A stretch of DNA of 64,000 nucleotides, taken from IMG/VR virus record IMGVR_UViG_3300017991_000074. The stretch is one strand, 5' to 3'. The stretch comes from an uncultured virus (IMG/VR IMGVR_UViG_3300017991_000074). Lineage: Duplodnaviria > Heunggongvirae > Uroviricota > Caudoviricetes. How positions within the stretch are numbered: the first letter of the stretch is position 1; every line of letters starts with the position of its first letter. Positions 1-64,000 of this stretch are shown here, piece by piece. The notes under the pieces were generated by a model. The model was not told the origin of the DNA. It did no database searches and saw only the letters and a program-made list of their open reading frames with translations. The translations under genes and the position numbers were made by a program.

Positions 1-407
1 AGCACGCGATTGGTGGCGCACCGCAGTTGATCCTTCGATTGGGGCCTGAGTTGGCCTCGGTGGTGTTCTTTGGATCACACAACAACTTCCGACTCTTCGT
101 TCCGTATCCGGGCCACACGCAGGAGCGGTACGACTTCTACAGCATCCAAGCCCTAGCAGAATTTGTCTGGGGAGCAGAAGCGATTAGGTCGGAGAAAGAG
201 AGTCACGATGCCGACTCGGTTGACCTGGGTAACCAGTTCGCGGTCGAAGGGGTCAGTGCTGGTTGAGGAGGAGATTCCTCTCTCGAAGGAAGTGCTCAAG
301 CATGTGGTGTGGGAGGTGGAGAGGGAGTTCAAGAAGGGGAAGAAGCGCAGGAGGAAGGTGCGCAGGATGGCCGACAGATTGGCGGAGGCCTGGGGAGCTC
401 GACGACG

Positions 408-638
408 ATGAGCGACAAGAAGAAAGTACGGATAGTGCGAAACCGCAAGATGGTGCTCAGCTTGGAGGACGTCTTGGCCTACGCGGATTGTTTGAGCAAG
501 TCCGGCCATCCGCATGACTACATCAACGAGGAGACTTCGGTGATTCGGCTGGAGTGCTCGATGAAGGGCCGAGTGAGGATCATCATCGAGTGGGAGGGCT
601 TCCCCCAGGATAATCCGGAGTACGGAACGGGCTATTAG
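408..638 (+). CDS. hypothetical protein
   Basis: ATG at 408 overlaps the stop of the upstream ORF; part of a chain of coupled + strand ORFs. Confidence 0.5.
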   Translation: MSDKKKVRIVRNRKMVLSLEDVLAYADCLSKSGHPHDYINEETSVIRLECSMKGRVRIIIEWEGFPQDNPEYGTGY

Positions 639-870
639 TGGGACGGATTGACATTCCGGGGATCGCTGTGAAGCCGGCAGGATTTACTCGACGTGTTGCG
701 TGGCTTGCCGGAGCCGAGTATTGGCGATCATGTCGGAAAGTTCCGATTGCATCGATTGGACATAGGTCGGTGTGCTATTTCGGTCGGACTGATGTATGGG
801 CGCTTTTTGAGCATGGTAAGCGGATCGGTGAGGCTCGAAACCCAATTTCTGCTGCGGTGTGGTTGAGGTC

Positions 871-1263
871 GTGAGCATCGTTATTTCAGTTGAGGGTGCT
901 CCGAGAACCCCGCCGGATGAGGATGGGTACACCGAGTCTGTGTGGCCATGGTTGAATCTGGCGAATGTCAATGCTCGAACAGTGTTCATGATGGTGGGGC
1001 TTCCCTGTAGCGGCGAGGATGGATTGTGGGGAGCTGTTAGTGGGGAGAAGCTTTCGAGGGTGATTCGCAATTGTCTTCGAGTCATGAACTCGGAGAAGAG
1101 GCGAAGGCCTTTCGAGAGGGCGTTTGTTGACGACGCTCCTGGCGACAAGGCTCGAATGATTGTCATGCCGTTGGACGACGAGTACTTGATTGATCGTACT
1201 CGGAGACTCCTTGAGGTCCTCAAAAAGGCGCAGACTGAAGGTGCGTCGGTAGTCTGGGGATGA
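871..1263 (+). CDS. hypothetical protein
   Basis: GTGA overlap with ORF 638..874. Confidence 0.5.
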   Translation: MSIVISVEGAPRTPPDEDGYTESVWPWLNLANVNARTVFMMVGLPCSGEDGLWGAVSGEKLSRVIRNCLRVMNSEKRRRPFERAFVDDAPGDKARMIVMPLDDEYLIDRTRRLLEVLKKAQTEGASVVWG

Positions 1264-1286
1264 TAGGATAGCGGCGGAGGTTAGCC

Positions 1287-1694
1287 ATGCGTTTTCAGAG
1301 CAGTGGTCAGTTTGAGCAAGGTGTTGCAGACGTCGACCCCGTGGCGGCACCACAGTCGATTCTTGCGGCTCATGTCCTTGGATTGCCCGAGGCCGAGCTC
1401 AACGCGCCAGCGAGTGCTTTGTGGCTGGCTCTGGCTGGTGCTGGAGTGGAGACGGTGACCCTGGATCTGTACTTCCTCATCGATGAGACCGATGTCAAGA
1501 ATGACGTGAGCCGTTTCATCGATTCGGGTCATCGGTGGTTTCAGTTCGCGACCGGCGTGGTTGTGACCAACGGAACGCTGCAGACCGTGGCGGCTGGTGC
1601 GGGAGTGCCCGCGGGGGGAGTGGTCTATGCGAGAAGGACCGGAGATACGATTGCGGCGAGTCAGACCAGGCCCTTGCTTGCGGCCTGGATCTAA
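1287..1694 (+). CDS. hypothetical protein
   Basis: GGAGG Shine-Dalgarno before ATG; 135 aa. Confidence 0.6.
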   Translation: MRFQSSGQFEQGVADVDPVAAPQSILAAHVLGLPEAELNAPASALWLALAGAGVETVTLDLYFLIDETDVKNDVSRFIDSGHRWFQFATGVVVTNGTLQTVAAGAGVPAGGVVYARRTGDTIAASQTRPLLAAWI

Positions 1695-1725
1695 CTTGCC
1701 TGAGATACAAAAGGAGATAGGACAG

Positions 1726-2142
1726 ATGTCGAAGGACAAGTCGAATGGGGCGTTCGAGTTCAGTAGCTGGGTTCAGCAAGGCGAAGCGCGTCTGACCGAG
1801 CTCGACGAGATGATCACGGAGAAGCAGAACGGCATCACCCGGCTTCAGCAGAAGATCGATGAGCTCGAGCTCGAGAAGGTCAAGATCCTCGAAGCTCTCG
1901 GTCGAGGCGACGAGCTCAAGAAGAGCGCCGGCCACTCGGGCAAGGTGATGATCAGGCCCATCCTCCTCCAGAAGCTCATGGAGAACGAGGGCACGGTGAT
2001 GAGCCAGGACGCGCTCATCGAGGCGGTGCAGGCGGAGCGTGAAACCGCAGCGACCCCGAGCATCAAGACCAGCCTGCAGCGCTTGGTCAAGACGCACGAG
2101 AAGGTCATGCAGACCGACGAGGGCTTCATCTACGCACCATAG
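1726..2142 (+). CDS. coiled-coil protein with possible C-terminal winged HTH
   Basis: AGGAG upstream of ATG 1726; heptad-like N-terminus; strong C/G third-position bias. Confidence 0.55.
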   Translation: MSKDKSNGAFEFSSWVQQGEARLTELDEMITEKQNGITRLQQKIDELELEKVKILEALGRGDELKKSAGHSGKVMIRPILLQKLMENEGTVMSQDALIEAVQAERETAATPSIKTSLQRLVKTHEKVMQTDEGFIYAP

Positions 2143-2175
2143 CCACTGATCCACAGCTAGACACAGGAGTAAGAC

Positions 2176-2664
2176 ATGGCATTCCCGCCAGCCTGGGCCT
2201 ACAATATGGGCCATGCCGCCGCTTTCACTGACCGGGAGATAGAGCAAACCTGGTCCTATGCCGTAAAGATTCATAGTCTCACGGCAATCCCTCGAGCAGC
2301 CATTTTCGAGGAAGTGATCAACGCGCTTCAAGCGAGCCGTGAGGCGTCATTGCGAGCGGATCTCCACAAGCTCAAATGTTGGCCTGAGCCCTTTCAAGCC
2401 TTTCTTGATGGCCGAAAGACGCATGAGTATCGGCGTCAGGATCGGGACTTCAAGGTAGGCGACATTCTGGTTCTTCAGGAGTGGAATCCGGGGGTAGAGG
2501 ACCCGAAGGATCTGGATGCAACATACATGGGACATCTGGTTGGTCCAAAGGGGCGCGGCTACACGGGACGAGAGACATCGGGACGAGTTACCTACATAAC
2601 TCCCGGTGGAGAGTTCGGAGTACCGAAGGAGTTCTGTGTGCTCTCGATCTCTCGAATCCGGTAG
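2176..2664 (+). CDS. ASCH/DUF3850-like domain protein
   Basis: LHKLKCWPEPFQAFLDGRKTHEYRRQDRDFKVGDILVLQEW matches the ASCH/DUF3850 signature. Confidence 0.8.
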   Translation: MAFPPAWAYNMGHAAAFTDREIEQTWSYAVKIHSLTAIPRAAIFEEVINALQASREASLRADLHKLKCWPEPFQAFLDGRKTHEYRRQDRDFKVGDILVLQEWNPGVEDPKDLDATYMGHLVGPKGRGYTGRETSGRVTYITPGGEFGVPKEFCVLSISRIR

Positions 2665-2680
2665 CTTGATTGGAGGAGAT

Positions 2681-3463
2681 GTGAGTGAAGCGAAGTCTGT
2701 GAGTGGGACCAAGGAGTGGTCTGTAGCCTCGGTCAACAATACCCAGGGATGTCTCAACGGCTGCAAATATTGCTATGCCAGAGAGATGGCCGGAAGATTC
2801 GGTCGGATTCAGCGGCCAGAGGATTGGCTAGAGCTTCGAGTCAATCGGTACCTCAACAAGGAGCAGAAGAAGTATCCGGGAACCGTGATGTTCCCCTCCA
2901 CGCACGACATATTCGAGGAGAACTATGATGCGTGCCTGGCCACGCTTCAGAACCTCTTGACTGTCGGCAACCAGGTGCTCATCGTGAGCAAGCCGCGTCT
3001 AGCTGTAATGCGTCGGCTTCTCGGAGAGATGATTTACTTCCAAGATCAGATTCTGTTGCGGTTCACCATTGGGTGCCTAGATCGAAATGTCGCCAAGGTG
3101 TGGGAGCCTTTTGCGCCAAGGCCGCAAGAACGGGTGGATTGTTTGAAGCACGCCTACCGCCAGGGCTATCGGACCTCGGTGTCGATGGAGCCAATGCTCG
3201 ATACGGGGTACGTGGTTCAGGATGTGGTCGCGCTCGAGCCCTTCGTTACCGACTCCATCTGGCTCGGGAAGATGAACATGGTCCGCAAGAGGGCGGTGGG
3301 AGTGGCCGAGGCGGAGATCGAGCGCATCGAGAATGGTCAGACGAAGGAGAACATCCTTCGCGTCTATGCCGCTTTGAACGGCCATCCCAAGGTGCGCTGG
3401 AAGGAGAGCATCAAGAAGGTAGTTGGCCTTCCCCTAGAGACGGAGGCGGGGACTGATCGATGA
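2681..3463 (+). CDS. radical SAM protein (SPL-like / phage gp37-gp68-like)
   Basis: CxxxCxxC motif (CLNGCKYCYA); SVSMEPML; GGAGG before GTG 2681. Confidence 0.8.
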   Translation: MSEAKSVSGTKEWSVASVNNTQGCLNGCKYCYAREMAGRFGRIQRPEDWLELRVNRYLNKEQKKYPGTVMFPSTHDIFEENYDACLATLQNLLTVGNQVLIVSKPRLAVMRRLLGEMIYFQDQILLRFTIGCLDRNVAKVWEPFAPRPQERVDCLKHAYRQGYRTSVSMEPMLDTGYVVQDVVALEPFVTDSIWLGKMNMVRKRAVGVAEAEIERIENGQTKENILRVYAALNGHPKVRWKESIKKVVGLPLETEAGTDR

Positions 3464-3665
3464 AATCGGCTGCGACAAAGAAGACGATCCAGTGTTCTGG
3501 ATGCGTTATGCCGGTGTTCGTTGCGACAAGGTCCCGGGGAGGACGCGGTTCCGGGAAGGTTGTTCTCAATGCCAAACCTGACGAACGGTTCGTGATTCGG
3601 GGCGGCAAGGCAGTTCTGGCTCTGACCTACTCCGAGCATCGGTGTAGCGATCATCTGAAGGAGAA

Positions 3666-4637
3666 GTGATGGCGCGTTGTTTGGTTACAGGGGTTGCGGG
3701 ATTCATCGGAAGCCACCTTGCCGAGGCACTGGTCAAGCAGGGCTGGAGTGTGGTGGGCGTCGATAATCTGAGCAATGGCTTCAAGTCGAACATCGCTCGC
3801 CTGATGGAGCTTCCGCCGGAAGAGTTTCAGTTCATCTGTGGCGACGTTCGAGGCGAGGCTACTTGCCGCCAGGTCATGGATGGGGTGGAGGTAGTATTTC
3901 ATCTGGCGGCCCTGGGGTCAGTGCCGAGATCGGTTGGGGACCCGGTAGCTACGCATAGCCACAATGCAACGGCTACGCTTCAGTTGCTGCGTGTCGCGGA
4001 ACAGAGTGGCGTCAAGTGTTTCGTCTACTCGAGCTCGAGTTCGGTGTACGGAGAGACGAAGGAGCTACCGAAGGTCGAGAGCATGACGCCCTCCCCAGTA
4101 TCGCCTTATGCGGCGAGTAAGCTGGCGGCTGAGACCTATTGTCGGGCGTTCTGGAAGACCTATTCCTTTCCGACCATCGCTCTTCGTTACTTCAATGTGT
4201 ATGGTCCTCGGCAACGACCAGACGGTCCCTATGCTGCGGTCATTCCTCGGTGGGCTGAGGCCATGATTCACGGCAGACGGACTCTGATTTATGGTGATGG
4301 CAAGCAGTCGAGGGACTTCACCTTTGTTGAGGATGTGGTTCGAGCCAACCTTGCGGCGGGCAAGATGCGGCGGATGACGGTGGGTGAGCAGGCTTTCGGT
4401 AAGACGTTCAACATTGGACACGGATCTCCCGTTACGCTTCTCAAGCTCCATGCTTGCATGGCTGAGATTTTGGGCTATCGCGGTGAGGGGGAGCACATGC
4501 TTTCTTTGGCAGGAGATGTGAGGCACAGTCATGCCTGCATGAATAGGGCTCGAGCAGATTTACGGTACGAGAGCCGGTGGAGTTTGGACGAAGGATTGGA
4601 GAGAACGTTGAAGTGGTACCGGAGGCGATATGCTTGA
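3666..4637 (+). CDS. NAD-dependent nucleotide-sugar epimerase (WbpP/TviC-like SDR)
   Basis: TGVAGFIGSHL Rossmann motif, HLAALGSVPRS, catalytic YAASK, YFNVYGPRQ, GDGKQSRDFTFV. Confidence 0.92.
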   Translation: MMARCLVTGVAGFIGSHLAEALVKQGWSVVGVDNLSNGFKSNIARLMELPPEEFQFICGDVRGEATCRQVMDGVEVVFHLAALGSVPRSVGDPVATHSHNATATLQLLRVAEQSGVKCFVYSSSSSVYGETKELPKVESMTPSPVSPYAASKLAAETYCRAFWKTYSFPTIALRYFNVYGPRQRPDGPYAAVIPRWAEAMIHGRRTLIYGDGKQSRDFTFVEDVVRANLAAGKMRRMTVGEQAFGKTFNIGHGSPVTLLKLHACMAEILGYRGEGEHMLSLAGDVRHSHACMNRARADLRYESRWSLDEGLERTLKWYRRRYA

Positions 4638-6240
4638 GCCACAATACTCGATAGATCCTCTTGGAAATAGGCGGGATATTCCGGACAAGACGGTTCTTTA
4701 TTACGAGGAACTTCGTATCAAAGACCTAGTCAAGAACAATCCGGAAAAAACTGTTGTTGTGGTCATGGGGGTGGGGTTTGTCGGAACGGCTATGGCGGCC
4801 GTCATCGCGGAGAATCCGGAGTACTTGGTCATCGGGTATCAACGACCAAGCGAGCGGAGTTACTGGAAGGTTGAGTGGCTACAAAATGGGTGGTGCCCCA
4901 TCGAGAGTGAGGATGTTGAACTGGAGGATCTCATAGGTCGAGGTGTGGACTCTGGGAGACTCACAGCTACGGCCTGTCCCTATGTGCTCGAGGTCGCCGA
5001 CATCATCGTCGTGGATGTTCAGTGCGACTATAAGAAGACCGAGCTCGGCAACTGTCGAACGGGGTCGGTAGAGCTCGGTGCCTTCGAGGAGGCGATGAGT
5101 CTTCTTGGGCAGAAGATGAAGGCATCGGCTCTGGTGCTCATCGAGACGACGGTTCCCCCAGGAACGACTGAGTTCGTCGCCTGGCCGATTCTGAAGAAGG
5201 GATTCGAGGCTCGACGGATTCAGGCCACACCGAAGCTGGCGCACAGCTATGAGCGGGTGATGCCGGGCCAGGAGTACGTCAGCTCGATTCGGAACTATTG
5301 GCGGGTCATGGCGGCCTGTAGTCCTGAAGCAGCGAAGGAGGCCAGAGCCTTCCTTCATCGGGTCATCGACACGAAGAACTTTCCGCTCACGGTTCTAGAC
5401 AGGCCGATCGAGAGTGAGACGGCCAAGGTGGTTGAGAACAGTTTTCGAGCCGTAACCCTGGCCTTCATGGACGAGTGGTGTGTCTTCGCGGAGCGCAATG
5501 GAGTGGACCTTGCCAAGGTGGTGGATGCGATCCGGATGAGGCCAACGCACAACAATCTGCTCTTTCCAGGTCCTGGGATTGGTGGCTATTGCCTTCCGAA
5601 GGATGGTCCTCTTGGGATGTGGGCCTACAAGCATCTGATGGGCTTTGAGGATGGTGACAGGGTCTTCAAGATTACCCCCATGGCGGTTGACATCAACGAC
5701 ACTCGAGGTTTGCATGCAGCCGAACTCGTTCGGGATGCTCTTCGAGCTCTTGGACGATATGTCGCCTCGAGCAAGGTGTTGGTCGCCGGCGCCAGTTATC
5801 GTGAGGATGTTGGCGACACTCGGTGGTCGGGCTCCGAGCTGGTGGTGCGCAAGTTGACTGAAATGGGAGCAGAGGTTCGGGTCACCGATCCTCATGTGAA
5901 GGAGTGGCCAGAATTCTCGAAGCAGAACAGCTATCCAGTGAACTGGATGCATCGAGGTGCCTTTTTCCGAAATCAGGAGAGCTTGATTGATCTCGAGGTG
6001 GACCCAGAATTGGGAGAGATGCTTCTAGGGATCGATGCCTTGGTCCTGGCGGTCCCACACCAGATCTACAAGGCAGCGCTCGATCCCAAATTCGTGGTTG
6101 GGCAGGCGGGCCATCCGATTGCGGTGGTGGACTGCTTTCGGATTCTGAGCGACAGAAGGATTCAGCAGTATCTCGAGCTTGGCTGCGAGGTCAAAGCGAT
6201 GGGGAGGGGACACATCGAGAGGCTTCGGAGAGAGTTGTGA
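4630..6240 (+). CDS. UDP-glucose/GDP-mannose/UDP-HexNAc dehydrogenase family protein
   Basis: GVGFVG, ETTVPPGTT, ERVMPG, AKVVENSFR, catalytic PGPGIGGYCLPKD, YREDVGDTR. Confidence 0.92.
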   Translation: MLEPQYSIDPLGNRRDIPDKTVLYYEELRIKDLVKNNPEKTVVVVMGVGFVGTAMAAVIAENPEYLVIGYQRPSERSYWKVEWLQNGWCPIESEDVELEDLIGRGVDSGRLTATACPYVLEVADIIVVDVQCDYKKTELGNCRTGSVELGAFEEAMSLLGQKMKASALVLIETTVPPGTTEFVAWPILKKGFEARRIQATPKLAHSYERVMPGQEYVSSIRNYWRVMAACSPEAAKEARAFLHRVIDTKNFPLTVLDRPIESETAKVVENSFRAVTLAFMDEWCVFAERNGVDLAKVVDAIRMRPTHNNLLFPGPGIGGYCLPKDGPLGMWAYKHLMGFEDGDRVFKITPMAVDINDTRGLHAAELVRDALRALGRYVASSKVLVAGASYREDVGDTRWSGSELVVRKLTEMGAEVRVTDPHVKEWPEFSKQNSYPVNWMHRGAFFRNQESLIDLEVDPELGEMLLGIDALVLAVPHQIYKAALDPKFVVGQAGHPIAVVDCFRILSDRRIQQYLELGCEVKAMGRGHIERLRREL

Positions 6241-6396
6241 GATGGGAGACAGAGGAAGCTTTTCGGCATGCCAAACGTGCTTTAGAGTTGCTTGATCAGG
6301 AGCTCGCGCGAGTGAGAGTTTCTGAGGATCGTCGAACAAGTCGAGCTCGAATCAAGGAAGCCTTGGGCAAGCTAGAGAGTGCACGGTACACGCACG

Positions 6397-6642
6397 ATGA
6401 ATACGGAATTTGATCATGTCTGGTGGTACCGGAAGTATCGCGGTGACCGAAAGGGCCATCGGTGCAGGGTTTTGGCTCGAGGTAGGAGTCGAGGGTGGAC
6501 ACAGAGTTGGAAGTCTTCGCCACCATGGACATGGGGTAATAGGTCGTACGTATACCATTCGGCTCCGGGGAATGTCTTGGTGGAATTCGAGGATGGCGAG
6601 AAGGTAGTCGGTACTCGTTTCTGTGTGAGGAAAGTACGATGA
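6397..6642 (+). CDS. hypothetical protein
   Basis: ORF coupled (ATGA) to the FkbM gene. Confidence 0.5.
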   Translation: MNTEFDHVWWYRKYRGDRKGHRCRVLARGRSRGWTQSWKSSPPWTWGNRSYVYHSAPGNVLVEFEDGEKVVGTRFCVRKVR

Positions 6643-7331
6643 TCAAGATTGTTTCCAAGGCGGGATGCGACTGGGCGATTCGTTCTGGCACTACCGATGA
6701 GTATCAGCTTGGCGAGCTCTCGGACACAGGAGTGATGGCGAGAATGCTCAGTTCCTTGGTGCTGCAGCATCATAGAGCTGTGATACTGGATGTTGGAGCG
6801 TACATCGGAACTTTCACGGTCAAGATGGCGAAGAACTTTCCTGAGGGCCGGGTGATTAGTTTTGAGCCTGATGAGGAGGCTTTCGCGCTACTTCAAATCA
6901 ACGCGCAGCTCAATAATGTGGACGCTATTTTGATTCGAGCCGCGGTGGTTGGAGCAAACCAGGCGGCGGCCATACTGCACTACTCCGGCGAGGAGTGGGC
7001 AAACTCGACTGTGAAGGATGACGCGCTAGATTTGAGAGATACGCAAGAGGTTTTCGCGGAGTCTCTGGGAGTTTTCTTGGAGCGAAATCGGATTCAGGTT
7101 GATCTGGCAAAGGTCAACTGTGAGGGTGGCGAGGCCGATATCTTGATGGAAACGGAGCAACGGCATCTCCGAAGGATCGAGCACTGGATTATTGAGCTTC
7201 ATGAGGATCTGTCTGGAGTGCCCAACAGCGACCTGCGTGATCGGATTGAAGATTGCGGATACGAGCTTCAGCGATACAATTTCGGAAAGCCTGGGAGAGA
7301 GTGGATTCGGGCCTGGAGGATCGATGACTGA
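6639..7331 (+). CDS. FkbM family methyltransferase
   Basis: ILDVGAYIG, SFEP, KVNCEGGE, IIELH motifs. Confidence 0.88.
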   Translation: MIKIVSKAGCDWAIRSGTTDEYQLGELSDTGVMARMLSSLVLQHHRAVILDVGAYIGTFTVKMAKNFPEGRVISFEPDEEAFALLQINAQLNNVDAILIRAAVVGANQAAAILHYSGEEWANSTVKDDALDLRDTQEVFAESLGVFLERNRIQVDLAKVNCEGGEADILMETEQRHLRRIEHWIIELHEDLSGVPNSDLRDRIEDCGYELQRYNFGKPGREWIRAWRIDD

Positions 7332-7935
7332 GCGACCGCAAGGGCTATTGTGGGATGATGTCGAACAGAAGGCTGACCTCAGTCAGTACTATACTGATCC
7401 TCGGACAGCGCAGAGGATCGCGGAGTGGGTGATTCAGGCCTATCCTTTTGCGGAGATTATTCTCGAGCCAAGTGCTGGAGAGGGCGCATTGATCAAGCCC
7501 TTCTTGGAGAGGACTCGAGCGCGAATCACTGCCGTAGAGCTCGATCCGGCCAACGTGGCGAAGCTGGAGAACCTCGATCCGCGAGTAGAGGTGATCGCGG
7601 GGAACTTCTTGAACATGGAGCTGGCTAGAGCTGATCTGGTGGTGATGAATCCGCCCTACGAGAATGACCAGGACGCCTTGTTTGTCATGAAGGCCTTCGA
7701 GGCGTCATCGGTAGTGTTCGCCCTCCTCAGGGGGGTGATCAAGCATGGTGTTGGTCGGTGGAAGAAGATGTGGCGGTATGTTGATATTGTTCGAGAGGCC
7801 AACTTGGTGGAGAGGCCGAATTTCGGTGGAGAGCATACTCCGAAGCAAGACTTCGTGGTTCTGGAGCTCATGAAGCGTAACCGGCCCCGAGAACGAGGAG
7901 AGCCGCAGCCCTTGTGTAGCATGGAGTGGTGGTAG
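7324..7935 (+). CDS. N6-adenine DNA methyltransferase (gamma-type motif order)
   Basis: QYYTD, ILEPSAGEG (motif I), VMNPPY (motif IV). Confidence 0.8.
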   Translation: MTERPQGLLWDDVEQKADLSQYYTDPRTAQRIAEWVIQAYPFAEIILEPSAGEGALIKPFLERTRARITAVELDPANVAKLENLDPRVEVIAGNFLNMELARADLVVMNPPYENDQDALFVMKAFEASSVVFALLRGVIKHGVGRWKKMWRYVDIVREANLVERPNFGGEHTPKQDFVVLELMKRNRPRERGEPQPLCSMEWW

Positions 7936-7937
7936 CG

Positions 7938-8690
7938 ATGAAGCCTCGACGGATGAATAGGACTCCGATTTCAATTCGACAAGGAATGCGGCGGTCGCAG
8001 GTCAAGAGGGTAGCGAAGCGCTTCAGGAGCCTGCATAAGGAGCTTGACAAGGCGACGAAGACAGCTGAGGGGAAGTTCGATATCTCGTGTTCAGAGGGGT
8101 GCTCGGCGTGTTGCAAGCGGGCTGTGACACTGTCCGTGCTGGAGACCTTCGCGTTTCTCGAGCCGCTCCTTTTCGATCCGGTCAAAAGGCCCTGGTTCTT
8201 GAGTCGCTATCCGAAGATCGAGCAGCAGGCAAAGGATTGCATTGCGGAGCGGATCAATCTTCAGACCTGGTTTGACCAGGAGATTCCTTGCGTCTTCTTG
8301 AAGGAGGACAGGTGCTCTATCTACGAGAATCGACCCGCGGCTTGTAGGACTCACCTGGTGATATCGCCTTCGGAGATGTGTGCTCCACCGCGGGTCGGTC
8401 TCATCTCCAAGGTGAACATTGTCAATTGGCTCGAGGCCTCGATGTATGAGTGCTCGAGAGCGGCCAGGGAGACGGGCATCACGGAACAGATTGTGCCTCT
8501 GCCAGTAGCAGTGGCTTGGGCGATAACGGCGATCGAGAAGGGTGCGGATGCTCTTGGGAAAGAGCTTCAGAAGAGCCGTATTTTTGGGGATGATTCCCTC
8601 GCCTGTTTGTGGTGGGCAGTACGGTTCACGCAAAAGGAGAGCTGGGAGCGCCAGAGGGACGCAATGCTCAAGGAGACAAGTGATGAGTGA
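7938..8690 (+). CDS. YkgJ family cysteine-cluster protein
   Basis: CSEGCSACC ... CVFL ... CSIYENRPAACR. Confidence 0.8.
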   Translation: MKPRRMNRTPISIRQGMRRSQVKRVAKRFRSLHKELDKATKTAEGKFDISCSEGCSACCKRAVTLSVLETFAFLEPLLFDPVKRPWFLSRYPKIEQQAKDCIAERINLQTWFDQEIPCVFLKEDRCSIYENRPAACRTHLVISPSEMCAPPRVGLISKVNIVNWLEASMYECSRAARETGITEQIVPLPVAVAWAITAIEKGADALGKELQKSRIFGDDSLACLWWAVRFTQKESWERQRDAMLKETSDE

Positions 8691-9189
8691 CGAGAAGCAA
8701 GAGGATCAGAAGTCTTCGGTGCTCGATCTACAGCCGGTAGCCGAGGCAGCGGAGACGCCGCAGGTGCTTTCGGGTTCGGTTTCGGATCTGGAGGCATCAG
8801 AGCGACCGACACCGATACCGCCGCTTTCGGGTGAAGAGCTCGAGGTGAAACTGGCCAAAGCTGTGGACCAGGACTTGAGGGCTTCGGTGATCCGATCCCC
8901 GGGACTGTGCCCTGAACCGACGATGGATCGGCCGGTCCTTCGGAATCCAGAGCCAGTGAGCGAGGCCACAGCCAAGGCGGTTGAGACAGCGCTCTTCCTT
9001 CAAGGCTTCATCTCGGCCCTGGAACCGATCACGAGGTGGCCGTGTCCGCATTGTGGGAGGAAGTCTGAAGACAAGCCTTTGCGCCTGGTGCGAGTCCGCA
9101 CTGAGGATGGCCGGACCACACATGAGGGGTGCTGGTACTGCGCCATTGTCGAACGCTTTGTTCTTCGGGCCAAGAAGCTCCTCGGATGA
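8683..9189 (+). CDS. hypothetical protein with C-terminal Zn-finger-like motif
   Basis: CPHC ... HEGCWYC. Confidence 0.5.
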   Translation: MSDEKQEDQKSSVLDLQPVAEAAETPQVLSGSVSDLEASERPTPIPPLSGEELEVKLAKAVDQDLRASVIRSPGLCPEPTMDRPVLRNPEPVSEATAKAVETALFLQGFISALEPITRWPCPHCGRKSEDKPLRLVRVRTEDGRTTHEGCWYCAIVERFVLRAKKLLG

Positions 9190-9567
9190 TTCGATTTGTT
9201 CCAGGCGACGAGGCCAAGATTATTCGGCCCACCATGCTTAGTGAGGGTGGGAAGATAGTTCGGATTGTGTCCTACCCCTTCAAGGACCAGGTGGTAGTCG
9301 AGCGGACATGGATGGAGCCTCCCTGGTGTTTCATCTACATGGATGTGGACCGGCTCGAGCTGACGAAGCCCTCCCCTCAGATAGAGGGCTTGGAGAGTAG
9401 GACGAAGTTGGAGCTCGAACCTTTCGTCGGGCTTCTCTTGTCCGAGCGAGTCAAAGCGGACATCGAGTGGACAGTTGTTCGGCTTTTCTGCAACTTTTTG
9501 CGCGGAGTTGAGATGGACGACTAGGAATAGGCAGGAGATACAGAACGGAGACACGGTAGGAGCCAGC

Positions 9568-9993
9568 ATGAGTGAAAGACCGAAAAAGGCACCACTGCGC
9601 AAGATCCTCGAATATTCTAACCCAAAGAGAAAGTCGGAGACGAAAAGGGTGCTCCTTGAATGCGGGCATCATCAGTGGATCAGTCGTAACGCTTATCCGC
9701 AACGCACTCGGTGCTACACCTGTCTTAGAGCGGCCCGTGAGATCTGGGAGGCCGAGAACACCTGCCCTCATAACATCCTCATTGTCGAGGGTCGTGTGTG
9801 CGAGCACTGTCGCATCACCTACCTCGAGTCAGAGAAGAATCGACTGAGGGACGCGATGCGGTTCAACGCAAGATGTCCTCGGTCGGAGGGAGAAGAGCCG
9901 TCTTACTCGGAGAACTGCCTCAATTGTGATTGGAACGGGTCGGATCTATGTGTAGTGGATCTTACCGATCTTCCTGATCCGGAGGCATCGTGA
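9568..9993 (+). CDS. cysteine-rich hypothetical protein
   Basis: LECGH, CYTC, CEHC, CLNC; AGGAG upstream. Confidence 0.55.
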   Translation: MSERPKKAPLRKILEYSNPKRKSETKRVLLECGHHQWISRNAYPQRTRCYTCLRAAREIWEAENTCPHNILIVEGRVCEHCRITYLESEKNRLRDAMRFNARCPRSEGEEPSYSENCLNCDWNGSDLCVVDLTDLPDPEAS

Positions 9994-10267
9994 AGCCGTT
10001 TAGTTTCGAGACCTTCTTGCCCTAGCTGGCTGGAGGCTGAGGGATCTGACTCAATCTGAGCCCTCGTGTTTCAACGGTATGGTTCGAGTGATTCGATACA
10101 GAATTACGGTGGAACCGATTGATGAGCCGGAGAAAATCGCTGCTCGTCTTCAGACTCTCTGGGAGGCAGGCGAGAGTTTGCATGATCAAGGCCCGCTTCA
10201 GGACGAGGCGAAGCGACTGGGAGTTGAGCTCCAGGGAAGATTCGGCGCGAAGAGAAAGTGAGGGATC

Positions 10268-10876
10268 ATGGAGATCGAGAAGTGTAAGTATCGGCAGGCC
10301 AAGAGAATATTCGGTCATGATTCAGGCCATGTCTGGTGTCTTCGTGGTGGAGAGTGTGGACCTCCTCAGCCTAATGGTTCGGGCTGTCCTCGACCAAACA
10401 TGGATTGGCCTGAGCTTCTTGAGGATGTGGCGACGCGGGAGGTTGTGAAGGCGATTCGGGACGCGCCCGAATGCTCTGTAGCAGCTGACCGAGTGCTCGT
10501 TGATATGCTGGGGATGACGTCGCCGATGTTCCGTCGCGCCGTCTCCTACGTCAAGGGGCTGCACGGGATGGTGAGCGCTCTGAATGCATTTGTGGAGCGA
10601 TTCAAGGGCGAGGCTGGGGAGGCACGCGCCGAGCGCGACGCCCTGCAGGCGGAGTTGGAGCGGCTGGAGGCGGAGTATGATGATCTATCGCTAAAAGCCA
10701 GTAGGCGCGTGGCGGGGTGGATGGCCACCGTCGCCCGGCTCGAGGACCATTGCGCCGTCCTGGCAGACTATGTGTCGACCATAGTGCCTGCAGAAAATCG
10801 GCCTCCATGTGTCATGGAGGCGATCGAGTTCATGGCGGCGTACGACCCTATGGAGGATACCGATGAGGCCGAGTGA
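10268..10876 (+). CDS. hypothetical coiled-coil protein
   Basis: 202 aa ORF; heptad-like central region. Confidence 0.5.
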   Translation: MEIEKCKYRQAKRIFGHDSGHVWCLRGGECGPPQPNGSGCPRPNMDWPELLEDVATREVVKAIRDAPECSVAADRVLVDMLGMTSPMFRRAVSYVKGLHGMVSALNAFVERFKGEAGEARAERDALQAELERLEAEYDDLSLKASRRVAGWMATVARLEDHCAVLADYVSTIVPAENRPPCVMEAIEFMAAYDPMEDTDEAE

Positions 10877-11495
10877 GTGGATAGTGGAGACTCGCCTCGA
10901 CGGTGATCGACCCTTCCCGGAGGCCGTCGAGTGGCTGCAGGGATACAGCACGATGGCCGACGCCTGGACACAGTGTCACCGGGGCGACTGGATGATATGG
11001 GCGCTGCTGGCCGAGGGGATCGATGTGCCAGCGGCAGCCATCGAGCGGATCGTGGCACGAGCGATACGTCGCGGTCAGAAATCGCTGCGTGGCGTCCGTG
11101 CGCCGTGGGCTACCGCATGGCGCCGATGGGCTAGCCGGTGGCTATCGGGCGAGGATCGAACGGGGGCGGCGGCGAGGGAGGCGGCGGCGGACGCGGCGAG
11201 GGTGGCGTCGAGGGCGGCGTGGGCGGAGGCGGCGGGGGCGGCGGCGGACGCGGCGAGGGTGGCGTCGAGGGCGGCGTGGGCGGCGGGGGCGAGGGCGGCG
11301 TGGGCGTCGAGGGCGGCGGCGGGGGCGGCGGCGGACGCGGCGAGGGCGGCGGCGTGGGCGGCGGCGGCGTGGGCGGCGAGGGCGGCGACGGACGCGGCGG
11401 CTGCGTGGGCGGCGGCGGAGGCGGCTGAACTGCGCCTGCAGGCCCGCGATCTGCGGCGAGCTCTGCCAGAGTGGCCAGGAGGAGGAGACCGATGA
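10863..11495 (+). CDS. Ala/Trp/Arg-repeat hypothetical phage protein
   Basis: AWTQCHRGDWMIW N-terminus followed by AAWAA/ADAAR repeats, a pattern common in phage proteins. Confidence 0.7.
   Translation: MRPSEWIVETRLDGDRPFPEAVEWLQGYSTMADAWTQCHRGDWMIWALLAEGIDVPAAAIERIVARAIRRGQKSLRGVRAPWATAWRRWASRWLSGEDRTGAAAREAAADAARVASRAAWAEAAGAAADAARVASRAAWAAGARAAWASRAAAGAAADAARAAAWAAAAWAARAATDAAAAWAAAEAAELRLQARDLRRALPEWPGGGDR
11161..11425 (+). repeat. low-complexity GCG tandem repeat within coding sequence
   Basis: repeated gcggcggcggacgcggcgagggtggcgtcgagggcggcgtgggcgg units. Confidence 0.9.
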
Positions 11496-11839
11496 AACCT
11501 AGTGAGTGTGGGGCTCGAATCCCGACAGCAGTGGTGGACGTAAACGAAAGCACTGAGATAAAGGTCAATCCGCGAATGGTGTGCTGGGCCAAGGCCAACG
11601 ACATCGACCTCGAGCCTCTGCTGAACAGAGATCCAGACGAGGACATCCCATGTCTTGACAGCGGCCTTCCGTGGACAGTGGAGTTCCTTCAGTGGATACA
11701 GGGTAAGTGGAGAACCTTTCATGTCAAGAAGCTCCACGGACTTCATAGTTATCATGAGTGTTTGGCCTGCACGGTAGCCGCGACCAATGGAGACTTCGAC
11801 ATCTGGCTCAAGGCATCGATGGAGGATACGAGGAGATGA
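11492..11839 (+). CDS. hypothetical protein
   Basis: GGAGGAG Shine-Dalgarno; ATGA overlap with upstream stop. Confidence 0.55.
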   Translation: MKPSECGARIPTAVVDVNESTEIKVNPRMVCWAKANDIDLEPLLNRDPDEDIPCLDSGLPWTVEFLQWIQGKWRTFHVKKLHGLHSYHECLACTVAATNGDFDIWLKASMEDTRR

Positions 11840-11885
11840 TTTTGTAGGCACTCTCAAAGAGGCCCATGGCCGTGGGAGGAGTGAG

Positions 11886-12524
11886 ATGAGCGAGGAATGG
11901 GAAACGTATGACGCCATGAAGGCTGAAATCCAACGCCTCACTGTCGCCCTGTCCGACGCCGACGCCGAGGTCGATCGCCTGAAGAGCCATGATGACCACA
12001 GGGAGTGGCGGATAGAGCGAGACCTCCGCATCGACCGTGAAGATCAGATCGCTCGCCTGCGCAGGGACCTCAAGGAGGCTGAGATCAACGAAGCAGCGAT
12101 AAGGTCCATGTATGTTCTCTCACAACGCCGCGAAAAAGACCTCCAAGCCCTGCCGGACACCGAAAACGCGACCGGAGGGATCATGAGGAAGGCCACAGTG
12201 AACTGGGCGGCGCTGAGCAAGCGCCTGGGCGTCGAGGTGAGATCTCATAGCGAACTTGCCGCAGCAATTGGCGCACGCGAGGTGTCGGCGGTTCTGGTAT
12301 TGGTTCAGACGATTCGCGAGCAAACGAGTTCTAGGGTGGTGTGGAGAATGAGCCTCACCGGGGCAGAGGCCAAAGCGATTCTTGGATGGCTTGACGGAGC
12401 TGATCATCAGCACACAAACAGTGTGGGGCGAAGCTCATTCAGGGTCGTACTCCCGGAATCGTTGCTAAAGAGGCTGACCGCTCACCTGATAGAAGTGGCC
12501 TTGAGAAAAAGCGCGAAGGCCTGA
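11886..12524 (+). CDS. hypothetical coiled-coil protein
   Basis: GGAGGAG Shine-Dalgarno before ATG 11886. Confidence 0.5.
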   Translation: MSEEWETYDAMKAEIQRLTVALSDADAEVDRLKSHDDHREWRIERDLRIDREDQIARLRRDLKEAEINEAAIRSMYVLSQRREKDLQALPDTENATGGIMRKATVNWAALSKRLGVEVRSHSELAAAIGAREVSAVLVLVQTIREQTSSRVVWRMSLTGAEAKAILGWLDGADHQHTNSVGRSSFRVVLPESLLKRLTAHLIEVALRKSAKA

Positions 12525-12853
12525 AGTCGTAGACATCCCTCCTCTAGGAAAAGACAGCTTCATCTCAAGATTCCAAAAAATCGCGCGGAAGGAAATCCAA
12601 GAAAAAGCGCGCCCCCGAAAAGAACTAAGAAAGTACTCCCTCTAAGAGAAGAGTACAGAGGAGCGATAGAGAGAATACGTAAAGTACCACACTCATCCCA
12701 AACCCTACCCCCAACATCTGCCACCATCCCCCTATGCTCCTGGAGTGACGTCTCTCGCAAGATCCCCGTGGATCTCCTGACACCCTCCTGGAAGCCCTTT
12801 GATTTCACCTGCTTACCTCGCAAAAGAAAGCCTTGAAACCGACAAGAAAATGT

Positions 12854-12882
12854 TAGACAAACTACCGAAATCTTACTATAAT
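12854..12882 (+). promoter_or_regulatory. strong sigma70-type promoter (probable early promoter)
   Basis: TAGACA-N17-TATAAT with an A-rich upstream tract. Confidence 0.85.
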
Positions 12883-13023
12883 GAAACCATGGACGGCAAC
12901 AAAAACCAGGAGGTAACCAAAATCACGAGGTCCTAAAAATCACTCGCAGACGATGCTCACTGACCATCGTTGGCCTGGGGGAAGGACCACCCCGAACAGC
13001 TCTCTGACAATCTAATCGTGCTA

Positions 13024-13352
13024 GATGGCATTCTCATCGTGCCTTCCTCCCGCGCAACGTATGGAGGACGCATGACCGAGAAAACCAACGAGGAATTGCG
13101 GCGACAAATTTTCGACGCAGTTTCCGAGCTAAGAGCTCGATATCGTGACGAAGATCGATACCCTCCCGATGGATTTCTTCGACACTATCACCGTCATGGT
13201 TGGTACATTTCCGAGTCAGGAATGAATCCTTCCAAGACGATGATGGGCGAGCGTGAAATCGCGGAATACGTCTACCTCGCATACCTCGAGCATTTCGAGG
13301 GAACCGTACCCGAGTAACTCTTCGTGGAGGAAGGTACGATGAGGATGCCATC
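13024..13352 (+). repeat. long-range inverted repeat 1 (arms 13024-13050 and 13326-13352) enclosing ORF 13072..13317
   Basis: 27 bp: 25 Watson-Crick and 2 G.U pairs. Confidence 0.95.
13072..13317 (+). CDS. hypothetical early protein (81 aa)
   Basis: GGAGG before ATG 13072; MTEKTNEELRRQIFDAV... Confidence 0.7.
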   Translation: MTEKTNEELRRQIFDAVSELRARYRDEDRYPPDGFLRHYHRHGWYISESGMNPSKTMMGEREIAEYVYLAYLEHFEGTVPE

Positions 13353-13355
13353 AAC

Positions 13356-14171
13356 GTTACGTTGCATCGAGAGGCTGGTCGTCGGGCTTTTCGAGGGAAA
13401 GCATGAACGTTTTCCCGGAAAGCGAGATGAAAGTCATGAACGCAACTGAGTTTCTAGCCGACATGATCGGAAGTGGTACGGACGACCAGACCAACGAGAC
13501 GCCTGATGAGGACGCTGTAGAGATGCAGAACTTCATCGCGCGCTGCCCCAACGGCGAGATCCTCGTCAATCGCCGGTCCGTGGACAGGCCGGCCTTCAAG
13601 TTCGTCGTGGTTGGCTACGAGCAAAACACGAGGGAACTCGGGGTCTTCCACTGGACCTCGAGTGACTCGAAGGCACGGCTCAAAGGCGTGATCACGGGGA
13701 ACCTGAAGAAGGCGGAGGAGCGTGGTGCGGCCCTGGTGGCCGACGACATCCACGTCCTGGAGGCCGAGGCAGTCGACGAGGTTCCCGAGGGAGCTCTGAC
13801 CTTCAAGCGGGGTCAGCGCCACTTCATGCCGCTCCCCCAGCTCTCGCTGGAGGAGAGGTTGGAGAATCTTCGAGAGAAGCTCCAGAGCGCCGAGACCGAC
13901 GAGGCCAGGGAGCGGCTGGAGGAGAGGATCACGAAGCTGGAGGAGCGCATCGTCAAGGCGAACCTGAGGGCCGAGGCAGAGATCGAGAAAGCTCTCGCCG
14001 AGGCAACCGCGGAAGACACCTTCCGGCTCAAGAAGGAGGCCGTCGCCGCGGCAAGGGAGCGAGGTCTCTCCCAGGAGAACGTGGTGAAGAACGACGCTGG
14101 CGAATGGGTCATCGTGGTTCGATAGAGAAGTGAAACCCTGCTCGACGACCAGTCTCTCGAGGCAATGTGGC
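13356..14171 (+). repeat. long-range inverted repeat 2 (arms 13356-13387 and 14140-14171) enclosing ORF 13403..14125
   Basis: 32 bp: 26 Watson-Crick, 5 G.U, 1 A.G mismatch. Confidence 0.95.
13403..14125 (+). CDS. hypothetical early protein with C-terminal coiled coil
   Basis: 240 aa ORF with strong codon bias; exact start uncertain. Confidence 0.75.
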   Translation: MNVFPESEMKVMNATEFLADMIGSGTDDQTNETPDEDAVEMQNFIARCPNGEILVNRRSVDRPAFKFVVVGYEQNTRELGVFHWTSSDSKARLKGVITGNLKKAEERGAALVADDIHVLEAEAVDEVPEGALTFKRGQRHFMPLPQLSLEERLENLREKLQSAETDEARERLEERITKLEERIVKANLRAEAEIEKALAEATAEDTFRLKKEAVAAARERGLSQENVVKNDAGEWVIVVR

Positions 14172-14181
14172 AAGGAGATCG

Positions 14182-14340
14182 ATGATGAAGGTGCGGATGT
14201 ACAACGAGCGAGGAATCCCAATAGTATTCACTGTTTCCCCCGAGGATCGGTTCTGTTTTGACCACGGGTTCTACTCGGAAGATAGCTGTGAGTTCTGCAC
14301 CGCTGAAGAGCTCGAGAGGGACGAAGAGGAGGAGGAGTAG
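14182..14340 (+). CDS. small acidic Cys/His protein (52 aa, not in ORF track)
   Basis: AAGGAG before ATG; MMKVRMYNERG...CFDHG...CEFC...EEEEE stop. Confidence 0.65.
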   Translation: MMKVRMYNERGIPIVFTVSPEDRFCFDHGFYSEDSCEFCTAEELERDEEEEE

Positions 14341-14341
14341 G

Positions 14342-14554
14342 ATGGCGTTTCCCGTAGCGATAGCGACCGTGATGCTGACCGAGACGAGGAAGGGAGAGGA
14401 GGACCAGCTCGAGTGCAGTCAGTGTTTCACGCTAAAGGCTACGTGTGACGTGGGGTTGGTGCAGAAGAGCTTGTTGACGAGGGATGACCACGATTCGGTA
14501 GAGTACTTGTTGGTGTGCCACACATGCCGCAAGAAAGCGAAGTTTTGGCCGTAG
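14342..14554 (+). CDS. small Zn-finger-like protein
   Basis: CSQC...CHTC; GGAGGAG upstream. Confidence 0.6.
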   Translation: MAFPVAIATVMLTETRKGEEDQLECSQCFTLKATCDVGLVQKSLLTRDDHDSVEYLLVCHTCRKKAKFWP

Positions 14555-14558
14555 GAGG

Positions 14559-14759
14559 ATGAGGATGGTAGAGATTGACCAGGCAGGGGCAACCGTGGAG
14601 GAAGCGGTGGGGATCATTGAAGAGAAGCAGGTCGTGTTCTCCGCTGTGAGTCTCCGTGGAGAGGGGATGGTTCTCCGCTGGGGGGAGGAGCTCGAGAACA
14701 GGATTGACGCCATGTCCCTGGGGGAAGCGCTCATCAAGCTCGCCACGTTCGTCGGCTAG
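14559..14759 (+). CDS. hypothetical protein
   Basis: AGGAGG upstream; follows the previous ORF directly. Confidence 0.55.
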   Translation: MRMVEIDQAGATVEEAVGIIEEKQVVFSAVSLRGEGMVLRWGEELENRIDAMSLGEALIKLATFVG

Positions 14760-14988
14760 CGACGATTTTCGACTTTTTCGCCGAAAAGTACGGTTTCCGT
14801 CTAGGGGAGGGTACAGCTCTCCGAGAAAACGCAAAAACTGAAAACGCTATGTAAGCGACTTTGTTAGGCCGGGCCTTGTAAGGTGCCCAACGACATGTAG
14901 GTTTTTGTCGTTATGGTCCTTGGGAGGGGTACCTGAGGGGCTCATGGAGGCGCTCATGGTGGAAGGAAGGGCTAAGCATAGGAATTGT

Positions 14989-15027
14989 TTGACTTTTTGT
15001 ACTGCCCTATCCTATACTTCAGTATAG
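14989..15027 (+). promoter_or_regulatory. sigma70-type promoter with overlapping palindrome
   Basis: TTGACT-N18-TATACT; CTATACT-tc-AGTATAG at 15012-15027. Confidence 0.65.
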
Positions 15028-15096
15028 TCCCTGAAGATCTCATTTCTTCAACTGGCGAGGGGCACATGCAGGTGCCCAAAGACATAGGAGAAAGAC

Positions 15097-15462
15097 ATGG
15101 TAGACGCCGGTGTTGCGAACCTATCCCCACCCGACCTATCGCGTATCCGTAAAGGACCCTACCCCCTCAAGAGGGGCGTGACCGACAAGGAGTGGCTGGA
15201 GACGTACCAGCTCTTCGTCGATCTCGCTCTTCTCACCGCGGAGGAGTATGAGCCAGAGGACTATCAGCTACTAGCCTGCTATGACATAGCGCACTATGAG
15301 TGGTGCCTGAGGAGACGGGACAAATGGCTCGAGCATTTCATCAACGCTTTCATCAATGGCTGGGCCACATCGATGAAAACGGCGGGCGGGATGAAAGACT
15401 TCATAGAGACCGGCATCGTACATAGCAAGGCCCTCTCTCTACGTCGTACCTCCGTTATATAG
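15097..15462 (+). CDS. hypothetical protein
   Basis: AGGAG before ATG; 121 aa. Confidence 0.7.
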   Translation: MVDAGVANLSPPDLSRIRKGPYPLKRGVTDKEWLETYQLFVDLALLTAEEYEPEDYQLLACYDIAHYEWCLRRRDKWLEHFINAFINGWATSMKTAGGMKDFIETGIVHSKALSLRRTSVI

Positions 15463-15650
15463 GACACACACGCATAGCCTCTGATGAATAACGCTCACCG
15501 ATAGGCCATTCGCCTCCCCCAGCCTTTCCGACAGGACGCGAAGCGATATGCCAGGCCCTGTTCTGCCTCGACTATGCCTCCGCTATGACCCCCTGTAATC
15601 GTTCCGACCATCATTGAGCTCGATACGCCCTGCAGGGGCCACCTCTACTC

Positions 15651-15780
15651 ACTTTGATTTGATTTTTGATTTCTATTGAATGTGGAGTGCCGACTTTGAT
15701 TTCTATTGGGTGGGTGGGTGTTGAATGTGGGGGTGGGGGTTGGAGCGTGGTGGTAGGGGGTAGGGGGTGGATGTGGGTGA
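15651..15780 (+). repeat. direct repeats followed by a G-run tract
   Basis: TTTGATTTCTATTG at 15665-15678 and 15695-15708, then eight runs of three or more G. Confidence 0.85.
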
Positions 15781-15843
15781 GATGACTACGGATTTCGTGT
15801 ATGGGTAGGATGTGTTAGTGTGGGAGATGAGGAGGGTGTGTGG

Positions 15844-16488
15844 ATGGGATTCGATAGGGATGAGGCGGTGAGATTGAATGAGGCTCATTGGATGGAGGGG
15901 AGGAGGGGACGGAAGGATTGGGGGGAGCGGTGTCCGGAGAGGATGTTGAGGAGGGACCGAGAGGATGAGCGGGCGATGTGCGAGATGATGTTAGAGATGG
16001 AGGATTTGCGGGATTGGATGGGGAGTGGGCAGAGGTGCAAGCGGGTGTTGGATGTGGGGTGTGGTGAGGGGCGAGCGAGGGGGGAGTTGTTGAGGAGGTT
16101 TGGTGGGGAGTATTTTGGGATTGAGTTATTGGAGGGGAAGGGGGGAGGGGAGGGTGTGCATCGGTATGCGTTGGAGGAGGTGCCTGAGGAGTGGGGTGGA
16201 TTGTTTGACGTGATTTGGGCGAACCATGTAATGGAGCATTGTTTGGATGCGGTGGAAGGTATGGGGCGGATTGGTACTCTCCTAGCGCCTGTGGGGATAT
16301 TTGGGATGGTGGTACCTGGGTTGCTGGACGATGTTGAGCCGGCGCATGTGAGTGTGATGGGGAGTGAGGATTGGCTACGCGTGATGCGAGGGGCTGGGTT
16401 GGTGCCTTTGCATGTGCGCTGGTTGCGGCGAGGCATAGTGGAGTTGCGGATTATCGCGGTACGGCGTGAGGATTATCCGAGGGGATGA
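15844..16488 (+). CDS. class I SAM-dependent methyltransferase
   Basis: VLDVGCGEG, FDVIWANHVMEH, LLAPVG; GAGGAGG upstream of ATG 15844. Confidence 0.85.
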   Translation: MGFDRDEAVRLNEAHWMEGRRGRKDWGERCPERMLRRDREDERAMCEMMLEMEDLRDWMGSGQRCKRVLDVGCGEGRARGELLRRFGGEYFGIELLEGKGGGEGVHRYALEEVPEEWGGLFDVIWANHVMEHCLDAVEGMGRIGTLLAPVGIFGMVVPGLLDDVEPAHVSVMGSEDWLRVMRGAGLVPLHVRWLRRGIVELRIIAVRREDYPRG

Positions 16489-18281
16489 TGGAGATGTTTG
16501 ACGAGCAGCGAGCAGCTGAGGAGGCGGCTGAAGAGGCGCTAGGGGACACGAGTACGATACCGCGTCGGGACTTGACGGACAAGGAGTGCGAGAGGTTGGC
16601 GGACGCCGTCCTGACCTTTTGCGAGAGGATGACTGGGATAGAGCTCTATCCCTATGAGAGGGAGTTTGGTTGGCGGGTCATATTTTCGCTATTGCGGGAG
16701 GATGCTGACGAGATCACGGCGTTGTTCTCGAGGCAGAGTGGTAAGACGGAGACGGTGGCGGTTGTCGTGGTTGGCTGCTGCGTGATTCTTCCGATTCTAG
16801 CTCGAGCCGTGCCCTGGGAGACGAGGATTTCAAAGTTCAAGGATGGTTTGTGGTGCGGGATTTACGCACCGAACTACGACCTGGCCGGGATTATGTGGAA
16901 GCGGATGAAGCTCCGCATGTACAGCCGGAGTGCGAAGACGACGCTTCTGGACCCCGACATCAACATGGATCTAACTGGGGCCGCGGAGAACTTGACCCTG
17001 GACAATGGGAGCTTTGTGGATTGCGGAAGCGCGTCGCCCCAGAGTGCGATTGAGGGTAAGACGTACCACCTCATTCTTCTCGAGGAGACCCAGGACATTT
17101 CGAGCCTGAAGATTCGGGCCTCGATTCATCCCATGGCTGCGGCGACCGCTGGGACCCTGGTGAAGATTGGAACTCCGAATACGGTGAAGAGTGAGTTCTA
17201 TGAGACCTGCCGACGCAATAAGCGACAGGATGTGGATACGGGGCGCGTGCGTCATCGCCATCGGCTGCATTATGAGTATGACTACACCGTGGTTCAGCGC
17301 TACAACCCGCGATATCGGAAGTATGCCGCGAAGGAGCGTCGGCGCTTGCAGGAGGACAGCGACGAGTTCCGGATGAAGTATCGCCTGCACTGGTTGCTTG
17401 AGCGGGGGATGTTCGTCAATCCGGACCAGTTCGATGACTGCGGCATCAAGGGTTCGAGCGACAATCTGGAAGTGATGAGGGTCAAGCGGGTGAAGCGCGG
17501 CCGTCCTCCGAAGATCAAGTTTATTCGGCCCCCAAATGTGATCACATTCGACCCGGATACGGAAGGCATGGTTGGCTCGATTGATATTGGGAAGGGAGAG
17601 AGCTCGACGGTCGTAACGGTGGGTCGTGTCTTCTGGGATGGTGGGGTGCAGTATGGGGATGAGACCCGCTATCCGATCCATGTTGCGAATTGGTTGGAGC
17701 TTTACGGTGATGACCATGAGATGCAGCATCCGCAGATCATCGACTTTCTGAAGAACTATCGTCTCTCGACTATCTGTGTCGATGCAACTGGTAAGGGCGA
17801 CCCGGTCTACAGTCGGTTGGCGGCAGAGCTGGACAAGTACAACATCTTCGTCATGCCGTTTTTGTTCTCGGCACAGTCGAAAGACTTGGGATACAAGATT
17901 CTTCACCAGGAGTTCAGCACGAGGCGGCTGACCTATCCGGCGGGGAACCAGGCCACGCGGTTGACGAAGTGGCAGCGGTTCTACAACCAGATGGTGGACC
18001 TCGAGAAGACGTGGCGTGGTCAGCGGATGATTGTCGAGAAGGCGAGAGACGACAAGCATGCGAAGGACGACTACTGCGATTCGTTGATGATGCTATGCTG
18101 GGCGGTGAACGCTGCTGGAACGATGGAGGTGGAGCAGGCGCCGAATCCGATGATTGGTCGAGCGGCTAGGTGGGAGATAGCTCGGTCGGTCAAGGAGGCT
18201 GGGGCGTGGTTCAGGCGAGCGGTCAATCCACGCGGGTCGATTCCGACTCAGCGTAGGAGTAAGAAAGGGAAATGGGATTGA
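16485..18281 (+). CDS. terL: terminase large subunit
   Basis: Walker A SRQSGKTET, Walker B LILLEE, GTP coupling motif, nuclease motifs SIDIG, VDATGKG, DDYCDS. Confidence 0.93.
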   Translation: MMEMFDEQRAAEEAAEEALGDTSTIPRRDLTDKECERLADAVLTFCERMTGIELYPYEREFGWRVIFSLLREDADEITALFSRQSGKTETVAVVVVGCCVILPILARAVPWETRISKFKDGLWCGIYAPNYDLAGIMWKRMKLRMYSRSAKTTLLDPDINMDLTGAAENLTLDNGSFVDCGSASPQSAIEGKTYHLILLEETQDISSLKIRASIHPMAAATAGTLVKIGTPNTVKSEFYETCRRNKRQDVDTGRVRHRHRLHYEYDYTVVQRYNPRYRKYAAKERRRLQEDSDEFRMKYRLHWLLERGMFVNPDQFDDCGIKGSSDNLEVMRVKRVKRGRPPKIKFIRPPNVITFDPDTEGMVGSIDIGKGESSTVVTVGRVFWDGGVQYGDETRYPIHVANWLELYGDDHEMQHPQIIDFLKNYRLSTICVDATGKGDPVYSRLAAELDKYNIFVMPFLFSAQSKDLGYKILHQEFSTRRLTYPAGNQATRLTKWQRFYNQMVDLEKTWRGQRMIVEKARDDKHAKDDYCDSLMMLCWAVNAAGTMEVEQAPNPMIGRAARWEIARSVKEAGAWFRRAVNPRGSIPTQRRSKKGKWD

Positions 18282-18282
18282 G

Positions 18283-18639
18283 ATGCAGAAGAAGACAATG
18301 CACAACACGGATATTTCTGGGGCGAAGAAGAACGCCGGGGACCTGCGGGTCTTTGGCGACGGCGATTTGTTCCAGCTCTTGTCGAAGGCATCCTCCCAGG
18401 AGGAGGGCTGGATGAAGAGTACGAAGGCGATGATGATCGAGGGGGTGGGCTGCGTGGTCCAGGTCACGACGCAGCAGCGCAATGCGGATGGGAGCTATGC
18501 CTTGGCCGAGGCGGCGACCTTCGTGCCGGACGTGATGATCGTCGGCGATGCGGAGAGCGGGAGGCGGCTCGAGCTGGTGGAGCGCGTCGAGCTTGCGGTG
18601 GATGACGATGCTCGGATTGAGAATCAGGGAGGTTGGTGA
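18283..18639 (+). CDS. phage hypothetical protein
   Basis: GWMKSTKAM...GCVVQVTTQQ motif recalled from other phages (unverified). Confidence 0.65.
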   Translation: MQKKTMHNTDISGAKKNAGDLRVFGDGDLFQLLSKASSQEEGWMKSTKAMMIEGVGCVVQVTTQQRNADGSYALAEAATFVPDVMIVGDAESGRRLELVERVELAVDDDARIENQGGW

Positions 18640-19244
18640 TGGACCTCTCTCGAGTACTGGTTCTTTTCGCCGCGGTGCTTCTGCTGGGTGCGGACTGCGT
18701 GAGCGTTGGGCCCGAGGACAATGGGCGAATGGTGCGGGAGGGCAATGAGCTTCGGCCGGCGAGCCTCCCCTTCCAGGTGATCGTGGGGAGCACGGTGGAG
18801 CATCCTGATGGGGTGCGCGATGCCCTCGACATGATCAACGGCAGATTGGCGCCGGTGACCGCTTTCGACTCGGCTGTGGACTACGCCGAATTCGACCGGC
18901 TGTGGCCATTGGCTCCGGAGCTTCGGACTGGGACCGTGCTGGTCTGGCAGGGCTTTGTTGGAAGCTCGGGCTTGAACGATGCTGGGGAGGTCATCGATGA
19001 TCGGGGCGGGATAGTCCATCTGCTGTACGATGGAGAAGGGCTCATCTTGGCGGCGGACATCGTGATCAACTCGGACTACGGCTATGACCGCCAGACGGTT
19101 CGAGATGTGATGGCGCATGAGGCCGGCCATGTCCTTGGCCTGGCGCACGATGGTTCTTCGATGGACCAGGGGTCCTGCATGTCGGCTCCTCCGGAGTACG
19201 ACTGCTCCCTCACCGATGCAGATGTAGAGCTTTTTGGGCCGTGA
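18639..19244 (+). CDS. exported metzincin (matrixin-like) metalloprotease
   Basis: HEAGHVLGLAH zinc motif plus Met-turn (SCMS); hydrophobic N-terminus ending LGADC. Confidence 0.85.
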   Translation: MDLSRVLVLFAAVLLLGADCVSVGPEDNGRMVREGNELRPASLPFQVIVGSTVEHPDGVRDALDMINGRLAPVTAFDSAVDYAEFDRLWPLAPELRTGTVLVWQGFVGSSGLNDAGEVIDDRGGIVHLLYDGEGLILAADIVINSDYGYDRQTVRDVMAHEAGHVLGLAHDGSSMDQGSCMSAPPEYDCSLTDADVELFGP

Positions 19245-19440
19245 GTGGGGTCGTACAATCTTCGACAGAAATTCGGAAAGCGACCGATGTGATGCGGCGG
19301 CGCTGGAAGACGGATGTTCATCGCGTTCATCGAGCCTACATCGCGCCGGGTGTTTGGATGGTGGCGACTGAGGGGTATGTCGAACTGTCATTGCCAGATC
19401 CATTCATTGAGGTTGATACGCAGCACGAGAGGCGACCGAA

Positions 19441-19626
19441 ATGAACAAGCCACTGACGCTCCCCCAGATTGCAGAGCTGGCGAACTGCGAGGAGAGCGAT
19501 GTTCGACGGGCCATGCGTCGAGGAGAGCTCCCGGCTCAGGAGGCTTACGTTGTTCGGGACTGGCTTCGGGGCCGATGGGAGCGCCAGGTCCGACGCATGC
19601 TCAGAGAGGAGATGGGACGTGGGTAG
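19441..19626 (+). CDS. small HTH DNA-binding protein
   Basis: LTLPQIAELANCEESDVRRAMRRGELPA. Confidence 0.6.
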   Translation: MNKPLTLPQIAELANCEESDVRRAMRRGELPAQEAYVVRDWLRGRWERQVRRMLREEMGRG

Positions 19627-20032
19627 GAAACAGACTCCGGAGACCAAGGCGAAGATCAGTGAGAGCGTGAAGCGTCGATTGGAGCAGAAGAAGATGGAGG
19701 TCAGCGATGCTCGAGCTCGGGAGCTGGCCGGCCACTTCGCCACCGGCCATCCCGACAAGAAGATGCCCGAGCGGGTGCGCAACTACGGCGACATGGCTCG
19801 AGCTGAGGGGAAGGTTCCGGAGCGTCGCGAGAAGAAGTCCCCCAGTCAAGAGGAACGGGAGGAACGGGCAAACACGACGGCGGAGAAACTCGGACTTCGT
19901 CGCGCGGGTGACATAAAAGGCCGCAAGGAAGGTGAGCCTGGTGGTAAAGTAGAGGCGTCGAGCATGAGTGCTCCGGGGCTCTCTCCCAAGGAGATGACGT
20001 CTCTCGGATTCACGCCGACGCAAGGGAGGTAG
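19619..20032 (+). CDS. basic protein with NUMOD3-like motif
   Basis: GRKQTPETKAKISES; GTG start after GAGGAG. Confidence 0.55.
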   Translation: MGRKQTPETKAKISESVKRRLEQKKMEVSDARARELAGHFATGHPDKKMPERVRNYGDMARAEGKVPERREKKSPSQEEREERANTTAEKLGLRRAGDIKGRKEGEPGGKVEASSMSAPGLSPKEMTSLGFTPTQGR

Positions 20033-20038
20033 GCTCAC

Positions 20039-21652
20039 ATGGCGGTTTCCCCGGCGAATACCAAGCTCTACTCGATGTTCGATGGAATCTTCCACACGAG
20101 TTTGACGCTGGACCATCAGCGAAGGATTGAGGCTTATCGACGGTATTGGATGTACTACCTGTCGAAGCATTGGAGCTATTCGCGAGATGACGGGGAACCG
20201 CTCATCACGATCAACTACGCCAGACGGTTGCTTGACATTCTCAACGACTTCACTTTCAAGAAGGGGTTCAAGAATGTCATTCCCGACGACCCGGCGACGA
20301 AGGGCAACGAGCAAGAGGATCGGGAGTTTGTTCGTCACATGCTCGACGAGACGTGGCGTCGAAATCACAAAGATCTCTGGCTGATAGAAGCGGCGCAACA
20401 GGGCGGAGTGACCGGTGATGTATTCGCTCGAGTTTCGTGGGAGAAGAACGATCCGCTCGAGGAGCCCTATGCTCGAGTCGACGTGATTCCCGCACATCTG
20501 TGCTTCCCCGAAACAGGTGGTCCGACTGGAGTGGATCGAAAGAAGCTCACGAGGATGATTATCCTCAATCCGGTCTATGAGGAGACGCGCACCAATCCGC
20601 CGAGCATGGGGATGTTTGCGCCACATCCCGCATTTTCGATTGGCGGGATAACGCCTGGTCGAAAGGAGCTGGTGATCTATGGCGAGGAGTGGATCGCTGC
20701 GGTCATCAAGGACGGGGAGGTTGTCTCGCCGGCGAGGATTCGGAAGTACCGCAACGCCGATCTCATCAGTGATGAGGTGAACGAGCTCGGTGAGATTCCG
20801 GTTGTGCACATCGCGAATTATCCCTTGTCTGGAGAGTTCTTCGGGCTGAGCGATATGGTGGATGTGTGTGAGTTGAACCGAGAGTACAACGAGAAGTCCA
20901 CCGACATTTCCGACATCATCAACTACCACGGATCGCCGATGACCGTGGTGTCGGGGGCAAAGCTCAAGGACCTAGAGAAGGGCGCGAATCGAGTCTGGGC
21001 GATGCCTGCGGGAGCGACGGTTGAGAATCTGGAAATGTCTGGGGACCTCGGGGCCGCGGTCACTCAGAAGGATTCGCTCAAGCTGTCGATGATGGAGCTG
21101 ATGGGAGTTCCGGAACAGGCCATGGGGAAGTTCCAGGGGCTGGGCAATGTTTCTGGTGTAGCTCTGGCGATTCAGTACATGCCGCTGATGGAGAAGCGGA
21201 CGATGAAGACGTTGACCTACGGATTGGGTTTTCGGCTCATCAACCGGCTCATCATGAAGGTGACGGAGTTGGGGGACTCGAAATTTGGAGCCAAGATGGA
21301 AGAGCTCGAGGGGAACAAGTATCGGAACGAGGTGGTGTTCCCCAATCCCATGCCCCAGGACGAGGCCGCCGAGCTGGAGAAGAGTAGGGCTCGGCTTGAC
21401 CTTCGACTCACAACTCGGCGCAAGGAGCTCGAGAGGATGGGTCATTCGCAAGCCGAGATCGATGCGATTTTGCAGGGGAGCATGGAGGAGCTTCTGGAGG
21501 AAACCGAGACGCTGTTCGATGCGAATCTTTCGGGTCGCGGGCAGAACCAGAACATGCGTGGTGGAGTTCCTGAGGTTCGAGGCGCGAAGGTCAGCGCGAC
21601 AGCTGCGAAGAAATCCCCGAGTATCGGAGCGCCTTCCGGCAGCTCTAAGTAG
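20039..21652 (+). CDS. portal protein (SPP1 gp6-like)
   Basis: 537 aa downstream of TerL; INYARR, LGEIPVVHIAN, NVSGVAL, VVFPNPMP. Confidence 0.88.
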   Translation: MAVSPANTKLYSMFDGIFHTSLTLDHQRRIEAYRRYWMYYLSKHWSYSRDDGEPLITINYARRLLDILNDFTFKKGFKNVIPDDPATKGNEQEDREFVRHMLDETWRRNHKDLWLIEAAQQGGVTGDVFARVSWEKNDPLEEPYARVDVIPAHLCFPETGGPTGVDRKKLTRMIILNPVYEETRTNPPSMGMFAPHPAFSIGGITPGRKELVIYGEEWIAAVIKDGEVVSPARIRKYRNADLISDEVNELGEIPVVHIANYPLSGEFFGLSDMVDVCELNREYNEKSTDISDIINYHGSPMTVVSGAKLKDLEKGANRVWAMPAGATVENLEMSGDLGAAVTQKDSLKLSMMELMGVPEQAMGKFQGLGNVSGVALAIQYMPLMEKRTMKTLTYGLGFRLINRLIMKVTELGDSKFGAKMEELEGNKYRNEVVFPNPMPQDEAAELEKSRARLDLRLTTRRKELERMGHSQAEIDAILQGSMEELLEETETLFDANLSGRGQNQNMRGGVPEVRGAKVSATAAKKSPSIGAPSGSSK

Positions 21653-21654
21653 TC

Positions 21655-22827
21655 ATGGCCAAGAAGCTCCGACCGCTATTCGGCCAGATCGTTCCTGACG
21701 CTGAGCCCGCGTCCATTCAGCTCATCCATGCTGGAGATACCCACCTCGCGGATGAACGAGCTCGGCTCTTTCGTGCCTGGGCTACCGATCAGCGAGCTCT
21801 ACGAGCACCGCTTGTGCGATCCGAACGGATCTTGATTGATCGGGTTGCGCAGGCAGGCTTCAATCCAGATGGAACGAGGTTGACGCCGACGAGTAGGCGT
21901 GCTGTGGAACAGGCGATCCGGGATGAGATGCGTGACGCTTTCCACGACATGGAGTCGGTGATTGATCAGCGCGTGAGAGTAGCTGTTCGACGGTCTCGCG
22001 GAATACAAATGACCCAGATTGATAAGCTCGGTCTTCCGCCTCTGGACTCCACAACGAGGCAGCAGATTGAGCAGACGGCCGTCGAGCTTCTGGATGCGGA
22101 ATTTCCGGCTGGTTCGGGACTGTCGTATCGGCAGAGGTTGCGGCGTATTCGGCAACAGCGCACGGCTCAGATGATGCGTGTGGTTCGACGAAGCTATGCC
22201 GATGGGGATGCGCAAGCAGAGATCGCTCAAGAGTTCAACCGAACCTTGTCGTACTTTCGACCTGGAACTCCAATTCGTGGAGGAACGACGTACAAGCAGA
22301 TGCGTCGGTTGATGGTTGCTGAGGAGACTCGGTTGGCCAACGCGGTGGAGATTGTGACTCTCCAGGCTTCGGGCATCCGCTTTGCTTATTGGCGATTGAA
22401 TCCTACACATCGGTGGTACGGCGGCAAGGAGATTTGCGAGGTTCATGCTTCTCGAGTGAGTGCTGAAACGGTTGGTCGGCTTGAGCGTTCGGGAGTGCCG
22501 CTTGACGGAATCTCTCTCGAGGGATTGTATCCGATTGATCGGTATCCGACGTATCCCCATCCTTTCTGTAAGTGCTATCCGGAGCCTTGGATGTTGCCAG
22601 AACAGCGGCGAGAAGTTGATCAGCGTCGGCGTGAAGTCGAGGCAGCGGCAAGAGAGTTGCAGCTTGCCGTTGAGGGAGAAGAACGTCGGCAACGGGAGTT
22701 CGAGTTGGAGCGACGAGAGCAGATTTTGGCGGAGGCTCAAGGGACTCTTGGTCGTTTTGAGGTCAGTAGCACAGACGCAATAAAAACGGCCATGTACCGA
22801 CTTTTTGGGTTGCTTGGAAAAGCGTAG
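21655..22827 (+). CDS. MuF / SPP1 gp7-like minor head protein
   Basis: follows portal; RLMVAEE...ICE...YPHPFCKC motif. Confidence 0.7.
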   Translation: MAKKLRPLFGQIVPDAEPASIQLIHAGDTHLADERARLFRAWATDQRALRAPLVRSERILIDRVAQAGFNPDGTRLTPTSRRAVEQAIRDEMRDAFHDMESVIDQRVRVAVRRSRGIQMTQIDKLGLPPLDSTTRQQIEQTAVELLDAEFPAGSGLSYRQRLRRIRQQRTAQMMRVVRRSYADGDAQAEIAQEFNRTLSYFRPGTPIRGGTTYKQMRRLMVAEETRLANAVEIVTLQASGIRFAYWRLNPTHRWYGGKEICEVHASRVSAETVGRLERSGVPLDGISLEGLYPIDRYPTYPHPFCKCYPEPWMLPEQRREVDQRRREVEAAARELQLAVEGEERRQREFELERREQILAEAQGTLGRFEVSSTDAIKTAMYRLFGLLGKA

Positions 22828-22841
22828 ATGAAAGCCGACGG

Positions 22842-22870
22842 TTGATCGTTATGCTTTCTCCGAGTAATCT
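22842..22870 (+). promoter_or_regulatory. putative promoter of the capsid operon
   Basis: TTGATC-N17-TAATCT. Confidence 0.45.
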
Positions 22871-22941
22871 CATTAGGAACAAGGAGCTTGACTTGAGAGC
22901 GGTTTCATTCGATTCTGCTTTCAGCTCCAAAGGAGGATTCG

Positions 22942-23139
22942 ATGGGAACCAACAGTGCAGGTCAGGTCGGCGGCGGCAACGAGGGGCAGACCGACATGGG
23001 TCGGGGCTCCAAGATGGAGTTCTCCTACTCCAAGAGCGGCCGGAAAACCGGTCGGATCGGCGGAGGCGGTCGGTCGAGCGCCAACACCGTCGAGCCCGAT
23101 TCCAACAAGCGTTCTGTGAGCGACCCTCGGCTGGCCTAG
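22942..23139 (+). CDS. small Gly/Ser-rich protein
   Basis: AAGGAGG Shine-Dalgarno; capsid-like codon bias. Confidence 0.65.
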   Translation: MGTNSAGQVGGGNEGQTDMGRGSKMEFSYSKSGRKTGRIGGGGRSSANTVEPDSNKRSVSDPRLA

Positions 23140-23174
23140 CCAGTCGAAACACCGCAACAACCTAAGAGGAAGAC

Positions 23175-23978
23175 ATGGCCACAAAAGCAGAAAAAGCAGG
23201 CGACACGGCAGCTGGGAAGACGACGCCCATCGACCCCCAGTCGGTGGATGCGGCTTCGCAGAAGACGCAGCAAGGCATCTCGGAAAAGGACGTGGAACCC
23301 GCGACCCCGGGCGATCCCGGAGTCCCCAGGTCAGAGCATGTTCAGGCTCTCGAGAAGGCACGGTCCGAGGAGAAGAAGAAGCTGTATCCGGACCTCGAGC
23401 GTCTACGGCAGGAGAAGACCGAAGGGGCCGCCAGGATCGAGGAGTTGCAGAGCGAGCTCGCCGCCAAGCATTCTGAGGTGGAAGCCTTGCGCGTCGGCGA
23501 GATGGAGAAGTCAGAGTCCGTCAACAAAGAGCTTCGTGAGCTACAGGAGAAAAACCTGAAGCTCGAGGCGGCCATCGAGGCAGTGGCGGAGAGCGCCGCG
23601 GCCAGAATTCGGGCTTCCGAGCTGTCGGCATATCGCGAGAAGGCGATCGCAGCTGCCGGCTTGGACCAGCTCGAGGCTCTAGTAGCTGGTGGGTCGGTCG
23701 AAGAGATCGACGCATCGGTGGCTGCGGCGAAGGAGAAGGAACTGGCGATTCTCGAGAAGGCGCGAGCAGAGGTTCGCACCCAGATCGCCAAGACCCTCCC
23801 CGAGCCGATTTCGCCGGACGGAACAGCTGGGCGTGGGACCTCACCGGGGATCACGCCGCTGAAGAAGGTTGAAGGCGAAGCTGAAAGGGGCGGAGTACCG
23901 GGCATTGCGGGAACAGCTCCTTCGAGAGGCGAAACAACAGGCTGGGCTACCGTAGGAACTGGGGTCCTACGAGGCTGA
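23175..23978 (+). CDS. capsid scaffolding protein (C-terminus probably frameshifted; alternative stop at 23955)
   Basis: acidic coiled coil immediately upstream of the major capsid gene. Confidence 0.75.
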   Translation: MATKAEKAGDTAAGKTTPIDPQSVDAASQKTQQGISEKDVEPATPGDPGVPRSEHVQALEKARSEEKKKLYPDLERLRQEKTEGAARIEELQSELAAKHSEVEALRVGEMEKSESVNKELRELQEKNLKLEAAIEAVAESAAARIRASELSAYREKAIAAAGLDQLEALVAGGSVEEIDASVAAAKEKELAILEKARAEVRTQIAKTLPEPISPDGTAGRGTSPGITPLKKVEGEAERGGVPGIAGTAPSRGETTGWATVGTGVLRG

Positions 23979-24002
23979 GCCGCAAAGAGAAGAGAGGGAA
24001 CT

Positions 24003-24962
24003 ATGGCCTTTTCCGGTGTCCATACCGCGGGCGATTTCGTCGCACTGCCCCAGGCGATCCTCGATGTCTATTCGATGGACATCCTCCACGAGGCGCTCGG
24101 GATCATGCGCTTCGAGGAGTTTGCGGTGAAGAAGACCGAGCTGACGGCTCAGCCCGGTCAGACCATCAACTTCACGCGCTACAACAACATCACGCGGGGC
24201 GGTCAGCTCGACGAAGAGACCGAGATGACCGAACGCACGATGAGCGCGTCCCAGCAGGGCGTGAGCGTCACGGAGTGGGGCAACGCGATCGGCGTGTCCG
24301 AGAAGCTGCTCCAGCTCTCCTACGACGACGTCCTCGCTGAGGCGGCAGTTCTGCTCGGGCGGGACTATGCCGTGGTCAACGACCTCATGTGCCGCGACGC
24401 ACTCGCCGGCGCAACCCAGCTGCTCTACGCCGGGGCCCAGACCTCCAGGGCGGCCCTGATTGGCGGCACCGACTACTTCGATGTCGAGCTTATCCGGCGT
24501 GGCGTGGAGATCCTGCAGACGACGAACGCCCCGAAGTTCAACGGCGATTTCTACATCTGCTTCCTCCACCCCCATCAGGCGGCGTACCTGAAGCGCGACC
24601 CCGACTGGGTCTCGGCGAACAACTACGCCAACACCCGCGCGCTGTTCAACGGCGAGCTCGGTCGCTGGGAAGACACCGTCTTCATCGGCACCACGCATTG
24701 CCGCAACGGCGCAGCGGCGACCACGGACCCCGGCTATCTCGCAGCCCTGGTCAACGCGGCCACGGGTGGAGCGGCCAACGCTCACGTCTACGAGGCAATG
24801 CTCTTCGCTGACTCGGCCTACGCCAAGGCGACGGCGCTGCCCGTCGAGCTCCGCGATGACGGTGTCCGCGACTTCGGCCGGAAGCACGGCCTGGCGTGGT
24901 ACGGCATCATGGGGTGCGGTCTCCTCGAGGACGACTTCGTCGTCAAGATCGAGACCGTATAG
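24003..24962 (+). CDS. major capsid protein (N4 gp56-like)
   Basis: 319 aa; GQTINFTRY, EWGNAI, FLHPHQ, NGELGR, DFGRKHGLAWY; strongest codon bias. Confidence 0.9.
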   Translation: MAFSGVHTAGDFVALPQAILDVYSMDILHEALGIMRFEEFAVKKTELTAQPGQTINFTRYNNITRGGQLDEETEMTERTMSASQQGVSVTEWGNAIGVSEKLLQLSYDDVLAEAAVLLGRDYAVVNDLMCRDALAGATQLLYAGAQTSRAALIGGTDYFDVELIRRGVEILQTTNAPKFNGDFYICFLHPHQAAYLKRDPDWVSANNYANTRALFNGELGRWEDTVFIGTTHCRNGAAATTDPGYLAALVNAATGGAANAHVYEAMLFADSAYAKATALPVELRDDGVRDFGRKHGLAWYGIMGCGLLEDDFVVKIETV

Positions 24963-24986
24963 CTGCAACGGTGAAAGGAGGCTGAC

Positions 24987-25277
24987 GTGGCTGGAAAGAA
25001 GTCATCGAGCAAGAAGCCGTCGAAGAGCGACGAAAAAGTCGAGTCGGCGGTTTCTGAGAAGAAGCCTGCCCCTTCCAAGGCTGAGCCGAAGAAGGAGAAG
25101 GCCGCGCCTCCGAGGGCCATCCCCTCCCAGGGCGTCACCGAGCTGGTCACGGCGAAAGCCTTGGTCACGAAGAACAAGTATGTCATCAACCGGTGGTGGA
25201 AGCTCCAGAAGGGGCAGGACTTCACCGCGCCGCGTGTGGTGATCGACGTTTTCCGCAAGGCGGGTTTCGTCGAGTAG
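24987..25277 (+). CDS. Lys-rich small protein after capsid
   Basis: AAGGAGG before GTG. Confidence 0.65.
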   Translation: MAGKKSSSKKPSKSDEKVESAVSEKKPAPSKAEPKKEKAAPPRAIPSQGVTELVTAKALVTKNKYVINRWWKLQKGQDFTAPRVVIDVFRKAGFVE

Positions 25278-25315
25278 ACGTGGCATCCTCTGCCCGAACT
25301 TGATACTCTTAGTTC

Positions 25316-26101
25316 GTGGCCACCGAAGCACAAGTCATAGATCGAGTTCGTCGTTTGGTGGCGGACTTTGATCCACAAACCTACAACGATGACTTCTACA
25401 CCGATGCGATTCAGTTCGCTTTGGAGAAGCTGAGCTTCGACTTCGATACCAGCTACACAACGGTGGCGGTGGTCCCGGTCAAGCATACGTTTCTTCTTGT
25501 CAAGCTCGCGACCATTCACATGTGTTTCATCCGGGCCTCGCAGGGTGCGGAAGGAGAGAGCGAGGAAGGTGAGGAGACTCGGTTCACGAATATAGCCGTT
25601 CCGGACCTGTCCATCACGGACGGAAATGATGGCGAGAGTCGAGGTCCCTCTTACTGGATCAAGCTTGCGGACAAGCTTCAGGAGGAGTACGACGGAGAGC
25701 TCGGCGACGGAGGAGCTGCGAACCAGAACACGGGCGGCCTGATTGAAAGCGGGTTTGCTCGACGCATATCGCTGACGCATGGCGGCTATGCGAAGCGCAA
25801 CCTTGATCCTGGACTGGATGCGGTTACGGTTGGAGATCCTCCAACGGTTGACGGCACGAGTATCAAGGTTGAATGGACCAAGCTCCAGGTTGAGGGCTTC
25901 CTGTACTACGAGGTTGTTCGGTCTCCGACAGCAGTCTTTGATGATGACACTGAAGTGGTGGTTCATCGGGAGGCCGACATTCACATAGAGGAGTATACCG
26001 AAACAGGTGTTTCGGTTGGAACGTGGTACTACATGGTTCGGACAGTAAATCCGAATCATCTGGCGACTGACAGCAACGTGGTTTCTGCCACAGTGGTCTG
26101 A
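25316..26101 (+). CDS. head-tail adaptor with C-terminal fibronectin-III-like domain
   Basis: position; IDRVRRLVAD N-terminus; VEW...YYEVVRS...WYYMVRTV FN3 pattern. Confidence 0.65.
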   Translation: MATEAQVIDRVRRLVADFDPQTYNDDFYTDAIQFALEKLSFDFDTSYTTVAVVPVKHTFLLVKLATIHMCFIRASQGAEGESEEGEETRFTNIAVPDLSITDGNDGESRGPSYWIKLADKLQEEYDGELGDGGAANQNTGGLIESGFARRISLTHGGYAKRNLDPGLDAVTVGDPPTVDGTSIKVEWTKLQVEGFLYYEVVRSPTAVFDDDTEVVVHREADIHIEEYTETGVSVGTWYYMVRTVNPNHLATDSNVVSATVV

Positions 26102-26102
26102 T

Positions 26103-26525
26103 ATGGCGACAGCTCAAGAGATACGGATCGAGGCGTACGTCGATAAGATTCTTCGACGGTACCGAACCACGGCGATCACGTATCTCCCCTACACCTCGGG
26201 CGCACTGGACGTTTACAAGCAGAGGACTCGAACCTACGGAACAGCTGTTGACCTTGTGGGTCGTGCGATTCTTCAGCCGACACCGGAGAAGCTCACGGTT
26301 ATCGGCAACGATGAGCAGTACGACATCGCGTTTCTTTTCAGTCGAACGGAGATGGAGGCAAAGTTTCCCGCCCTCAGTGAGGGGGAGTGGATGGAGGTTA
26401 CCGGCGAGATGACGTGGTGGAACCGGAGGTACCGTATCGTCAAGGTCGCGCCGACAGGTCAGGTTGGGGAGAGGTTTCTCTTGGTCGTAGTTCTGGCCAA
26501 TACGATTCAGGGAGCTCGAGACTGA
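26103..26525 (+). CDS. head closure / neck protein
   Basis: synteny and size. Confidence 0.55.
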   Translation: MATAQEIRIEAYVDKILRRYRTTAITYLPYTSGALDVYKQRTRTYGTAVDLVGRAILQPTPEKLTVIGNDEQYDIAFLFSRTEMEAKFPALSEGEWMEVTGEMTWWNRRYRIVKVAPTGQVGERFLLVVVLANTIQGARD

Positions 26526-27001
26526 TGCCTGTAGGGAAGTACGGCGATTGGGACCAGCTCCGGCAGTGGCAACGGCGCATGGAATCCAAGGCGTACAAGA
26601 CTCGATTCGATCGATATCTTCGAGTATTGGGTCGGGAGATTTCTGACCGCGTGAAGCACCATATTCGAGCGCAGGATCTTGGATGGACTCCGCTGTCCCC
26701 GGTTACGATTCGGCGAAAAGGCAGCGATACGGTTTACGTTGAAACTGGGGAGTACTACCGAAAGATTCGAGCGAAGCTGACGGCGGGAATGGGCGAGAAA
26801 TTGCGCGTCGTGGTTGCCACTCAAGGGCGTCATTTGTCGGGTATGGACATGCAGGAGCTGGCCAGGATTTTGGAGTACGGTACCAGCACGAATCGAGCTC
26901 GACCCTTGTGGCGGCCGACCTTCGCGGAACTGGACAATCTGCCCTCGATACGGCGATTGAAGGATCTGGGGGCAGTTTTTGACTTTGGGGCTGGAGGATG
27001 A
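26525..27001 (+). CDS. tail completion / virion morphogenesis protein
   Basis: WTPLSPVTIRRKG and LEYGT...ARPLWRP motifs. Confidence 0.7.
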   Translation: MPVGKYGDWDQLRQWQRRMESKAYKTRFDRYLRVLGREISDRVKHHIRAQDLGWTPLSPVTIRRKGSDTVYVETGEYYRKIRAKLTAGMGEKLRVVVATQGRHLSGMDMQELARILEYGTSTNRARPLWRPTFAELDNLPSIRRLKDLGAVFDFGAGG

Positions 27002-27693
27002 CAGCCGTTTCGATCCCAGAGGTGGATATCGCCCTGGTCTCTCGATACTCGGGGATCATGGTTGATGTCGCGGGAACTCCGACGGCGGTCATCGTATTTG
27101 CCGAGGAGCCGTTGTCTGAGGAGTACCCGGAACGGGTCTATCCGTCGATAGCGTTCAAGCTCATGGCGATCAATTTTGACGCGGCCAGAGCTCATAGCGA
27201 TGACGACGATGAGGAGGAGACCGCGTACAACGACGTCCTGTCTCCTCCAGAACGAACGATGCGACTTCGGCCGTCCCCCTTCACGTTGACCTACAGTTTG
27301 GACACTTGGCACAAGGTTCGAGTTGGGGAGAGTCGGGATCTGTTGAGGTTGGCCGTCATCGAAAGAACGCATCCGCGGGGATACATCAGCGTCACGGACG
27401 TAGATTCTGGAACGGAAACTTGTTGGGTTTCATGGTCGGGCGGCGTCGCTGAGAACGACGAGATTCACGAGGATTTCGTGATCTATCATAAGTCGTTGAC
27501 GCTAAACGTCGAGGTGGACTTGCTCACCGATCCTTCCACCCGTGACGTGAAGGTCGTGACTGATGCGATCTGGCGTATGTACGGGAGAAGGCACAAGCTC
27601 GATGCCACTGGTCGGGACATCGAAGTGATTGCCGGCGAGAAGGTTCTTTTTGGTGGGATGCGCATCACTGAAACAGACATCGAACCGGAATGA
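26998..27693 (+). CDS. tail terminator-like protein
   Basis: position before sheath; YPSIAF motif. Confidence 0.55.
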   Translation: MTAVSIPEVDIALVSRYSGIMVDVAGTPTAVIVFAEEPLSEEYPERVYPSIAFKLMAINFDAARAHSDDDDEEETAYNDVLSPPERTMRLRPSPFTLTYSLDTWHKVRVGESRDLLRLAVIERTHPRGYISVTDVDSGTETCWVSWSGGVAENDEIHEDFVIYHKSLTLNVEVDLLTDPSTRDVKVVTDAIWRMYGRRHKLDATGRDIEVIAGEKVLFGGMRITETDIEPE

Positions 27694-27697
27694 ATGC

Positions 27698-27726
27698 TTC
27701 ACCATCCTATGGTGATGTTGTATGCT
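27698..27726 (+). promoter_or_regulatory. putative promoter of the tail operon
   Basis: TTCACC-N17-TATGCT with palindrome TCACCAT-cct-ATGGTGA over the -35 and spacer. Confidence 0.5.
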
Positions 27727-27823
27727 GCGGCAAGTGGCGCAAAAGACTCAATCCTGCTCCAGCAATGGATACGCCACCAAAAGCACCTGGAGTGGGTGCA
27801 TGAAAACTAAGGAGGAGTAGGAC

Positions 27824-30313
27824 ATGCCAACGTATTCTCGCCCCGATGTTTACGTCGGAGACAAGCCTCAGCTCGAGGGGCCGATTGTCGCGGCAGCCTT
27901 GGGCTATGGATGCCTGATCGGGGTCACCGAGAAGGGTCCACTGAGGGTGATCACACGCACCCGCAGTTTCGATGCATGGAAGCGCATCTACGGTGATCGC
28001 GAGACGCGGTCCGACATGGCCTACGAGGCCGAGCAGTTCTTCAAGGAGGGCGGTGTCGAGCTGCTCACCACGAGAGTGGCGCACTACTCCGACGTGGATG
28101 ACGCGACCACCTACACCGGCGGCGTTTCTTCGCGAACGCTGATCACGGCAGGGGCAGGAGCCGAAGCGGCCACCAAGACGGGATCTGCGGGCACCTACAA
28201 CCTGACGCCGGCGGACAACTTCGATCTCGATGTGGACAACGGTGGGGCCGACACGGTCCAGTTCGATGCCGCGGCCGCCACGGTCACGGGCTCCGGCCTG
28301 GCGATCACCGACATCAACACCGAGACCGTCATCCTCGAGATGAACAACGACGGCAACGTGCAGACGGTCACCTTCACCGCGACGCATGTCGGCGATCCGG
28401 ATGGAGCTGCCGCCGAGATGAACGCGCAGCTGACAGGCTGCAGCGTCGATGTCACAGGCGGCCAGATTCGCATCACCTCGGATCTCTTCGGCACGGATTC
28501 GGAGATCGACATCACCGGCGGAACGGCACTCACCGAGCTCGGTCTCTCGATCGCCACCACCACCGAGGCGACCTCGGACGTGGCCAACATCGATTCCGTA
28601 ACCACGGCTGAGGTGGTGGCTCGGATCATCGCGGATGTCTCGGCGCTCAGCAGCTCCGAGGTGGTGGCCAACGTGAATGGGACCTTCACCATCACGTCGC
28701 CGACCACGGGCGTGGCCAGTGAGCTCGACTTCACGGCTGGGAGCCAGGATTGCCTGGCATTGCTCGGCCTCTCGGTGGAGACGCTCAACGGTACCGATGC
28801 CGGTGCCACCTACAGCACCCTGAAGCTGGAGGCCGGGTATCTCGGCACGGTCAGCCCGGGTCTTCGCGGCAACGATCTCGAGGTTCTCGTCGAGAGAAAC
28901 CCGATGCATGCCTCGGCCGGAGCGGGAAGCGACTTGGCGGCGGCCATTTCGGCAACGGACACCGCTCTCCAGGTCACGACTCTCGACGGCATCTCGGCCA
29001 AGTCGGTGCTTCAGGTCACCGATGGGACCAACACGGAGTATGTGGAGGTTTTGGACGTTCGTGTGGTCGTCACCGCTGGAGTGGCCACCTTCTTTGTCGA
29101 CATCGTGGGGGCGTTCACCAACGCCTATCTGGTCGCGGCCACCACGGTTCAGTCGATGGAGTTCGACATCAAGGTCTACAACGACAACGCGCTCGTCGAG
29201 TCGTGGGACCAGCTCTCCATGCTGGACACCGCCGACAACTACGTCGAGACCAAGCTCAACGACGAGGCCGCGGGTTCGAGATTCCTCGTCGCAACGGACC
29301 TCGACGCCGATCCCCCAGGTCTTGGGGCGGACACGCCGGCAACCGACGCGGCAAAGGTGTCGATGGCAGGAGGCACGGACGAGATCACCGGTCTGGTAGA
29401 CGCGGACTGGATCGGGTCTTCGACGGGCAAGACCGGACTCTACGCCATGGACGCGGAGATCGAGTTCATGCCGTTTGCCTTCGTCGGCAACAACAACGCA
29501 GCCCCGGTCCACGCTGCCCTGGCCTACGCCGAATCGAAGATCTTCCTCGAGTTCCTCGGCTACACCACGATCGGGATCGATGCGACGGCGGCCATCGCCT
29601 ATCGCAAGACGACTCTCGGAGCCAACACCAAGTTCGGCTGCCTGTACGCGGGCGGCGAGAAGGTGCTGGACGCAGCGCAGAGCTCGGCCACGGCCAAGCG
29701 TTCGATCGCGGGTGTCGGTGCGATGATGGGCATTCGTTCTCGGGTCGACGGTCTTGCCGATCCCAACGGTGGCCCGTGGCAGACGCCAGGGGGCCAGGGA
29801 GCTTACGGAAAGCTCACCGGAGCTTCCGATGCAGCCACGACTTATGACGACACGGATCATGCCGACATGAACGTGGCGGGGATCAACGTCATTCGGAAGT
29901 ACGGTCGAAACGGACCGGTCGAGTGCTTCGGTGGTCGGACGCTCTACCAGAACCCGGACAAGAAGTGGCTGTACATCAACACGGTGCGGTTCTTCCAGTT
30001 CGTGCAGAAGTCGGTGGCGGACAGCACCAGGTGGTCAGTCCTCCGCAACAACGACTTCAGGCTCTGGGACAGCCTCAAGGACAAGGTCGACGAGTTCCTC
30101 TCGGACCTCATGCTGCGTCGAGCCTTCCCGACCTCGAAGAAGGACGAAGCGTTCTACATCAAGTCCGGTGTCACCGACGGAGTGATGGACCAGACCAACC
30201 TCGACAACGGAGAAGTCATCTCCGAGGTGGGGATGGCTCCCCAGAAGCCGGGCGAGTTCGTTCAGTTCTGGTTCACTCAGTTCGAGGGAGGCACGACGAT
30301 CGTCGAAGCCTAA
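27824..30313 (+). CDS. contractile tail sheath protein with large internal insertion
   Basis: YSRPDVYV, IGVTEKGP, GINVIR, GGRTL, YINTVR, APQKPGEFV. Confidence 0.93.
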   Translation: MPTYSRPDVYVGDKPQLEGPIVAAALGYGCLIGVTEKGPLRVITRTRSFDAWKRIYGDRETRSDMAYEAEQFFKEGGVELLTTRVAHYSDVDDATTYTGGVSSRTLITAGAGAEAATKTGSAGTYNLTPADNFDLDVDNGGADTVQFDAAAATVTGSGLAITDINTETVILEMNNDGNVQTVTFTATHVGDPDGAAAEMNAQLTGCSVDVTGGQIRITSDLFGTDSEIDITGGTALTELGLSIATTTEATSDVANIDSVTTAEVVARIIADVSALSSSEVVANVNGTFTITSPTTGVASELDFTAGSQDCLALLGLSVETLNGTDAGATYSTLKLEAGYLGTVSPGLRGNDLEVLVERNPMHASAGAGSDLAAAISATDTALQVTTLDGISAKSVLQVTDGTNTEYVEVLDVRVVVTAGVATFFVDIVGAFTNAYLVAATTVQSMEFDIKVYNDNALVESWDQLSMLDTADNYVETKLNDEAAGSRFLVATDLDADPPGLGADTPATDAAKVSMAGGTDEITGLVDADWIGSSTGKTGLYAMDAEIEFMPFAFVGNNNAAPVHAALAYAESKIFLEFLGYTTIGIDATAAIAYRKTTLGANTKFGCLYAGGEKVLDAAQSSATAKRSIAGVGAMMGIRSRVDGLADPNGGPWQTPGGQGAYGKLTGASDAATTYDDTDHADMNVAGINVIRKYGRNGPVECFGGRTLYQNPDKKWLYINTVRFFQFVQKSVADSTRWSVLRNNDFRLWDSLKDKVDEFLSDLMLRRAFPTSKKDEAFYIKSGVTDGVMDQTNLDNGEVISEVGMAPQKPGEFVQFWFTQFEGGTTIVEA

Positions 30314-30369
30314 TCTCTGGAGCGTGATGCTCTATCCGACGTAGGTCGGGCTAGGAGAGGAGAGGGACA

Positions 30370-30831
30370 ATGGCAGATCCTTATCGCAACTTCAAGTTCG
30401 AGGTCGAGATCGGTGGCTTTGTGCGGGCGGGTTTCTCGAAGGTGACCGGCCTGAAGCATACCGTCGAGCAGGTCGAGTACCGGGAGGGCGCCGAGAACGA
30501 GACGCCGCGGAAGCTCCCGGGCCAGTCGACGTACGATGACGTCGTTTTCGAGCGCGGGATGAGCACCGACTCGGATTTCGTCGACTGGATGGCAGAGGTC
30601 TTCAACCTGGACAACGTCGAGGGCGTTCAGGGGGACGATTCCTTCAGGAAGACCATCGTGGTGTACCTGAAGAACAAGGCTGGGGATCGGGCCATCAAGT
30701 GGACCATCTACCGAGCCTGGCCGCACATCGACGACGATGCGGACCTCGACGCCAGTGCGAACGAGGTCGCCGTCGAGTCGCTCACGGTTGCCCACGAGGG
30801 CGTCAAGAAGCAGGTGCTGATCAGGGCCTAG
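30370..30831 (+). CDS. tail tube protein (T4 gp19 / eCIS type)
   Basis: DPYRNFKFEVEI, AGFSKVTGL, EYREG, KLPG, FERG, AWP, VAVESLTVAHEG. Confidence 0.93.
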   Translation: MADPYRNFKFEVEIGGFVRAGFSKVTGLKHTVEQVEYREGAENETPRKLPGQSTYDDVVFERGMSTDSDFVDWMAEVFNLDNVEGVQGDDSFRKTIVVYLKNKAGDRAIKWTIYRAWPHIDDDADLDASANEVAVESLTVAHEGVKKQVLIRA

Positions 30832-30890
30832 AAGTACCGACAGCAGTTGATACGCATTGATTTGGTTGTAGCTATAACAGGAGAAACGGT

Positions 30891-31673
30891 ATGTCAGTCG
30901 AGCCTTCGGAGCTGGTGCGGCTTCCCGTCGGAATCGAGAAAGACGGAGTTCGATATCGCGACGTCACCATCGACGAGCTGTCCGGTATTGACGAAGCGCT
31001 TCTCGCCAACAAGAAGAAAACTGGAGGAAACACGGCGAAGGGCCTCACCATGGTTCTCGCTCGCTCCATCCAGGAAATCTCTGGGCTGGTTCCGCGAAAA
31101 AGGAATCCGGATACGCCGATCGATCCGATGATTCCTCGGCGCATGTACCAGGTAGATCGCGACTTCCTCTTTTCCAGAATCCAGCTTCTGTCCGACCGAG
31201 ATGAGACGATCCTTCGAGGCACCTGTCCCAGGTGTCGGCGTGGTGTCGAAGAGGAGGTCTTGATCTCGGAACGACCAGTCAAGGAGTGGCCAGAGGACAA
31301 GCCGTGCGAGTTTGAGTTCGAGCTCGAGCGGGGCTATGTCGAGGTTCCCAAGAAGGGGGAACGAGTCGTTCACAAGAAGGGAGTGGTCCGCCTATCAAAG
31401 GGAACGGACCAGGAGGGCGTAGCGATAGCTGCTCAAGAGAACACGGGTCACGCCGCAACGATCATGTTGGCGGCCTGCATCACCCGACTCGGAACTCTCG
31501 AGAACATCGATCAAGCTATCGCTGCTCGAATCAAGTCGAGAGACAGGAAGCTCATCTTCGATGTTCTTCGAGACAACGCTCCCGGCATGAAGATGTGGGA
31601 GCACCTCACGTGCTACAACTGCGGCCACTCCGAGGTAGAGGCTATAGTCGACATCTCGGCTTTTTTCGGCTAA
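30891..31673 (+). CDS. tail assembly chaperone
   Basis: between tube and tape measure; two CxxC motifs; ends AFFG stop. Confidence 0.8.
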   Translation: MSVEPSELVRLPVGIEKDGVRYRDVTIDELSGIDEALLANKKKTGGNTAKGLTMVLARSIQEISGLVPRKRNPDTPIDPMIPRRMYQVDRDFLFSRIQLLSDRDETILRGTCPRCRRGVEEEVLISERPVKEWPEDKPCEFEFELERGYVEVPKKGERVVHKKGVVRLSKGTDQEGVAIAAQENTGHAATIMLAACITRLGTLENIDQAIAARIKSRDRKLIFDVLRDNAPGMKMWEHLTCYNCGHSEVEAIVDISAFFG

Positions 31674-31864
31674 GCGACTCACAGCGCGAGACGCTGCAGA
31701 AGTCGCTCTTCGATCAAGTACATCACCTGGCTCATCGCTATGGGTGGACGGAGACAGAAGTTCTTCGCCTTCCACACTGGCGTCGTGTAGAGTATGTGGA
31801 GAGGGTGAACAAGCTGGTCAAGGAAGAGAACAAGCGCTGGAACGCGCTGACCGGAAAGAGATAG
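31661..31864 (+). CDS. -1 frameshift extension of the tail chaperone (gpGT-like)
   Basis: T TTT TTC slippery heptamer at 31661-31667; -1 frame reads VHHLAHRYGWTETEVLRLPHWRR. Confidence 0.8.
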   Translation, partial: FFRLSDSQRETLQKSLFDQVHHLAHRYGWTETEVLRLPHWRRVEYVERVNKLVKEENKRWNALTGKR

Positions 31865-31867
31865 AAG

Positions 31868-34800
31868 ATGCCCGGAGCTGGTGAGAGCCTTCTGCTTGGA
31901 ATCGCGGTTGAGCTGGACGCTCAGGGCGTGGTTCGCGGAGTATCTCTGGCCAACCAGCAACTCGACCAACTTGACTCTCGAGCAGATCAGACTGTTCAAC
32001 GATCTCGAGATAGAAGTCGAGGAGTTCAGCAGGGACTTCAGATGGCGGCCGGAGCAGCTACCGCGATGGGAGCTGCCAGTTTGGCTGTAGGAGAGATTAC
32101 GCGGCGGGGCGTCCTCCAGCCGATGATCGATGAGGCCGAGGGGTTCGAGGTTGAATTCGCTCAGCTTAGGTTCGTTTCTGGGGCGACCGGAGATGAGCTC
32201 GAGCGACTTCGAGAGACGGCCATTAGGACAGGCCTCGAGACACAGTTCTCCCCAGCTGAAGCCACTCGAGCCATGCGGATGCTGTTGGCCGCAGGTCTCG
32301 AAACGGAGGAAATGTACAGGTCCCTCCAACCCGCGCTAGACCTTTCAACGGCGTCTGCTGGAACGGTGTCTTTGGCGACAGCTGCTCAGGTCACAGCTGC
32401 AGCTATCGCGAAGATGGGGAACGATTCGTGGGACGCGCGTCGGATCATGGACACGTATGCCGACGCCACTCGAGCCACCAACCTGCAGTTTGAAGATATG
32501 CGAGTGATCTTGAACGGTATGGGGGACTTTCCCCTGATGTTCGAGGCCACAGCTGCAGAGGTCTTTGCTCTTGGCGGCATGCTGAGAAACGTGGGCCAGC
32601 TCTCGGGTCAGGCTGGTCAGGCGATGGGCATCTTGGGACGGCGGCTTATCCAGGCCGATACGATTCTTCGACGCATCGACGAATCGGGCCGCCAGGTGAC
32701 TGGACGGTATGCGGATATCCAGCGGGCGATGGAACGGCTCAATGTTCAGCTCTTTGACTCGGACAATCAGCTTCGACCTATGGTCGAGGTTTTCGGAGAT
32801 ATGGCCGACGCGCTAGCCACGGTCACAGATGACACGGAAAGGCTTCGACTTCAGAACGTACTTCTGGGCCCCCAGGCCGGCGCGGTGCTTACCGCCATGG
32901 GGAACTATGAGCGGGAGGGTGAGCGGGGCGGACAGGCTCTTCGGAGCTTGGTTGCGAGATTGAGCGATGCGGAGGGCGTGAGCCGGATGGCTGCGGAGAC
33001 CTTCGAGGAGACGGCTCGAGGCGTTCGCATCTTCATTCAGGGCACGGTGCAAACGATCCAGATCCTGCTCGGCGAAGCTCTGGGTCCCGCTCTTCGCGTC
33101 GTTATGGATGTGACGCGGGAGATACTTGGACGGTTCTTGGAGCTGATTCAGGCCAATCCGCTTCTGGCTCGAGGTATCGGATTCCTGGTTGTGGGGATCG
33201 TCGCTCTGTCCTTTGTTACAGGGACTCTTCTCATAGGGCTCGGAGCTCTGCTCTTTGCCCTTTCCGGGCTGGTTCCGATCCTCACCGCTGGGACGGCCGT
33301 GTTGGCTGGAGTGGCGACTGCTCTTGGGGTAGTAGCGGCTGCTGTAGTAGCGCTGGTTCTAGTCTTTGGATCTGGCGCTATTGTTTTGATCGGACTTTCG
33401 GTAGCGCTGTACCAAGCCTATCGAAGGAACCTGGGTGGTTTGGGGGATTTCCTCGATGATTGGGGCAGCGATCTTCGATTGATGTTCTCCGGACTGGTGG
33501 ACTTCTTCCGCAGCGATGACGGCTCGATCAGTGCGGCCATTGTTGACCAGCTTCGGGAACGGGGCCTTCTCGATACGGTACTGAACATCTTGGCGTTTAC
33601 GCGAAGGCTCGAGGAGGCTTGGGCTGGAGTACGGGATGTGGTGGCCCCTGCGGTAGGGGTGATCGTCAATGCCTTTGAGGCTTGGCTTGAGGCGTCTGTT
33701 GCGGTCGTCGATTATCTGGAGGAAGGGCTCTCTATGCTCGGCTTTCAGTTCGACGAGAACATGGACGCATGGAGAACCTTCGGTCAAGTCTTGGGAGTAA
33801 TCATCGTTGGTGCGGCCATCCTGGCTTTCGTGACAATCACGGCACTGACTCTGGTTTTGGGCGCCTTGGCTCTGGCCATGTTTGTGGCAATGCTTCCGAT
33901 GATTGCCTTTGTAGTGGCTGGCATCGGGGTTGTGCTGCTGGTAGTGCAGATTGTTCGCCTGTTCCAGTGGCTGGGGAGCGTGATCTCTGAGTGGGCTTCG
34001 GACGTAGGCACGGTGTTCTCCCAGGCTTGGGATACGATCATGGGCTGGGCTGATGCCCTGGTGGAGTGGGGCGAGAGTGTTGTCTCGACAGTAGAGGGGA
34101 CCTTCGAGATACTGTGGGCTCCCTTCGAGGATTTTCAGAATCGAGTCCGAATCTTTTGGGGTCGGCTCACGGCAGCAGACGCTCCGTGGCGGCGTTGGGC
34201 CGTTCCTTGGTATGAGACCAACGTCAATCAGCCGATCGTCCAACCGATGCTCCGAGGGTTCCAGTCGATCGCCGATTTCTTGGGCGGTGTGTGGTCCACA
34301 GTGACGACTGCGGCCTCATCAGCTTGGAGAGCTATCTCTGGCGGCCTCTCAGGGGCGTGGAGAGGCGTTCGGGAATTTTTCGAGGGATTGGCCGACGGAA
34401 TCTCCGGGGCCTTCACGGGGCTGTGGGCCGGCGTAGCGGCAGGATTCATGGCAGCCATCGGATGGCTACAGGGGGTCTTCGCTCCAATCACCTCGGTATT
34501 CACGGAGTTCGGGACCTCGATCACTGGATTCTTCTCGGGTCTATGGGCGACCATTGCTCAATTCTTCACGAGCCTACAGACACAGGCGGTAGGGTGGGGA
34601 GCTGGATTGGTTCGGGGCTGGCGGTCGGGGATTGCGCGTGAGTGGGCTGGGATGGTTCAGTGGTTCTCGACCAACATTGCTCAGGTTCGAGATTTGCTTC
34701 CGAGCTCTGATGCTAGGGTCGGTCCTCTTTCGGACCTGACGGCAAGCGGCTCGGCACTGGTTACGACGTTCATGCGAGGAGCGTCGACGGTATTTCCGAC

Positions 34801-35116
34801 CTTGACTTCTACGGTCGGTTCTGGAATGGGTTCGATGCTTGGGTCTCTGGGACTTCCGACTACGACTGAGGGCGTAGCTGGGGCGATGGAGACTGGAGTT
34901 GGGTCGATCATTCAGTCGGTAGTTCCGGTTGCTGAGGCAGTGGCAGGAACAGGTACTGGAGGTACTGGTGGAGCGACATCGGTTCAAGTCACAGTTGGGG
35001 ACATCAATCTCCAGGTGCAGCAAGCGACTCCGGAGGAGGCTGAACGGCTAGCGGAGTTGATCCTTGAGCGAATTCGCACTGCTCTGGAGGGAGAGGCAGA
35101 GGCGACATTCGCATGA
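31868..35116 (+). CDS. tail tape measure protein
   Basis: 1082 aa; TQFSPAEA motif, hydrophobic segments, W/F-spaced repeats, SSDARVGPLSDL. Confidence 0.92.
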   Translation: MPGAGESLLLGIAVELDAQGVVRGVSLANQQLDQLDSRADQTVQRSRDRSRGVQQGLQMAAGAATAMGAASLAVGEITRRGVLQPMIDEAEGFEVEFAQLRFVSGATGDELERLRETAIRTGLETQFSPAEATRAMRMLLAAGLETEEMYRSLQPALDLSTASAGTVSLATAAQVTAAAIAKMGNDSWDARRIMDTYADATRATNLQFEDMRVILNGMGDFPLMFEATAAEVFALGGMLRNVGQLSGQAGQAMGILGRRLIQADTILRRIDESGRQVTGRYADIQRAMERLNVQLFDSDNQLRPMVEVFGDMADALATVTDDTERLRLQNVLLGPQAGAVLTAMGNYEREGERGGQALRSLVARLSDAEGVSRMAAETFEETARGVRIFIQGTVQTIQILLGEALGPALRVVMDVTREILGRFLELIQANPLLARGIGFLVVGIVALSFVTGTLLIGLGALLFALSGLVPILTAGTAVLAGVATALGVVAAAVVALVLVFGSGAIVLIGLSVALYQAYRRNLGGLGDFLDDWGSDLRLMFSGLVDFFRSDDGSISAAIVDQLRERGLLDTVLNILAFTRRLEEAWAGVRDVVAPAVGVIVNAFEAWLEASVAVVDYLEEGLSMLGFQFDENMDAWRTFGQVLGVIIVGAAILAFVTITALTLVLGALALAMFVAMLPMIAFVVAGIGVVLLVVQIVRLFQWLGSVISEWASDVGTVFSQAWDTIMGWADALVEWGESVVSTVEGTFEILWAPFEDFQNRVRIFWGRLTAADAPWRRWAVPWYETNVNQPIVQPMLRGFQSIADFLGGVWSTVTTAASSAWRAISGGLSGAWRGVREFFEGLADGISGAFTGLWAGVAAGFMAAIGWLQGVFAPITSVFTEFGTSITGFFSGLWATIAQFFTSLQTQAVGWGAGLVRGWRSGIAREWAGMVQWFSTNIAQVRDLLPSSDARVGPLSDLTASGSALVTTFMRGASTVFPTLTSTVGSGMGSMLGSLGLPTTTEGVAGAMETGVGSIIQSVVPVAEAVAGTGTGGTGGATSVQVTVGDINLQVQQATPEEAERLAELILERIRTALEGEAEATFA

Positions 35117-35655
35117 GCATGGTAACAGGCAGGCCGTTGGTGAAGGGCTACATTGGGCGAATCCGCAATGGAGCTCTCGAGTCACTGATGGATTTTCAGT
35201 TCAACCCGACGGAGGTTCCTCGGGCGAGAACGGTGGACTACACCTTTTCGCAGCCGCCGGGGTCTCCGCTTCCGACCGCGATGTTTCGAGGCATTCAGGG
35301 GGATAGCTTTTCGCTTTCCTTGCTGTTCGATGCGGTTGAGACGTACGATCACAGCCATCTTGGGACTACGGCACAGAAGGCGTTTCTGGAGTCGTTGACT
35401 CAGCCGGACCTGAATGAGTTTTCGGACGACATTGGCCAGTTCGTTCCTCCGCCGCATGCGCGGTACGGTATGGGAGATGAGAGCTGGGAAGTAGTCGTGA
35501 CGAGTCTCCAGTTTCGGGACGTTCGGTGGAACAGAAGCGGCATTCCGACACGGACCTGGGCCGATGTCCAAATGCGAACAGTGTTTGTGGACATCGCGTC
35601 GCTTCGAGCTCGGCTGGACTTCTTGGCGCAATACCGTGATTTGGCCGCGGTGTAG
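35113..35655 (+). CDS. tube initiator (CIS tube-like protein)
   Basis: FQFNPTE, LLFD, PP motifs after the tape measure. Confidence 0.75.
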   Translation: MSMVTGRPLVKGYIGRIRNGALESLMDFQFNPTEVPRARTVDYTFSQPPGSPLPTAMFRGIQGDSFSLSLLFDAVETYDHSHLGTTAQKAFLESLTQPDLNEFSDDIGQFVPPPHARYGMGDESWEVVVTSLQFRDVRWNRSGIPTRTWADVQMRTVFVDIASLRARLDFLAQYRDLAAV

Positions 35656-35663
35656 GGGGAGCG

Positions 35664-35963
35664 ATGGGCCTGTTTCGCGGTTCCCGATTCCGACTCTCCG
35701 ACATGATCCAGGTCAAGGATGCGGATAGGGACATCAATAGGGTTTTCGTTGTTCAGGAAACAACGGCGGAAGTTCCGGACGGCTCGCTACCCTACACCGT
35801 CCAGGCTGAGGACACGTTCGAGTCCTTGGCGTTCAAGTTCTATGGCGATGCCAACAAGTGGTACGTCATAGCCAATGTCAATCCTGCGGTGTTCTGGCCT
35901 CTTAATCTGGAGGCGGGGACCCTGATCTACATTCCACCGAAATCCTATGCCGCGGCAGTATGA
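35664..35963 (+). CDS. LysM / tail protein X
   Basis: YTVQAEDTFESLAFKFYGDANKWYVIANVN. Confidence 0.85.
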   Translation: MGLFRGSRFRLSDMIQVKDADRDINRVFVVQETTAEVPDGSLPYTVQAEDTFESLAFKFYGDANKWYVIANVNPAVFWPLNLEAGTLIYIPPKSYAAAV

Positions 35964-37441
35964 GCACGCTTACTCCCATCGTCGTTGTTCGAGTTGACGA
36001 TCGGGAGATCGCGCAAGAAGACCTTCGAGCTATTCGGTCGGTGAAGCTGGTCCTGGCGGAGCGCAAGGCTGACACGGGCCAGATTGTTTTCAGCGATCCG
36101 GATTCGAGAATCTACGATTCTCGGACCTACCGCAAAGGTGCTCGGTTGGTTCTGACCATGGGGTGGACAAACGCGCTAGAGATTCGCGGTCCCTATGTGG
36201 TCAAGGGGTACAAGCCGCTCTATCCGGAGGATGGTGACCCGACTCTCACCGTTGACTTTCAGGACGAATCGCACTCGATGAATCGGCGTCAGCGTAGGCG
36301 TCGATTTGCCGATCTCACCCCAGCGCAGATCATCGAGCAGATCGCCGATGAGCATGAGTTGGGGTTTGACATCGAGAGTCCAGAGAACGTTCGTTTCACG
36401 GACGACTTTCCACTGATTCAGGCCAATGCGACCGACGCTCGATTGATGCAGCAGCTCGCGGAGCGCTACGGCTATGTCTGGGGAGTCGAGGGTGGGACGC
36501 TGTACTTTCGGCGGCCGGTGGATCTGGAAGCGTTGCAGCAGCAGTCCGAAGTTCCAGTGCTCTCCTATCGGATCAACGATTGGTCCCTCAAGAGCTTCGC
36601 ACCTGAGATCAAGTTTCAGAGCGGTCGTCGACGAAGGGGAGCTCGACAGACGGCCGGCAACGTCGATCTGACGAGAGGTACCTCAGAGGACAACGGCATC
36701 TTCGAGGTACTCCGGGCGGGGAGGGAGGAGATCGAAGGCGCTCTCCCCAGGCTGGCTGAGGTGGTGCGTGGAGCTCGAGGTCAGGACACGGATGACGATG
36801 AGCCGAATACGACACCAGGTCGATCTACGGACGCGCAGGATGACGTAGAGGATCAGCGCGAAGAGCGAGCTCGAGGTCGTCAGCGTGTGGATCGAGTTCG
36901 CACGGAAGTTGGGGAAGAGGAGTTTCCGGATCGCGCCGAACGGGATGATGAGCCAGAGGAGAACGAGGAATCGGAGCCTGGAGATGAGAGCGGGGCGGCC
37001 ACTCCTCAGACGGAGGGCGAAGCCAGAAGGCGGGCTGCGGGAAGGTCTGCTCGAGCTTCGGAGATTGTTGAAGGGATAGCTGTGCCGAGCATCGCGTCGA
37101 TGCGATGGCGCCCTCAAGCCGCCGTGGTCCTGGCTGGCATTGGGGAGCGGAATTCGGGACGCTATCGGGTAGCGGAAGTAACGCATACCGTCACGAAGGA
37201 GGGGGTCTTCACAACGTCGTTGCGAGTGAAGAAGCAGGTATTCCGGCCCTCGGCTGCAGACACGGCTCAGATTGCTCAGGCTTCGGATCGTGGAACAACG
37301 GCGGTCGATGCGGCGAGCGGGCGATCCTCGGCTGACGGACCGCCACCGCCAACGACAGAGGCAGAGGAGCGGTATCGGATCGACACGGTTCGGACAAGAG
37401 CGACACGCCGTCGTCGCGTAGATGGACAGGACGTGGACTGA
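35960..37441 (+). CDS. baseplate hub (gpD / late control D family)
   Basis: QANATDARLMQQLAERYGY...GTLYFR; SGRYRVAEVTH; acidic insertion. Confidence 0.85.
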   Translation: MSTLTPIVVVRVDDREIAQEDLRAIRSVKLVLAERKADTGQIVFSDPDSRIYDSRTYRKGARLVLTMGWTNALEIRGPYVVKGYKPLYPEDGDPTLTVDFQDESHSMNRRQRRRRFADLTPAQIIEQIADEHELGFDIESPENVRFTDDFPLIQANATDARLMQQLAERYGYVWGVEGGTLYFRRPVDLEALQQQSEVPVLSYRINDWSLKSFAPEIKFQSGRRRRGARQTAGNVDLTRGTSEDNGIFEVLRAGREEIEGALPRLAEVVRGARGQDTDDDEPNTTPGRSTDAQDDVEDQREERARGRQRVDRVRTEVGEEEFPDRAERDDEPEENEESEPGDESGAATPQTEGEARRRAAGRSARASEIVEGIAVPSIASMRWRPQAAVVLAGIGERNSGRYRVAEVTHTVTKEGVFTTSLRVKKQVFRPSAADTAQIAQASDRGTTAVDAASGRSSADGPPPPTTEAEERYRIDTVRTRATRRRRVDGQDVD

Positions 37442-38250
37442 TGTTTCGGGGAGAGTTTGAGCAACGCTACTCCGGCCGATACTTCGGGAAGTATCGTGGC
37501 GTGGTGACCCGGGTAAGCGATGATCCGAATCAGCTTGTGCGGATCATGGCTCGAGTGCCCGTGGTTCTCGGGGCGGATGAAGATGTCGGATGGGCTTGGC
37601 CAAGCGGAAGAGGTGGTGGGGTTGAGAGCGGAGACGTGTGGCCTCCTCAGGTCAATGACGTTGTCTGGATTGAGTTCGAGGAGGGTGATCCGGCGCGACC
37701 AGTATGGGAGCACGGACCCTGGGGAGTTCGAGACAACGAGTCGATGTTGCCAAAACATGCTCGAGGGGAATCGGACACGATCGATTCCCAGATACGAAAT
37801 GACGGAATCATAGGTCCGTCGCAATTTGCCGGGCAGTATCCACACGTACGAATTCGGAAGTCTCCGTCCGGACATCTGCTGGAGTTCGACGATACGACTG
37901 GGGAGGAAAGGGTCCAGCTTGCGCACAAAACCGGAACTCGAGTGGAGATGCTCAAAGACGGTTCGATGGAATTGGTTGTTGCAGAGGAGATGCGACAGCG
38001 AGTCACGAAATCGTACTTCCTCGAGACGGAGTTTTGGAAGGTAGAGCTGGACGACACTCCCGCGCTGCCGGTCCTGAAGATACAGCACAAGATTTCGGGT
38101 GACGGGATCGAGTACAACGGCTTGACGAGAACGATGACCGTGATGAGCACGGCTTCTCTGACGCTTCGGAGCGTCGGTGTGGTCGCGATTGAGGGGGTGG
38201 GGTGTACGATTCTTGGTAGGCCCGTGATCCCTGGGGCGGGGCCGATCTGA
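37441..38250 (+). CDS. baseplate spike (gpV / gp5 OB-fold)
   Basis: GKYRGVV, PPQVNDVVWIEFEEGDPARPVW, SGHLLEFDDTTGEERV. Confidence 0.88.
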   Translation: MFRGEFEQRYSGRYFGKYRGVVTRVSDDPNQLVRIMARVPVVLGADEDVGWAWPSGRGGGVESGDVWPPQVNDVVWIEFEEGDPARPVWEHGPWGVRDNESMLPKHARGESDTIDSQIRNDGIIGPSQFAGQYPHVRIRKSPSGHLLEFDDTTGEERVQLAHKTGTRVEMLKDGSMELVVAEEMRQRVTKSYFLETEFWKVELDDTPALPVLKIQHKISGDGIEYNGLTRTMTVMSTASLTLRSVGVVAIEGVGCTILGRPVIPGAGPI

Positions 38251-38942
38251 TGGCGGATTGTGTAGACATCGAGGTTCGCAACCGAGAGCTCTGTATTCGG
38301 TTTCCCGGGGGGAGCCGCATCTGCGCATCGCCACCAGGGATTGTAGGTCCGACGGAAGACGAGCTCGCACAGATTTTGATGGCGCAGGTCTCCCCAGCCC
38401 TGGCTCCTCTTCAGCCAATCTTTGATCTCATCGGTGCCTTGGTGGCGGTCAAGGACTTCGCCGAAGCGGTCCCTCAGATTCTGGTCGATCCTTCGGCCCT
38501 GGTGGAAGCCACAGCTGACCTGGTGGAGAAGGTAACTTCTCTTGCCGCGATCCTTCCGCCGTTGAGCGTGCCGGTACTGATCGTCGATCTGATCACGACG
38601 CTGTTGAAGTACCTGGAGGGAACGCTTGCTCAGCTCCAGCTTTTGGTGGAGCAGCAGGAGCGCATCAATGCTGCTCGAGAGACGGCAGTAGAGGAAGAGT
38701 TGTCGGAGCTTCTGGCTGGCGTGGAGTGCGCAGAGCAGCAGCTCGAGGGCTTGCTGGAGAGTCTCCAGGACGGAGCCGGACCAATCAACAATCTGCTCGA
38801 GGTGATCAACGCCGTAGCTTCTCTAGCGGGGCTGCCTGAAATTGCTCCCTTCAGTATCAGCGGTACCATTTCGGAGTCCGTGGAGGCCATCGAGGGGCTG
38901 GTCGAAACTCTGACTGCAGCGAGAGACGCAATTCCGCTATAG
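38250..38942 (+). CDS. hypothetical helical baseplate-region protein
   Basis: coupled to the spike gene. Confidence 0.6.
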   Translation: MADCVDIEVRNRELCIRFPGGSRICASPPGIVGPTEDELAQILMAQVSPALAPLQPIFDLIGALVAVKDFAEAVPQILVDPSALVEATADLVEKVTSLAAILPPLSVPVLIVDLITTLLKYLEGTLAQLQLLVEQQERINAARETAVEEELSELLAGVECAEQQLEGLLESLQDGAGPINNLLEVINAVASLAGLPEIAPFSISGTISESVEAIEGLVETLTAARDAIPL

Positions 38943-38954
38943 TAGAGGGGTACC

Positions 38955-39389
38955 GTGGAAAACCCATCCGGCATCAAGTTTCCTTTTCGCTTCGCAGGCG
39001 CGGGAGGTGTTCGGCTTTCGGAGGGAGCAGAGAAGGTTGCCTCGAATCTTGAGGCGATTGCGAAGACCGCCATCAACGAACGATTGATTCGGAAGAACTC
39101 GGGGACCGTAGGATATACTGCGGTCTTGCGGAATGCCGACGAGATTAGTCGGAGAGCTATTCGGGATTTGGTACGAGAGGCGATCGTTCGACATGAGCCT
39201 CGAGCCTGGCTGAAGAGTTTGACTGTAACGGCAAACGACACCGCGGATGGGCGGGCAGTGTTCATCGAGGAATCTTTGTTTTTCGACCGACGGGTGAGGA
39301 GTCAATTTTCAAGACTCAGATTTCGTAGGTTGAGTGGAGGAATCGATGCCGAGGAAAAGCGCTGCCAGTCGAGAGGATTTGCAGAGTGA
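38955..39389 (+). CDS. gp25/GPW baseplate wedge protein (probable 1 nt frameshift near 39270; repaired stop 39328)
   Basis: GIKFPFRF, ERLIR, EAIVRHEPR. Confidence 0.8.
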   Translation: MENPSGIKFPFRFAGAGGVRLSEGAEKVASNLEAIAKTAINERLIRKNSGTVGYTAVLRNADEISRRAIRDLVREAIVRHEPRAWLKSLTVTANDTADGRAVFIEESLFFDRRVRSQFSRLRFRRLSGGIDAEEKRCQSRGFAE

Positions 39390-39531
39390 GCTTGAGCGAG
39401 GGATCAAGTCGCAGAGTCCGGGCCCGGTGAAGAAGCCTTCAATATACGATGACGGTCTCCACGACAATCAAACGTCGGGGGAAGGCATCTTGATTCGTCG
39501 TGCGCCAAAGACTGGCGGGCGACGGAGGTAA
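39346..39531 (+). CDS. hypothetical protein
   Basis: GGAGG before ATG 39346. Confidence 0.55.
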   Translation: MPRKSAASREDLQSELERGIKSQSPGPVKKPSIYDDGLHDNQTSGEGILIRRAPKTGGRRR

Positions 39532-39534
39532 AAC

Positions 39535-41301
39535 ATGGCGACTCCGACCATCACGACCCTGTCTGGGGATGTTGTTGCTGTCGATCTTGGGACTCGTGAC
39601 TTCGAGGGATTCCGGGCTGACGCACTAGAGCTGGCGGACGTGGTAGCGCCGGATTGGACGGATCGGTCTGAATCGGATGTCGGTGTCACGTTGGTGGAGT
39701 CTCAAGCCTTCATGTCCGACAACTTGTCGTTCTATCAGGATCGTTGCGCGAATGAGTGCTTGTGGCCGAGCATCACACAGCGACGCTCGATCATTCAACA
39801 GTCTAAGCAGATCGGTTACGAGCTTTCTCCAAATGTCAGCGCGCAGGTCGAGCTCACAGTCGTGGCCAATGCAGCTGGGACGGTACCGGCTGGAACGCAG
39901 ATTGATGTTGACACCTCGGATGGAAGTGACCCAGCTACCTTCGAGCTGGAGAACGATTTCGTTGCGGCTGGAGCAGGAACCACGACGGGAGTCATCGCTC
40001 TTCACGGAACCACGATCTCCGAAACCATCGGCTCGAGCGACGGGACGGCGGCACAGAAGTTCTCCTTGAGCTCTACGCCTCTGGCCACGAAGCCGTCGGG
40101 GTCCTCCAGCCTCGAGGTATATGTGGCAGAGGGTGGGCCTCCGATTCTGTGGGCCGAGGTGGACAATTTCCTGCAGTCCGGAGCAACTGACACGCACTAC
40201 CGGATCGAGATCGACGAAACCGATCTGGTGACAGTGATCTTCGGTGACGGCGTGAACGGAAAGATTCCGGGCTCCGGTACGAATAACGTCACCGCTACGT
40301 ATCGGGTGGGCGGTGGTAGGTCGGGGAATCGAGTTGGACCGAATCGATTGACGAAGCTGAACGGAAACTATCCGTTCGTGGATTCGGTGACGAACCCGGA
40401 GCAGCCTTCTGGGGGCCGAGACAAGGAGAGCATCGACGAGGCGAAAGGCCAGGGCCCCGCTACGCTCAAAGCGATGGATCGTGGCGTTAATCATCTGGAC
40501 TATGCTGCCCTGGCGAAAGAGGTGTCCGGTGTTGCCCAGGCAAATGCGTATAACGGAAGGGGTGCTTACGAGGAAGTCGTAGTCATTGCGGCTTCTGGAA
40601 GTAACCCGGTTCCGACGGGAAGTTGGAACCCTTGGACCGAGAGTGGTACGGGACTTCTCGGTGCGGTTGGGGACTACCTCAATGAACGAAAGACCACTCC
40701 GGTCATTTTGCTCATCCGAGCGTGCGAGGTGTTCGAGTTTTACCTGGACATCACGGTCTACTTGTTCGATTCGATTCGCCGTTCGGCAGCACAGCGCGCG
40801 ATCGAGGATGCGATCGAAGAAGCCTTCGATGTGGAGGCCCTGCTTCTTGGGCAGCAGATTCCTCTGTCGAAATTGAGTGATGTTGTTGAGGATGTGGCGG
40901 GCGTAGATTACGTCGACACGAATCGATTTCAGCGTCAACCCTATGCTCGTTTGTACACGGAAGCCTCGGTTTCCGATCTCACCTTTGCAAGCATTACCGT
41001 AGGAGCGGCTACGGTTCGAGATAGGTGGAGAATACGGTTCACTTCAGCTACTCAGTTCGTGGTTGATGGTGTGGATTCGAGCGGCCTGCAGTCCGGAACA
41101 GGGGTGATTGGGACGCCCTATACCACGGACGATGGAGGCTTGGAGTTCACCGCGACGGCCGGCATCACGCCACCCAGTGTAGATGATACCTGGGAGATTA
41201 TGGCTGGGCCGCATGTGGGGAACATGGACCCGGATGGGGACGAGCTCGGGAAGCTGTATGGGAACACATATCTTATGACACTGATGGGGGGACTCGGATA
41301 G
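39535..41301 (+). CDS. baseplate J / wedge protein
   Basis: RDFEG, PDWTDRSESDVGVTLVE, LSFYQDR, FGDGVNGKIP, GGRDKES. Confidence 0.9.
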   Translation: MATPTITTLSGDVVAVDLGTRDFEGFRADALELADVVAPDWTDRSESDVGVTLVESQAFMSDNLSFYQDRCANECLWPSITQRRSIIQQSKQIGYELSPNVSAQVELTVVANAAGTVPAGTQIDVDTSDGSDPATFELENDFVAAGAGTTTGVIALHGTTISETIGSSDGTAAQKFSLSSTPLATKPSGSSSLEVYVAEGGPPILWAEVDNFLQSGATDTHYRIEIDETDLVTVIFGDGVNGKIPGSGTNNVTATYRVGGGRSGNRVGPNRLTKLNGNYPFVDSVTNPEQPSGGRDKESIDEAKGQGPATLKAMDRGVNHLDYAALAKEVSGVAQANAYNGRGAYEEVVVIAASGSNPVPTGSWNPWTESGTGLLGAVGDYLNERKTTPVILLIRACEVFEFYLDITVYLFDSIRRSAAQRAIEDAIEEAFDVEALLLGQQIPLSKLSDVVEDVAGVDYVDTNRFQRQPYARLYTEASVSDLTFASITVGAATVRDRWRIRFTSATQFVVDGVDSSGLQSGTGVIGTPYTTDDGGLEFTATAGITPPSVDDTWEIMAGPHVGNMDPDGDELGKLYGNTYLMTLMGGLG

Positions 41302-41308
41302 GAGAGCA

Positions 41309-41968
41309 ATGGGACCTCGTGAGCCGAAACGCAGCACTCGACCTCCGGGAAATCAGGCAGAGCTTTTCGACTCCGTTGCTCGGATTGAGGAACGAGTTAC
41401 GACCATTTGCGACGACCTGATTCCGCCAGTAGCCAGGGCTGCTGGGGAGGCGCGCGACCGGGCTATTTTGCTTACCGAGAGACAGGCGGCTACGACTGAG
41501 AGGGTGGAGAAGCTCGAGGGAGTGCCCGCCGTCTCCCAGCCCTGCACTATGGTGAAGGAGCATGCCGAAAGACTTTCGGCATCGGAGCGGGACGTAGCAG
41601 GTCTGTCACGATGGCGATGGTTTCTGATGTCCGCTGTGGTAATCGTGATAACGGGCGCAATTGCATGGTCGGCTGATTCGGCTACGGAGATGGCTACCGT
41701 GCAGGCCAGCAGTCGCGAGTCAGCCGAGAAGCTCAAAACCCATGCTTCGCAGTTGAAGTCTCTTGAGGCTCAGAGGCGTCGGGACATTGAGGTGGTTGTT
41801 CGGACTCTTGAGAATGTTCCAACGCAAGTCAAACAGGCCATTCCGGAGCCAGACATCGACGATGCTCTTGATGAGCTCCTGTTGACGACTCACGAAGATC
41901 GCGTGATTCGGGAGATCATTCAACGAGGGCAAAGGCGAAAGAATGGCGATCATGGCAAGAGTAGATGA
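41309..41968 (+). CDS. single-pass membrane coiled-coil protein
   Basis: WRWFLMSAVVIVITGAIAW segment flanked by coiled coils. Confidence 0.6.
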   Translation: MGPREPKRSTRPPGNQAELFDSVARIEERVTTICDDLIPPVARAAGEARDRAILLTERQAATTERVEKLEGVPAVSQPCTMVKEHAERLSASERDVAGLSRWRWFLMSAVVIVITGAIAWSADSATEMATVQASSRESAEKLKTHASQLKSLEAQRRRDIEVVVRTLENVPTQVKQAIPEPDIDDALDELLLTTHEDRVIREIIQRGQRRKNGDHGKSR

Positions 41969-42477
41969 GACCTTCGCCAGTAACCGATGGGAGATCGCAT
42001 GATGCAGTTGCGACCCTGACTGCACATGACCATCATCCAGCACCAGCTGGAGTTTCCTTCAGTAATACAACGCAGAGCCTTCCTCCAGGCACAGCGTTCG
42101 ATCTCGACATCCCCCTTCCGCGTTCTGGGTATCGGCTGGCGAGAGTTTATCTCGAGGGACCTGTTCTTTCCGGAGGCGTCAGCGCGTTGTTTCGAGAGTG
42201 CGCCAAGGTGCATGTGACAACGGATACGGCCGATGCACTAGGAGACTCGGTGCGTAACACCGGCTTAGCATACAAATCGTATGCGGTGAGCTATGCGAAG
42301 CAGGCTGGAGCGACGAACCTGACTCACAAGCTTTTCGATACGGCGACCGGTGCCAGTGCTCGCTACATCGCGCTGAAGGACGCCGTGATCACCGGCTCGA
42401 CTCTGCGATTGACGTTCCACAATTACTACGGCGGCTCTGCCACGTTGAGTGTGAAGGGACAGGCGGTGTTGTCATGA
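41965..42477 (+). CDS. putative virion protein, paralog 1 of 3
   Basis: shares motifs with the next two ORFs. Confidence 0.65.
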   Translation: MRPSPVTDGRSHDAVATLTAHDHHPAPAGVSFSNTTQSLPPGTAFDLDIPLPRSGYRLARVYLEGPVLSGGVSALFRECAKVHVTTDTADALGDSVRNTGLAYKSYAVSYAKQAGATNLTHKLFDTATGASARYIALKDAVITGSTLRLTFHNYYGGSATLSVKGQAVLS

Positions 42478-42953
42478 GACCTCCTGGGATTGTGGTGACT
42501 GACCATGACCTGCTTGTCGACGTAGGAGAAGAGGATCACCACGTTACGGTTGCGCCGTGGAAGACCACGATCAACGCACTCTCGATCGCGCCGGGTCAGT
42601 ACTCTCACAACATCGCGTTGGGTAAGTCCGGCTGTAGGACTGTCCAGGGGATTCTGCGCGGTCATCTTTCGGTCGATATCCAGGGGCACACTGGCGTGTT
42701 TGTCCTGGCGACAGACACGGCTCAGCAGTCAAGCGCGATTGGGATCAGGCCCTACCCCAGCGGGACGCAGAGCTATGTCGGCGGCTACTCCAGGTTGCAT
42801 GGAGATTCCTACCTCAGTCACCGAGACTTCGGGAGCTACGTCTACCTGGTCGACGCCTACATCAGCGGGTCGAATCTGGTTCTGTCTTTTTTCAATACCC
42901 ATGCGACGCTCAGCAAAAACCTGACCGTCTTCGGCAGCGGGATTTGCAAGTGA
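42474..42953 (+). CDS. putative virion protein, paralog 2 of 3
   Basis: ATGA coupled; YS...LSH..F motif. Confidence 0.65.
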   Translation: MRPPGIVVTDHDLLVDVGEEDHHVTVAPWKTTINALSIAPGQYSHNIALGKSGCRTVQGILRGHLSVDIQGHTGVFVLATDTAQQSSAIGIRPYPSGTQSYVGGYSRLHGDSYLSHRDFGSYVYLVDAYISGSNLVLSFFNTHATLSKNLTVFGSGICK

Positions 42954-43471
42954 GACTTCAGAGTCACCTTGAGCATCCAACCGTGCATGCCGCGCTCACG
43001 AACGTGCTTCATGGGCAACATCACAGCCGGCCGGACGGTTTGTCGTTTTCTGATAATAGCTTGACGGTCTATCCGCAGCCATTCGGGCCGAATGCTCTGG
43101 ACATCACGGTTCCGTATGAGACGAAAGCGGCGGTTGTCTCGCTTCGGTCTCCACACGTTACAGAGATGGCTGGCGGAGTAGCTGGGGCAGTCTTGATTGT
43201 GACTCGGCTGAGCACCGAAGCGACAGGCATGAGTCTCGGAGGGCACGGTGTTTTGGCGACCGGTTCTTACAACGCGATTTACTCGAAGGCAGCCAGCGCG
43301 ATCAACCTGACCCACAAGGTTTTTTCTTCGGCGGGAGGCCATATTTCTCTGACCGACATACTGCTGTATGCTACTGGAGCGTCGACGCGAGTGCTTCGTA
43401 TGTGGTGGACCAACTACGATCCCGCAATCAAAACGCTGGATGTCATTGGAGAGGCCGCGCTGTACGCATGA
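42950..43471 (+). CDS. putative virion protein, paralog 3 of 3
   Basis: GTGA coupled; YSKAASAINLTHKVF versus YAKQAGATNLTHKLF in paralog 1. Confidence 0.65.
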   Translation: MRLQSHLEHPTVHAALTNVLHGQHHSRPDGLSFSDNSLTVYPQPFGPNALDITVPYETKAAVVSLRSPHVTEMAGGVAGAVLIVTRLSTEATGMSLGGHGVLATGSYNAIYSKAASAINLTHKVFSSAGGHISLTDILLYATGASTRVLRMWWTNYDPAIKTLDVIGEAALYA

Positions 43472-44835
43472 CGCGATCGAGCTACAGCCAGAAGGTCGAA
43501 GATCAGTTCTGTGAGCCTAAGGAGTGGTTCCAGAAGTTGGACGACAAGCTGAGCCGGAGAAAGAAGCCGATGCGAGTCTTGGCCATTTGCTACGAGGACC
43601 CGGCTGACATCCTTGGTGGGATGGGGCGTCACGTTCGGGAGCTCTATCGCACGCTGGCAGCCAGAGGTGTGCAGGTAGATTTGCTCACACAAGGCAGGCC
43701 AGAGGGCTCGGAGGAGTATCTTGGGTTCACCCGGCACTTCGACGACAAGCTAGTCTGTGCCAAGCCGACGAAGCCGGACTTTGCCTGCCATCTGCTCGCG
43801 GATATCCAGATGGCCAAGACACTGACGAGGCTGATTGCTGAGAAGGGTGCGCGGCACTGGGATGTCATTCACCAGCACGAGTGGACCTCGGTGCAGCTGG
43901 CGAGGATGGCTCGCGATGCTCTGAACATTCCGGTAGTCGGCACTATGCACTTGTGTATTTCTAGGCTTGCCATGCTCGAAGATCCGACGACGAATCCAGC
44001 GGATTGGGGTGAGGCGGACCGCTACATGTTCCAGCAGGAAGGCAACTTGATCTGTGACCCGGATGAGCTGATCCTTTGCTCGCAAGCATATGTCGACATG
44101 GCGCGGTCTCACTTTATGGCCAAGCGCCAAATCAACATGATCCCAAATGGGATTGATCTCGAGAAATGGAATCCGGCTGCCGGCGATGGAGGTCGTGCAC
44201 GGTTTGATCACGGACTCGATTTCGCCTCAGGTGTTCCGATGACGCCGAGGCCGATGGCTCTGTACGTGGGCCGTATCGCATTGATGAAGGGCATTGAATA
44301 TTTGCTTGATGCGCTCGAAGCATGCGATCCTGGTTGGCAGGTTGTGCTTGCTGGAGAGGTCAACGCGAACGATGAGGAGTCGAAAGAGGATTGGGTCGTC
44401 ACGAAGCGAATCAGGGCGCTCGAGAAGGCGCATCCGGAGCGGCTTCGCTGGGTTGGCTTTCAGCGTGGGCAGGCTCTGCGGGATCTGTATGCAGGGGCTG
44501 GCTGTGTGGTTATGCCGTCGACTCACGAGCCGTTCGGGATCGTTGCGCTAGAGGCGATGGCGATGGGTGCTCCACTCATCGCTACCGAGGTCGACGGGCT
44601 TGGAGAGATTGTCATGGATGATCATCAGGAGTATGCGATGATCATTCCGTCGAGGAACCCGGACGCAATTCTGGCGGCTTTGCGAGAGTTGCACCGCTCA
44701 GAGATTCGCGAGGAGCTGCGCTACCTGGGCATGCGGCGGGCGAGAAACTACAGCTGGGAGGCCGTTGCGGATGCCACCACGGAAGTATACGGGCGAGCGG
44801 TCGGTAATCGACATCGCAGCCTCTGCTCGGTTTGA
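43468..44835 (+). CDS. GT-B glycosyltransferase, family 4
   Basis: GGMGRHV, IHQHEW, IPNGID, YVGRIALMKG, PSTHEPFGIVALEAMAMG. Confidence 0.92.
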   Translation: MTRSSYSQKVEDQFCEPKEWFQKLDDKLSRRKKPMRVLAICYEDPADILGGMGRHVRELYRTLAARGVQVDLLTQGRPEGSEEYLGFTRHFDDKLVCAKPTKPDFACHLLADIQMAKTLTRLIAEKGARHWDVIHQHEWTSVQLARMARDALNIPVVGTMHLCISRLAMLEDPTTNPADWGEADRYMFQQEGNLICDPDELILCSQAYVDMARSHFMAKRQINMIPNGIDLEKWNPAAGDGGRARFDHGLDFASGVPMTPRPMALYVGRIALMKGIEYLLDALEACDPGWQVVLAGEVNANDEESKEDWVVTKRIRALEKAHPERLRWVGFQRGQALRDLYAGAGCVVMPSTHEPFGIVALEAMAMGAPLIATEVDGLGEIVMDDHQEYAMIIPSRNPDAILAALRELHRSEIREELRYLGMRRARNYSWEAVADATTEVYGRAVGNRHRSLCSV

Positions 44836-44848
44836 AAAGGAAACGACC

Positions 44849-45613
44849 ATGGCACCGAAGATCAAGCTTCCGGCTCCCATTCCGCCACCAAGCGCGATCG
44901 ACTACCTGAAGGTAGTCGGGTTCAAGTGGGAGGAGAATGTCGAGGAGTGGGTCGACATTTGGGTCTCCAAGGGAACACATCCGTCATACGCTTCTTGCCG
45001 CGTGAACGTTGACGCTGGGACCTATCCAGCCGGAAGCCTGATCGCCCATGTCAACGGAGAGCCAGATGATCGGTTCATCAACACGGTGGCTGTCGTGGCG
45101 ACATCGGCTGGCGAGAACGTGGACGGCGTGTTGTTCAGGTCTGAGAGTGGGTTGACTGTGGAAGCACCGAACAATCAGCTGACCCAAATTGCCGAAGCGG
45201 TGTCCGGCTGGAACTCGATCACAAACTCCCCTCCAGGTGGGGGCGGAGCTGCAACGACGCAGTGGGAGGAGTGGACGAATCCCGAGACGGGACAGATTAC
45301 TGAGCCGCTGTACTTTCGGATCGAAAACGGGGTGCACCCGAAGGTGCCAGGAATGAGCCTGAGGTACTGCCCAAACTGCGACAAATGGTTTACGACAGAG
45401 GCAGTCTGCGATGAGGGTGCGTGCTCGTCAGAGCCGACGCTGCCATACCCTGGCTACACCACCTTGTTCGAGAGTAGCGTGGTTGCAGGATACAGCGGGG
45501 TAAGGATCTTTGAGGTGTTCTCGAACTTTTTGCTGGATGAGGAGGTCCCCGATCCTTATGGGTCCTTCCCGACATACAGCCAGGCGCCGCTCATCAGCGG
45601 AACGCTGGAGTAG
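44849..45613 (+). CDS. hypothetical protein (possible virion component)
   Basis: AAGGA before ATG 44849; CPNC...C...C. Confidence 0.55.
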   Translation: MAPKIKLPAPIPPPSAIDYLKVVGFKWEENVEEWVDIWVSKGTHPSYASCRVNVDAGTYPAGSLIAHVNGEPDDRFINTVAVVATSAGENVDGVLFRSESGLTVEAPNNQLTQIAEAVSGWNSITNSPPGGGGAATTQWEEWTNPETGQITEPLYFRIENGVHPKVPGMSLRYCPNCDKWFTTEAVCDEGACSSEPTLPYPGYTTLFESSVVAGYSGVRIFEVFSNFLLDEEVPDPYGSFPTYSQAPLISGTLE

Positions 45614-45615
45614 TC

Positions 45616-47406
45616 ATGTCGACACGGATTATCGCTGGCGACACTGAGCCCATCGAGGTCACCATGCTTGATGGGAGCCTTTCGGAGCTGACCGGGCTCA
45701 GCACCGTGTTGCTTTCCATACGCCGTACGTCGGATGATTTTTGGTACGACTTCAACGACAAGACCTTCAAGAATTCTCTCTGGACAACGCGCCAGCAAGT
45801 GATGTCGGAAGTTGACGCAACGAATGATCCCGGGGTGTATGCCTGGGATTTCGATACCTCACTGATCACGAACGCGACCGCCGATGACACCTACATGCTT
45901 CGCATTGACGAGGCGACTGTTGCGGCGAACGTTCCGTTGCATGATGAGATACATGTCGATCAATGGGTGCAAGATCTCTTCGACGAGCACGGCGCAACGC
46001 AGACAGATGTGGCTGGCGTTCAGTCTGATACCGACAACATCCAGACTCGTTTGCCGGCCGCATTGGTCAGCGGACGGATGGATAGCTCGGTTGGTGCGAT
46101 GGCGGCGGGAGTTGTGACGGCCGCAGCTATTGCGACAGATGCCGTTGATGCCGATGCCTTGGCTGCTGACGCGGTAGCCGAGATTCAAAGCGGACTTGCA
46201 ACAGCCGCAGCTCTGTCGACGGTCGAAACGAATCTGCTTGCACAGCACACAGCAACGCAGGCGGCCATCGCTGCGCTCAATGACTTGTCGATGGCCAATG
46301 TTCAGACTGCGCTGGACAACCAGGGATACACCGCGGTTCGGGCAGCGCTGCTGGATAATCTCTCGGACCTCGATGCCTCGATCACTTCGGTTCTGAGCGC
46401 CATCACGGCACTCAACGATTTGAGCTCGGCTGATGTGCAGGCCGCGATGACGGCTCAGGGCTACTCGACGGTCAGGGCCGCTTTGCTGGACAATCTCGAT
46501 GCAGCGGTGTCCGCGGTCATTTCGGCTGTGGCGGCACTCAACGATCTGAGCTCGGCGGACGTCCAGGCTGCGATGACTTCTCAGGGCTACACCGTTGCTC
46601 GAGCTCCGGGACTGGACAATCTGGACGCCGCGGTTTCCTCGAGGTCGAGCCATGATGCGGCCGACGTCGATACCCAGCTCTCTGGAGTGCATGGTGCTGG
46701 GAGCTGGGAGACGGCGACAGGCTTCGCCTCTCCAGGAGATGCGATGGACCTGATCGCGGGAGCTGTCGACGCAGCCGCCATTGCGACAGACGCCATCGAC
46801 GCAGATGCCTTGGCTGCTGACGCGGTGGCAGAGATCCAGAGCGGACTTGCGACGGGCGCAGCGCTCTCCTCAGTCGAAACGAATTTGTTGGCGCAGCACA
46901 CAGCAACACAGACTGACATTGCAGCGCTCAATGACTTGAGTTCGGCCGATATCCAGGCCGCGCTTACGGCGCAGGGCTACACGCCGGTCAGGGCGGCCCT
47001 GCTTGATTTCTTGGATGCGGCGATCAGTGGAATTCCGGCTGCGGTAGATGTCGATTTGACGTCGGCTCACGGTGTTGGATCGTGGCAGTCGGGGGATGCG
47101 GCAGTCGCCGGAATTTTGGTGGCTCTGGATGAGTCGACTTCGATCATGTACTTCGAGGTGTGGCTTGAGCGCAATGCGATGCCGGTTGCTGACGGCGACC
47201 TGGTGTCGTGTTCGGTTGAGGTATACGACAAGGACGGAACGTTGCTCTTCACAGTGACGAGTTCGACTCCCGACGGGAATGGACGGTTCAGCATCGAACG
47301 CTCGAGCGTGACGCTTACGGCGGATCGACCCTACGTCATGAACGTCACGGTTACCGATACAACTGGGGCGGTTACGAGCATCCATTCTTTCGCCGCGGTA
47401 AGCTGA
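45616..47406 (+). CDS. Ala-rich repeat fibre-like virion protein
   Basis: internal repeats (ALNDLS...VQAA..AQGY..VRAALLD) between beta-rich terminal domains. Confidence 0.7.
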   Translation: MSTRIIAGDTEPIEVTMLDGSLSELTGLSTVLLSIRRTSDDFWYDFNDKTFKNSLWTTRQQVMSEVDATNDPGVYAWDFDTSLITNATADDTYMLRIDEATVAANVPLHDEIHVDQWVQDLFDEHGATQTDVAGVQSDTDNIQTRLPAALVSGRMDSSVGAMAAGVVTAAAIATDAVDADALAADAVAEIQSGLATAAALSTVETNLLAQHTATQAAIAALNDLSMANVQTALDNQGYTAVRAALLDNLSDLDASITSVLSAITALNDLSSADVQAAMTAQGYSTVRAALLDNLDAAVSAVISAVAALNDLSSADVQAAMTSQGYTVARAPGLDNLDAAVSSRSSHDAADVDTQLSGVHGAGSWETATGFASPGDAMDLIAGAVDAAAIATDAIDADALAADAVAEIQSGLATGAALSSVETNLLAQHTATQTDIAALNDLSSADIQAALTAQGYTPVRAALLDFLDAAISGIPAAVDVDLTSAHGVGSWQSGDAAVAGILVALDESTSIMYFEVWLERNAMPVADGDLVSCSVEVYDKDGTLLFTVTSSTPDGNGRFSIERSSVTLTADRPYVMNVTVTDTTGAVTSIHSFAAVS

Positions 47407-47927
47407 TGGCGTCGATCATTCAAAAAGGGGCTCGAGTTCAAACGCTGGCGAACGTGAATCAGACTCCGGCTCCAATCGTGTCCTGTGATCTTGAGATATC
47501 TGTCGAATCCGAGCCTCTTGAAGTAGAGTTGCTTGGTACTTTGGAAATCTTCTTCGAGTGTGCAACGGGGGATTTCGTGGCAACAGCAACAGAGCAATTT
47601 TCGATCAAGAGGCATGATCGTCGGCCGGTTCTTCGTGTTCTGATCAAGGATGCGGAAACGGGTTTGGCTTTTGATCTGTCTGGAGTGTCTTCTGCCAAGT
47701 TTCTTATGGCGGACAGAGATGGTACGGTGGTGGTGGATCAGGCCGCAGCTGTAGAGGCGCCAGCTACGGACGGAGTTCTTCGGTACGACTGGCAAGCCGG
47801 AGACACTGGGACTGCCGGAGTGTATCGAGGGGAATTTGAGATGGACTTTGGTGGGGGAGACAAGCTCACGGTTCCGAATCAGGGCTTCATCTCCATCAGG
47901 GTCTACGAGGACCTCGACGACGCGTAG
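47406..47927 (+). CDS. BppU-like / fibre-associated protein
   Basis: IKRHDRRP...DLSG...GVLRYDWQAGDT...YRGEFE...TVP. Confidence 0.65.
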   Translation: MASIIQKGARVQTLANVNQTPAPIVSCDLEISVESEPLEVELLGTLEIFFECATGDFVATATEQFSIKRHDRRPVLRVLIKDAETGLAFDLSGVSSAKFLMADRDGTVVVDQAAAVEAPATDGVLRYDWQAGDTGTAGVYRGEFEMDFGGGDKLTVPNQGFISIRVYEDLDDA

Positions 47928-47936
47928 GAGGCGGGC

Positions 47937-50057
47937 GTGGCGACCCAATCGATTCAGATTGTCATCGACATAACTGGGGAGGCCGCGGGCGCCCCAGGCG
48001 TCGCCAGGACTTTTCCGTACGTCAAGCTCTCCACGAGCCCCACGGTCACGCTCAAGCTCGAGGACACCACAGGGGTCAACGAGTTTCTTTGGGAGTTCGT
48101 GAGCACGCCTGAGGGCTCTTCAACCGCGCTGTCTGATGCCTCTGCGGCCGAGCCTACTTTCGATCCTGATGTGGATGGGACCTATTTGGTTCAATGCACG
48201 GTCAACGGTGGGGAGACCTACGATCGAAACGGCTTGGCCTTCACCTCGCTTCAACGCCAGATGCGGAAACCGGGCGCTGGAGAGACGTGGGAGTTCGATG
48301 GAACTGAGGGGTGGAAAGCGGCGGGCTCGAGGCTCTTCGATGTAGCCGACGGTCTTACGTGGGAGACTATCGGAGCGTTGAACGAAGAGTTCACGACGAC
48401 GGATATCGAGGTGGCCCTTGGAGCGTTCACCTTCGATAGCCGAGTTCCGCCAGAGGATATGCGAGCGACGCTCCGCTGGATCGGCGAAGCAACGGACCCC
48501 GCCACGACCTCGATTGCAACGGTTCGGCTTTACGATATTGGGACGCCCTCGACGCCAGCGACTCCGAGACTGGTGGGCCATTCGGACATCGACACAGCTT
48601 CGGACAATGGCGTAACCAAGGTCGTCGACCTCCCCCTAGTTGGAGTTGCCGATCCGGGCGTGGATGTTCGAGAGCTTGAGCTCGAGGAGAGGGTCTACAC
48701 GCTGACGGGCTGGCTGGACTCAAGCGCCGGTGGAGAGTCGCTTGGGGTCTACAAGATCTCAGTCATTGTTGAAGAGGACCCGGGCGGAGTCATTTATCCG
48801 CGTCACGTTCCAGTTCCGGATTTGTTCCTGTGGAACCCCACCGACTTCAGTGTGGTGGAGAACCAGGATGGAACGTTCAGCTCCACCTATGATTGGCGAG
48901 AGCCAGCACTCCAGAATCCACGATACGTCTCTTTGACAGGGAGCGATGGCGGTACCGGTGTGGATTGGGCTAATGCTTGGGCTGGCATTGATTATGCCAT
49001 TGACCAGCACATAGCCGATCCCACTATCGACGGGATCTACGTCGAGGGTGGAGAGTATCGGCTTCCGAATCGGTGGGACAACGCTCTCATCACAGAGAAC
49101 CTGGCCATCATTGGCGTTGGCGGGATGGTGGTCACCTCGAGTAGGCCATCCACCGACCTGACCTTTGCTCCAAATGGGACCTATCCTGATGTGCACGAAG
49201 CCACGTCGGGAACCACGGTGGCGCAGGTCACGGATAACGGCGTTGTCACCCTCCAGGGATTTGGGACGAGGCTTGTTGAGCGGGCTTCTTTGGCAGAGGT
49301 CAATGCAAATCCCGGGAGTTGGTACTACACGGGAACCACACTCTATGTGCGGACGAGCGATTCTCGAGCTCCAGACTCCGATGTAGTAACGAGTCTGTCG
49401 GTATCCAATGCTCGCATCAACGCTCCGGGGAAGCGTGTCTACATCAAGAACGTTCACTTCCTTGGAAGCGGATCTTCGTCATCGAACCTCAACGTAGAAG
49501 CAGTCGGCGAGCTGGTCATGGTCAATGTCTGGTTGACGCATTCTCGGGCTGGCAACAGCTTGGATTGCGATAATGCGGACCATACAAGGTTCTACAACTG
49601 CATTACGGCTGAAGGTTGGTCGGACGGGTTCAACTACCACAATATTCCGGGAACGACTTACTCGCTCGAGGAGTTGTGCAAGTCCTATAACTGCGGGAAA
49701 GACGCGGGCGTCTACACCAACAATGGCTCTACAACGCATGATGGGAACTACATTATCCGAGTTCAAGGGACCTACCTTGGAAGCCACGGACCGGTAGTCA
49801 TTGACGTGAATGTCGGCACTCAGTCTTGGTGTCTTGGATGCCAGGCTTTGGATAGTGTGGGGGTTCTTGCGAATCGAGATGTAGGGTTCTACACCGAGAC
49901 GATTATGTTCTTGCATAGGTGCACGGCTTCGGGGAATACAGCTGACCTCTATGCCGACACTGGGGCGAAGATCTATCGGACGTCGGATTGTTCGTACAAC
50001 ACAACGGGCGGATCGGGCGACATAGAGGAATACGACCCGTACCCGATGGCGGCGTAA
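47937..50057 (+). CDS. tail fibre/spike with PKD-like N-terminus and beta-helix-like C-terminus
   Basis: FLWEFVSTPEGS...PTFDPDVDGTY; GSDGGTGVDWANAW; DGFNYH. Confidence 0.7.
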   Translation: MATQSIQIVIDITGEAAGAPGVARTFPYVKLSTSPTVTLKLEDTTGVNEFLWEFVSTPEGSSTALSDASAAEPTFDPDVDGTYLVQCTVNGGETYDRNGLAFTSLQRQMRKPGAGETWEFDGTEGWKAAGSRLFDVADGLTWETIGALNEEFTTTDIEVALGAFTFDSRVPPEDMRATLRWIGEATDPATTSIATVRLYDIGTPSTPATPRLVGHSDIDTASDNGVTKVVDLPLVGVADPGVDVRELELEERVYTLTGWLDSSAGGESLGVYKISVIVEEDPGGVIYPRHVPVPDLFLWNPTDFSVVENQDGTFSSTYDWREPALQNPRYVSLTGSDGGTGVDWANAWAGIDYAIDQHIADPTIDGIYVEGGEYRLPNRWDNALITENLAIIGVGGMVVTSSRPSTDLTFAPNGTYPDVHEATSGTTVAQVTDNGVVTLQGFGTRLVERASLAEVNANPGSWYYTGTTLYVRTSDSRAPDSDVVTSLSVSNARINAPGKRVYIKNVHFLGSGSSSSNLNVEAVGELVMVNVWLTHSRAGNSLDCDNADHTRFYNCITAEGWSDGFNYHNIPGTTYSLEELCKSYNCGKDAGVYTNNGSTTHDGNYIIRVQGTYLGSHGPVVIDVNVGTQSWCLGCQALDSVGVLANRDVGFYTETIMFLHRCTASGNTADLYADTGAKIYRTSDCSYNTTGGSGDIEEYDPYPMAA

Positions 50058-50058
50058 C

Positions 50059-51372
50059 ATGGCAATTTCGATTCAAATCGTCATCGAGGTTACCGGCGAG
50101 ACGCCTGGGGGTCCTGCCGTTGCTCTGGAGTTTTCGTACGCGAAGCTCCAGACCTCTCCGACCGTGACGCTGTCTTTGGCCGATACAACGGCCATCACCA
50201 GCTACCAGTGGGACTTGATTGACGTGCCCACGGGCAGCTCTGCGGTGCTTTCCGATTCGACTGTGGCTGAGCCTACCTTCGATCCGGACGTGCCCGGGAC
50301 CTACCTGATTCAGTGCACGGTCAATGCTGGCGGAGCCTATGCTCGAAACGCCGTGGCGTTCACGACCGAGAACAGAGCTCTTCGGAAGCCGGCTGCTGGG
50401 GAGTCCATCGAGTTTCATGCCGTCACTGGATGGAAGGCTGGCACGGACGAATTGTTCGATGCCGTGGATGCCGGCGATCCGGACGCGGTTCATGTCGACG
50501 TGAATTCCGAGATTGTTGGGGTGGATCAGAAGGCAGCTGTTGTCGCAGCCGATGTTCTGTTGATCGAGGATTCCGAAGACAGCTTCTCCAAGAAGCGGGT
50601 GGTTGTTGGGGCGGTTGGCGGCAGTGGTGGGTCGGAGGCCAACTTGTGGGCCCCGCCCGGTGTGGCGCATGCCGAGGATGATGAGTTCGATTCGGTCTCC
50701 CTAGACGCGGCATGGGGAGTCCAGAACATTACGGCGCCTGCTGCGGGAAGTTTTTCGGAAGGAGTGATCGACTCCTACGATACAGCTTTCAATTCGGGTA
50801 ACGTGCTGCGAACGGAGCACAATATCGATTCCAAGCGTTCCTGGTTGCTGATGCAGCCGCCAGGTTCGGGAGACAGCTTTATGGTGTTCAAGCCATATAC
50901 TCTCCCGACCAATGTGCTCATGTACGCGAGGATGACGTACGGCCGAAAGATTTCTGGGGCAGCTGTTGGGGACAGCGAGGTTGCCTTGGCTTTCATGACG
51001 GCGACTGGTGGAGTGCCGACCACCGCCTCACGAGTTCAGATGACGCTGAACCATCTCACCTCGGGGATAACTCGTGCTCGAGCGCATTACTACAACGTCA
51101 GCATGGGGGAGATTGGGGAGGTAGATACCTCCGATGTGGACCAGCAGGGGCAAGCGCTGGAGTATGTGGCGATTCACAAGGTTGGGACTGACTATCACTG
51201 TTGGGTTGGGACGGAGAGTAACTGGTTCTGGATGGCGACCTACAGTTCGATTGGCTTTGTTCCCGACCTAGTTGGTTTCCTTGTCCGCAACGTGACAGTG
51301 ACCGCGCCAGGCGCCTGCATCCACGGAATAGACTTCATTCGATTCTTGGAGACCGACACCTTCTTGATTTGA
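50059..51372 (+). CDS. tail fibre with the same PKD-like N-terminus and a lectin-like C-terminus
   Basis: first ~140 aa paralogous to ORF 47937; DDEFD...W start of a beta-sandwich-like domain. Confidence 0.7.
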   Translation: MAISIQIVIEVTGETPGGPAVALEFSYAKLQTSPTVTLSLADTTAITSYQWDLIDVPTGSSAVLSDSTVAEPTFDPDVPGTYLIQCTVNAGGAYARNAVAFTTENRALRKPAAGESIEFHAVTGWKAGTDELFDAVDAGDPDAVHVDVNSEIVGVDQKAAVVAADVLLIEDSEDSFSKKRVVVGAVGGSGGSEANLWAPPGVAHAEDDEFDSVSLDAAWGVQNITAPAAGSFSEGVIDSYDTAFNSGNVLRTEHNIDSKRSWLLMQPPGSGDSFMVFKPYTLPTNVLMYARMTYGRKISGAAVGDSEVALAFMTATGGVPTTASRVQMTLNHLTSGITRARAHYYNVSMGEIGEVDTSDVDQQGQALEYVAIHKVGTDYHCWVGTESNWFWMATYSSIGFVPDLVGFLVRNVTVTAPGACIHGIDFIRFLETDTFLI

Positions 51373-51379
51373 GCTTGAT

Positions 51380-52612
51380 GTGAGTTACGGAACAGGTCCA
51401 TATGGAATCACCTTCTGGGGAGGGACGCCTCTCCTAGCCCCGCCAGTGATCCGCGAGATCGGTGAGTTCGAGTTTACGGTCAAGGCGAAGATCGAAGGGT
51501 TCGCGATTCGGATTGAGTACTCGGTTCCGACTCCAGCGGAGGCTCCGGATTGGGGTCGACGACTTCGGATTCTGCGGAAACAGGGCGAGTGGCCGCAGAG
51601 CTGGGACGATGCTGGAGCCCAGGTGTTGGTCGATGACGTGTATCCGGCTCTGTCCGGGGATTACTGGATCGAGCAGACGGGCTTGGAGGCCGGGACCATT
51701 TATTACTACGCGCTGTTTGCTCAGCGAATAGACGGCGCGTGGATCAACGATGTCAAGCTGAACCGTGGTTCCGCGTATCCCTATGATCGATGGGGCGCGG
51801 TCGACTACATGTTCGGTACGCTCCCCAGGGGATTTCGGTCTGAGGATGCCGCGGTAGGCCATCTCTACCAGTTTTTGTCGATCCTTGGTGCCTTGGTGGA
51901 CAACATCAAGACTGACGCGGAGCATTTGCTCACGCTGATGGAGATTGATGCCATCCACGATGATCTGATTCAGCTGCTCGACAAGAAGCTAGGCTGGCCG
52001 ACGTGGCATGCGGCAGGAGGTCTTCAGCGTAGAGTGGAGACTTCTCAAGCTGTGGATCTATACAAGCTTCTGGGTCGGGAAGTCTCCTATGAGCAAATGC
52101 TGGAGGGCATCAGTGACTGGGAGGCGACGATCGTAGAGGGTTGGCGGTACGTGTTCTTCTCCAATGACCGGTTTGGTTCCAAGACTCCGGACATGACTGA
52201 CCCGGACAACATTCGGCTTCGAGGCCGGATCGATGACGTGCTGAAGTACACCAACGACGGGAACGGTTGGCACGCGGTCACGGGACTTGGATTTTTCTTG
52301 GAGGAGATTCTCGGCATTTCCGGTCCGTTTACGAGTGAAACGGTGGATCGGGTTCGCGAGCTGATCGAGTGGGGGAAGGCGAGCTATGTCACCTACGGCA
52401 TGATCATGACTCCGATGACGGAGGAGTCGGTTTCCTTGGCCAGCGATGTGATCGAGGAATGGGAGGAGTTGCTCACCTATTTGATCGACCAGCTCATCGA
52501 AGAGTTTGGGTGGACAACGACTGACTGGACTCTCTTCGAGTCGAACGATGCCGCGTGTACGACGACCACTTTGACAGATCGAGTCTTTCACGAAGACCTC
52601 GAATACCTGTAG
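51380..52612 (+). CDS. baseplate wedge / tail protein I-like
   Basis: LPRGFRSED, LYQFLSILG, LIQLLDKKLGW, AVDLYKLLG. Confidence 0.7.
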   Translation: MSYGTGPYGITFWGGTPLLAPPVIREIGEFEFTVKAKIEGFAIRIEYSVPTPAEAPDWGRRLRILRKQGEWPQSWDDAGAQVLVDDVYPALSGDYWIEQTGLEAGTIYYYALFAQRIDGAWINDVKLNRGSAYPYDRWGAVDYMFGTLPRGFRSEDAAVGHLYQFLSILGALVDNIKTDAEHLLTLMEIDAIHDDLIQLLDKKLGWPTWHAAGGLQRRVETSQAVDLYKLLGREVSYEQMLEGISDWEATIVEGWRYVFFSNDRFGSKTPDMTDPDNIRLRGRIDDVLKYTNDGNGWHAVTGLGFFLEEILGISGPFTSETVDRVRELIEWGKASYVTYGMIMTPMTEESVSLASDVIEEWEELLTYLIDQLIEEFGWTTTDWTLFESNDAACTTTTLTDRVFHEDLEYL

Positions 52613-52621
52613 GATGGAGCC

Positions 52622-53233
52622 ATGGCACGGCATTCAGAGATGACAAAGCTACCGGTGGAGACTCACGAGGATCGTTTGGTCATGCTCGCTCGAGAGATGG
52701 CTTTCGGAATTCGGGGGCGGTGGCAGGACACCTTTCGGCGGATCGATGGCACGGTAGAGCCGGGCCCCGGAGGGGAGTTCGAGTGGCGTCCGAACCAGAT
52801 CCAGAACAGCTTCGCGACGCTCCTGGCGACATGGCTTCGGGGCGAGTCGGGCTATGCGCGGCTGAGTTATCTGGCCGTCGGAACGGGGTTGGTGGGCTGG
52901 GACGCGGCTACGCCTGCACAGCCCTACTCACAGACCACGCTGGAGACCGAGGTGTTCAGGAAGGCGATCCCTCAGGGGGACATCGTCTACCTGGACCCTG
53001 CGACGGATCTTCCGACGGGCGGGACGCCGAGCTCGAAGGTGGAGATCACTTCGACCATTGCCTACGGCGAGACCAACGGGAATTCTCTCCGAGAGTTTGG
53101 GCTCTTTGGGGGGACCGCGACGATAACGACCGACTCCGGTGAAATGGTCAATTGGATCATCCATCACCGCATCGACAAGGATTCGAGCCTCGAGATTCAG
53201 CGGAAAGTCCGCATTGAATTCGTGACCCGCTAG
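52622..53233 (+). CDS. tail-collar / fibre attachment protein
   Basis: YLAVGTG...QTTLETEVFRK...LREFGLF...IDKD. Confidence 0.75.
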   Translation: MARHSEMTKLPVETHEDRLVMLAREMAFGIRGRWQDTFRRIDGTVEPGPGGEFEWRPNQIQNSFATLLATWLRGESGYARLSYLAVGTGLVGWDAATPAQPYSQTTLETEVFRKAIPQGDIVYLDPATDLPTGGTPSSKVEITSTIAYGETNGNSLREFGLFGGTATITTDSGEMVNWIIHHRIDKDSSLEIQRKVRIEFVTR

Positions 53234-53241
53234 GAGGAGAC

Positions 53242-56196
53242 ATGCCAGGCAACGTTCCCAACGTGAGCAGGGACAGCTTTCAGTTCGCGAAGATGTATGA
53301 CGGCGTGGTCCTTCAGCAGGGAGTTCCAATTCCGGACTCGGACTGGAATGAGCTCGACGACATCCGTCGAATCATGTCCATTCTGGAGGGCATCTACTTC
53401 TGGGGTGAGAATCTGCTCTTCGCTCCGGTTGGAGCTGGAAGTCTTCCCGGGTTCTATCCGTTGGGAACCGGCGCGACCAACGACTTCACTCTGAGCGCGG
53501 GCGTCGCCTTGGTCGGAGGTGTTCTGGTACCGACCACCTTGGATGAACCGCCGGCGTTGATCACCTACGACGATGCGTCTCAGCGCAACTTCATCGTGAA
53601 TAACGGTGTGGTGGAGTCTTTCGGCGCCGGAGTTCTGACGGAGTCAACGAAGAACTGGCAGGCCTTCCATGATCTGCTGGCGACGGCGAACCATGGGGCG
53701 TGCCGGGTGAGGTTCACCTCGGGCACGGAGAGCGGGAACGAGTACACGATCACCGCGTACACCGCCACGACGCTGACCCTGAGCGGCGGGTCTCCCAGTA
53801 CGGGAGACACGTACATGGTGTTGCCGCCTGAGCTTACGACTCCGGGTGGAGCCCGCACCGATGAGGTTTACCTCATGGTGTGGTGGGAGGACACGGCGGC
53901 TGAAGAGGATACGAGCATCGAGCATCCAGGTCTCGGTGTGGAGACCGCGCATCGGTTGCAGCGTCGATGGTGTGTCAGGGTCACGGAAAACGGGAGTACG
54001 CCCTCGACTCCGTCCAACCACGGTTTCGGAGTACGGTATCTCCAGATCGGAACGCTCAATCGGACAGCGTCTGCGACCATCAGTGTTGGCGAGGTGGTGG
54101 GGGAGCTAGCGCTGATTGGGAGGACCTATGCTGATCACCTGGCTCAGGGTGGAGCGCACGGGTTCACGGGCAACTACACCGCTGCAGCTGTGGCCGCGGG
54201 GAACAACGGGGGACTGGGGACAGGGATCGCGGACATCGATGCCGCGTTTCAAGCCACGGATGACGCTGTCATCCGACGCCGGGCCTTCACGGCAACGATC
54301 ACGGGAGGAGCCTACTCGAGCGGTGGGGACTATGAGGGAGCGTCAGCGATCGACAACCTTGAGTCCTTCGCTGATGACGGCACCTTCTTCCTTCGTCGAG
54401 GACTCTACACCTGGAGCACGGCTACGAGTCTGACCAAGGACGTCAGTGTGGTCGGAGAGCTTCTGGGTGAAGCGAGCGATCCCTGCAAGATGAACGTGCC
54501 TGTGGGAGCGTCAGCGGATTTCTCGCTCAAGGGGAAGTTTTCTCAGCTTCAGCTCGGGACGAACCACGCCAGCTATCTGTACGACGTCGCTGTCGGCGAC
54601 CATCTGCGTCTCGAGGATGTCGAGGTGGACGGGGGTGCGCTCAAGGTCACCGGAGGTCACATCGACTGGCTTCGCGGGAAGTTGATCTCGGCTTCTGGAC
54701 CCACGGCCAATTCGGGCCTGTATATGACCGATACAGGCACTACCGATCCGCCGCACGGTGTTTTCGAGGATGTGCATTTCAACGGACCGGGACCAAGCGC
54801 GAGCTCTCCGACAGCAGCGGTCCACATCGATTCGGTCAAGGCCAATCCAGCCACAGATCAGGAAGGACTGACGTTCAAGAACTGCTTGTTCGAGGCGACC
54901 TCCGGGGCCCAAGCGGTTCGACTCTCGGATGTAGAGACGCCGGTTCTTTTTGAGAACTGTGTGTTCATCGGTGGCGGTGCTGGTGCAGAGGCTTTCTGGG
55001 GCGGCGGCAGTGATCGGGTGACGTGCATCAACTGCCAGTTCTACAACAGCGGGGGTCGGACTTTCCGCTTCGGTGGTGCTGGAACGTTCATCAATTGCCA
55101 CATCTACGACGGCGGGCCTGCGCACAACGAGCCGGTGTTCTCCTGTCGTTCAGAGGATTCGGAGAAAGGACTCTACTTCTTCAGCTCTTCGGTCCGTTTG
55201 GACGGTGGGTGTCACGGCGCCACGATTCTTCCCTGCGTCGAGTTTGGAGCGGTGGACAACTCCATCACCTGCCTGAATCTGGTGGTGGACGGCTTCATGG
55301 TCATGAACAAGGCCACCTATGCTTCGCGCTACAGCATGGTTGCGATGCATGGTTCCTCGAGCCTCTACGGGAAGGCGTCCTACAGCAACATCCTGGTCAA
55401 CCAGAATGCGAAGCAGGCACAGGCTGACCGTTCCACCTACGGTGTGATGGGACGCTCGGCCATCGTCGAGGTTGCCGGCGTTGTGTCGTCCAACCGTCCT
55501 CCAGTGATGGTGGAGAACCTGTCGATTCTCAATCTCGAGGACCCGAACGCGGCTGCCGTCGACGATGGCTCGATGTTCGTTGCGAGGAACGCTATCATTC
55601 GGGGGCTGATCCTCGACGCGACGAGTTCTCCCTCTGGAACCGGGACCACTGGGGCGGTGGACGGCTTGATCAAGCTCATTCAGGACGTAACGCTCTACGA
55701 TCTTCAGCTGTTCCAGACGCAGTATAACGAGATGGCGGCCGGAGGCTCGGTGCGCGCTATCCAACTGGGACAAGACTGCCATCTGAGGGGCGGTACCTTG
55801 TGGCAGTGGCCCTCTCCTGCAATCGACTCGCTCATCGCCCTTCTTGGGGATCGGGCTGGGGTGCATGGTGTCAAGCTCTTCGACACCAATGCGCATTCGA
55901 CGACTCCGATTCACAACAACCCGAGCGGTATTGACACGGTCTTCGAGAATAATCAGCTGGAGCTTGGAGCTCGAGGAGCCACTCTTCTTCAGCCGGGAGT
56001 TCAGTCGAGGACCAACGGCAATACGATCAAGGCTACCAGCATCACGAATCCGGTGATCAATGCCGGAGCGAATGCCCGAGTCTTGATGACCGGAAATGTT
56101 CTTCTCAATGCTGCTGCCACGGTTCCGACTATCACCGCTACCGGTACTGGAGCGGTAGTCGGTGCCGACAACGTTCTCGCCGCGAACGCCACCTAA
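53242..56196 (+). CDS. tail spike/fibre with DUF6519-like N-terminus and beta-helix body
   Basis: SRDSF...YDGVVLQQGVPIPDSDWNE; VYLMVW; ETAHRLQ; repeated FxNC motifs. Confidence 0.75.
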   Translation: MPGNVPNVSRDSFQFAKMYDGVVLQQGVPIPDSDWNELDDIRRIMSILEGIYFWGENLLFAPVGAGSLPGFYPLGTGATNDFTLSAGVALVGGVLVPTTLDEPPALITYDDASQRNFIVNNGVVESFGAGVLTESTKNWQAFHDLLATANHGACRVRFTSGTESGNEYTITAYTATTLTLSGGSPSTGDTYMVLPPELTTPGGARTDEVYLMVWWEDTAAEEDTSIEHPGLGVETAHRLQRRWCVRVTENGSTPSTPSNHGFGVRYLQIGTLNRTASATISVGEVVGELALIGRTYADHLAQGGAHGFTGNYTAAAVAAGNNGGLGTGIADIDAAFQATDDAVIRRRAFTATITGGAYSSGGDYEGASAIDNLESFADDGTFFLRRGLYTWSTATSLTKDVSVVGELLGEASDPCKMNVPVGASADFSLKGKFSQLQLGTNHASYLYDVAVGDHLRLEDVEVDGGALKVTGGHIDWLRGKLISASGPTANSGLYMTDTGTTDPPHGVFEDVHFNGPGPSASSPTAAVHIDSVKANPATDQEGLTFKNCLFEATSGAQAVRLSDVETPVLFENCVFIGGGAGAEAFWGGGSDRVTCINCQFYNSGGRTFRFGGAGTFINCHIYDGGPAHNEPVFSCRSEDSEKGLYFFSSSVRLDGGCHGATILPCVEFGAVDNSITCLNLVVDGFMVMNKATYASRYSMVAMHGSSSLYGKASYSNILVNQNAKQAQADRSTYGVMGRSAIVEVAGVVSSNRPPVMVENLSILNLEDPNAAAVDDGSMFVARNAIIRGLILDATSSPSGTGTTGAVDGLIKLIQDVTLYDLQLFQTQYNEMAAGGSVRAIQLGQDCHLRGGTLWQWPSPAIDSLIALLGDRAGVHGVKLFDTNAHSTTPIHNNPSGIDTVFENNQLELGARGATLLQPGVQSRTNGNTIKATSITNPVINAGANARVLMTGNVLLNAAATVPTITATGTGAVVGADNVLAANAT

Positions 56197-56200
56197 AGAC

Positions 56201-56229
56201 TTGCAGGATTTCGTTCTCCCGGTTACCCT
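56201..56229 (+). promoter_or_regulatory. putative promoter
   Basis: TTGCAG-N17-TACCCT. Confidence 0.45.
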
Positions 56230-56332
56230 TCCGATGTGGGTTGGGGTTGATGTAACTGGTTGATCCCCTCTTATATTGGCCCAGCCCACCACAGTTGTCC
56301 TCAGGACTTGACTGAGGGGAAGGAGGAAGACG

Positions 56333-56866
56333 GTGGGAGCAATGCTCACGAAGCTGAACCTGATTGCGCTCTCTGCCAGCGGTGACGCTGCAGAGAAGCT
56401 TCGGCTTCAGTTTCAGAACATGAGGGAGGACATCGCGGCCGGGTTGGGGGGTGGTGACGCCACCATCTTCCACAAGACGCAGCTGGTCGATTCCCTCGAG
56501 ACGACGGCGGATGCGACGGACCTCGCCACGGTTCTGGTGCTGGCGAACTCGCTCAAGGCGTTGATGAACACCCACCTGGCTTCGACCGGGTTTCACGGTG
56601 TCCATCTGGCCGCCTCGGCCGAGACGATCGCGGCAGCAGATGCGACGAACGCGGCGACGTCCTACACCTTGCTCAACGAGCTCAAGGCGGACTACAACAC
56701 GCACAACAGTGAGGCAGGCGTCCACATCAACAACGACACCACCAACGCCGTGTCCTCAGCGGACGCCACCGACCTTGCGACCAGCCTCACGCTGGCCAAC
56801 GAGATCAAGGCGGACTTCAACGCCCACATCGTGGCTGTCATGTCGACGCCGCTGGTGGAGCTGTAG
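56333..56866 (+). CDS. abundant virion / decoration-like protein with three internal repeats
   Basis: ADATDLAT..LAN.LKA..N.H three times; AAGGAGG Shine-Dalgarno; capsid-like codon bias. Confidence 0.7.
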   Translation: MGAMLTKLNLIALSASGDAAEKLRLQFQNMREDIAAGLGGGDATIFHKTQLVDSLETTADATDLATVLVLANSLKALMNTHLASTGFHGVHLAASAETIAAADATNAATSYTLLNELKADYNTHNSEAGVHINNDTTNAVSSADATDLATSLTLANEIKADFNAHIVAVMSTPLVEL

Positions 56867-56898
56867 TAGCGGCCTGAGAGCCGAGAAAGGAATCGAAG

Positions 56899-57285
56899 AT
56901 GGCACTGAAAGTTGGATTCGACATCTTCGCCGGCACCTCGCAGGCCGGCACGGATGCAGGCATCCCGGGCAATCTGCAGGCCGAGACGGTCGTAGCAGGC
57001 AAGCACGGCATTCGGGTGCAGCGCAACAGCGACAACCAGTACTGGAACAACAGCTCCGGCGCGTTCCAGGCAGGCGCGACCGCCGAGGCGCTCGAGCTCT
57101 ACTTCCGAGGCAGCGTCTCCGCTCGAGGCATCCAGCCCGCGAAGATGCGTCTCGTGGAGAAGCTCCCCAAGGAGCTGCTGGCAGCGGCCACCGCCGCGGG
57201 TCTGACGATCCTCGTCTACCCGGAGGGTGAACAGGCCACCGGTGCTCCCACCACCGCCTCGATCGTCACCGACCATCTCCCCTAG
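56899..57285 (+). CDS. hypothetical protein (probable virion protein)
   Basis: AAAGGA Shine-Dalgarno; strong codon bias. Confidence 0.65.
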   Translation: MALKVGFDIFAGTSQAGTDAGIPGNLQAETVVAGKHGIRVQRNSDNQYWNNSSGAFQAGATAEALELYFRGSVSARGIQPAKMRLVEKLPKELLAAATAAGLTILVYPEGEQATGAPTTASIVTDHLP

Positions 57286-57303
57286 GCCCAGGTCCCCGAG
57301 ATC

Positions 57304-57352
57304 GGCTTCGCCCAGGCACGGGGCTTCCACCAGTTCCGTGTCTGGGGGAGCC
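57304..57352 (+). other. intergenic 21 bp hairpin (processing site or terminator-like)
   Basis: ggcttc(g)cccaggcacggggct / agttccgtgtctgggggagcc with 4 G.U pairs and a 6 nt loop; no U-tract. Confidence 0.75.
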
Positions 57353-57385
57353 CCCCTGTGGTAGACTCCATTCGGGAGGATTCCA

Positions 57386-57781
57386 ATGGAGCAGATCACG
57401 GGTCTCATCTTTTCATGGCAATTTCTGATGTTCGGTGTGGTTACTGCGCTGATCATCGTGATGTTCATGAAGCTCGGTGGTTTGATGTGGCGGGCGAAGA
57501 AGCTGCGGGGAGTGGTTCGCTTCTTCGATGCGCTCAAGCCGTGGGTGCCCTGGGCACTCGGTGGTGGGCTTGGAGCGATCCCTCTGTGGCCTCGGCCTGA
57601 GGCTGTCCTCGAGCTTCCCGAGCAGTACCAGTACTTCACAATGATCATTCTCGGGATTGTCGCGGGGGCGTTCTACGAGAGGATCTGGAAGGGCGTCCGC
57701 CAGGTCATCGAGGCTCGAGGGATCGACTTGGACCTCGACCTCACTCCGAAGGAGCAGAAGAAAAAGAAGAACGGGGGGTAA
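57386..57781 (+). CDS. putative holin
   Basis: 131 aa, about three hydrophobic segments, basic C-terminus. Confidence 0.6.
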   Translation: MEQITGLIFSWQFLMFGVVTALIIVMFMKLGGLMWRAKKLRGVVRFFDALKPWVPWALGGGLGAIPLWPRPEAVLELPEQYQYFTMIILGIVAGAFYERIWKGVRQVIEARGIDLDLDLTPKEQKKKKNGG

Positions 57782-57835
57782 GGATGTCATGGGAACCGTG
57801 GAAGAAGGGGTCTCCGGTTCCGCCAAGGAGGGGCC

Positions 57836-58183
57836 ATGAGAGTGTTGAAGGCGATCGGCCGCTGGATGAAGAGCCATGTCTGGGAGACGATCGCGGCCTT
57901 CGGTGCGGGACTGGCGGTGATACTAGGAGCGGCGTTTCTTCTCCAGCGCAGAGCGACACAGAGAGCACGCGACGAAGGGCGTATCTCCATGGTCAAAGGC
58001 ATGGTGAAAGAGCTCCAGTCGAGGAGCCGGGCTCTTGAGGAGTTGGATGAGCAGGATGAAGAAGTTGTCGAGGAGATTGAGCATGAACGTGAAGTGCTCA
58101 AGGACGAGATCGAATCTGCCAGAGATACTGCTGGGCTCACGGACGAAGAAGCCCTCGAAGCGTTCTCACGCCTTGGGTTTTGA
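57836..58183 (+). CDS. membrane-anchored coiled-coil protein (spanin-like)
   Basis: N-terminal TM segment then coiled coil, after the holin. Confidence 0.5.
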   Translation: MRVLKAIGRWMKSHVWETIAAFGAGLAVILGAAFLLQRRATQRARDEGRISMVKGMVKELQSRSRALEELDEQDEEVVEEIEHEREVLKDEIESARDTAGLTDEEALEAFSRLGF

Positions 58184-58694
58184 CACCGCGATTCCGGTTC
58201 TAGGGCTTTTCTTGGGAGCTTTGCTGGCCACCTGTTCAGCCTGGGGTGAGCAAGATGATGGCGAATCCGTACACGGGGCCGTCGACGATGGGGAACGGGA
58301 ACGTTCAGTGGGTGAGGATCGTTCTCTACGGCGAGCGGTCGTGGAACACCGAGGACAGAGTGGTTTCTGGTTCCGCCGTGATGTTGCCCTCGAGATGCTC
58401 GCGGACCTGCAAGAGCTTCCCCTCCAGCGACGAATGGTCTCACTCATGGAAAGAGAGCTCTCCATACGAGGCCGGCAGGTTGAACGCTTGCGGGAGATGG
58501 TCTCACTTGAGAGGACGGCAGTGGATAGGGCGCTCGAAGGGCTCCAGGCGGCCGCGAGACGGGCTTCCGAAGCCGAGGCGTCCAGAGACGCCTGGTGGAG
58601 ACATCCGGCCTTCTGGGTAGGGCTGGGGGTGGTTTTCACGGTGGTTCTGGAGGTGGCAGCCGTCGCGGTTCTTGCCTACGTATCGCCGGACTAA
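58180..58694 (+). CDS. signal-bearing coiled-coil protein with C-terminal TM segment (spanin-like; start uncertain)
   Basis: VLGLFLGALLATC...coiled coil...WWRHPAFWVGLGVV; start coordinate is approximate. Confidence 0.45.
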
Positions 58695-58811
58695 AGAATC
58701 TTTCCGACCCACCACCGTTTTTCTTTCAGTTCCCCCTGCAATTTCTTATACTTATTATAGGGTGGTTCAACACCATCTCTCATCGTAGACACAGTGGAGG
58801 CATAGCACACG

Positions 58812-59072
58812 ATGACCGAAGCAAAGAAAACGTTCACAGGGTTTCAGAACATCTTCCAACCATTTCCGAAGAGGAGGACCGAATTGGAGGCAGTTCGGGT
58901 GGAGCGTCTTCGAGTGAGCATCTTGGCGGATGTGAAGGAGCTGCATCGTATTCTTCAGCAGGACTCCAAGCTAGTCGAGATGCTTTCCGGCTTCAGGAAA
59001 GGGAACCATGAGGTTCCCTGTGAGCTGGTGGCGTTGGCAAACATCATGATGCTCTATTCCAAGGAGATGTGA
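58812..59072 (+). CDS. hypothetical protein
   Basis: GGAGG upstream; follows an AT-rich intergenic region. Confidence 0.55.
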   Translation: MTEAKKTFTGFQNIFQPFPKRRTELEAVRVERLRVSILADVKELHRILQQDSKLVEMLSGFRKGNHEVPCELVALANIMMLYSKEM

Positions 59073-59073
59073 G

Positions 59074-59469
59074 ATGGACCTTCGGACAGTACCCATCGAA
59101 GATGCGATTGTTCTCGACCAGGACATGGGGAACATCCACGTACTCGAGTATCAGCCGGGAAACGGAACTCGGTACGTGGTGATGCTCACGGACCTCAACA
59201 ATCTCAATGATAGAGCTCGGGATGCGATTGGTTGCGGTCGCCGGGCCATCTTGGTCACCCTTCTGACAGACCCCACCCGCCAGCGCTCGGTGGTGGTCCA
59301 TGACAACGGCCTCATTCACTGGACCCGAATGGAGCGAATCATCGAGACGATTTCGGACCAGGTCGTGCTGGCGGAATTCGCGGCCTTCGTCCTTCAGCGA
59401 AAGGGTCACAGTGCGGTAGCGGTGAGCTGCGAGGAATACGAACGGCAGTACGGCCAGGCCGCCTACTGA
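59074..59469 (+). CDS. hypothetical protein
   Basis: 131 aa ORF in a coupled chain. Confidence 0.6.
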   Translation: MDLRTVPIEDAIVLDQDMGNIHVLEYQPGNGTRYVVMLTDLNNLNDRARDAIGCGRRAILVTLLTDPTRQRSVVVHDNGLIHWTRMERIIETISDQVVLAEFAAFVLQRKGHSAVAVSCEEYERQYGQAAY

Positions 59470-59470
59470 G

Positions 59471-60346
59471 ATGGCTAGTGAGCCTCTCCAGGTCCAGCTC
59501 AAGGAAGCAGAGGAATGTCTGGCTCGAGACCGACAGGTTATCGCTGAGTTGATCAACACCATCGTCAAGTACGTTCCGCGAAAGCATTGGCCGCGGTTTG
59601 TTTTGGAGTACTACGGCGCCATCCTGGATAACCTGCTTGGCGGACCTCAAATGAAGTCGGAAAAGGAGAAGCCGCTAGGTGAGGGTGTGGAAAAAGGGGA
59701 AGCTGAGGTTCCATCTGTGAAGAAAACTTCATCGAGAAAGATGCGGATTGACTGGAGCAAGCAACCGCTGGGGAAGGTGCCGGACACCGATATTGCTCGG
59801 AAGCTCGAGATATCGAGTGTGACGGTAGGGAGGGAGCGCAATAAGAGAGGGATTCTTGCGTTCCGCCCCGGGCCAGGGCAGCGAAGATGTGGGAGACGGG
59901 CGGGCATCAATTGGGACAATCAGCCTCTCCTTGGGAAGGTGCCCGATTCAGAGCTGGCCAAGGAGCTCGGTGTGCATGCCGCAACGGTGCGGGGAGCTCG
60001 AGTGCTTCGAGAGAAACGCGCAGCCGAAGCAGAGGCGCAGGAGAAGGCTGAGCTTGCAGCCCCTCCGCCGGCGATAGAAGAGGCTCCTCCAGAACCACCC
60101 AAGCCTCAGCCTCCTCCCGCTCCACGGCCGAAGCCGAAGCCTCGGCCAGCTCCTGGTCGCCATCGTCATCGCTGTCCGGTTTGTCGTGAGGAGGTGATCT
60201 GCATGGGGTCGTCATGCGAACCGAAGCTCGAGACAGATCAGGAGGAGCTGATGTCGTATCGGACCTGCGAGGCTTGCATCAAGGAGCTGAGCAAGGAGTC
60301 GTCGGGGAAGATGATTCATGTGTCAGGGAAGTTCGAGGCTCGATAG
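59471..60346 (+). CDS. DNA-binding protein with two HTH-like repeats, Pro-rich linker and Zn-finger-like end
   Basis: IDWSKQPLGKVPDTDIARKL and INWDNQPLLGKVPDSELAKEL; CPVC...CEAC. Confidence 0.7.
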   Translation: MASEPLQVQLKEAEECLARDRQVIAELINTIVKYVPRKHWPRFVLEYYGAILDNLLGGPQMKSEKEKPLGEGVEKGEAEVPSVKKTSSRKMRIDWSKQPLGKVPDTDIARKLEISSVTVGRERNKRGILAFRPGPGQRRCGRRAGINWDNQPLLGKVPDSELAKELGVHAATVRGARVLREKRAAEAEAQEKAELAAPPPAIEEAPPEPPKPQPPPAPRPKPKPRPAPGRHRHRCPVCREEVICMGSSCEPKLETDQEELMSYRTCEACIKELSKESSGKMIHVSGKFEAR

Positions 60347-60381
60347 GTGGCGGAGAAGAAACGCGGCTGACAAGAATTTCC

Positions 60382-60509
60382 TTTACAAACTCATATGCTT
60401 CCAATACCCTAATCTCAACCTTCACCCCTCCCACTGTAGGAGAGGTAGGCCAGTTCAAGTTTTTGCCGCTTGGACAACGGTTGACAGGACGACAAGAATG
60501 CGAAAGAAT
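60382..60509 (+). promoter_or_regulatory. two tandem putative promoters of the replication operon
   Basis: TTTACA-N17-TACCCT (60382-60410) and TTGACA-N17-AAGAAT (60481-60509). Confidence 0.55.
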
Positions 60510-60513
60510 CATA

Positions 60514-60630
60514 GTTACCTCCAGGTACGAGAAAGCCTCGTTGGGGTGATCGCGGTTCCCGCCAGAAAGCATTCTTGTCTCCGCGAATCCACCGGCAAAC
60601 CAACGGGGTTTTCTTGTGCCTGGAGGTAGT
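60514..60630 (+). promoter_or_regulatory. 31 bp leader stem occluding the initiator Shine-Dalgarno
   Basis: arms 60514-60544 and 60600-60630: 25 Watson-Crick and 6 G.U pairs, no mismatch. Confidence 0.9.
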
Positions 60631-60632
60631 CC

Positions 60633-61640
60633 ATGACCTCGCAGCAGTGCGTCCAGCTCCTCTCCTCGATTCTCCAAGAGCCGCAGATCGCGGCCCCCGA
60701 CAAGGTTCTCCTCTCCTTCATCGCCACTGAGCAGGCTGAGGGACGGACGGTTATCCATCGGGCCCTTGCTGACCTGGTCGACATCACGGCAACCAGCGTG
60801 GCACGTCGCTTGAGGAAGCTGCGAGAGCGGGGGTTTGTCGAGTGCGAGCGGGTGGGGAAGCATGCGTGGGAGTATCTCTTTGTGGGGTTTGATGTCCCCG
60901 CTTCCTCTGAGGAAATGGTTCCCTTTGTTGGGGACCCCATGACCCTCCACCCTGAGGGAAGTGGAGGGTCTCAAGTGGAGGAGAATCCTGCCCCTCCACC
61001 CCCTGTAAATGTATATGATCTATTTACTGGGGAGAGAATACTCTTGCGTAAAGCTACGCTTGCGGATGGCGGTAGCCCTGCAGGCTCTCCCCTAGCACCG
61101 ACACAGGAGGATGATGTGGCAGTGGTGACAGGACCGGACAGCCGGCTCAAGGAGATTCTTGAGCAGAAGGTGGCGAACGTGGGGAACAAGAAGCGGGTCT
61201 CACCGAAGAAGGATCGGTTCAAGGTCAGGGGAGGACCGACGAATCGGTGGGAGCGTTTCAAGGCGAAGAAGCCTTCCGAGTACAAGGTCCCTGACATGGA
61301 GATGCTGTACAAACAGACCTGGGAGAAAGAACAACTCTCGGGTCGCCCTTTTTCTTGGACGGGCAAGGATCAGGGTCAGGTGAAGCGCATGATCGTGGAC
61401 CAGGGGGCCGAGGCAGTCGCGAAGCTGATCGTGTATGTCTTGTCGAATTGGGACAAGATCAAACGGCGCTACCGATTGACGGGGACGCCGAGCCCGGCTG
61501 TGATCTATGGCTACAGACGGTCGTGGATGCCGGAGGCAATTGATGGGCCTCCGAAAGAGGTGTTGCGGGGGCCAGCCGAGTGGACGGGGGATGCGGACGA
61601 GGATGACGAGCTCGACGAGACGGGCTGGGGAGGTATCTGA
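60633..61640 (+). CDS. putative replication initiator (N-terminal winged HTH)
   Basis: ALADLVDITATSVARRLRKLRERGFVE; upstream of a DnaC-like gene. Confidence 0.7.
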   Translation: MTSQQCVQLLSSILQEPQIAAPDKVLLSFIATEQAEGRTVIHRALADLVDITATSVARRLRKLRERGFVECERVGKHAWEYLFVGFDVPASSEEMVPFVGDPMTLHPEGSGGSQVEENPAPPPPVNVYDLFTGERILLRKATLADGGSPAGSPLAPTQEDDVAVVTGPDSRLKEILEQKVANVGNKKRVSPKKDRFKVRGGPTNRWERFKAKKPSEYKVPDMEMLYKQTWEKEQLSGRPFSWTGKDQGQVKRMIVDQGAEAVAKLIVYVLSNWDKIKRRYRLTGTPSPAVIYGYRRSWMPEAIDGPPKEVLRGPAEWTGDADEDDELDETGWGGI

Positions 61641-61641
61641 G

Positions 61642-61989
61642 ATGGCTGACAAGAAGTCGACGTTCACCACGAATCCCGAGGCGGTCTATGAGGAGCAGGA
61701 GCGCCCTCCCCCAGAAGAGGTACCGGAGAGGCCGACACAGTTTCAGCCGCCGAAGGGTGGGATGAGCGAGGCTGCGTTGAAGCGGTGTCGACGTCTCATC
61801 ATCACCGATGCAGAGGTGACGGGGGTGTATCGGAAGCTGCTCACGGTGAAGGGGCCTGCTGGCAGTGGGGCCAAGGTACTCGAGCAGCTCTCGGTGAGAA
61901 CGCCGCAGGACCTGGCTCGAGTACGTCGGGCCTGGTGTGCGAAGTATCGCATTCCACCGGAGAACGTGACGGAGAAAGGAGATGGCTAG
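61642..61989 (+). CDS. hypothetical protein
   Basis: GGAGGT before ATG 61642. Confidence 0.55.
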   Translation: MADKKSTFTTNPEAVYEEQERPPPEEVPERPTQFQPPKGGMSEAALKRCRRLIITDAEVTGVYRKLLTVKGPAGSGAKVLEQLSVRTPQDLARVRRAWCAKYRIPPENVTEKGDG

Positions 61990-62320
61990 GGCACAGAGGG
62001 CCATGCTCGAGGTGATTGCCCGTGGGGCGAACAAGGGGAAGACGGAGCGGTGCATTGAGTTGGCAGCGGAACATGACGCCTACATCGTGTGCCCTATGCG
62101 TGTGGATGCGTTGAGAATCGTCCGGATGGCGGAGGCCATGGGGCTGAACATTCGATTTCCGCTTACGGTGTATGAGTTCTGGAGTGGGCAATACTGCGGA
62201 AAGAACATTCGAGGATTCATCTTCGATGACGTCGATCGGATCTTGGCCGCGGTGTCAAAGACGGTTCCGATTCTCGGTGTGTCAATAACTCTGGAGGAGC
62301 CAGGGTGCCTATCGAGCTGA
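61982..62320 (+). CDS. small degenerate P-loop-like protein
   Basis: RGANKGKT ... FIFDDVD. Confidence 0.55.
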   Translation: MARAQRAMLEVIARGANKGKTERCIELAAEHDAYIVCPMRVDALRIVRMAEAMGLNIRFPLTVYEFWSGQYCGKNIRGFIFDDVDRILAAVSKTVPILGVSITLEEPGCLSS

Positions 62321-62913
62321 CGCGGGAGCATCTGACCTACCTCAACATCGGACGACGATACTGGACGGCCGAGCTATCCCAGGCCTCCGAGCAACAGAAA
62401 GAAGCTCTTCGCGGCTACGTCATCAGATTCAAGAAGGCGATCCGGGCAGGCGTTGGGCTGTACCTGTTCGGCTCCAACGGTTCGGGCAAGACGTTCCTCT
62501 CCTCAGCTCTCCTCAAGGAGGCGTGGAGGCGCTGGGGGATAGCGGGCTACTGTGTCACCGCTGCGGAGCTCAAGGCGGCGTTTGCTCGACCCACGGAGGC
62601 TCACGCTGGCTCTGAGGAGTTGATGGTGGAGAGGGCTGAGGCAAGTCGACTCTTTGTCATCGATGATTTGGGGAAGGAGTATCGGGCCACGAGCGGCTTT
62701 GCTGAGGTGTCTTTTGGTGCGCTTCTTCGGCATCGGAGTCGGGAGGAGCTCGCCACGATCATCACGACGAATATGGGGCCGAAGGAGTTTGCTGAGGTCT
62801 ACGGTGCGTCGACAGCGAAACTGCTCAAGGAGTGCATGCTTCCAGTGAAACTGGGAGGGCGAGATCATCGAGACGATGCTGCGGATGAACTGCGGCGACT
62901 GATAAAGGAGTGA
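62305..62913 (+). CDS. DnaC/IstB-like AAA+ helicase loader
   Basis: GSNGSGKT, VIDDLGKE, TIITTN, GRDHR. Confidence 0.88.
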   Translation: MPIELTREHLTYLNIGRRYWTAELSQASEQQKEALRGYVIRFKKAIRAGVGLYLFGSNGSGKTFLSSALLKEAWRRWGIAGYCVTAAELKAAFARPTEAHAGSEELMVERAEASRLFVIDDLGKEYRATSGFAEVSFGALLRHRSREELATIITTNMGPKEFAEVYGASTAKLLKECMLPVKLGGRDHRDDAADELRRLIKE

Positions 62914-62916
62914 GTC

Positions 62917-63936
62917 ATGGCTCTGAAGAGGATCGAGTTCAAGCGTTATGCCGGCCTCAAGATCAAGGGCACCATCAATGTTCTGGAGGACGATTTGGTG
63001 AGCCTGGTGGCACCGGCCATCGAGACGCGCCACATCCAGCGCGCCTTCATGGTGACCTTTCTCGTGGAGAGCGGGGGACTGTTCGGCGGGGTGATGAACT
63101 ACGACGGCACCGCGATGACGGCTGGTGCCTGCCAGAACATCTTGGTGTATCCGAGGGAGCTGGCTCACGAGGACTTCAACGCCGAGGATGATCAGGGGCC
63201 TCTGGGGAAGTTGTTGCGGCGACTCGAGGTGATCCCCGGTCTCTATGCCGCTTTTGATGATCTGTGGGATTTGGTCGAGAACGAGGGGTGGTATCTGTCC
63301 CAGGATGGGCAGCTTCGGTGGATCGATTCAGGGGAGCACAGCATCGGCAAGAAAGTTCTTCCCCACCTCGCTGGGAACGTGGTGCACGGTGCCGTGCTTC
63401 GAGACACGATCACGGGTCCTCGTGGAGTGCTGCCTGTTCATGGAGAGCGGAGGCGGCGTTCGTCAGAATGGATCAGGGCCTTCGCCAAGGTGTTTAGTCA
63501 TCCCGAGTCGTTTTTTGCTCAGGCGGAATACGAGATGGAGCACATTGTCAAGTTTGCTACTCGGCGAAAGCTTCGCGGAAGTTGGAATACGATTCAGGAT
63601 TTGGTTTACGGTGACACGCATGTTAGTCGCATCGAGGTTGGTGAGGCCGATTTGATGCTCGAGGTTGACCTGGCCATGTGCATGTTCTGGAGTAATTCGG
63701 TCAATGCGCCCGGGAAGGCGAAGCGTGTGATTGAGAAGTGCCTGCCTTGTACGGATGGACTGACTTTTGCGAGGAAGCTGATTCGGGGTTTGGGCAACAC
63801 GAGCTTTGGTCGTTGGGATGACGACATCAAGAACGGGCGCTATCAGCGCACTCGACGCGCAATGAGGAGGCTCAAGCTCTGGCCAGAGAGTTTCTTCAAG
63901 CCGAAAGGCATCATGCCAGTGAATCTGCCCGGCTGA
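62917..63936 (+). CDS. hypothetical protein, possible lysozyme-like endolysin
   Basis: VESGG...NYDG...AGACQ resembles a lysozyme-fold catalytic region; weak evidence. Confidence 0.4.
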   Translation: MALKRIEFKRYAGLKIKGTINVLEDDLVSLVAPAIETRHIQRAFMVTFLVESGGLFGGVMNYDGTAMTAGACQNILVYPRELAHEDFNAEDDQGPLGKLLRRLEVIPGLYAAFDDLWDLVENEGWYLSQDGQLRWIDSGEHSIGKKVLPHLAGNVVHGAVLRDTITGPRGVLPVHGERRRRSSEWIRAFAKVFSHPESFFAQAEYEMEHIVKFATRRKLRGSWNTIQDLVYGDTHVSRIEVGEADLMLEVDLAMCMFWSNSVNAPGKAKRVIEKCLPCTDGLTFARKLIRGLGNTSFGRWDDDIKNGRYQRTRRAMRRLKLWPESFFKPKGIMPVNLPG

Positions 63937-64000
63937 TTCTCACATAGCACTAGATACAGGAGGAAGACATGGCACTGTGTTTCGAGCTTTCCATGCCGAG

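What the first reader, a model, noticed from the sequence alone, without database searches (positions are those of the whole stretch)
13024..14171. Two early genes each enclosed in its own long-range G.U-rich RNA panhandle
Seen: GATGGCATTCTCATCGTGCCTTCCTCC (13024-13050) pairs with 13326-13352 over 27 bp, and the loop holds exactly one Shine-Dalgarno plus ORF (13072..13317). Three nt later, GTTACGTTGCATCGAGAGGCTGGTCGTCGGGC (13356-13387) pairs with 14140-14171 over 32 bp and encloses ORF 13403..14125. The two stems share no sequence. Seven of the 8 non-Watson-Crick positions are G.U on the + strand, which points to selection on a single-stranded + sense molecule and argues against transposon or invertase ends. 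Both lie just downstream of the strongest promoter in the window. Established: RNase III excises 16S and 23S rRNA from long-range stems of this geometry, whereas T7 early mRNA uses local hairpins. Inference: the phage releases single-gene mRNAs with paired ends, possibly stabilised or circularised. I do not recall this being described for phage protein-coding genes, but have not searched.
Basis: partly seen in the sequence, partly recalled or inferred. Interest (0 to 1): 0.88.

Follow-up and report, generated by a model that had tools for sequence, protein, structure and literature searches.

The report
Phage genes enclosed by RNA helices
In an uncultured marine phage, two neighbouring small genes each sit between two stretches that should pair into a long helix in the messenger RNA, probably to control when each gene is translated and to let a host enzyme cut it out as a separate message, but no RNA data exist to show this.

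Summary
Arms 13024-13050/13326-13352 form 27 pairs (25 Watson-Crick, 2 G.U). Arms 13356-13387/14140-14171 form 32 positions (26 WC, 5 G.U, 1 A.G). They score 66 and 68 in my scan, against maxima of 43-49 in 12 shuffled windows. All four arms lie in non-coding spacers and enclose exactly one ribosome-binding site plus ORF each.

All 7 transition-type mismatches are G.U on the + strand. Helix B is predicted only in + sense RNA (pair probability 0.957, against 0.005 antisense). This favours an RNA element over a DNA one.

New here: the 5' arm of helix A alone folds onto gene 1's own SD and AUG (unpaired probability 0.001). The 3' arm, which mimics that ribosome-binding site, releases them (0.20 and 0.63).

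RNase III cutting is a reasonable inference but is not shown, and circularisation has no support. No covariation test was possible: both genes are ORFans, the stems are invariant in 4 runs, and relatives lack such stems.

This scan has noted the same architecture in at least 7 other phage genomes. Those are unverified AI notes. My literature searches found no published description. Verdict: a new variant of long-range RNase III/UTR-pairing devices. Interest is moderate.

The parts
12854..12882 (+). Sigma-70-like promoter match, TAGACA-17-TATAAT (11 of 12). The inferred transcript start is near 12889.
   Evidence: best consensus match in the window on either strand. Consensus match only.
12889..13023 (+). 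Inferred 5' leader upstream of helix A.
   Evidence: Inference from the promoter position.
13024..13050 (+). 5' arm of helix A. It also acts as an anti-RBS: without the 3' arm it pairs locally with SD1, AUG1 and the first codons (13063-13089).
   Evidence: 27 bp; local hairpin -27.1 kcal/mol; SD1 and AUG1 unpaired probability 0.001 without the 3' arm.
13063..13317 (+). SD1 (GGAGG, 13063-13067) and gene 1 (ATG 13072 to TAA 13317, 81 aa). ORFan.
   Evidence: only its own cluster; weak coding signal, best in this frame (GC3 0.52).
13326..13352 (+). 3' arm of helix A. It mimics an RBS (GGAGGAAGGUACGAUGA) and displaces the 5' arm from the real RBS.
13356..13387 (+). 5' arm of helix B. It starts 3 nt after helix A.
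13393..14125 (+). SD2 (GAGGGA, 13393-13398) and gene 2 (ATG 13403 to TAG 14125, 240 aa, coiled-coil-rich C-terminal half). ORFan. SD2 sits in its own 8-bp local hairpin.
   Evidence: strong coding signal (GC3 0.82)..
14140..14171 (+). 3' arm of helix B. It abuts SD3 (AAGGAG, 14172-14177) of gene 3.
14172..14759 (+). Genes 3-5 of the same presumed transcript (14182/14185-14340, 14342-14554, 14559-14759). No helix encloses them.
   Evidence: no further helix with both arms intergenic above chance.

Best explanation
The two inverted repeats are elements of the + sense messenger RNA. They are not DNA sites. A transcript that most likely starts at the sigma-70-like promoter at 12854-12882 folds so that the spacers before and after gene 1, and before and after gene 2, pair into two abutting helices of 27 and 32 bp. 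Each helix closes one ribosome-binding site plus ORF into its own loop.

In unit A the helix is also a switch. Until the 3' arm is transcribed, the 5' arm folds back onto gene 1's SD and AUG and blocks them. The 3' arm, which mimics that RBS, then captures the 5' arm and frees the RBS. Gene 1 would therefore become translatable only once its message is complete.

Near-perfect dsRNA of this length is the natural substrate of bacterial RNase III. The helices are therefore probably cut on both strands, as the leader-trailer helices of rRNA operons are. That would release single-gene messages whose two ends stay base-paired and so resist end-dependent decay.

Shown: the sequence anatomy, its statistical excess, its strand polarity, and the predicted folds and switch. 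Inferred: transcription from that promoter, folding in vivo, RNase III cleavage and its consequences.
For: - Helices score 66 and 68, against shuffle maxima of 43-49 in 12 shuffles.
- All 4 arms lie in non-coding spacers: 12 nt before SD1, 8 nt after stop 1, 15 nt before AUG2, 14 nt after stop 2, and 0 nt before SD3.
- 7 of 7 transition-type mismatches are G.U on the + strand. With the third long helix at 60514-60630 the count is 13 of 13, with no A.C. Composition-corrected p is 0.017 and 5e-4.
- Both helices appear in the MFE and centroid folds of 12889-14340.
- Pair probabilities are 0.968 (A) and 0.957 (B) in + sense RNA, and 0.919 and 0.005 in antisense RNA.
- Switch in unit A: SD1 and AUG1 unpaired probability is 0.001/0.001 in 3 of 3 transcripts ending before 13326, and 0.20/0.63 in 2 of 2 that include the 3' arm.
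- The arm-RBS duplex (-18.7 kcal/mol) beats 98.6% of 2000 random genomic 27-mers and 96.1% of 1000 shuffled arms.
- Published precedent: B. subtilis RNase III cuts long-range intramolecular mRNA duplexes of 10-36 bp with up to 505 nt between the cuts (PMC11780869, section 24 read).
- As a lead only: this scan noted the same architecture in other phages, in some with co-varying arms.
Against: - No RNA data: no RNA run is listed for this DNA, so transcription, folding and cleavage are all unobserved.
- No covariation test was possible. Both genes match only their own cluster, and the stems are letter-identical in the contigs of 4 runs.
- Relatives found through the terminase lack such helices. 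Distinct loci were scanned. Two near-complete genomes, G002 and G003, have maxima of 46 and 45. The feature is therefore not conserved in the wider family.
- The RBS switch is seen only in unit A. In unit B the arm-RBS duplex is not unusual (6.75% of random 32-mers do as well), and SD2 stays in its own hairpin in every context.
- Even for unit A the arm-RBS statistic is modest (1.4-3.9%).
- The host is unknown, so its RNase III and that enzyme's antideterminants are unknown.
- The promoter is only a consensus match.
Confidence: 0.58

Rival explanations
1. The helices form in the RNA but are not cut. They would act only as folding insulators and translation gates, making each cistron an independent folding domain (and, in unit A, delaying translation until the message is complete) without releasing monocistronic mRNAs.
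For: The predicted switch in unit A needs no nuclease. Each helix isolates the enclosed RNA in the predicted fold. Long-range pairing to the RBS is shown to control expression in B. subtilis without invoking RNase III as the primary effector (PMC12697547, abstract read).
Against: Near-perfect helices of 27-32 bp are longer than folding insulation needs and match the published size range of RNase III substrates (10-36 bp). From established knowledge, most bacteria have RNase III and it cuts such dsRNA with little sequence specificity. Unit B shows no gating.
Confidence: 0.2
2. These are DNA-level inverted repeats. They could be ends of invertible segments (invertons) or terminal inverted repeats of two miniature mobile elements, each carrying one ORF.
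For: The arm lengths (27-32 bp) are in the range of recombinase sites and transposon ends. Each unit carries one ORFan, as a mobile cassette might. Gene 1 has atypical GC3 (0.52, against 0.62-0.87 in 7 reference genes), which fits foreign origin.
Against: - 7 of 7 mismatches are G.U on one strand.
- There are no target-site duplications.
- The arms do not recur elsewhere in the window. In IMG/VR, arm A has 0 hits and an 18-mer of arm B has 2 single, unpaired hits.
- No recombinase or transposase was found among 80 ORFs; the IstB-like ATPase at 62305 is far away.
- Arm A5' is also complementary to the RBS, which a DNA site has no reason to be.
Confidence: 0.07
3. The repeats are a functionless by-product of how the cassettes were acquired, for example palindromic junctions left by illegitimate or template-switch recombination. 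They are recent and not yet decayed.
For: The feature is absent from relatives. The genes are ORFans. The 3.2-kb module 12534-15732 is one contig at depth 11.2 in run X4 while its flanks are at about 4-5, which suggests a module shared between strains.
Against: Two independent repeats with unrelated sequences each bracket one RBS plus ORF within 0-15 nt. The one-sided G.U polarity implies purifying selection on pairing after divergence. A third long helix with the same polarity lies behind another sigma-70-like promoter.
Confidence: 0.08
4. After excision the paired ends are ligated, giving circular single-gene mRNAs.
For: The geometry would bring the 5' and 3' ends together after a staggered cut (inference only).
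Against: No RNA ligase or RtcB-like family was found among the 80 ORFs scanned, although about 35 kb of the genome was not seen. From established knowledge, RNase III leaves 5'-phosphate and 3'-OH ends with a 2-nt overhang inside a duplex, and that is not a known ligase substrate in bacteria. No data bear on this.
Confidence: 0.03

Closest known systems
Leader-trailer (processing) helices flanking 16S and 23S rRNA in bacterial rrn operons, cut by RNase III (PMC6582327, start of abstract seen in the listing)
   Same: Sequences before and after a whole functional unit pair over hundreds of nucleotides into a long helix. Successive units in one precursor each have a private helix.
   Different: The enclosed units here are protein-coding cistrons with their own RBS, in a phage. 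Cleavage is not shown. Helix A also controls RBS access.
[quoted passage not shown]
   Same: mRNA duplexes of 10-36 bp whose strands lie up to 505 nt apart and are cut with 2-bp stagger. The size and geometry match helix A (27 bp, arms 275 nt apart) and are close to helix B (32 bp, 752 nt).
   Different: In the section I read, those duplexes are not described as bracketing a cistron from spacer to spacer, nor as arrayed unit by unit. They are host genes, not phage genes.
T7 early mRNA RNase III sites
   Same: A phage polycistronic transcript made by the host polymerase is divided into single-gene messages, with helices left at the ends.
   Different: T7 sites are local hairpins with internal loops lying between genes. 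Here the two strands of each helix lie on opposite sides of a gene, and the helices are nearly perfect.
icaR 5'-3' UTR pairing in S. aureus (PMC3868564, abstract read)
   Same: The two untranslated ends of one mRNA pair. An anti-SD motif is involved, and the duplex is an RNase III substrate.
   Different: In icaR the 3' UTR pairs with the SD and represses. Here the long-range helix removes the anti-SD arm from the SD and should activate.
PeSL cassettes of T4-type phages (PMC2839356, abstract read; PMC4122927, start of abstract seen in a listing)
   Same: Small regulatory sequences flank ORFan genes in variable regions of myovirus genomes and are linked to modular exchange.
   Different: PeSLs are repeated promoter plus local terminator stem-loops that act through DNA recombination. 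The arms here are unique, inverted and long-range.
hok mRNA fold-back (fbi/tac) pairing of type I toxin-antitoxin systems
   Same: The 5' and 3' ends of a full-length mRNA pair, and a metastable 5' hairpin governs translation during transcription.
   Different: In hok the long-range pairing keeps the mRNA inactive until its 3' end is trimmed. The proteins here are not small hydrophobic toxins, and no antisense RNA is evident.

Membership tests
rrn-type RNase III processing helices | Sequences flanking the whole unit pair into a helix of about two turns or more | tested here: met
   27 bp and 32 bp, with arms 275 and 752 nt apart. Pair probabilities are 0.968 and 0.957.
rrn-type RNase III processing helices | Staggered RNase III cuts on both strands (2-nt 3' overhang) | not testable with these tools
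   No RNA run is listed, and contigs cannot show RNA ends.
rrn-type RNase III processing helices | The enclosed unit is a structural RNA | tested here: not met
   The loops hold protein-coding ORFs with SD sequences. Rfam finds nothing.
T7-type intercistronic RNase III hairpins | A local hairpin between two cistrons | tested here: not met
   The partner of each spacer arm lies on the far side of a gene. The 85-nt and 59-nt spacers hold no strong local hairpin in the full fold.
icaR-type 5'-3' UTR repression | A 3' UTR motif pairs directly with the SD and blocks initiation | tested here: not met
   The SD (13063-13067) lies outside helix A. Forming the helix raises SD and AUG accessibility from 0.001 to 0.20 and 0.63.
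Invertible DNA segments (invertons) | Inverted repeats flank the segment | tested here: met
Invertible DNA segments (invertons) | A site-specific recombinase is encoded nearby | tested here: not met
   None among the 80 ORFs of the 64-kb window. About 35 kb of the genome was not seen.
Invertible DNA segments (invertons) | Both orientations are present in the DNA | tested here: inconclusive
   No joints appear in the contigs of 4 runs, but contigs drop rare variants.
MITE / mini-IS with terminal inverted repeats | Target-site duplication and multiple copies | tested here: not met
   The flanks are unrelated. The arms are unique in the window. In IMG/VR there are 0 hits and 2 single unpaired hits.
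PeSL regulatory cassettes | Repeated promoter plus local terminator stem-loop as direct repeats around ORFans | tested here: not met
   Only one promoter match lies ahead of both units. Arms A and B share no sequence.

The most novel reading that the evidence does not exclude
Stem-enclosed cistrons may be a general, so far unpublished design of phage accessory-gene cassettes. Each ORFan would travel with a private pair of spacer arms. The arms would (i) insulate its RNA folding from whatever neighbours it lands between, (ii) hold its ribosome-binding site shut until the whole cistron is transcribed, and (iii) direct host RNase III to release it as a message with clamped ends. On this reading the unit of horizontal exchange and the unit of RNA processing are the same object. 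The present locus would be a two-unit instance of the arrays that this scan has noted in at least 7 other uncultured phages.
Probability: 0.3. Interest if true: 0.8.

Novelty: new variant of a known kind. Interest (0 to 1): 0.55.

Why it matters
If these helices work as inferred, phages would have a second way to divide an operon transcript into single messages, besides the T7-type local hairpin. This way resembles rRNA maturation and couples message completion to translation. It would also give a sequence-only signature (private spacer arms around an ORF, with G.U polarity) for spotting expression-ready accessory cassettes in uncultured phages. It could further serve as a natural design for context-independent gene cassettes in synthetic operons. 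This single locus adds an in-silico case of the anti-RBS/RBS-mimic switch, but no experimental or comparative proof.

Tried and rejected
- RNA evidence: no RNA holder is listed for 12800-14400.
- DNA variation: contigs of 4 DNA runs laid on 12000-16500 gave no joints and no differing letters inside the stems. Contigs cannot exclude rare inversions.
- Covariation: the 240-aa and 81-aa proteins match only their own clusters. A viral-contig search with the 240-aa protein found no relative. The phage collection gave no DNA match.
- Relatives found through the terminase:
  - Viral contigs gave 8 loci and metagenome contigs 6 loci (L011 and L013 repeat records L001 and L003). Genome contigs gave none.
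  - Scans of these loci found no helix above 47.
  - The score-42 stem in L016 has its 3' arm inside an ORF.
  - The score-47 stem in L012/L007 has both arms inside ORFs.
- Whole relatives: G002 (97 kb) and G003 (113 kb) have maxima of 46 and 45. Two weak abutting stems at G003 64898-66170 enclose no convincing ORF.
- The nearest held record, G001 (8.4 kb), does not match the region.
- An outer inverted repeat between the C-rich tract near 12698 and the G-rich tract near 15753 is not significant: score 25, against a shuffled mean of 19.8 and maximum of 31.
- RNAduplex between whole intergenic regions was uninformative, because long inputs always give huge energies.
- After filtering for helices with both arms intergenic, only 5 further hits remained, scoring 30-34, about what chance predicts.
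- Rfam found no family at gathering score in the whole window, and only one chance-level hit (E 0.25) in 12400-16000.
- Function of the enclosed proteins: Pfam, PHROGs, PADLOC and the ESM Atlas gave nothing usable.
- Literature: the searches found no description of cistron-enclosing helices in phage operons. Subscription journals are not covered.

Full report
**What is there**

The window is most of an uncultured tailed phage genome. The longest contig carrying the same proteins is 99,083 bp. Nearly all genes lie on the + strand.
- Upstream of 12.5 kb lie sugar-nucleotide enzymes and methyltransferases.
- From 15.8 kb onward lie a methyltransferase, the large terminase, portal, capsid, sheath, tube, baseplate and fibre genes.
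- Between these blocks is a 3.3-kb stretch of small ORFan genes with unusually long spacers.

- Helix A, 13024-13050 with 13326-13352: 27 positions, 25 Watson-Crick and 2 G.U.
- Helix B, 13356-13387 with 14140-14171: 32 positions, 26 Watson-Crick, 5 G.U and 1 A.G.

**Is it more than chance?**

I scanned the whole window for gapless helices, allowing G.U pairs and loops up to about 3.2 kb.
- The two helices score 66 and 68. A third, local helix at 60514-60544/60600-60630 scores 70. The next best hit scores 45.
- Twelve dinucleotide-preserving shuffles of the window gave maxima of 43-49.
- When both arms must lie in non-coding DNA (10% of the window), only these three helices stand out. The 5 other hits score 30-34, about what chance predicts.

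**Anatomy**

All four arms lie in spacers, and each pair encloses one ribosome-binding site plus one ORF.
- Arm A5' ends 12 nt before SD1 (GGAGG, 13063-13067; ATG 13072).
- Arm A3' starts 8 nt after the stop at 13315-13317.
- Three nucleotides later arm B5' begins. It ends 15 nt before ATG 13403.
- Arm B3' starts 14 nt after the stop at 14123-14125 and abuts the SD of gene 3.
- Arms A and B are unrelated in sequence, and neither unit has flanking direct repeats.
- Gene 2 has a strong coding signature (GC3 0.82). Gene 1's is weaker but best in the annotated frame (GC3 0.52).
- The best sigma-70-like match in the window (11 of 12) lies at 12854-12882. The two other + strand matches (10 of 12) lie at 14989-15018 and at 60481-60509; the latter ends 5 nt before the third helix.

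**RNA or DNA?**

Several independent features point to + sense RNA.
- All 7 transition-type mismatches in helices A and B are G.U on the + strand. They would be A.C on the other strand. Counting the third helix (6 G.U, no A.C), the total is 13 of 13. Allowing for the G-rich + strand, the probabilities are about 0.017 and 5e-4.
- Duplex energies are -52.2 and -56.4 kcal/mol on + sense, against -43.5 and -40.3 on antisense.
- In a partition-function fold of 12889-14340 the helices have mean pair probabilities of 0.968 and 0.957. In the antisense RNA helix B drops to 0.005, while helix A keeps 0.919. Both helices are in the MFE and centroid structures.
- DNA-level readings fare poorly:
  - there are no target-site duplications;
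  - there are no other copies of the arms in the window or in IMG/VR, where arm A has 0 hits and an 18-mer of arm B has 2 single unpaired hits, about what chance gives;
  - no recombinase or transposase was found among 80 ORFs;
  - no inversion joints appear in the contigs of 4 DNA runs, although contigs cannot exclude rare forms.

**A switch in unit A**

The inner end of arm A5' reads CCUUCCUCC, and arm A3' begins GGAGGAAGG...AUGA. That closely resembles the true ribosome-binding site of gene 1 (GGAGGACGCAUGA).
- Folded without the 3' arm, arm A5' pairs with SD1, AUG1 and the first codons in a local hairpin of -27.1 kcal/mol.
- In 3 of 3 transcripts ending before 13326, the unpaired probability of SD1 and of AUG1 is 0.001.
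- In 2 of 2 transcripts that include the 3' arm, the 5' arm moves into the long helix, and the values rise to 0.20 and 0.63.
- The arm-RBS duplex (-18.7 kcal/mol) is stronger than for 98.6% of 2000 random 27-mers of the window and 96.1% of 1000 shuffled arms. That is suggestive, not overwhelming.
- Unit B shows no such relation: 6.75% of random 32-mers do as well, and SD2 stays in its own 8-bp hairpin in every context.
- A 36-codon frame starts at the mimic AUG (13339) but has no coding signature.
- Two earlier notes of this scan had raised the idea of competing local hairpins and completion-gated translation for other phages. I read them before running these folds.

**What could not be tested**

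- Both proteins match only their own clusters among 5.8 billion sequences.
- The stems are letter-identical wherever the phage was found.
- Relatives reached through the terminase (60-78% identity) have no comparable helices, either upstream of the terminase or anywhere in two near-complete genomes (maxima 46 and 45).
- The feature therefore belongs to this lineage or to these cassettes, not to the phage family.
- No RNA run holds the phage, so transcript ends are unknown.

**Mechanism**

Best reading (confidence 0.58): the helices are + sense RNA structures that close each cistron into a loop. Helix A also gates gene 1's translation until the cistron is complete. Both are probably RNase III substrates.

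The cleavage step rests on precedent and has not been observed. [quoted passage not shown] The geometry copies the leader-trailer helices of rRNA operons (PMC6582327, start of abstract seen in the listing). Cutting would leave each message with its ends held in about half a helix, which from established knowledge should shield it from end-dependent decay.

Rivals:
- Helices that act without cleavage: 0.2.
- DNA-level repeats: 0.07.
- Functionless acquisition scars: 0.08.
- Circular mRNAs: 0.03. No ligase was seen among the 80 ORFs.

**Relation to what is known**

The locus works like rRNA processing helices and like T7's division of its early transcript, but it is a member of neither.
- The enclosed units are protein genes.
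- The helices are not local hairpins.
- It inverts the logic of icaR, where 3'-5' UTR pairing hides the SD (PMC3868564, abstract).
- It differs from PeSL cassettes, which are repeated promoter-terminator units acting through DNA recombination (PMC2839356, abstract).

Six literature searches found no description of phage cistrons individually enclosed by long-range helices. The library lacks most subscription journals.

This scan has noted the same design in at least 7 other uncultured phage genomes, some reportedly with co-varying arms and whole-unit exchange. Those are unverified AI notes, and I did not check them.

**Verdict**

- The finding is a new variant of a known kind.
- Interest is moderate (0.55). 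The class would be notable if real and general, but this two-unit instance has no comparative or RNA evidence. Its own contributions are the strand-polarity statistics and the predicted RBS switch.

Noticed in passing
window 60481-60640: A third long helix of 31 pairs (25 WC, 6 G.U, no A.C; loop 55 nt) begins about 5 nt after a sigma-70-like match (TTGACA-17-AAGAAT, 60481-60509). Its 3' arm contains the SD (GGAGGU, 60624-60629) of the HTH-protein gene 60633-61640, so the 5' end of that transcript should mask its own ribosome-binding site.
   Followed up: partly
window 12534-15732: In run X4 this 3.2-kb module is a single contig at depth 11.2, while the flanking contigs are at about 4-5. This suggests that the module is shared by two or more strains whose flanks differ.
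   Followed up: no
window 12560-12830 and 15640-15900: The module is bordered by a C/A-rich non-coding tract on the left and a G/T-rich tract on the right. The right tract has runs such as GGGTGGGTGGG and GGGGGTAGGGGGT, which could form G-quadruplexes on the + strand just upstream of the methyltransferase-terminase genes. Their apparent inverted-repeat relation is not significant.
   Followed up: partly
window 12889-12936: The inferred transcript start coincides with an ATG (12889) that opens a 15-codon frame without an SD. This could be a leaderless mini-ORF in the leader before helix A.
   Followed up: no
window 13339-13449: The RBS mimic in arm A3' is followed by a 36-codon frame that runs through arm B5' and past the start of gene 2. 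It has no coding signature.
   Followed up: partly
window 10809-11495: An alanine-rich ORF with repeated AAADAARVASRAAWA-type units lies in the most GC-rich part of the window (GC 0.63). The opposite strand and the other frames are also open.
   Followed up: no
G003 contig 54671-57982 (relative; locus L008): The terminase of this complete 113-kb relative matches in three separated pieces within one 1141-aa open frame. That is what one or two inteins would give.
   Followed up: no
window 19469-20032: An ORF with a NUMOD3 motif, typical of homing endonucleases, sits between the terminase and portal genes.
   Followed up: no

Follow-up and report, generated by a model that had tools for sequence, protein, structure and literature searches.

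The window, that is, the whole 64,000-nt stretch of DNA that was analysed, contains a putative replication initiator gene, which is preceded by predicted promoters and a long leader hairpin and accompanied by a gene for a DnaC-like helicase loader (Table 1). The phage is a tailed, lytic-type, uncultured virus of ~100 kb.

Table 1. Positions of the predicted features around the initiator leader, and of a second duplex, in the window
Feature	Position	Strand	Details
P1, promoter-like element TTTACA-17-TACCCT	60382..60410	+	Promoter scan; weak -10, predicted
Second promoter match overlapping P2, TGGACA-17-AAGAAT	from 60471	+	9/12 consensus matches
Promoter P2, TTGACA-17-AAGAAT	60481..60509	+	10/12 consensus matches; sigma70-like, predicted
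Candidate upstream ORF, 43 codons	ATG 60498..TAG 60627-29	+	Crosses both hairpin arms; begins upstream of the P2 start
5' arm of the 31-bp stem	60514..60544	+	Anti-Shine-Dalgarno CCTCC 60518-22; basal helix 5' strand 60532-44
Apical domain	60545..60593	+	GGTG/CACC and TCGCGG/CCGCGA stems, small apical hairpin; from the fold
6-nt internal loop GGCAAA	60594..60599	+	3' side, directly above the basal helix; from the folds
3' arm	60600..60630	+	Basal helix 3' strand 60600-12; U-tract TTTTCTTGTG 60609-18; Shine-Dalgarno GGAGG 60622-26
Putative replication initiator, 335 aa	60633..61640	+	Winged helix, residues 1-85; low-confidence linker, ~90-165; conserved helical C-domain, ~205-305
Candidate origin within the initiator gene	60941..61050		CCCTCCAC iterons at 60943 (+), 60961 (-) and 60992 (+); AT-rich 61001-61050
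DnaC-like helicase loader	62305..62913	+	phrog_50, 2.4e-26; IstB_IS21, 4.2e-7
Second mismatch-free duplex	13024-13050 / 13326-13352	+ only	27 pairs, 2 G.U; masks another Shine-Dalgarno

The initiator gene and its candidate origin

An earlier note on this DNA, made from the letters alone, had taken the ORF at 60633 for a replication initiator, and the claim was found to be credible given the winged helix, the intragenic iterons with their AT-rich stretch (GC 0.375) and the DnaC-like neighbour. The protein has 162 homologues at E<=1e-3, and a DnaD_N match was obtained in 8 of the 51 homologues that were scanned. In a fold search the N-terminal winged helix alone could be placed, DnaD-NTD being one of many tied rows; the C-domain, which belongs to no named family, was left without a placement. 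Two related loci, L002 and L004, have analogous lineage-specific repeats in the corresponding portion of the gene, so that repeats were present in 3/3 genes examined, and the loader gene is syntenic in L056 and L057.

An N-terminal DNA-binding domain, mid-gene iterons with an AT-rich stretch and an adjacent downstream loader gene are the features of lambda O and ori-lambda, and all of them were found here; the ORF is thus plausibly a lambda-O-like initiator with an intragenic origin. It differs from lambda O in that no O-family match was obtained in Pfam or PHROGs (a tblastn search against 50,697 phage records was also empty), in its unnamed C-domain, and in a loader that resembles DnaC/IstB and not lambda P. 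An iteron-like operator near P1 was considered and rejected, the resemblance being imperfect and a search allowing 1 mismatch giving no excess.

The leader hairpin and its relatives

The two arms of the leader hairpin (60514-60544 x 60600-60630) form 31 uninterrupted pairs, 25 Watson-Crick and 6 G.U, free of mismatches and with the sequence quoted in the earlier note. Both inner stems named there, GGTG/CACC (60545-48/60590-93) and TCGCGG/CCGCGA (60550-55/60581-86), were present in the minimum-free-energy fold, which is rod-like. In a stem scan of the whole window (G.U permitted, span <=260), uninterrupted stems apart from the hairpin reached at most 17 pairs (+ strand) and 16 pairs (- strand), and in ten mononucleotide-shuffled versions of the 64 kb the longest stems had 15-18 pairs. 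The + strand fold of 60505-60650 reached -74.3 kcal/mol (z-score -8.2; 0/200 shuffles as good). It is the unbroken helix, not the energy, that sets the hairpin apart, because, when 150-nt segments of the + strand were ordered by their raw minimum free energy, the region came only 7th. Across the hairpin, no differences were seen between the contigs of 4 DNA runs, and natural variants are therefore uninformative on it.

GGAGG lies inside the 3' arm, whose end is 2 nt before the initiator ATG, and the ribosome-binding site, which had been described as locked, does sit within a long + strand RNA duplex in the predicted fold. The 5' arm had been said to start at the predicted transcription start of the TTGACA promoter; since P2 ends 5 nt upstream of the first paired base, a start at or within ~3 nt of that base is plausible.

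Upstream regions were compared for 11 of the 162 homologues, and the hairpin was found in the same place upstream of the homologous gene at four related phage loci (L002, L004, L053 and L057), which together with the window are called carriers below (n = 5). L003 and L005, which are truncated at the gene start and lack upstream DNA, and alignments A2 and A11, which were too diverse, were left out. L054, a pattern match, was dropped as a chance match, the homologous gene being absent downstream. The hairpin was absent from L056, a member of the carriers' own protein clade, and from five more distant homologues.

Common to all five carriers are a sigma70-like promoter, a variable upper stem, the 6-nt 3'-side loop, a GC-rich basal helix, a U-tract, a Shine-Dalgarno sequence and the start codon. 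The arrangement of promoter and then hairpin thus recurs in all four relatives, each of which has a -35/-10 pair with 16-17 nt spacing at the position equivalent to P2. The predicted promoters end 5-8 nt ahead of the first stem in 5/5 carriers; in L004 and L053 a small 5' hairpin forms this stem, with the main helix beginning ~20-25 nt past the -10. P1 aligns with TTGACG-17-TACCTT in L002 and TTTACA-17-TATCCT in L004, and similar elements were seen in L056 and L057.

The strongest conservation was found in the 13-bp basal helix, in which 62/62 cells are paired and 5/13 pairs show compensatory changes; this covariation was reached by 0/500 shuffles, and slid controls were 27-63% paired. The 3' arm sequence is nearly invariant among the relatives, and the internal loop has equal size and position in all five folds. 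The apical domain is unconserved in sequence yet always forms an extended helix. The leader of L002, whose initiator is 48% identical to that of the window, folds at -84 kcal/mol (z -8.4) with 27/28 positions of the long duplex paired; L004, L053 and L057 have basal helices of 9-13 bp and variable upper stems.

A covariance model found just one strong + strand copy each in the window and in two carrier genomes, always in the initiator leader, and also scored the reverse strand of the leader site, far lower. The Rfam comparison proposed in the earlier note gave no leader match among the Rfam covariance models (E<=10 for the window; E<=5 for L002, L004, L053 and L057). Nor was a match obtained by blastn and tblastn against the 50,697 phage records, by the first viral-contig scans (with the protein, alignments A3 and A6, and a strict RNA pattern), or between the hairpin region and the nearest record, G001 (8.4 kb). 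As an RNA element, the hairpin is conserved, present in a single copy and outside Rfam.

The acting strand was read from the pairs themselves. All 6 non-Watson-Crick pairs of the 31-bp stem are G.U on the + strand, and across the five carriers the non-Watson-Crick pairs (20 G.U in total) are all of this kind and become A.C mismatches on the - strand; the + strand fold is the better one by 5.7-17 kcal/mol in 5/5. These observations bear on the idea that the element acts as DNA, for instance as a cruciform or as a single-strand hairpin that serves the origin, or that it is an attenuator controlled by an antisense RNA as in pT181. The hairpin does lie ~330 nt upstream of the candidate origin iterons and its - strand does fold (-62.0 kcal/mol), but the strand bias and the conservation of the U-tract and Shine-Dalgarno as sequence argue otherwise. 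As for an antisense RNA gene of the kind that controls countertranscript-regulated rep leaders (pT181 or R1 CopA type), none was found by promoter scan: no conserved - strand promoter lies opposite the leader (one weak 8/12 match in the window, none in L002, a single 8/12 match elsewhere in L004), and the rod-like fold shows no visible alternative antiterminator pairing. Such readings can be given hardly any weight. The leader is very probably a cis-regulatory RNA that limits initiator expression.

Terminator anatomy and masking of the ribosome-binding site

The conserved part of the hairpin is a GC-rich basal helix ending in GGGG and followed by a U-tract with 6-7 U within 8 nt, which is the helix-plus-U arrangement of an intrinsic terminator in 5/5 carriers. 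The U-tract is retained in L004, L053 and L057, although it is without a pairing partner there. The whole hairpin, with its apical domain and internal loop, spans 65-117 nt and is not the compact hairpin of an ordinary terminator; a consensus terminator scan did not call the leader site. Because this length far exceeds that of ordinary terminators, termination at the leader is extrapolated from the anatomy. The 3' motif GGGGYTTTCTTKTGYCTGGAG was found at 47 loci in bacterial genomes, mostly as the 3' half of a short GC-stem terminator; these loci are mostly ordinary terminators and not relatives, and were used only to show the usual nature of the motif. The conserved core is slightly more likely than not to work as a terminator or attenuator.

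From this anatomy we infer a course of events in which P2 would fire and its transcript would fold at once into the rod-like hairpin. The basal helix (60532-44/60600-12) followed by UUUUCUUGUG, which has intrinsic-terminator anatomy, would act as the attenuator, so that the majority of transcripts would be expected to stop at about 60610-60618. In the window phage and its closest relative, where 18 further pairs are predicted to extend the stem downward, read-through transcripts would have the U-tract, the Shine-Dalgarno and the standby region locked in the 31-bp perfect duplex. The outcome would be a two-level, default-off throttle on initiator synthesis, which would also limit transcription into the origin inside the initiator gene. 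In the window phage, host RNase III would bring about release by cutting the perfect duplex. The hairpin most likely holds initiator production off by default. The fuller reading, in which a + strand, cis-acting leader RNA dedicated to the lambda-O-like initiator gene serves as attenuator and mask and is released by RNase III, is the one we prefer, as a real possibility that falls somewhat short of probable. It meets a difficulty in that P2 transcripts both terminated and masked must still supply enough initiator.

Termination could also have another product. If the unit of promoter, hairpin and U-tract were a small-RNA gene, a terminated P2 transcript of ~100 nt would repress initiator translation in trans in a dosage-dependent manner, its 5' 12-14 nt serving as an unpaired anti-Shine-Dalgarno seed while the same sequence masks the read-through mRNA in cis. 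In the fold of 60516-60616 the first 12 nt take part only in a 4-bp mini-hairpin, followed by the stable hairpin and a U-tail, and trans-acting small RNAs derived from attenuators are known, rnTrpL being the example that concerns us in PMC7968998. This account depends on termination that is itself predicted, however, and its target is already masked in cis; the predicted P2 transcript of L057 is without the anti-Shine-Dalgarno, and L004 and L053 have 5' tails of only weak complementarity. The seed had no other exact target within the window. We regard a small-RNA gene as very improbable; if true, it would be a sense-strand-encoded counterpart of the antisense RNAs of plasmid copy control, scaled to genome copy number.

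The mask was less widely distributed than the terminator-like core. The downward extension that covers the ribosome-binding site was present in only 2/5 carriers, the window and its closest relative, L002. Accordingly, the unpaired probability of the site was 0.19 in the window and 0.17 in L002, and 0.43-0.45 in L004, L053 and L057. The latter values are near ordinary, and the simplest reading of these three loci is a constitutive throttle with no dedicated opener, in which the mRNA is stabilised by its 5'-terminal hairpin, the terminator is leaky and the mask holds translation at a very low level, as would suit an initiator. The start of a hairpin at or near the predicted +1 in 5/5 carriers would fit this. 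In the window phage, however, the length and perfection of the stem are far beyond masking needs, and since spontaneous opening of 31 perfect pairs is negligible, essentially no initiator would be made. For the locus as a whole, a throttle that is never opened is unlikely.

Candidate openers and comparison with known systems

Cleavage by RNase III is the favoured means of opening the mask, although it is put forward tentatively. RNase III needs roughly two helical turns of duplex, and the 31 uninterrupted pairs exceed the ~20 bp or more of regular dsRNA that marks its processing sites. The lambda N leader and the T7 early RNAs are cases of RNase III action. A further point in its favour, in line with the suggestion of the earlier note that the dsRNA logic of the early region may also gate replication, is a second perfect duplex in the window (13024-13050 / 13326-13352), with the same Shine-Dalgarno/anti-Shine-Dalgarno arrangement. 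Against this, the long duplex of an RNase III site was kept in only 2/5 carriers, and RNase III is therefore not the logic of the whole family; and cleavage could inactivate the mRNA instead of activating it, because the Shine-Dalgarno would remain covered by an intermolecular duplex of ~12-14 bp. A search of 3 related phage genomes for an RNase III gene found none.

For E. coli adhE and lambda cIII it is established that RNase III frees a ribosome-binding site that is otherwise occluded (PMC5371410). As in those leaders, a long 5' duplex holds or abuts the Shine-Dalgarno, and its 31 pairs exceed the length that the enzyme needs. The window stem differs in being unusually long and perfect, in running from the predicted +1 and in embedding a terminator-like helix and U-tract, and the long duplex is found in only 2/5 relatives.

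A serious rival to RNase III, although a rather unlikely one, is the 43-codon upstream ORF, whose stop TAG at 60627 ends 3 nt before the initiator ATG. Transcripts from P2 are predicted to begin downstream of its start codon, which would therefore be carried only by transcripts from P1 or from the upstream operon. Ribosomes translating the ORF would melt both arms, finish within the Shine-Dalgarno region and start again at AUG 60633; following close behind RNA polymerase, they would also stop the terminator from forming, and P2 transcripts, without the ORF start codon, would be silent. In 5/5 hairpin loci one frame stays open through the entire leader, its stop lying at -6 to +11 relative to the initiator start, with an ATG at -135 to -140 in 4/5; in the AT-richer L053 and L057 this frame is the sole open one, and the hairpin-less L056 is without such an ORF. 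An open-through frame occurred in shuffles at frequencies of 0.23, 0.40, 0.19, 0.29 and 0.08, or 0.015-0.063 when an ATG was required. Measured against the conserved RNA sequence, the open frame of the window is not that of L002/L004, which suggests that the act of translation, and not the peptide, matters; the ORF was rejected as a real protein gene, peptides and frames being unconserved. The 5 distant homologues have a genuine small gene upstream that overlaps the start of the initiator (-4 to +11), and translational coupling may therefore be a family habit.

Several points tell against ribosome-driven unmasking. The test of the upstream ORF was post hoc and its significance modest. The conserved arms are stop-free in 3/3 frames, and for the three GC-richer loci, where 2/3 frames are open across the hairpin, an open frame therefore comes cheaply. 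The ATG is located within P2 or immediately upstream of it, its TG forming the extended -10 element in L057, and L053 has no ATG. The Shine-Dalgarno sequences of the ORF range from weak to good across the carriers and that of the window is weak (AGGA). A duplex of ~-70 kcal/mol is poorly designed for ribosome transit, the strongly conserved P2 is left without a role, and ribosome transit cannot open, or account for, the second duplex at 13024/13326.

The pyrBI attenuator offers a parallel for an enclosing frame: its terminator lies within a 135-bp leader-peptide gene (PMC4824070). At the present loci, likewise, the terminator-like hairpin sits inside an open frame of 43-49 codons, which stops where the structural gene starts. 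Here, however, the hairpin is far larger, the candidate ORF starts upstream of the conserved proximal promoter, and no nucleotide-sensing pause sites were identified. Leader-peptide coupling also operates in plasmid replication control, as in R1 tap/repA, ColIb-P9 repY/repZ, IncB and IncL/M. The likeness to R1 tap and ColIb-P9 repY lies in an initiator Shine-Dalgarno buried in a stem that a short upstream ORF, with its stop adjoining the initiator start, could open; the differences are that an antisense RNA gene and a pseudoknot partner were not found, that the carrier is a ~100 kb phage and not a plasmid, and that there is no sequence similarity.

A third comparison concerns lambda PR'-6S RNA-tR', in which a strong promoter is followed ~100-200 nt on by an intrinsic terminator and the operon is off unless the polymerase is modified by Q. 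The present leader similarly places a promoter and then a terminator-like hairpin ahead of an operon, which here is the replication module, but no Q-like protein was recognised. An antiterminator of this kind encoded upstream was looked for and rejected, with no family match and no conserved position; the zinc-ribbon/helix-turn-helix gene upstream in the window is missing from that position in L053, L056 and L057.

Attenuators, masked ribosome-binding sites and RNase III sites are of textbook kinds, and no new principle is involved. Most of what is known about how phage replication initiators are controlled through RNA comes from plasmids and a small number of model phages. What is gained here is a conserved, structurally defined leader RNA that is absent from Rfam, together with a plausibly lambda-O-like initiator family whose candidate origin lies inside the gene. 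The relatives form a natural variant series, with the terminator-like hairpin alone, with the hairpin and a full mask of the ribosome-binding site, or with no hairpin, and because of this series the gating of initiator synthesis would be directly testable with reporters.

Unbroken helix in the initiator leader

An earlier note had described a 31 bp stem locking the initiator ribosome-binding site, and the sequence that it quoted for 60514-60635 agrees with the window. An exhaustive search of the window for helices without interruption, in which G.U pairs and spans of up to 260 were permitted, recovered the stem as 31 uninterrupted pairs (60514-60544 with 60600-60630; 6 G.U). The runner-up had 17 pairs (+ strand) or 16 (- strand), and the longest helices of shuffled windows (n = 10) had 15-18. 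The + strand RNA of 60505-60650 folded at -74.3 kcal/mol (z-score -8.2; 0 of 200 shuffles as good), and the - strand RNA of the leader at -62.0 kcal/mol. The site ranked just 7th by raw 150-nt folding energy on the G-rich + strand of the window; the anomaly of the leader is the unbroken helix rather than raw folding energy. The 3' arm contains or adjoins GGAGG (60622-26) and the 6 nt preceding ATG 60633, and the last base of the predicted promoter (P2, TTGACA-17-AAGAAT) is 60509.

Upstream DNA was available for 11 homologous loci; L003 and L005 are truncated at the gene start and were left out, and L001 matches the window exactly. The hairpin was found in five of the 11 (the window, L002, L004, L053 and L057), and no such element was present in L056 or in any of the five distant DnaD_N-type homologues (L059-L063), the initiators of which combine a DnaD_N-like N-terminus with the C-domain of the window's family. 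A conserved, real small gene of 72-87 codons lies in L059-L063, its stop overlapping the initiator start (ATGA in two loci).

Among the carriers, all 62 of 62 cells of the basal helix were paired, with compensatory changes at 5 of 13 pairs; this level of covariation was reached in 0 of 500 shuffles, and slid controls were 27-63% paired. The + strand fold was better than the - strand fold in every carrier, by 5.7-17 kcal/mol (20 G.U pairs in total). A covariance model found a single strong + strand copy each in the window and two related phage genomes (G002 and G004), always the initiator leader, and scored far lower on the reverse strand of the leader site; on the hairpin-less genome G003 it gave just one match (E = 0.22), away from the leader. 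An Rfam search of the leader positions of the five carriers returned no match. The hairpin is real and conserved on the + strand, and very probably serves as a cis-regulatory leader RNA for the putative lambda-O-like initiator; it is a new RNA motif of an already known regulatory kind.

Features of the leader, the upstream promoter-like element and the initiator gene
Feature	Loci	Position or detail
-35/-10 pair	five carriers	16-17 nt spacing; ends 5-8 nt ahead of first stem (small 5' hairpin in L004, L053)
Upper stem	five carriers	sequences unrelated
3'-side internal loop	five carriers	6 nt
Basal helix	five carriers	13 bp
U-tract	five carriers	6-7 U per 8 nt
Shine-Dalgarno sequence and start codon	five carriers	
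P1-type element, -10 variant	window	60382-60410, TACCCT
P1-type element, -10 variant	L002	2237-2265, TACCTT
P1-type element, -10 variant	L004	2254-2282, TATCCT
P1-type element, -10 variant	L057	732-760, TATTAT
P1-type element, -10 variant	L056	~1419-1450, TATTCT
Iteron-like direct and inverted repeats, then AT-rich stretch, in initiator linker-coding region	window; L002; L004	60941-61050; 2591-2818; 2737-2900

Putative initiator gene, candidate origin and setting

ORF 60633-61640 is plausibly a replication initiator. It gave weak winged-helix matches, and a search of 1.84 billion representatives yielded 162 homologues (E<=1e-3); DnaD_N was matched by 8 of the 51 homologues scanned. In the AlphaFold model (pLDDT 80.5), the winged helix (residues 1-85) and the helical C-domain are confident and the linker between them is of low confidence; the N-domain aligned with DnaD-NTD (Z 9.1 and 8.4) as one of many winged helices that tied. 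A DnaC-like loader gene lies downstream (phrog_50, 2.4e-26), an order also found in L056 and L057.

The repeat CCCTCCAC occurs four times in the 64 kb window, three copies lying at 60943-60999 within linker-coding DNA. These three, among which there is a 10-bp inverted pair, are followed by the stretch of the gene richest in AT (GC 0.375). The corresponding part of the initiator gene also carries repeats in L002 and L004, each phage with a motif of its own, and in L004 an AT-rich run again follows. The repeats and AT-rich stretch are likely a lambda-type origin within the initiator gene.

The window represents a contractile-tailed phage with a single coding strand for all genes; related genomes measure 97-113 kb, two with terminal repeats. 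A second promoter-like element, of P1 type (TTKACR-17-TAYYMT), is conserved ~100 nt upstream of P2, and hairpin-less L056 also has one. The upstream gene 59471-60346 had no family match, and its counterpart is missing at that position in L053, L056 and L057; it encodes a pair of helix-turn-helix-like repeats in tandem (DNA repeat 59768-59807 / 59930-59969) and its product ends in a CxxC...CxxC motif, a terminal CxxC also being present in the L002 upstream gene. Within its Pro/Ala-rich coding stretch, 60029-60128 folds into a strong hairpin that is confined to the - strand (60001-60150, -80.4 (-) vs -57.8 kcal/mol (+)) with weak, sub-threshold Rfam microRNA matches, which could be a compositional effect. 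Directly 5' of the replication module lies a lysis-like cassette (window 57386-58694; L053 161-1294), encoding a holin-like transmembrane protein and spanin-like proteins with a common WW(K/R)HPA(L/F)WV motif.

Predicted ribosome-binding-site mask and its possible opening

Below the basal helix, the stem is extended in the window and L002 only, an A-rich segment pairing with the U-tract and CCUCCAGG with CCUGGAGG (paired positions: 31 of 31 in the window, 27 of 28 in L002). With this extension, the ribosome-binding site was unpaired with a probability of 0.19 in the window and 0.17 in L002, against 0.43-0.45 in L004, L053 and L057. The minimum-free-energy folds of these three left the Shine-Dalgarno sequence unmasked, and short anti-Shine-Dalgarno-like sequences (CUUCC, CGAGA and CUCC, respectively) lie beside their basal helices. 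The lock proposed earlier is thus real but, being confined to two loci, is a lineage-specific elaboration of an older element.

Release of the site through cleavage of the perfect duplex by host RNase III is a tentative possibility, favoured over coupling to an upstream ORF. The 31-bp duplex satisfies the length requirement of the enzyme, and PMC5371410 describes occluded ribosome-binding sites of adhE and lambda cIII unmasked by RNase III. A second perfect duplex also speaks for cleavage: 13024-13050 / 13326-13352, + strand only and mismatch-free (27 pairs; 25 Watson-Crick, 2 G.U), belongs to the minimum-free-energy fold (z -7.8). After cleavage of the leader, however, the initiator Shine-Dalgarno sequence would stay duplexed in the products, and mRNA decay could result. 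The second duplex, with CCTTCCTCC on its 5' arm and GGAGGAAGG and ATG 13339 on its 3' arm, closes a 275-nt loop enclosing a small ORF (13072-13317) and, in the predicted fold, masks the next Shine-Dalgarno sequence; therefore, ribosome transit cannot open it. A near-consensus promoter (TAGACA-17-TATAAT, 12854-12882) lies ~140 nt upstream. The surrounding 12525-13070 is a 550-nt non-coding, A-rich region (AT skew 0.21), in which a strong Shine-Dalgarno-like AGGAGGT (12907-12913), just 3' of the predicted promoter start, has no start codon at normal spacing.

Opening of the leader hairpin by translation through it is a somewhat less favoured but serious alternative. A 43-codon frame from ATG 60498 crosses both arms and ends at TAG 60627-29, and all five carriers have an equivalent open frame; relative to the initiator start, its stop lies at -6 to +11 and, in four of them, an ATG at -135 to -140. 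The plasmid tap/repA and repY/repZ couplings have this same design. Shuffles gave such a frame at frequencies of 0.08-0.40, and of 0.015-0.063 when the ATG was also required, but the test was post hoc, no frame of the conserved arms contains a stop, and the predicted P2 start lies downstream of the ATG. The pyrBI attenuator has its terminator within a 135-bp leader-peptide gene (PMC4824070), and the upstream ORF of the window likewise encloses a terminator-like hairpin. A promoter scan of the window, L002 and L004 leaders found no conserved - strand promoter for antisense RNA, and no antitermination factor was recognised among gene family matches.

Terminator-like core

The 3' strand, GGGG-YTTTCTTKTG, is near-invariant among carriers whose proteins are merely 30-48% identical, and it is kept in L004, L053 and L057 although the U-tract there has no pairing partner, which argues for a role beyond being one helix strand. 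A search of 185,579 bacterial and archaeal genomes found the motif at 47 loci, where it mostly forms the 3' half of ordinary terminators with short GC stems. The size of the leader hairpin (65-117 nt) is a caveat to reading it as a terminator, and a consensus terminator scan made no call there; elsewhere in the window the scan gave sites at about the chance-expected number. The GC helix and U-tract stand between a promoter and its gene, and thus have the anatomy of an intrinsic terminator in an attenuator arrangement. Most likely, the leader RNA is an attenuator, with termination predicted from anatomy, which in the window phage is predicted additionally to mask the initiator ribosome-binding site.
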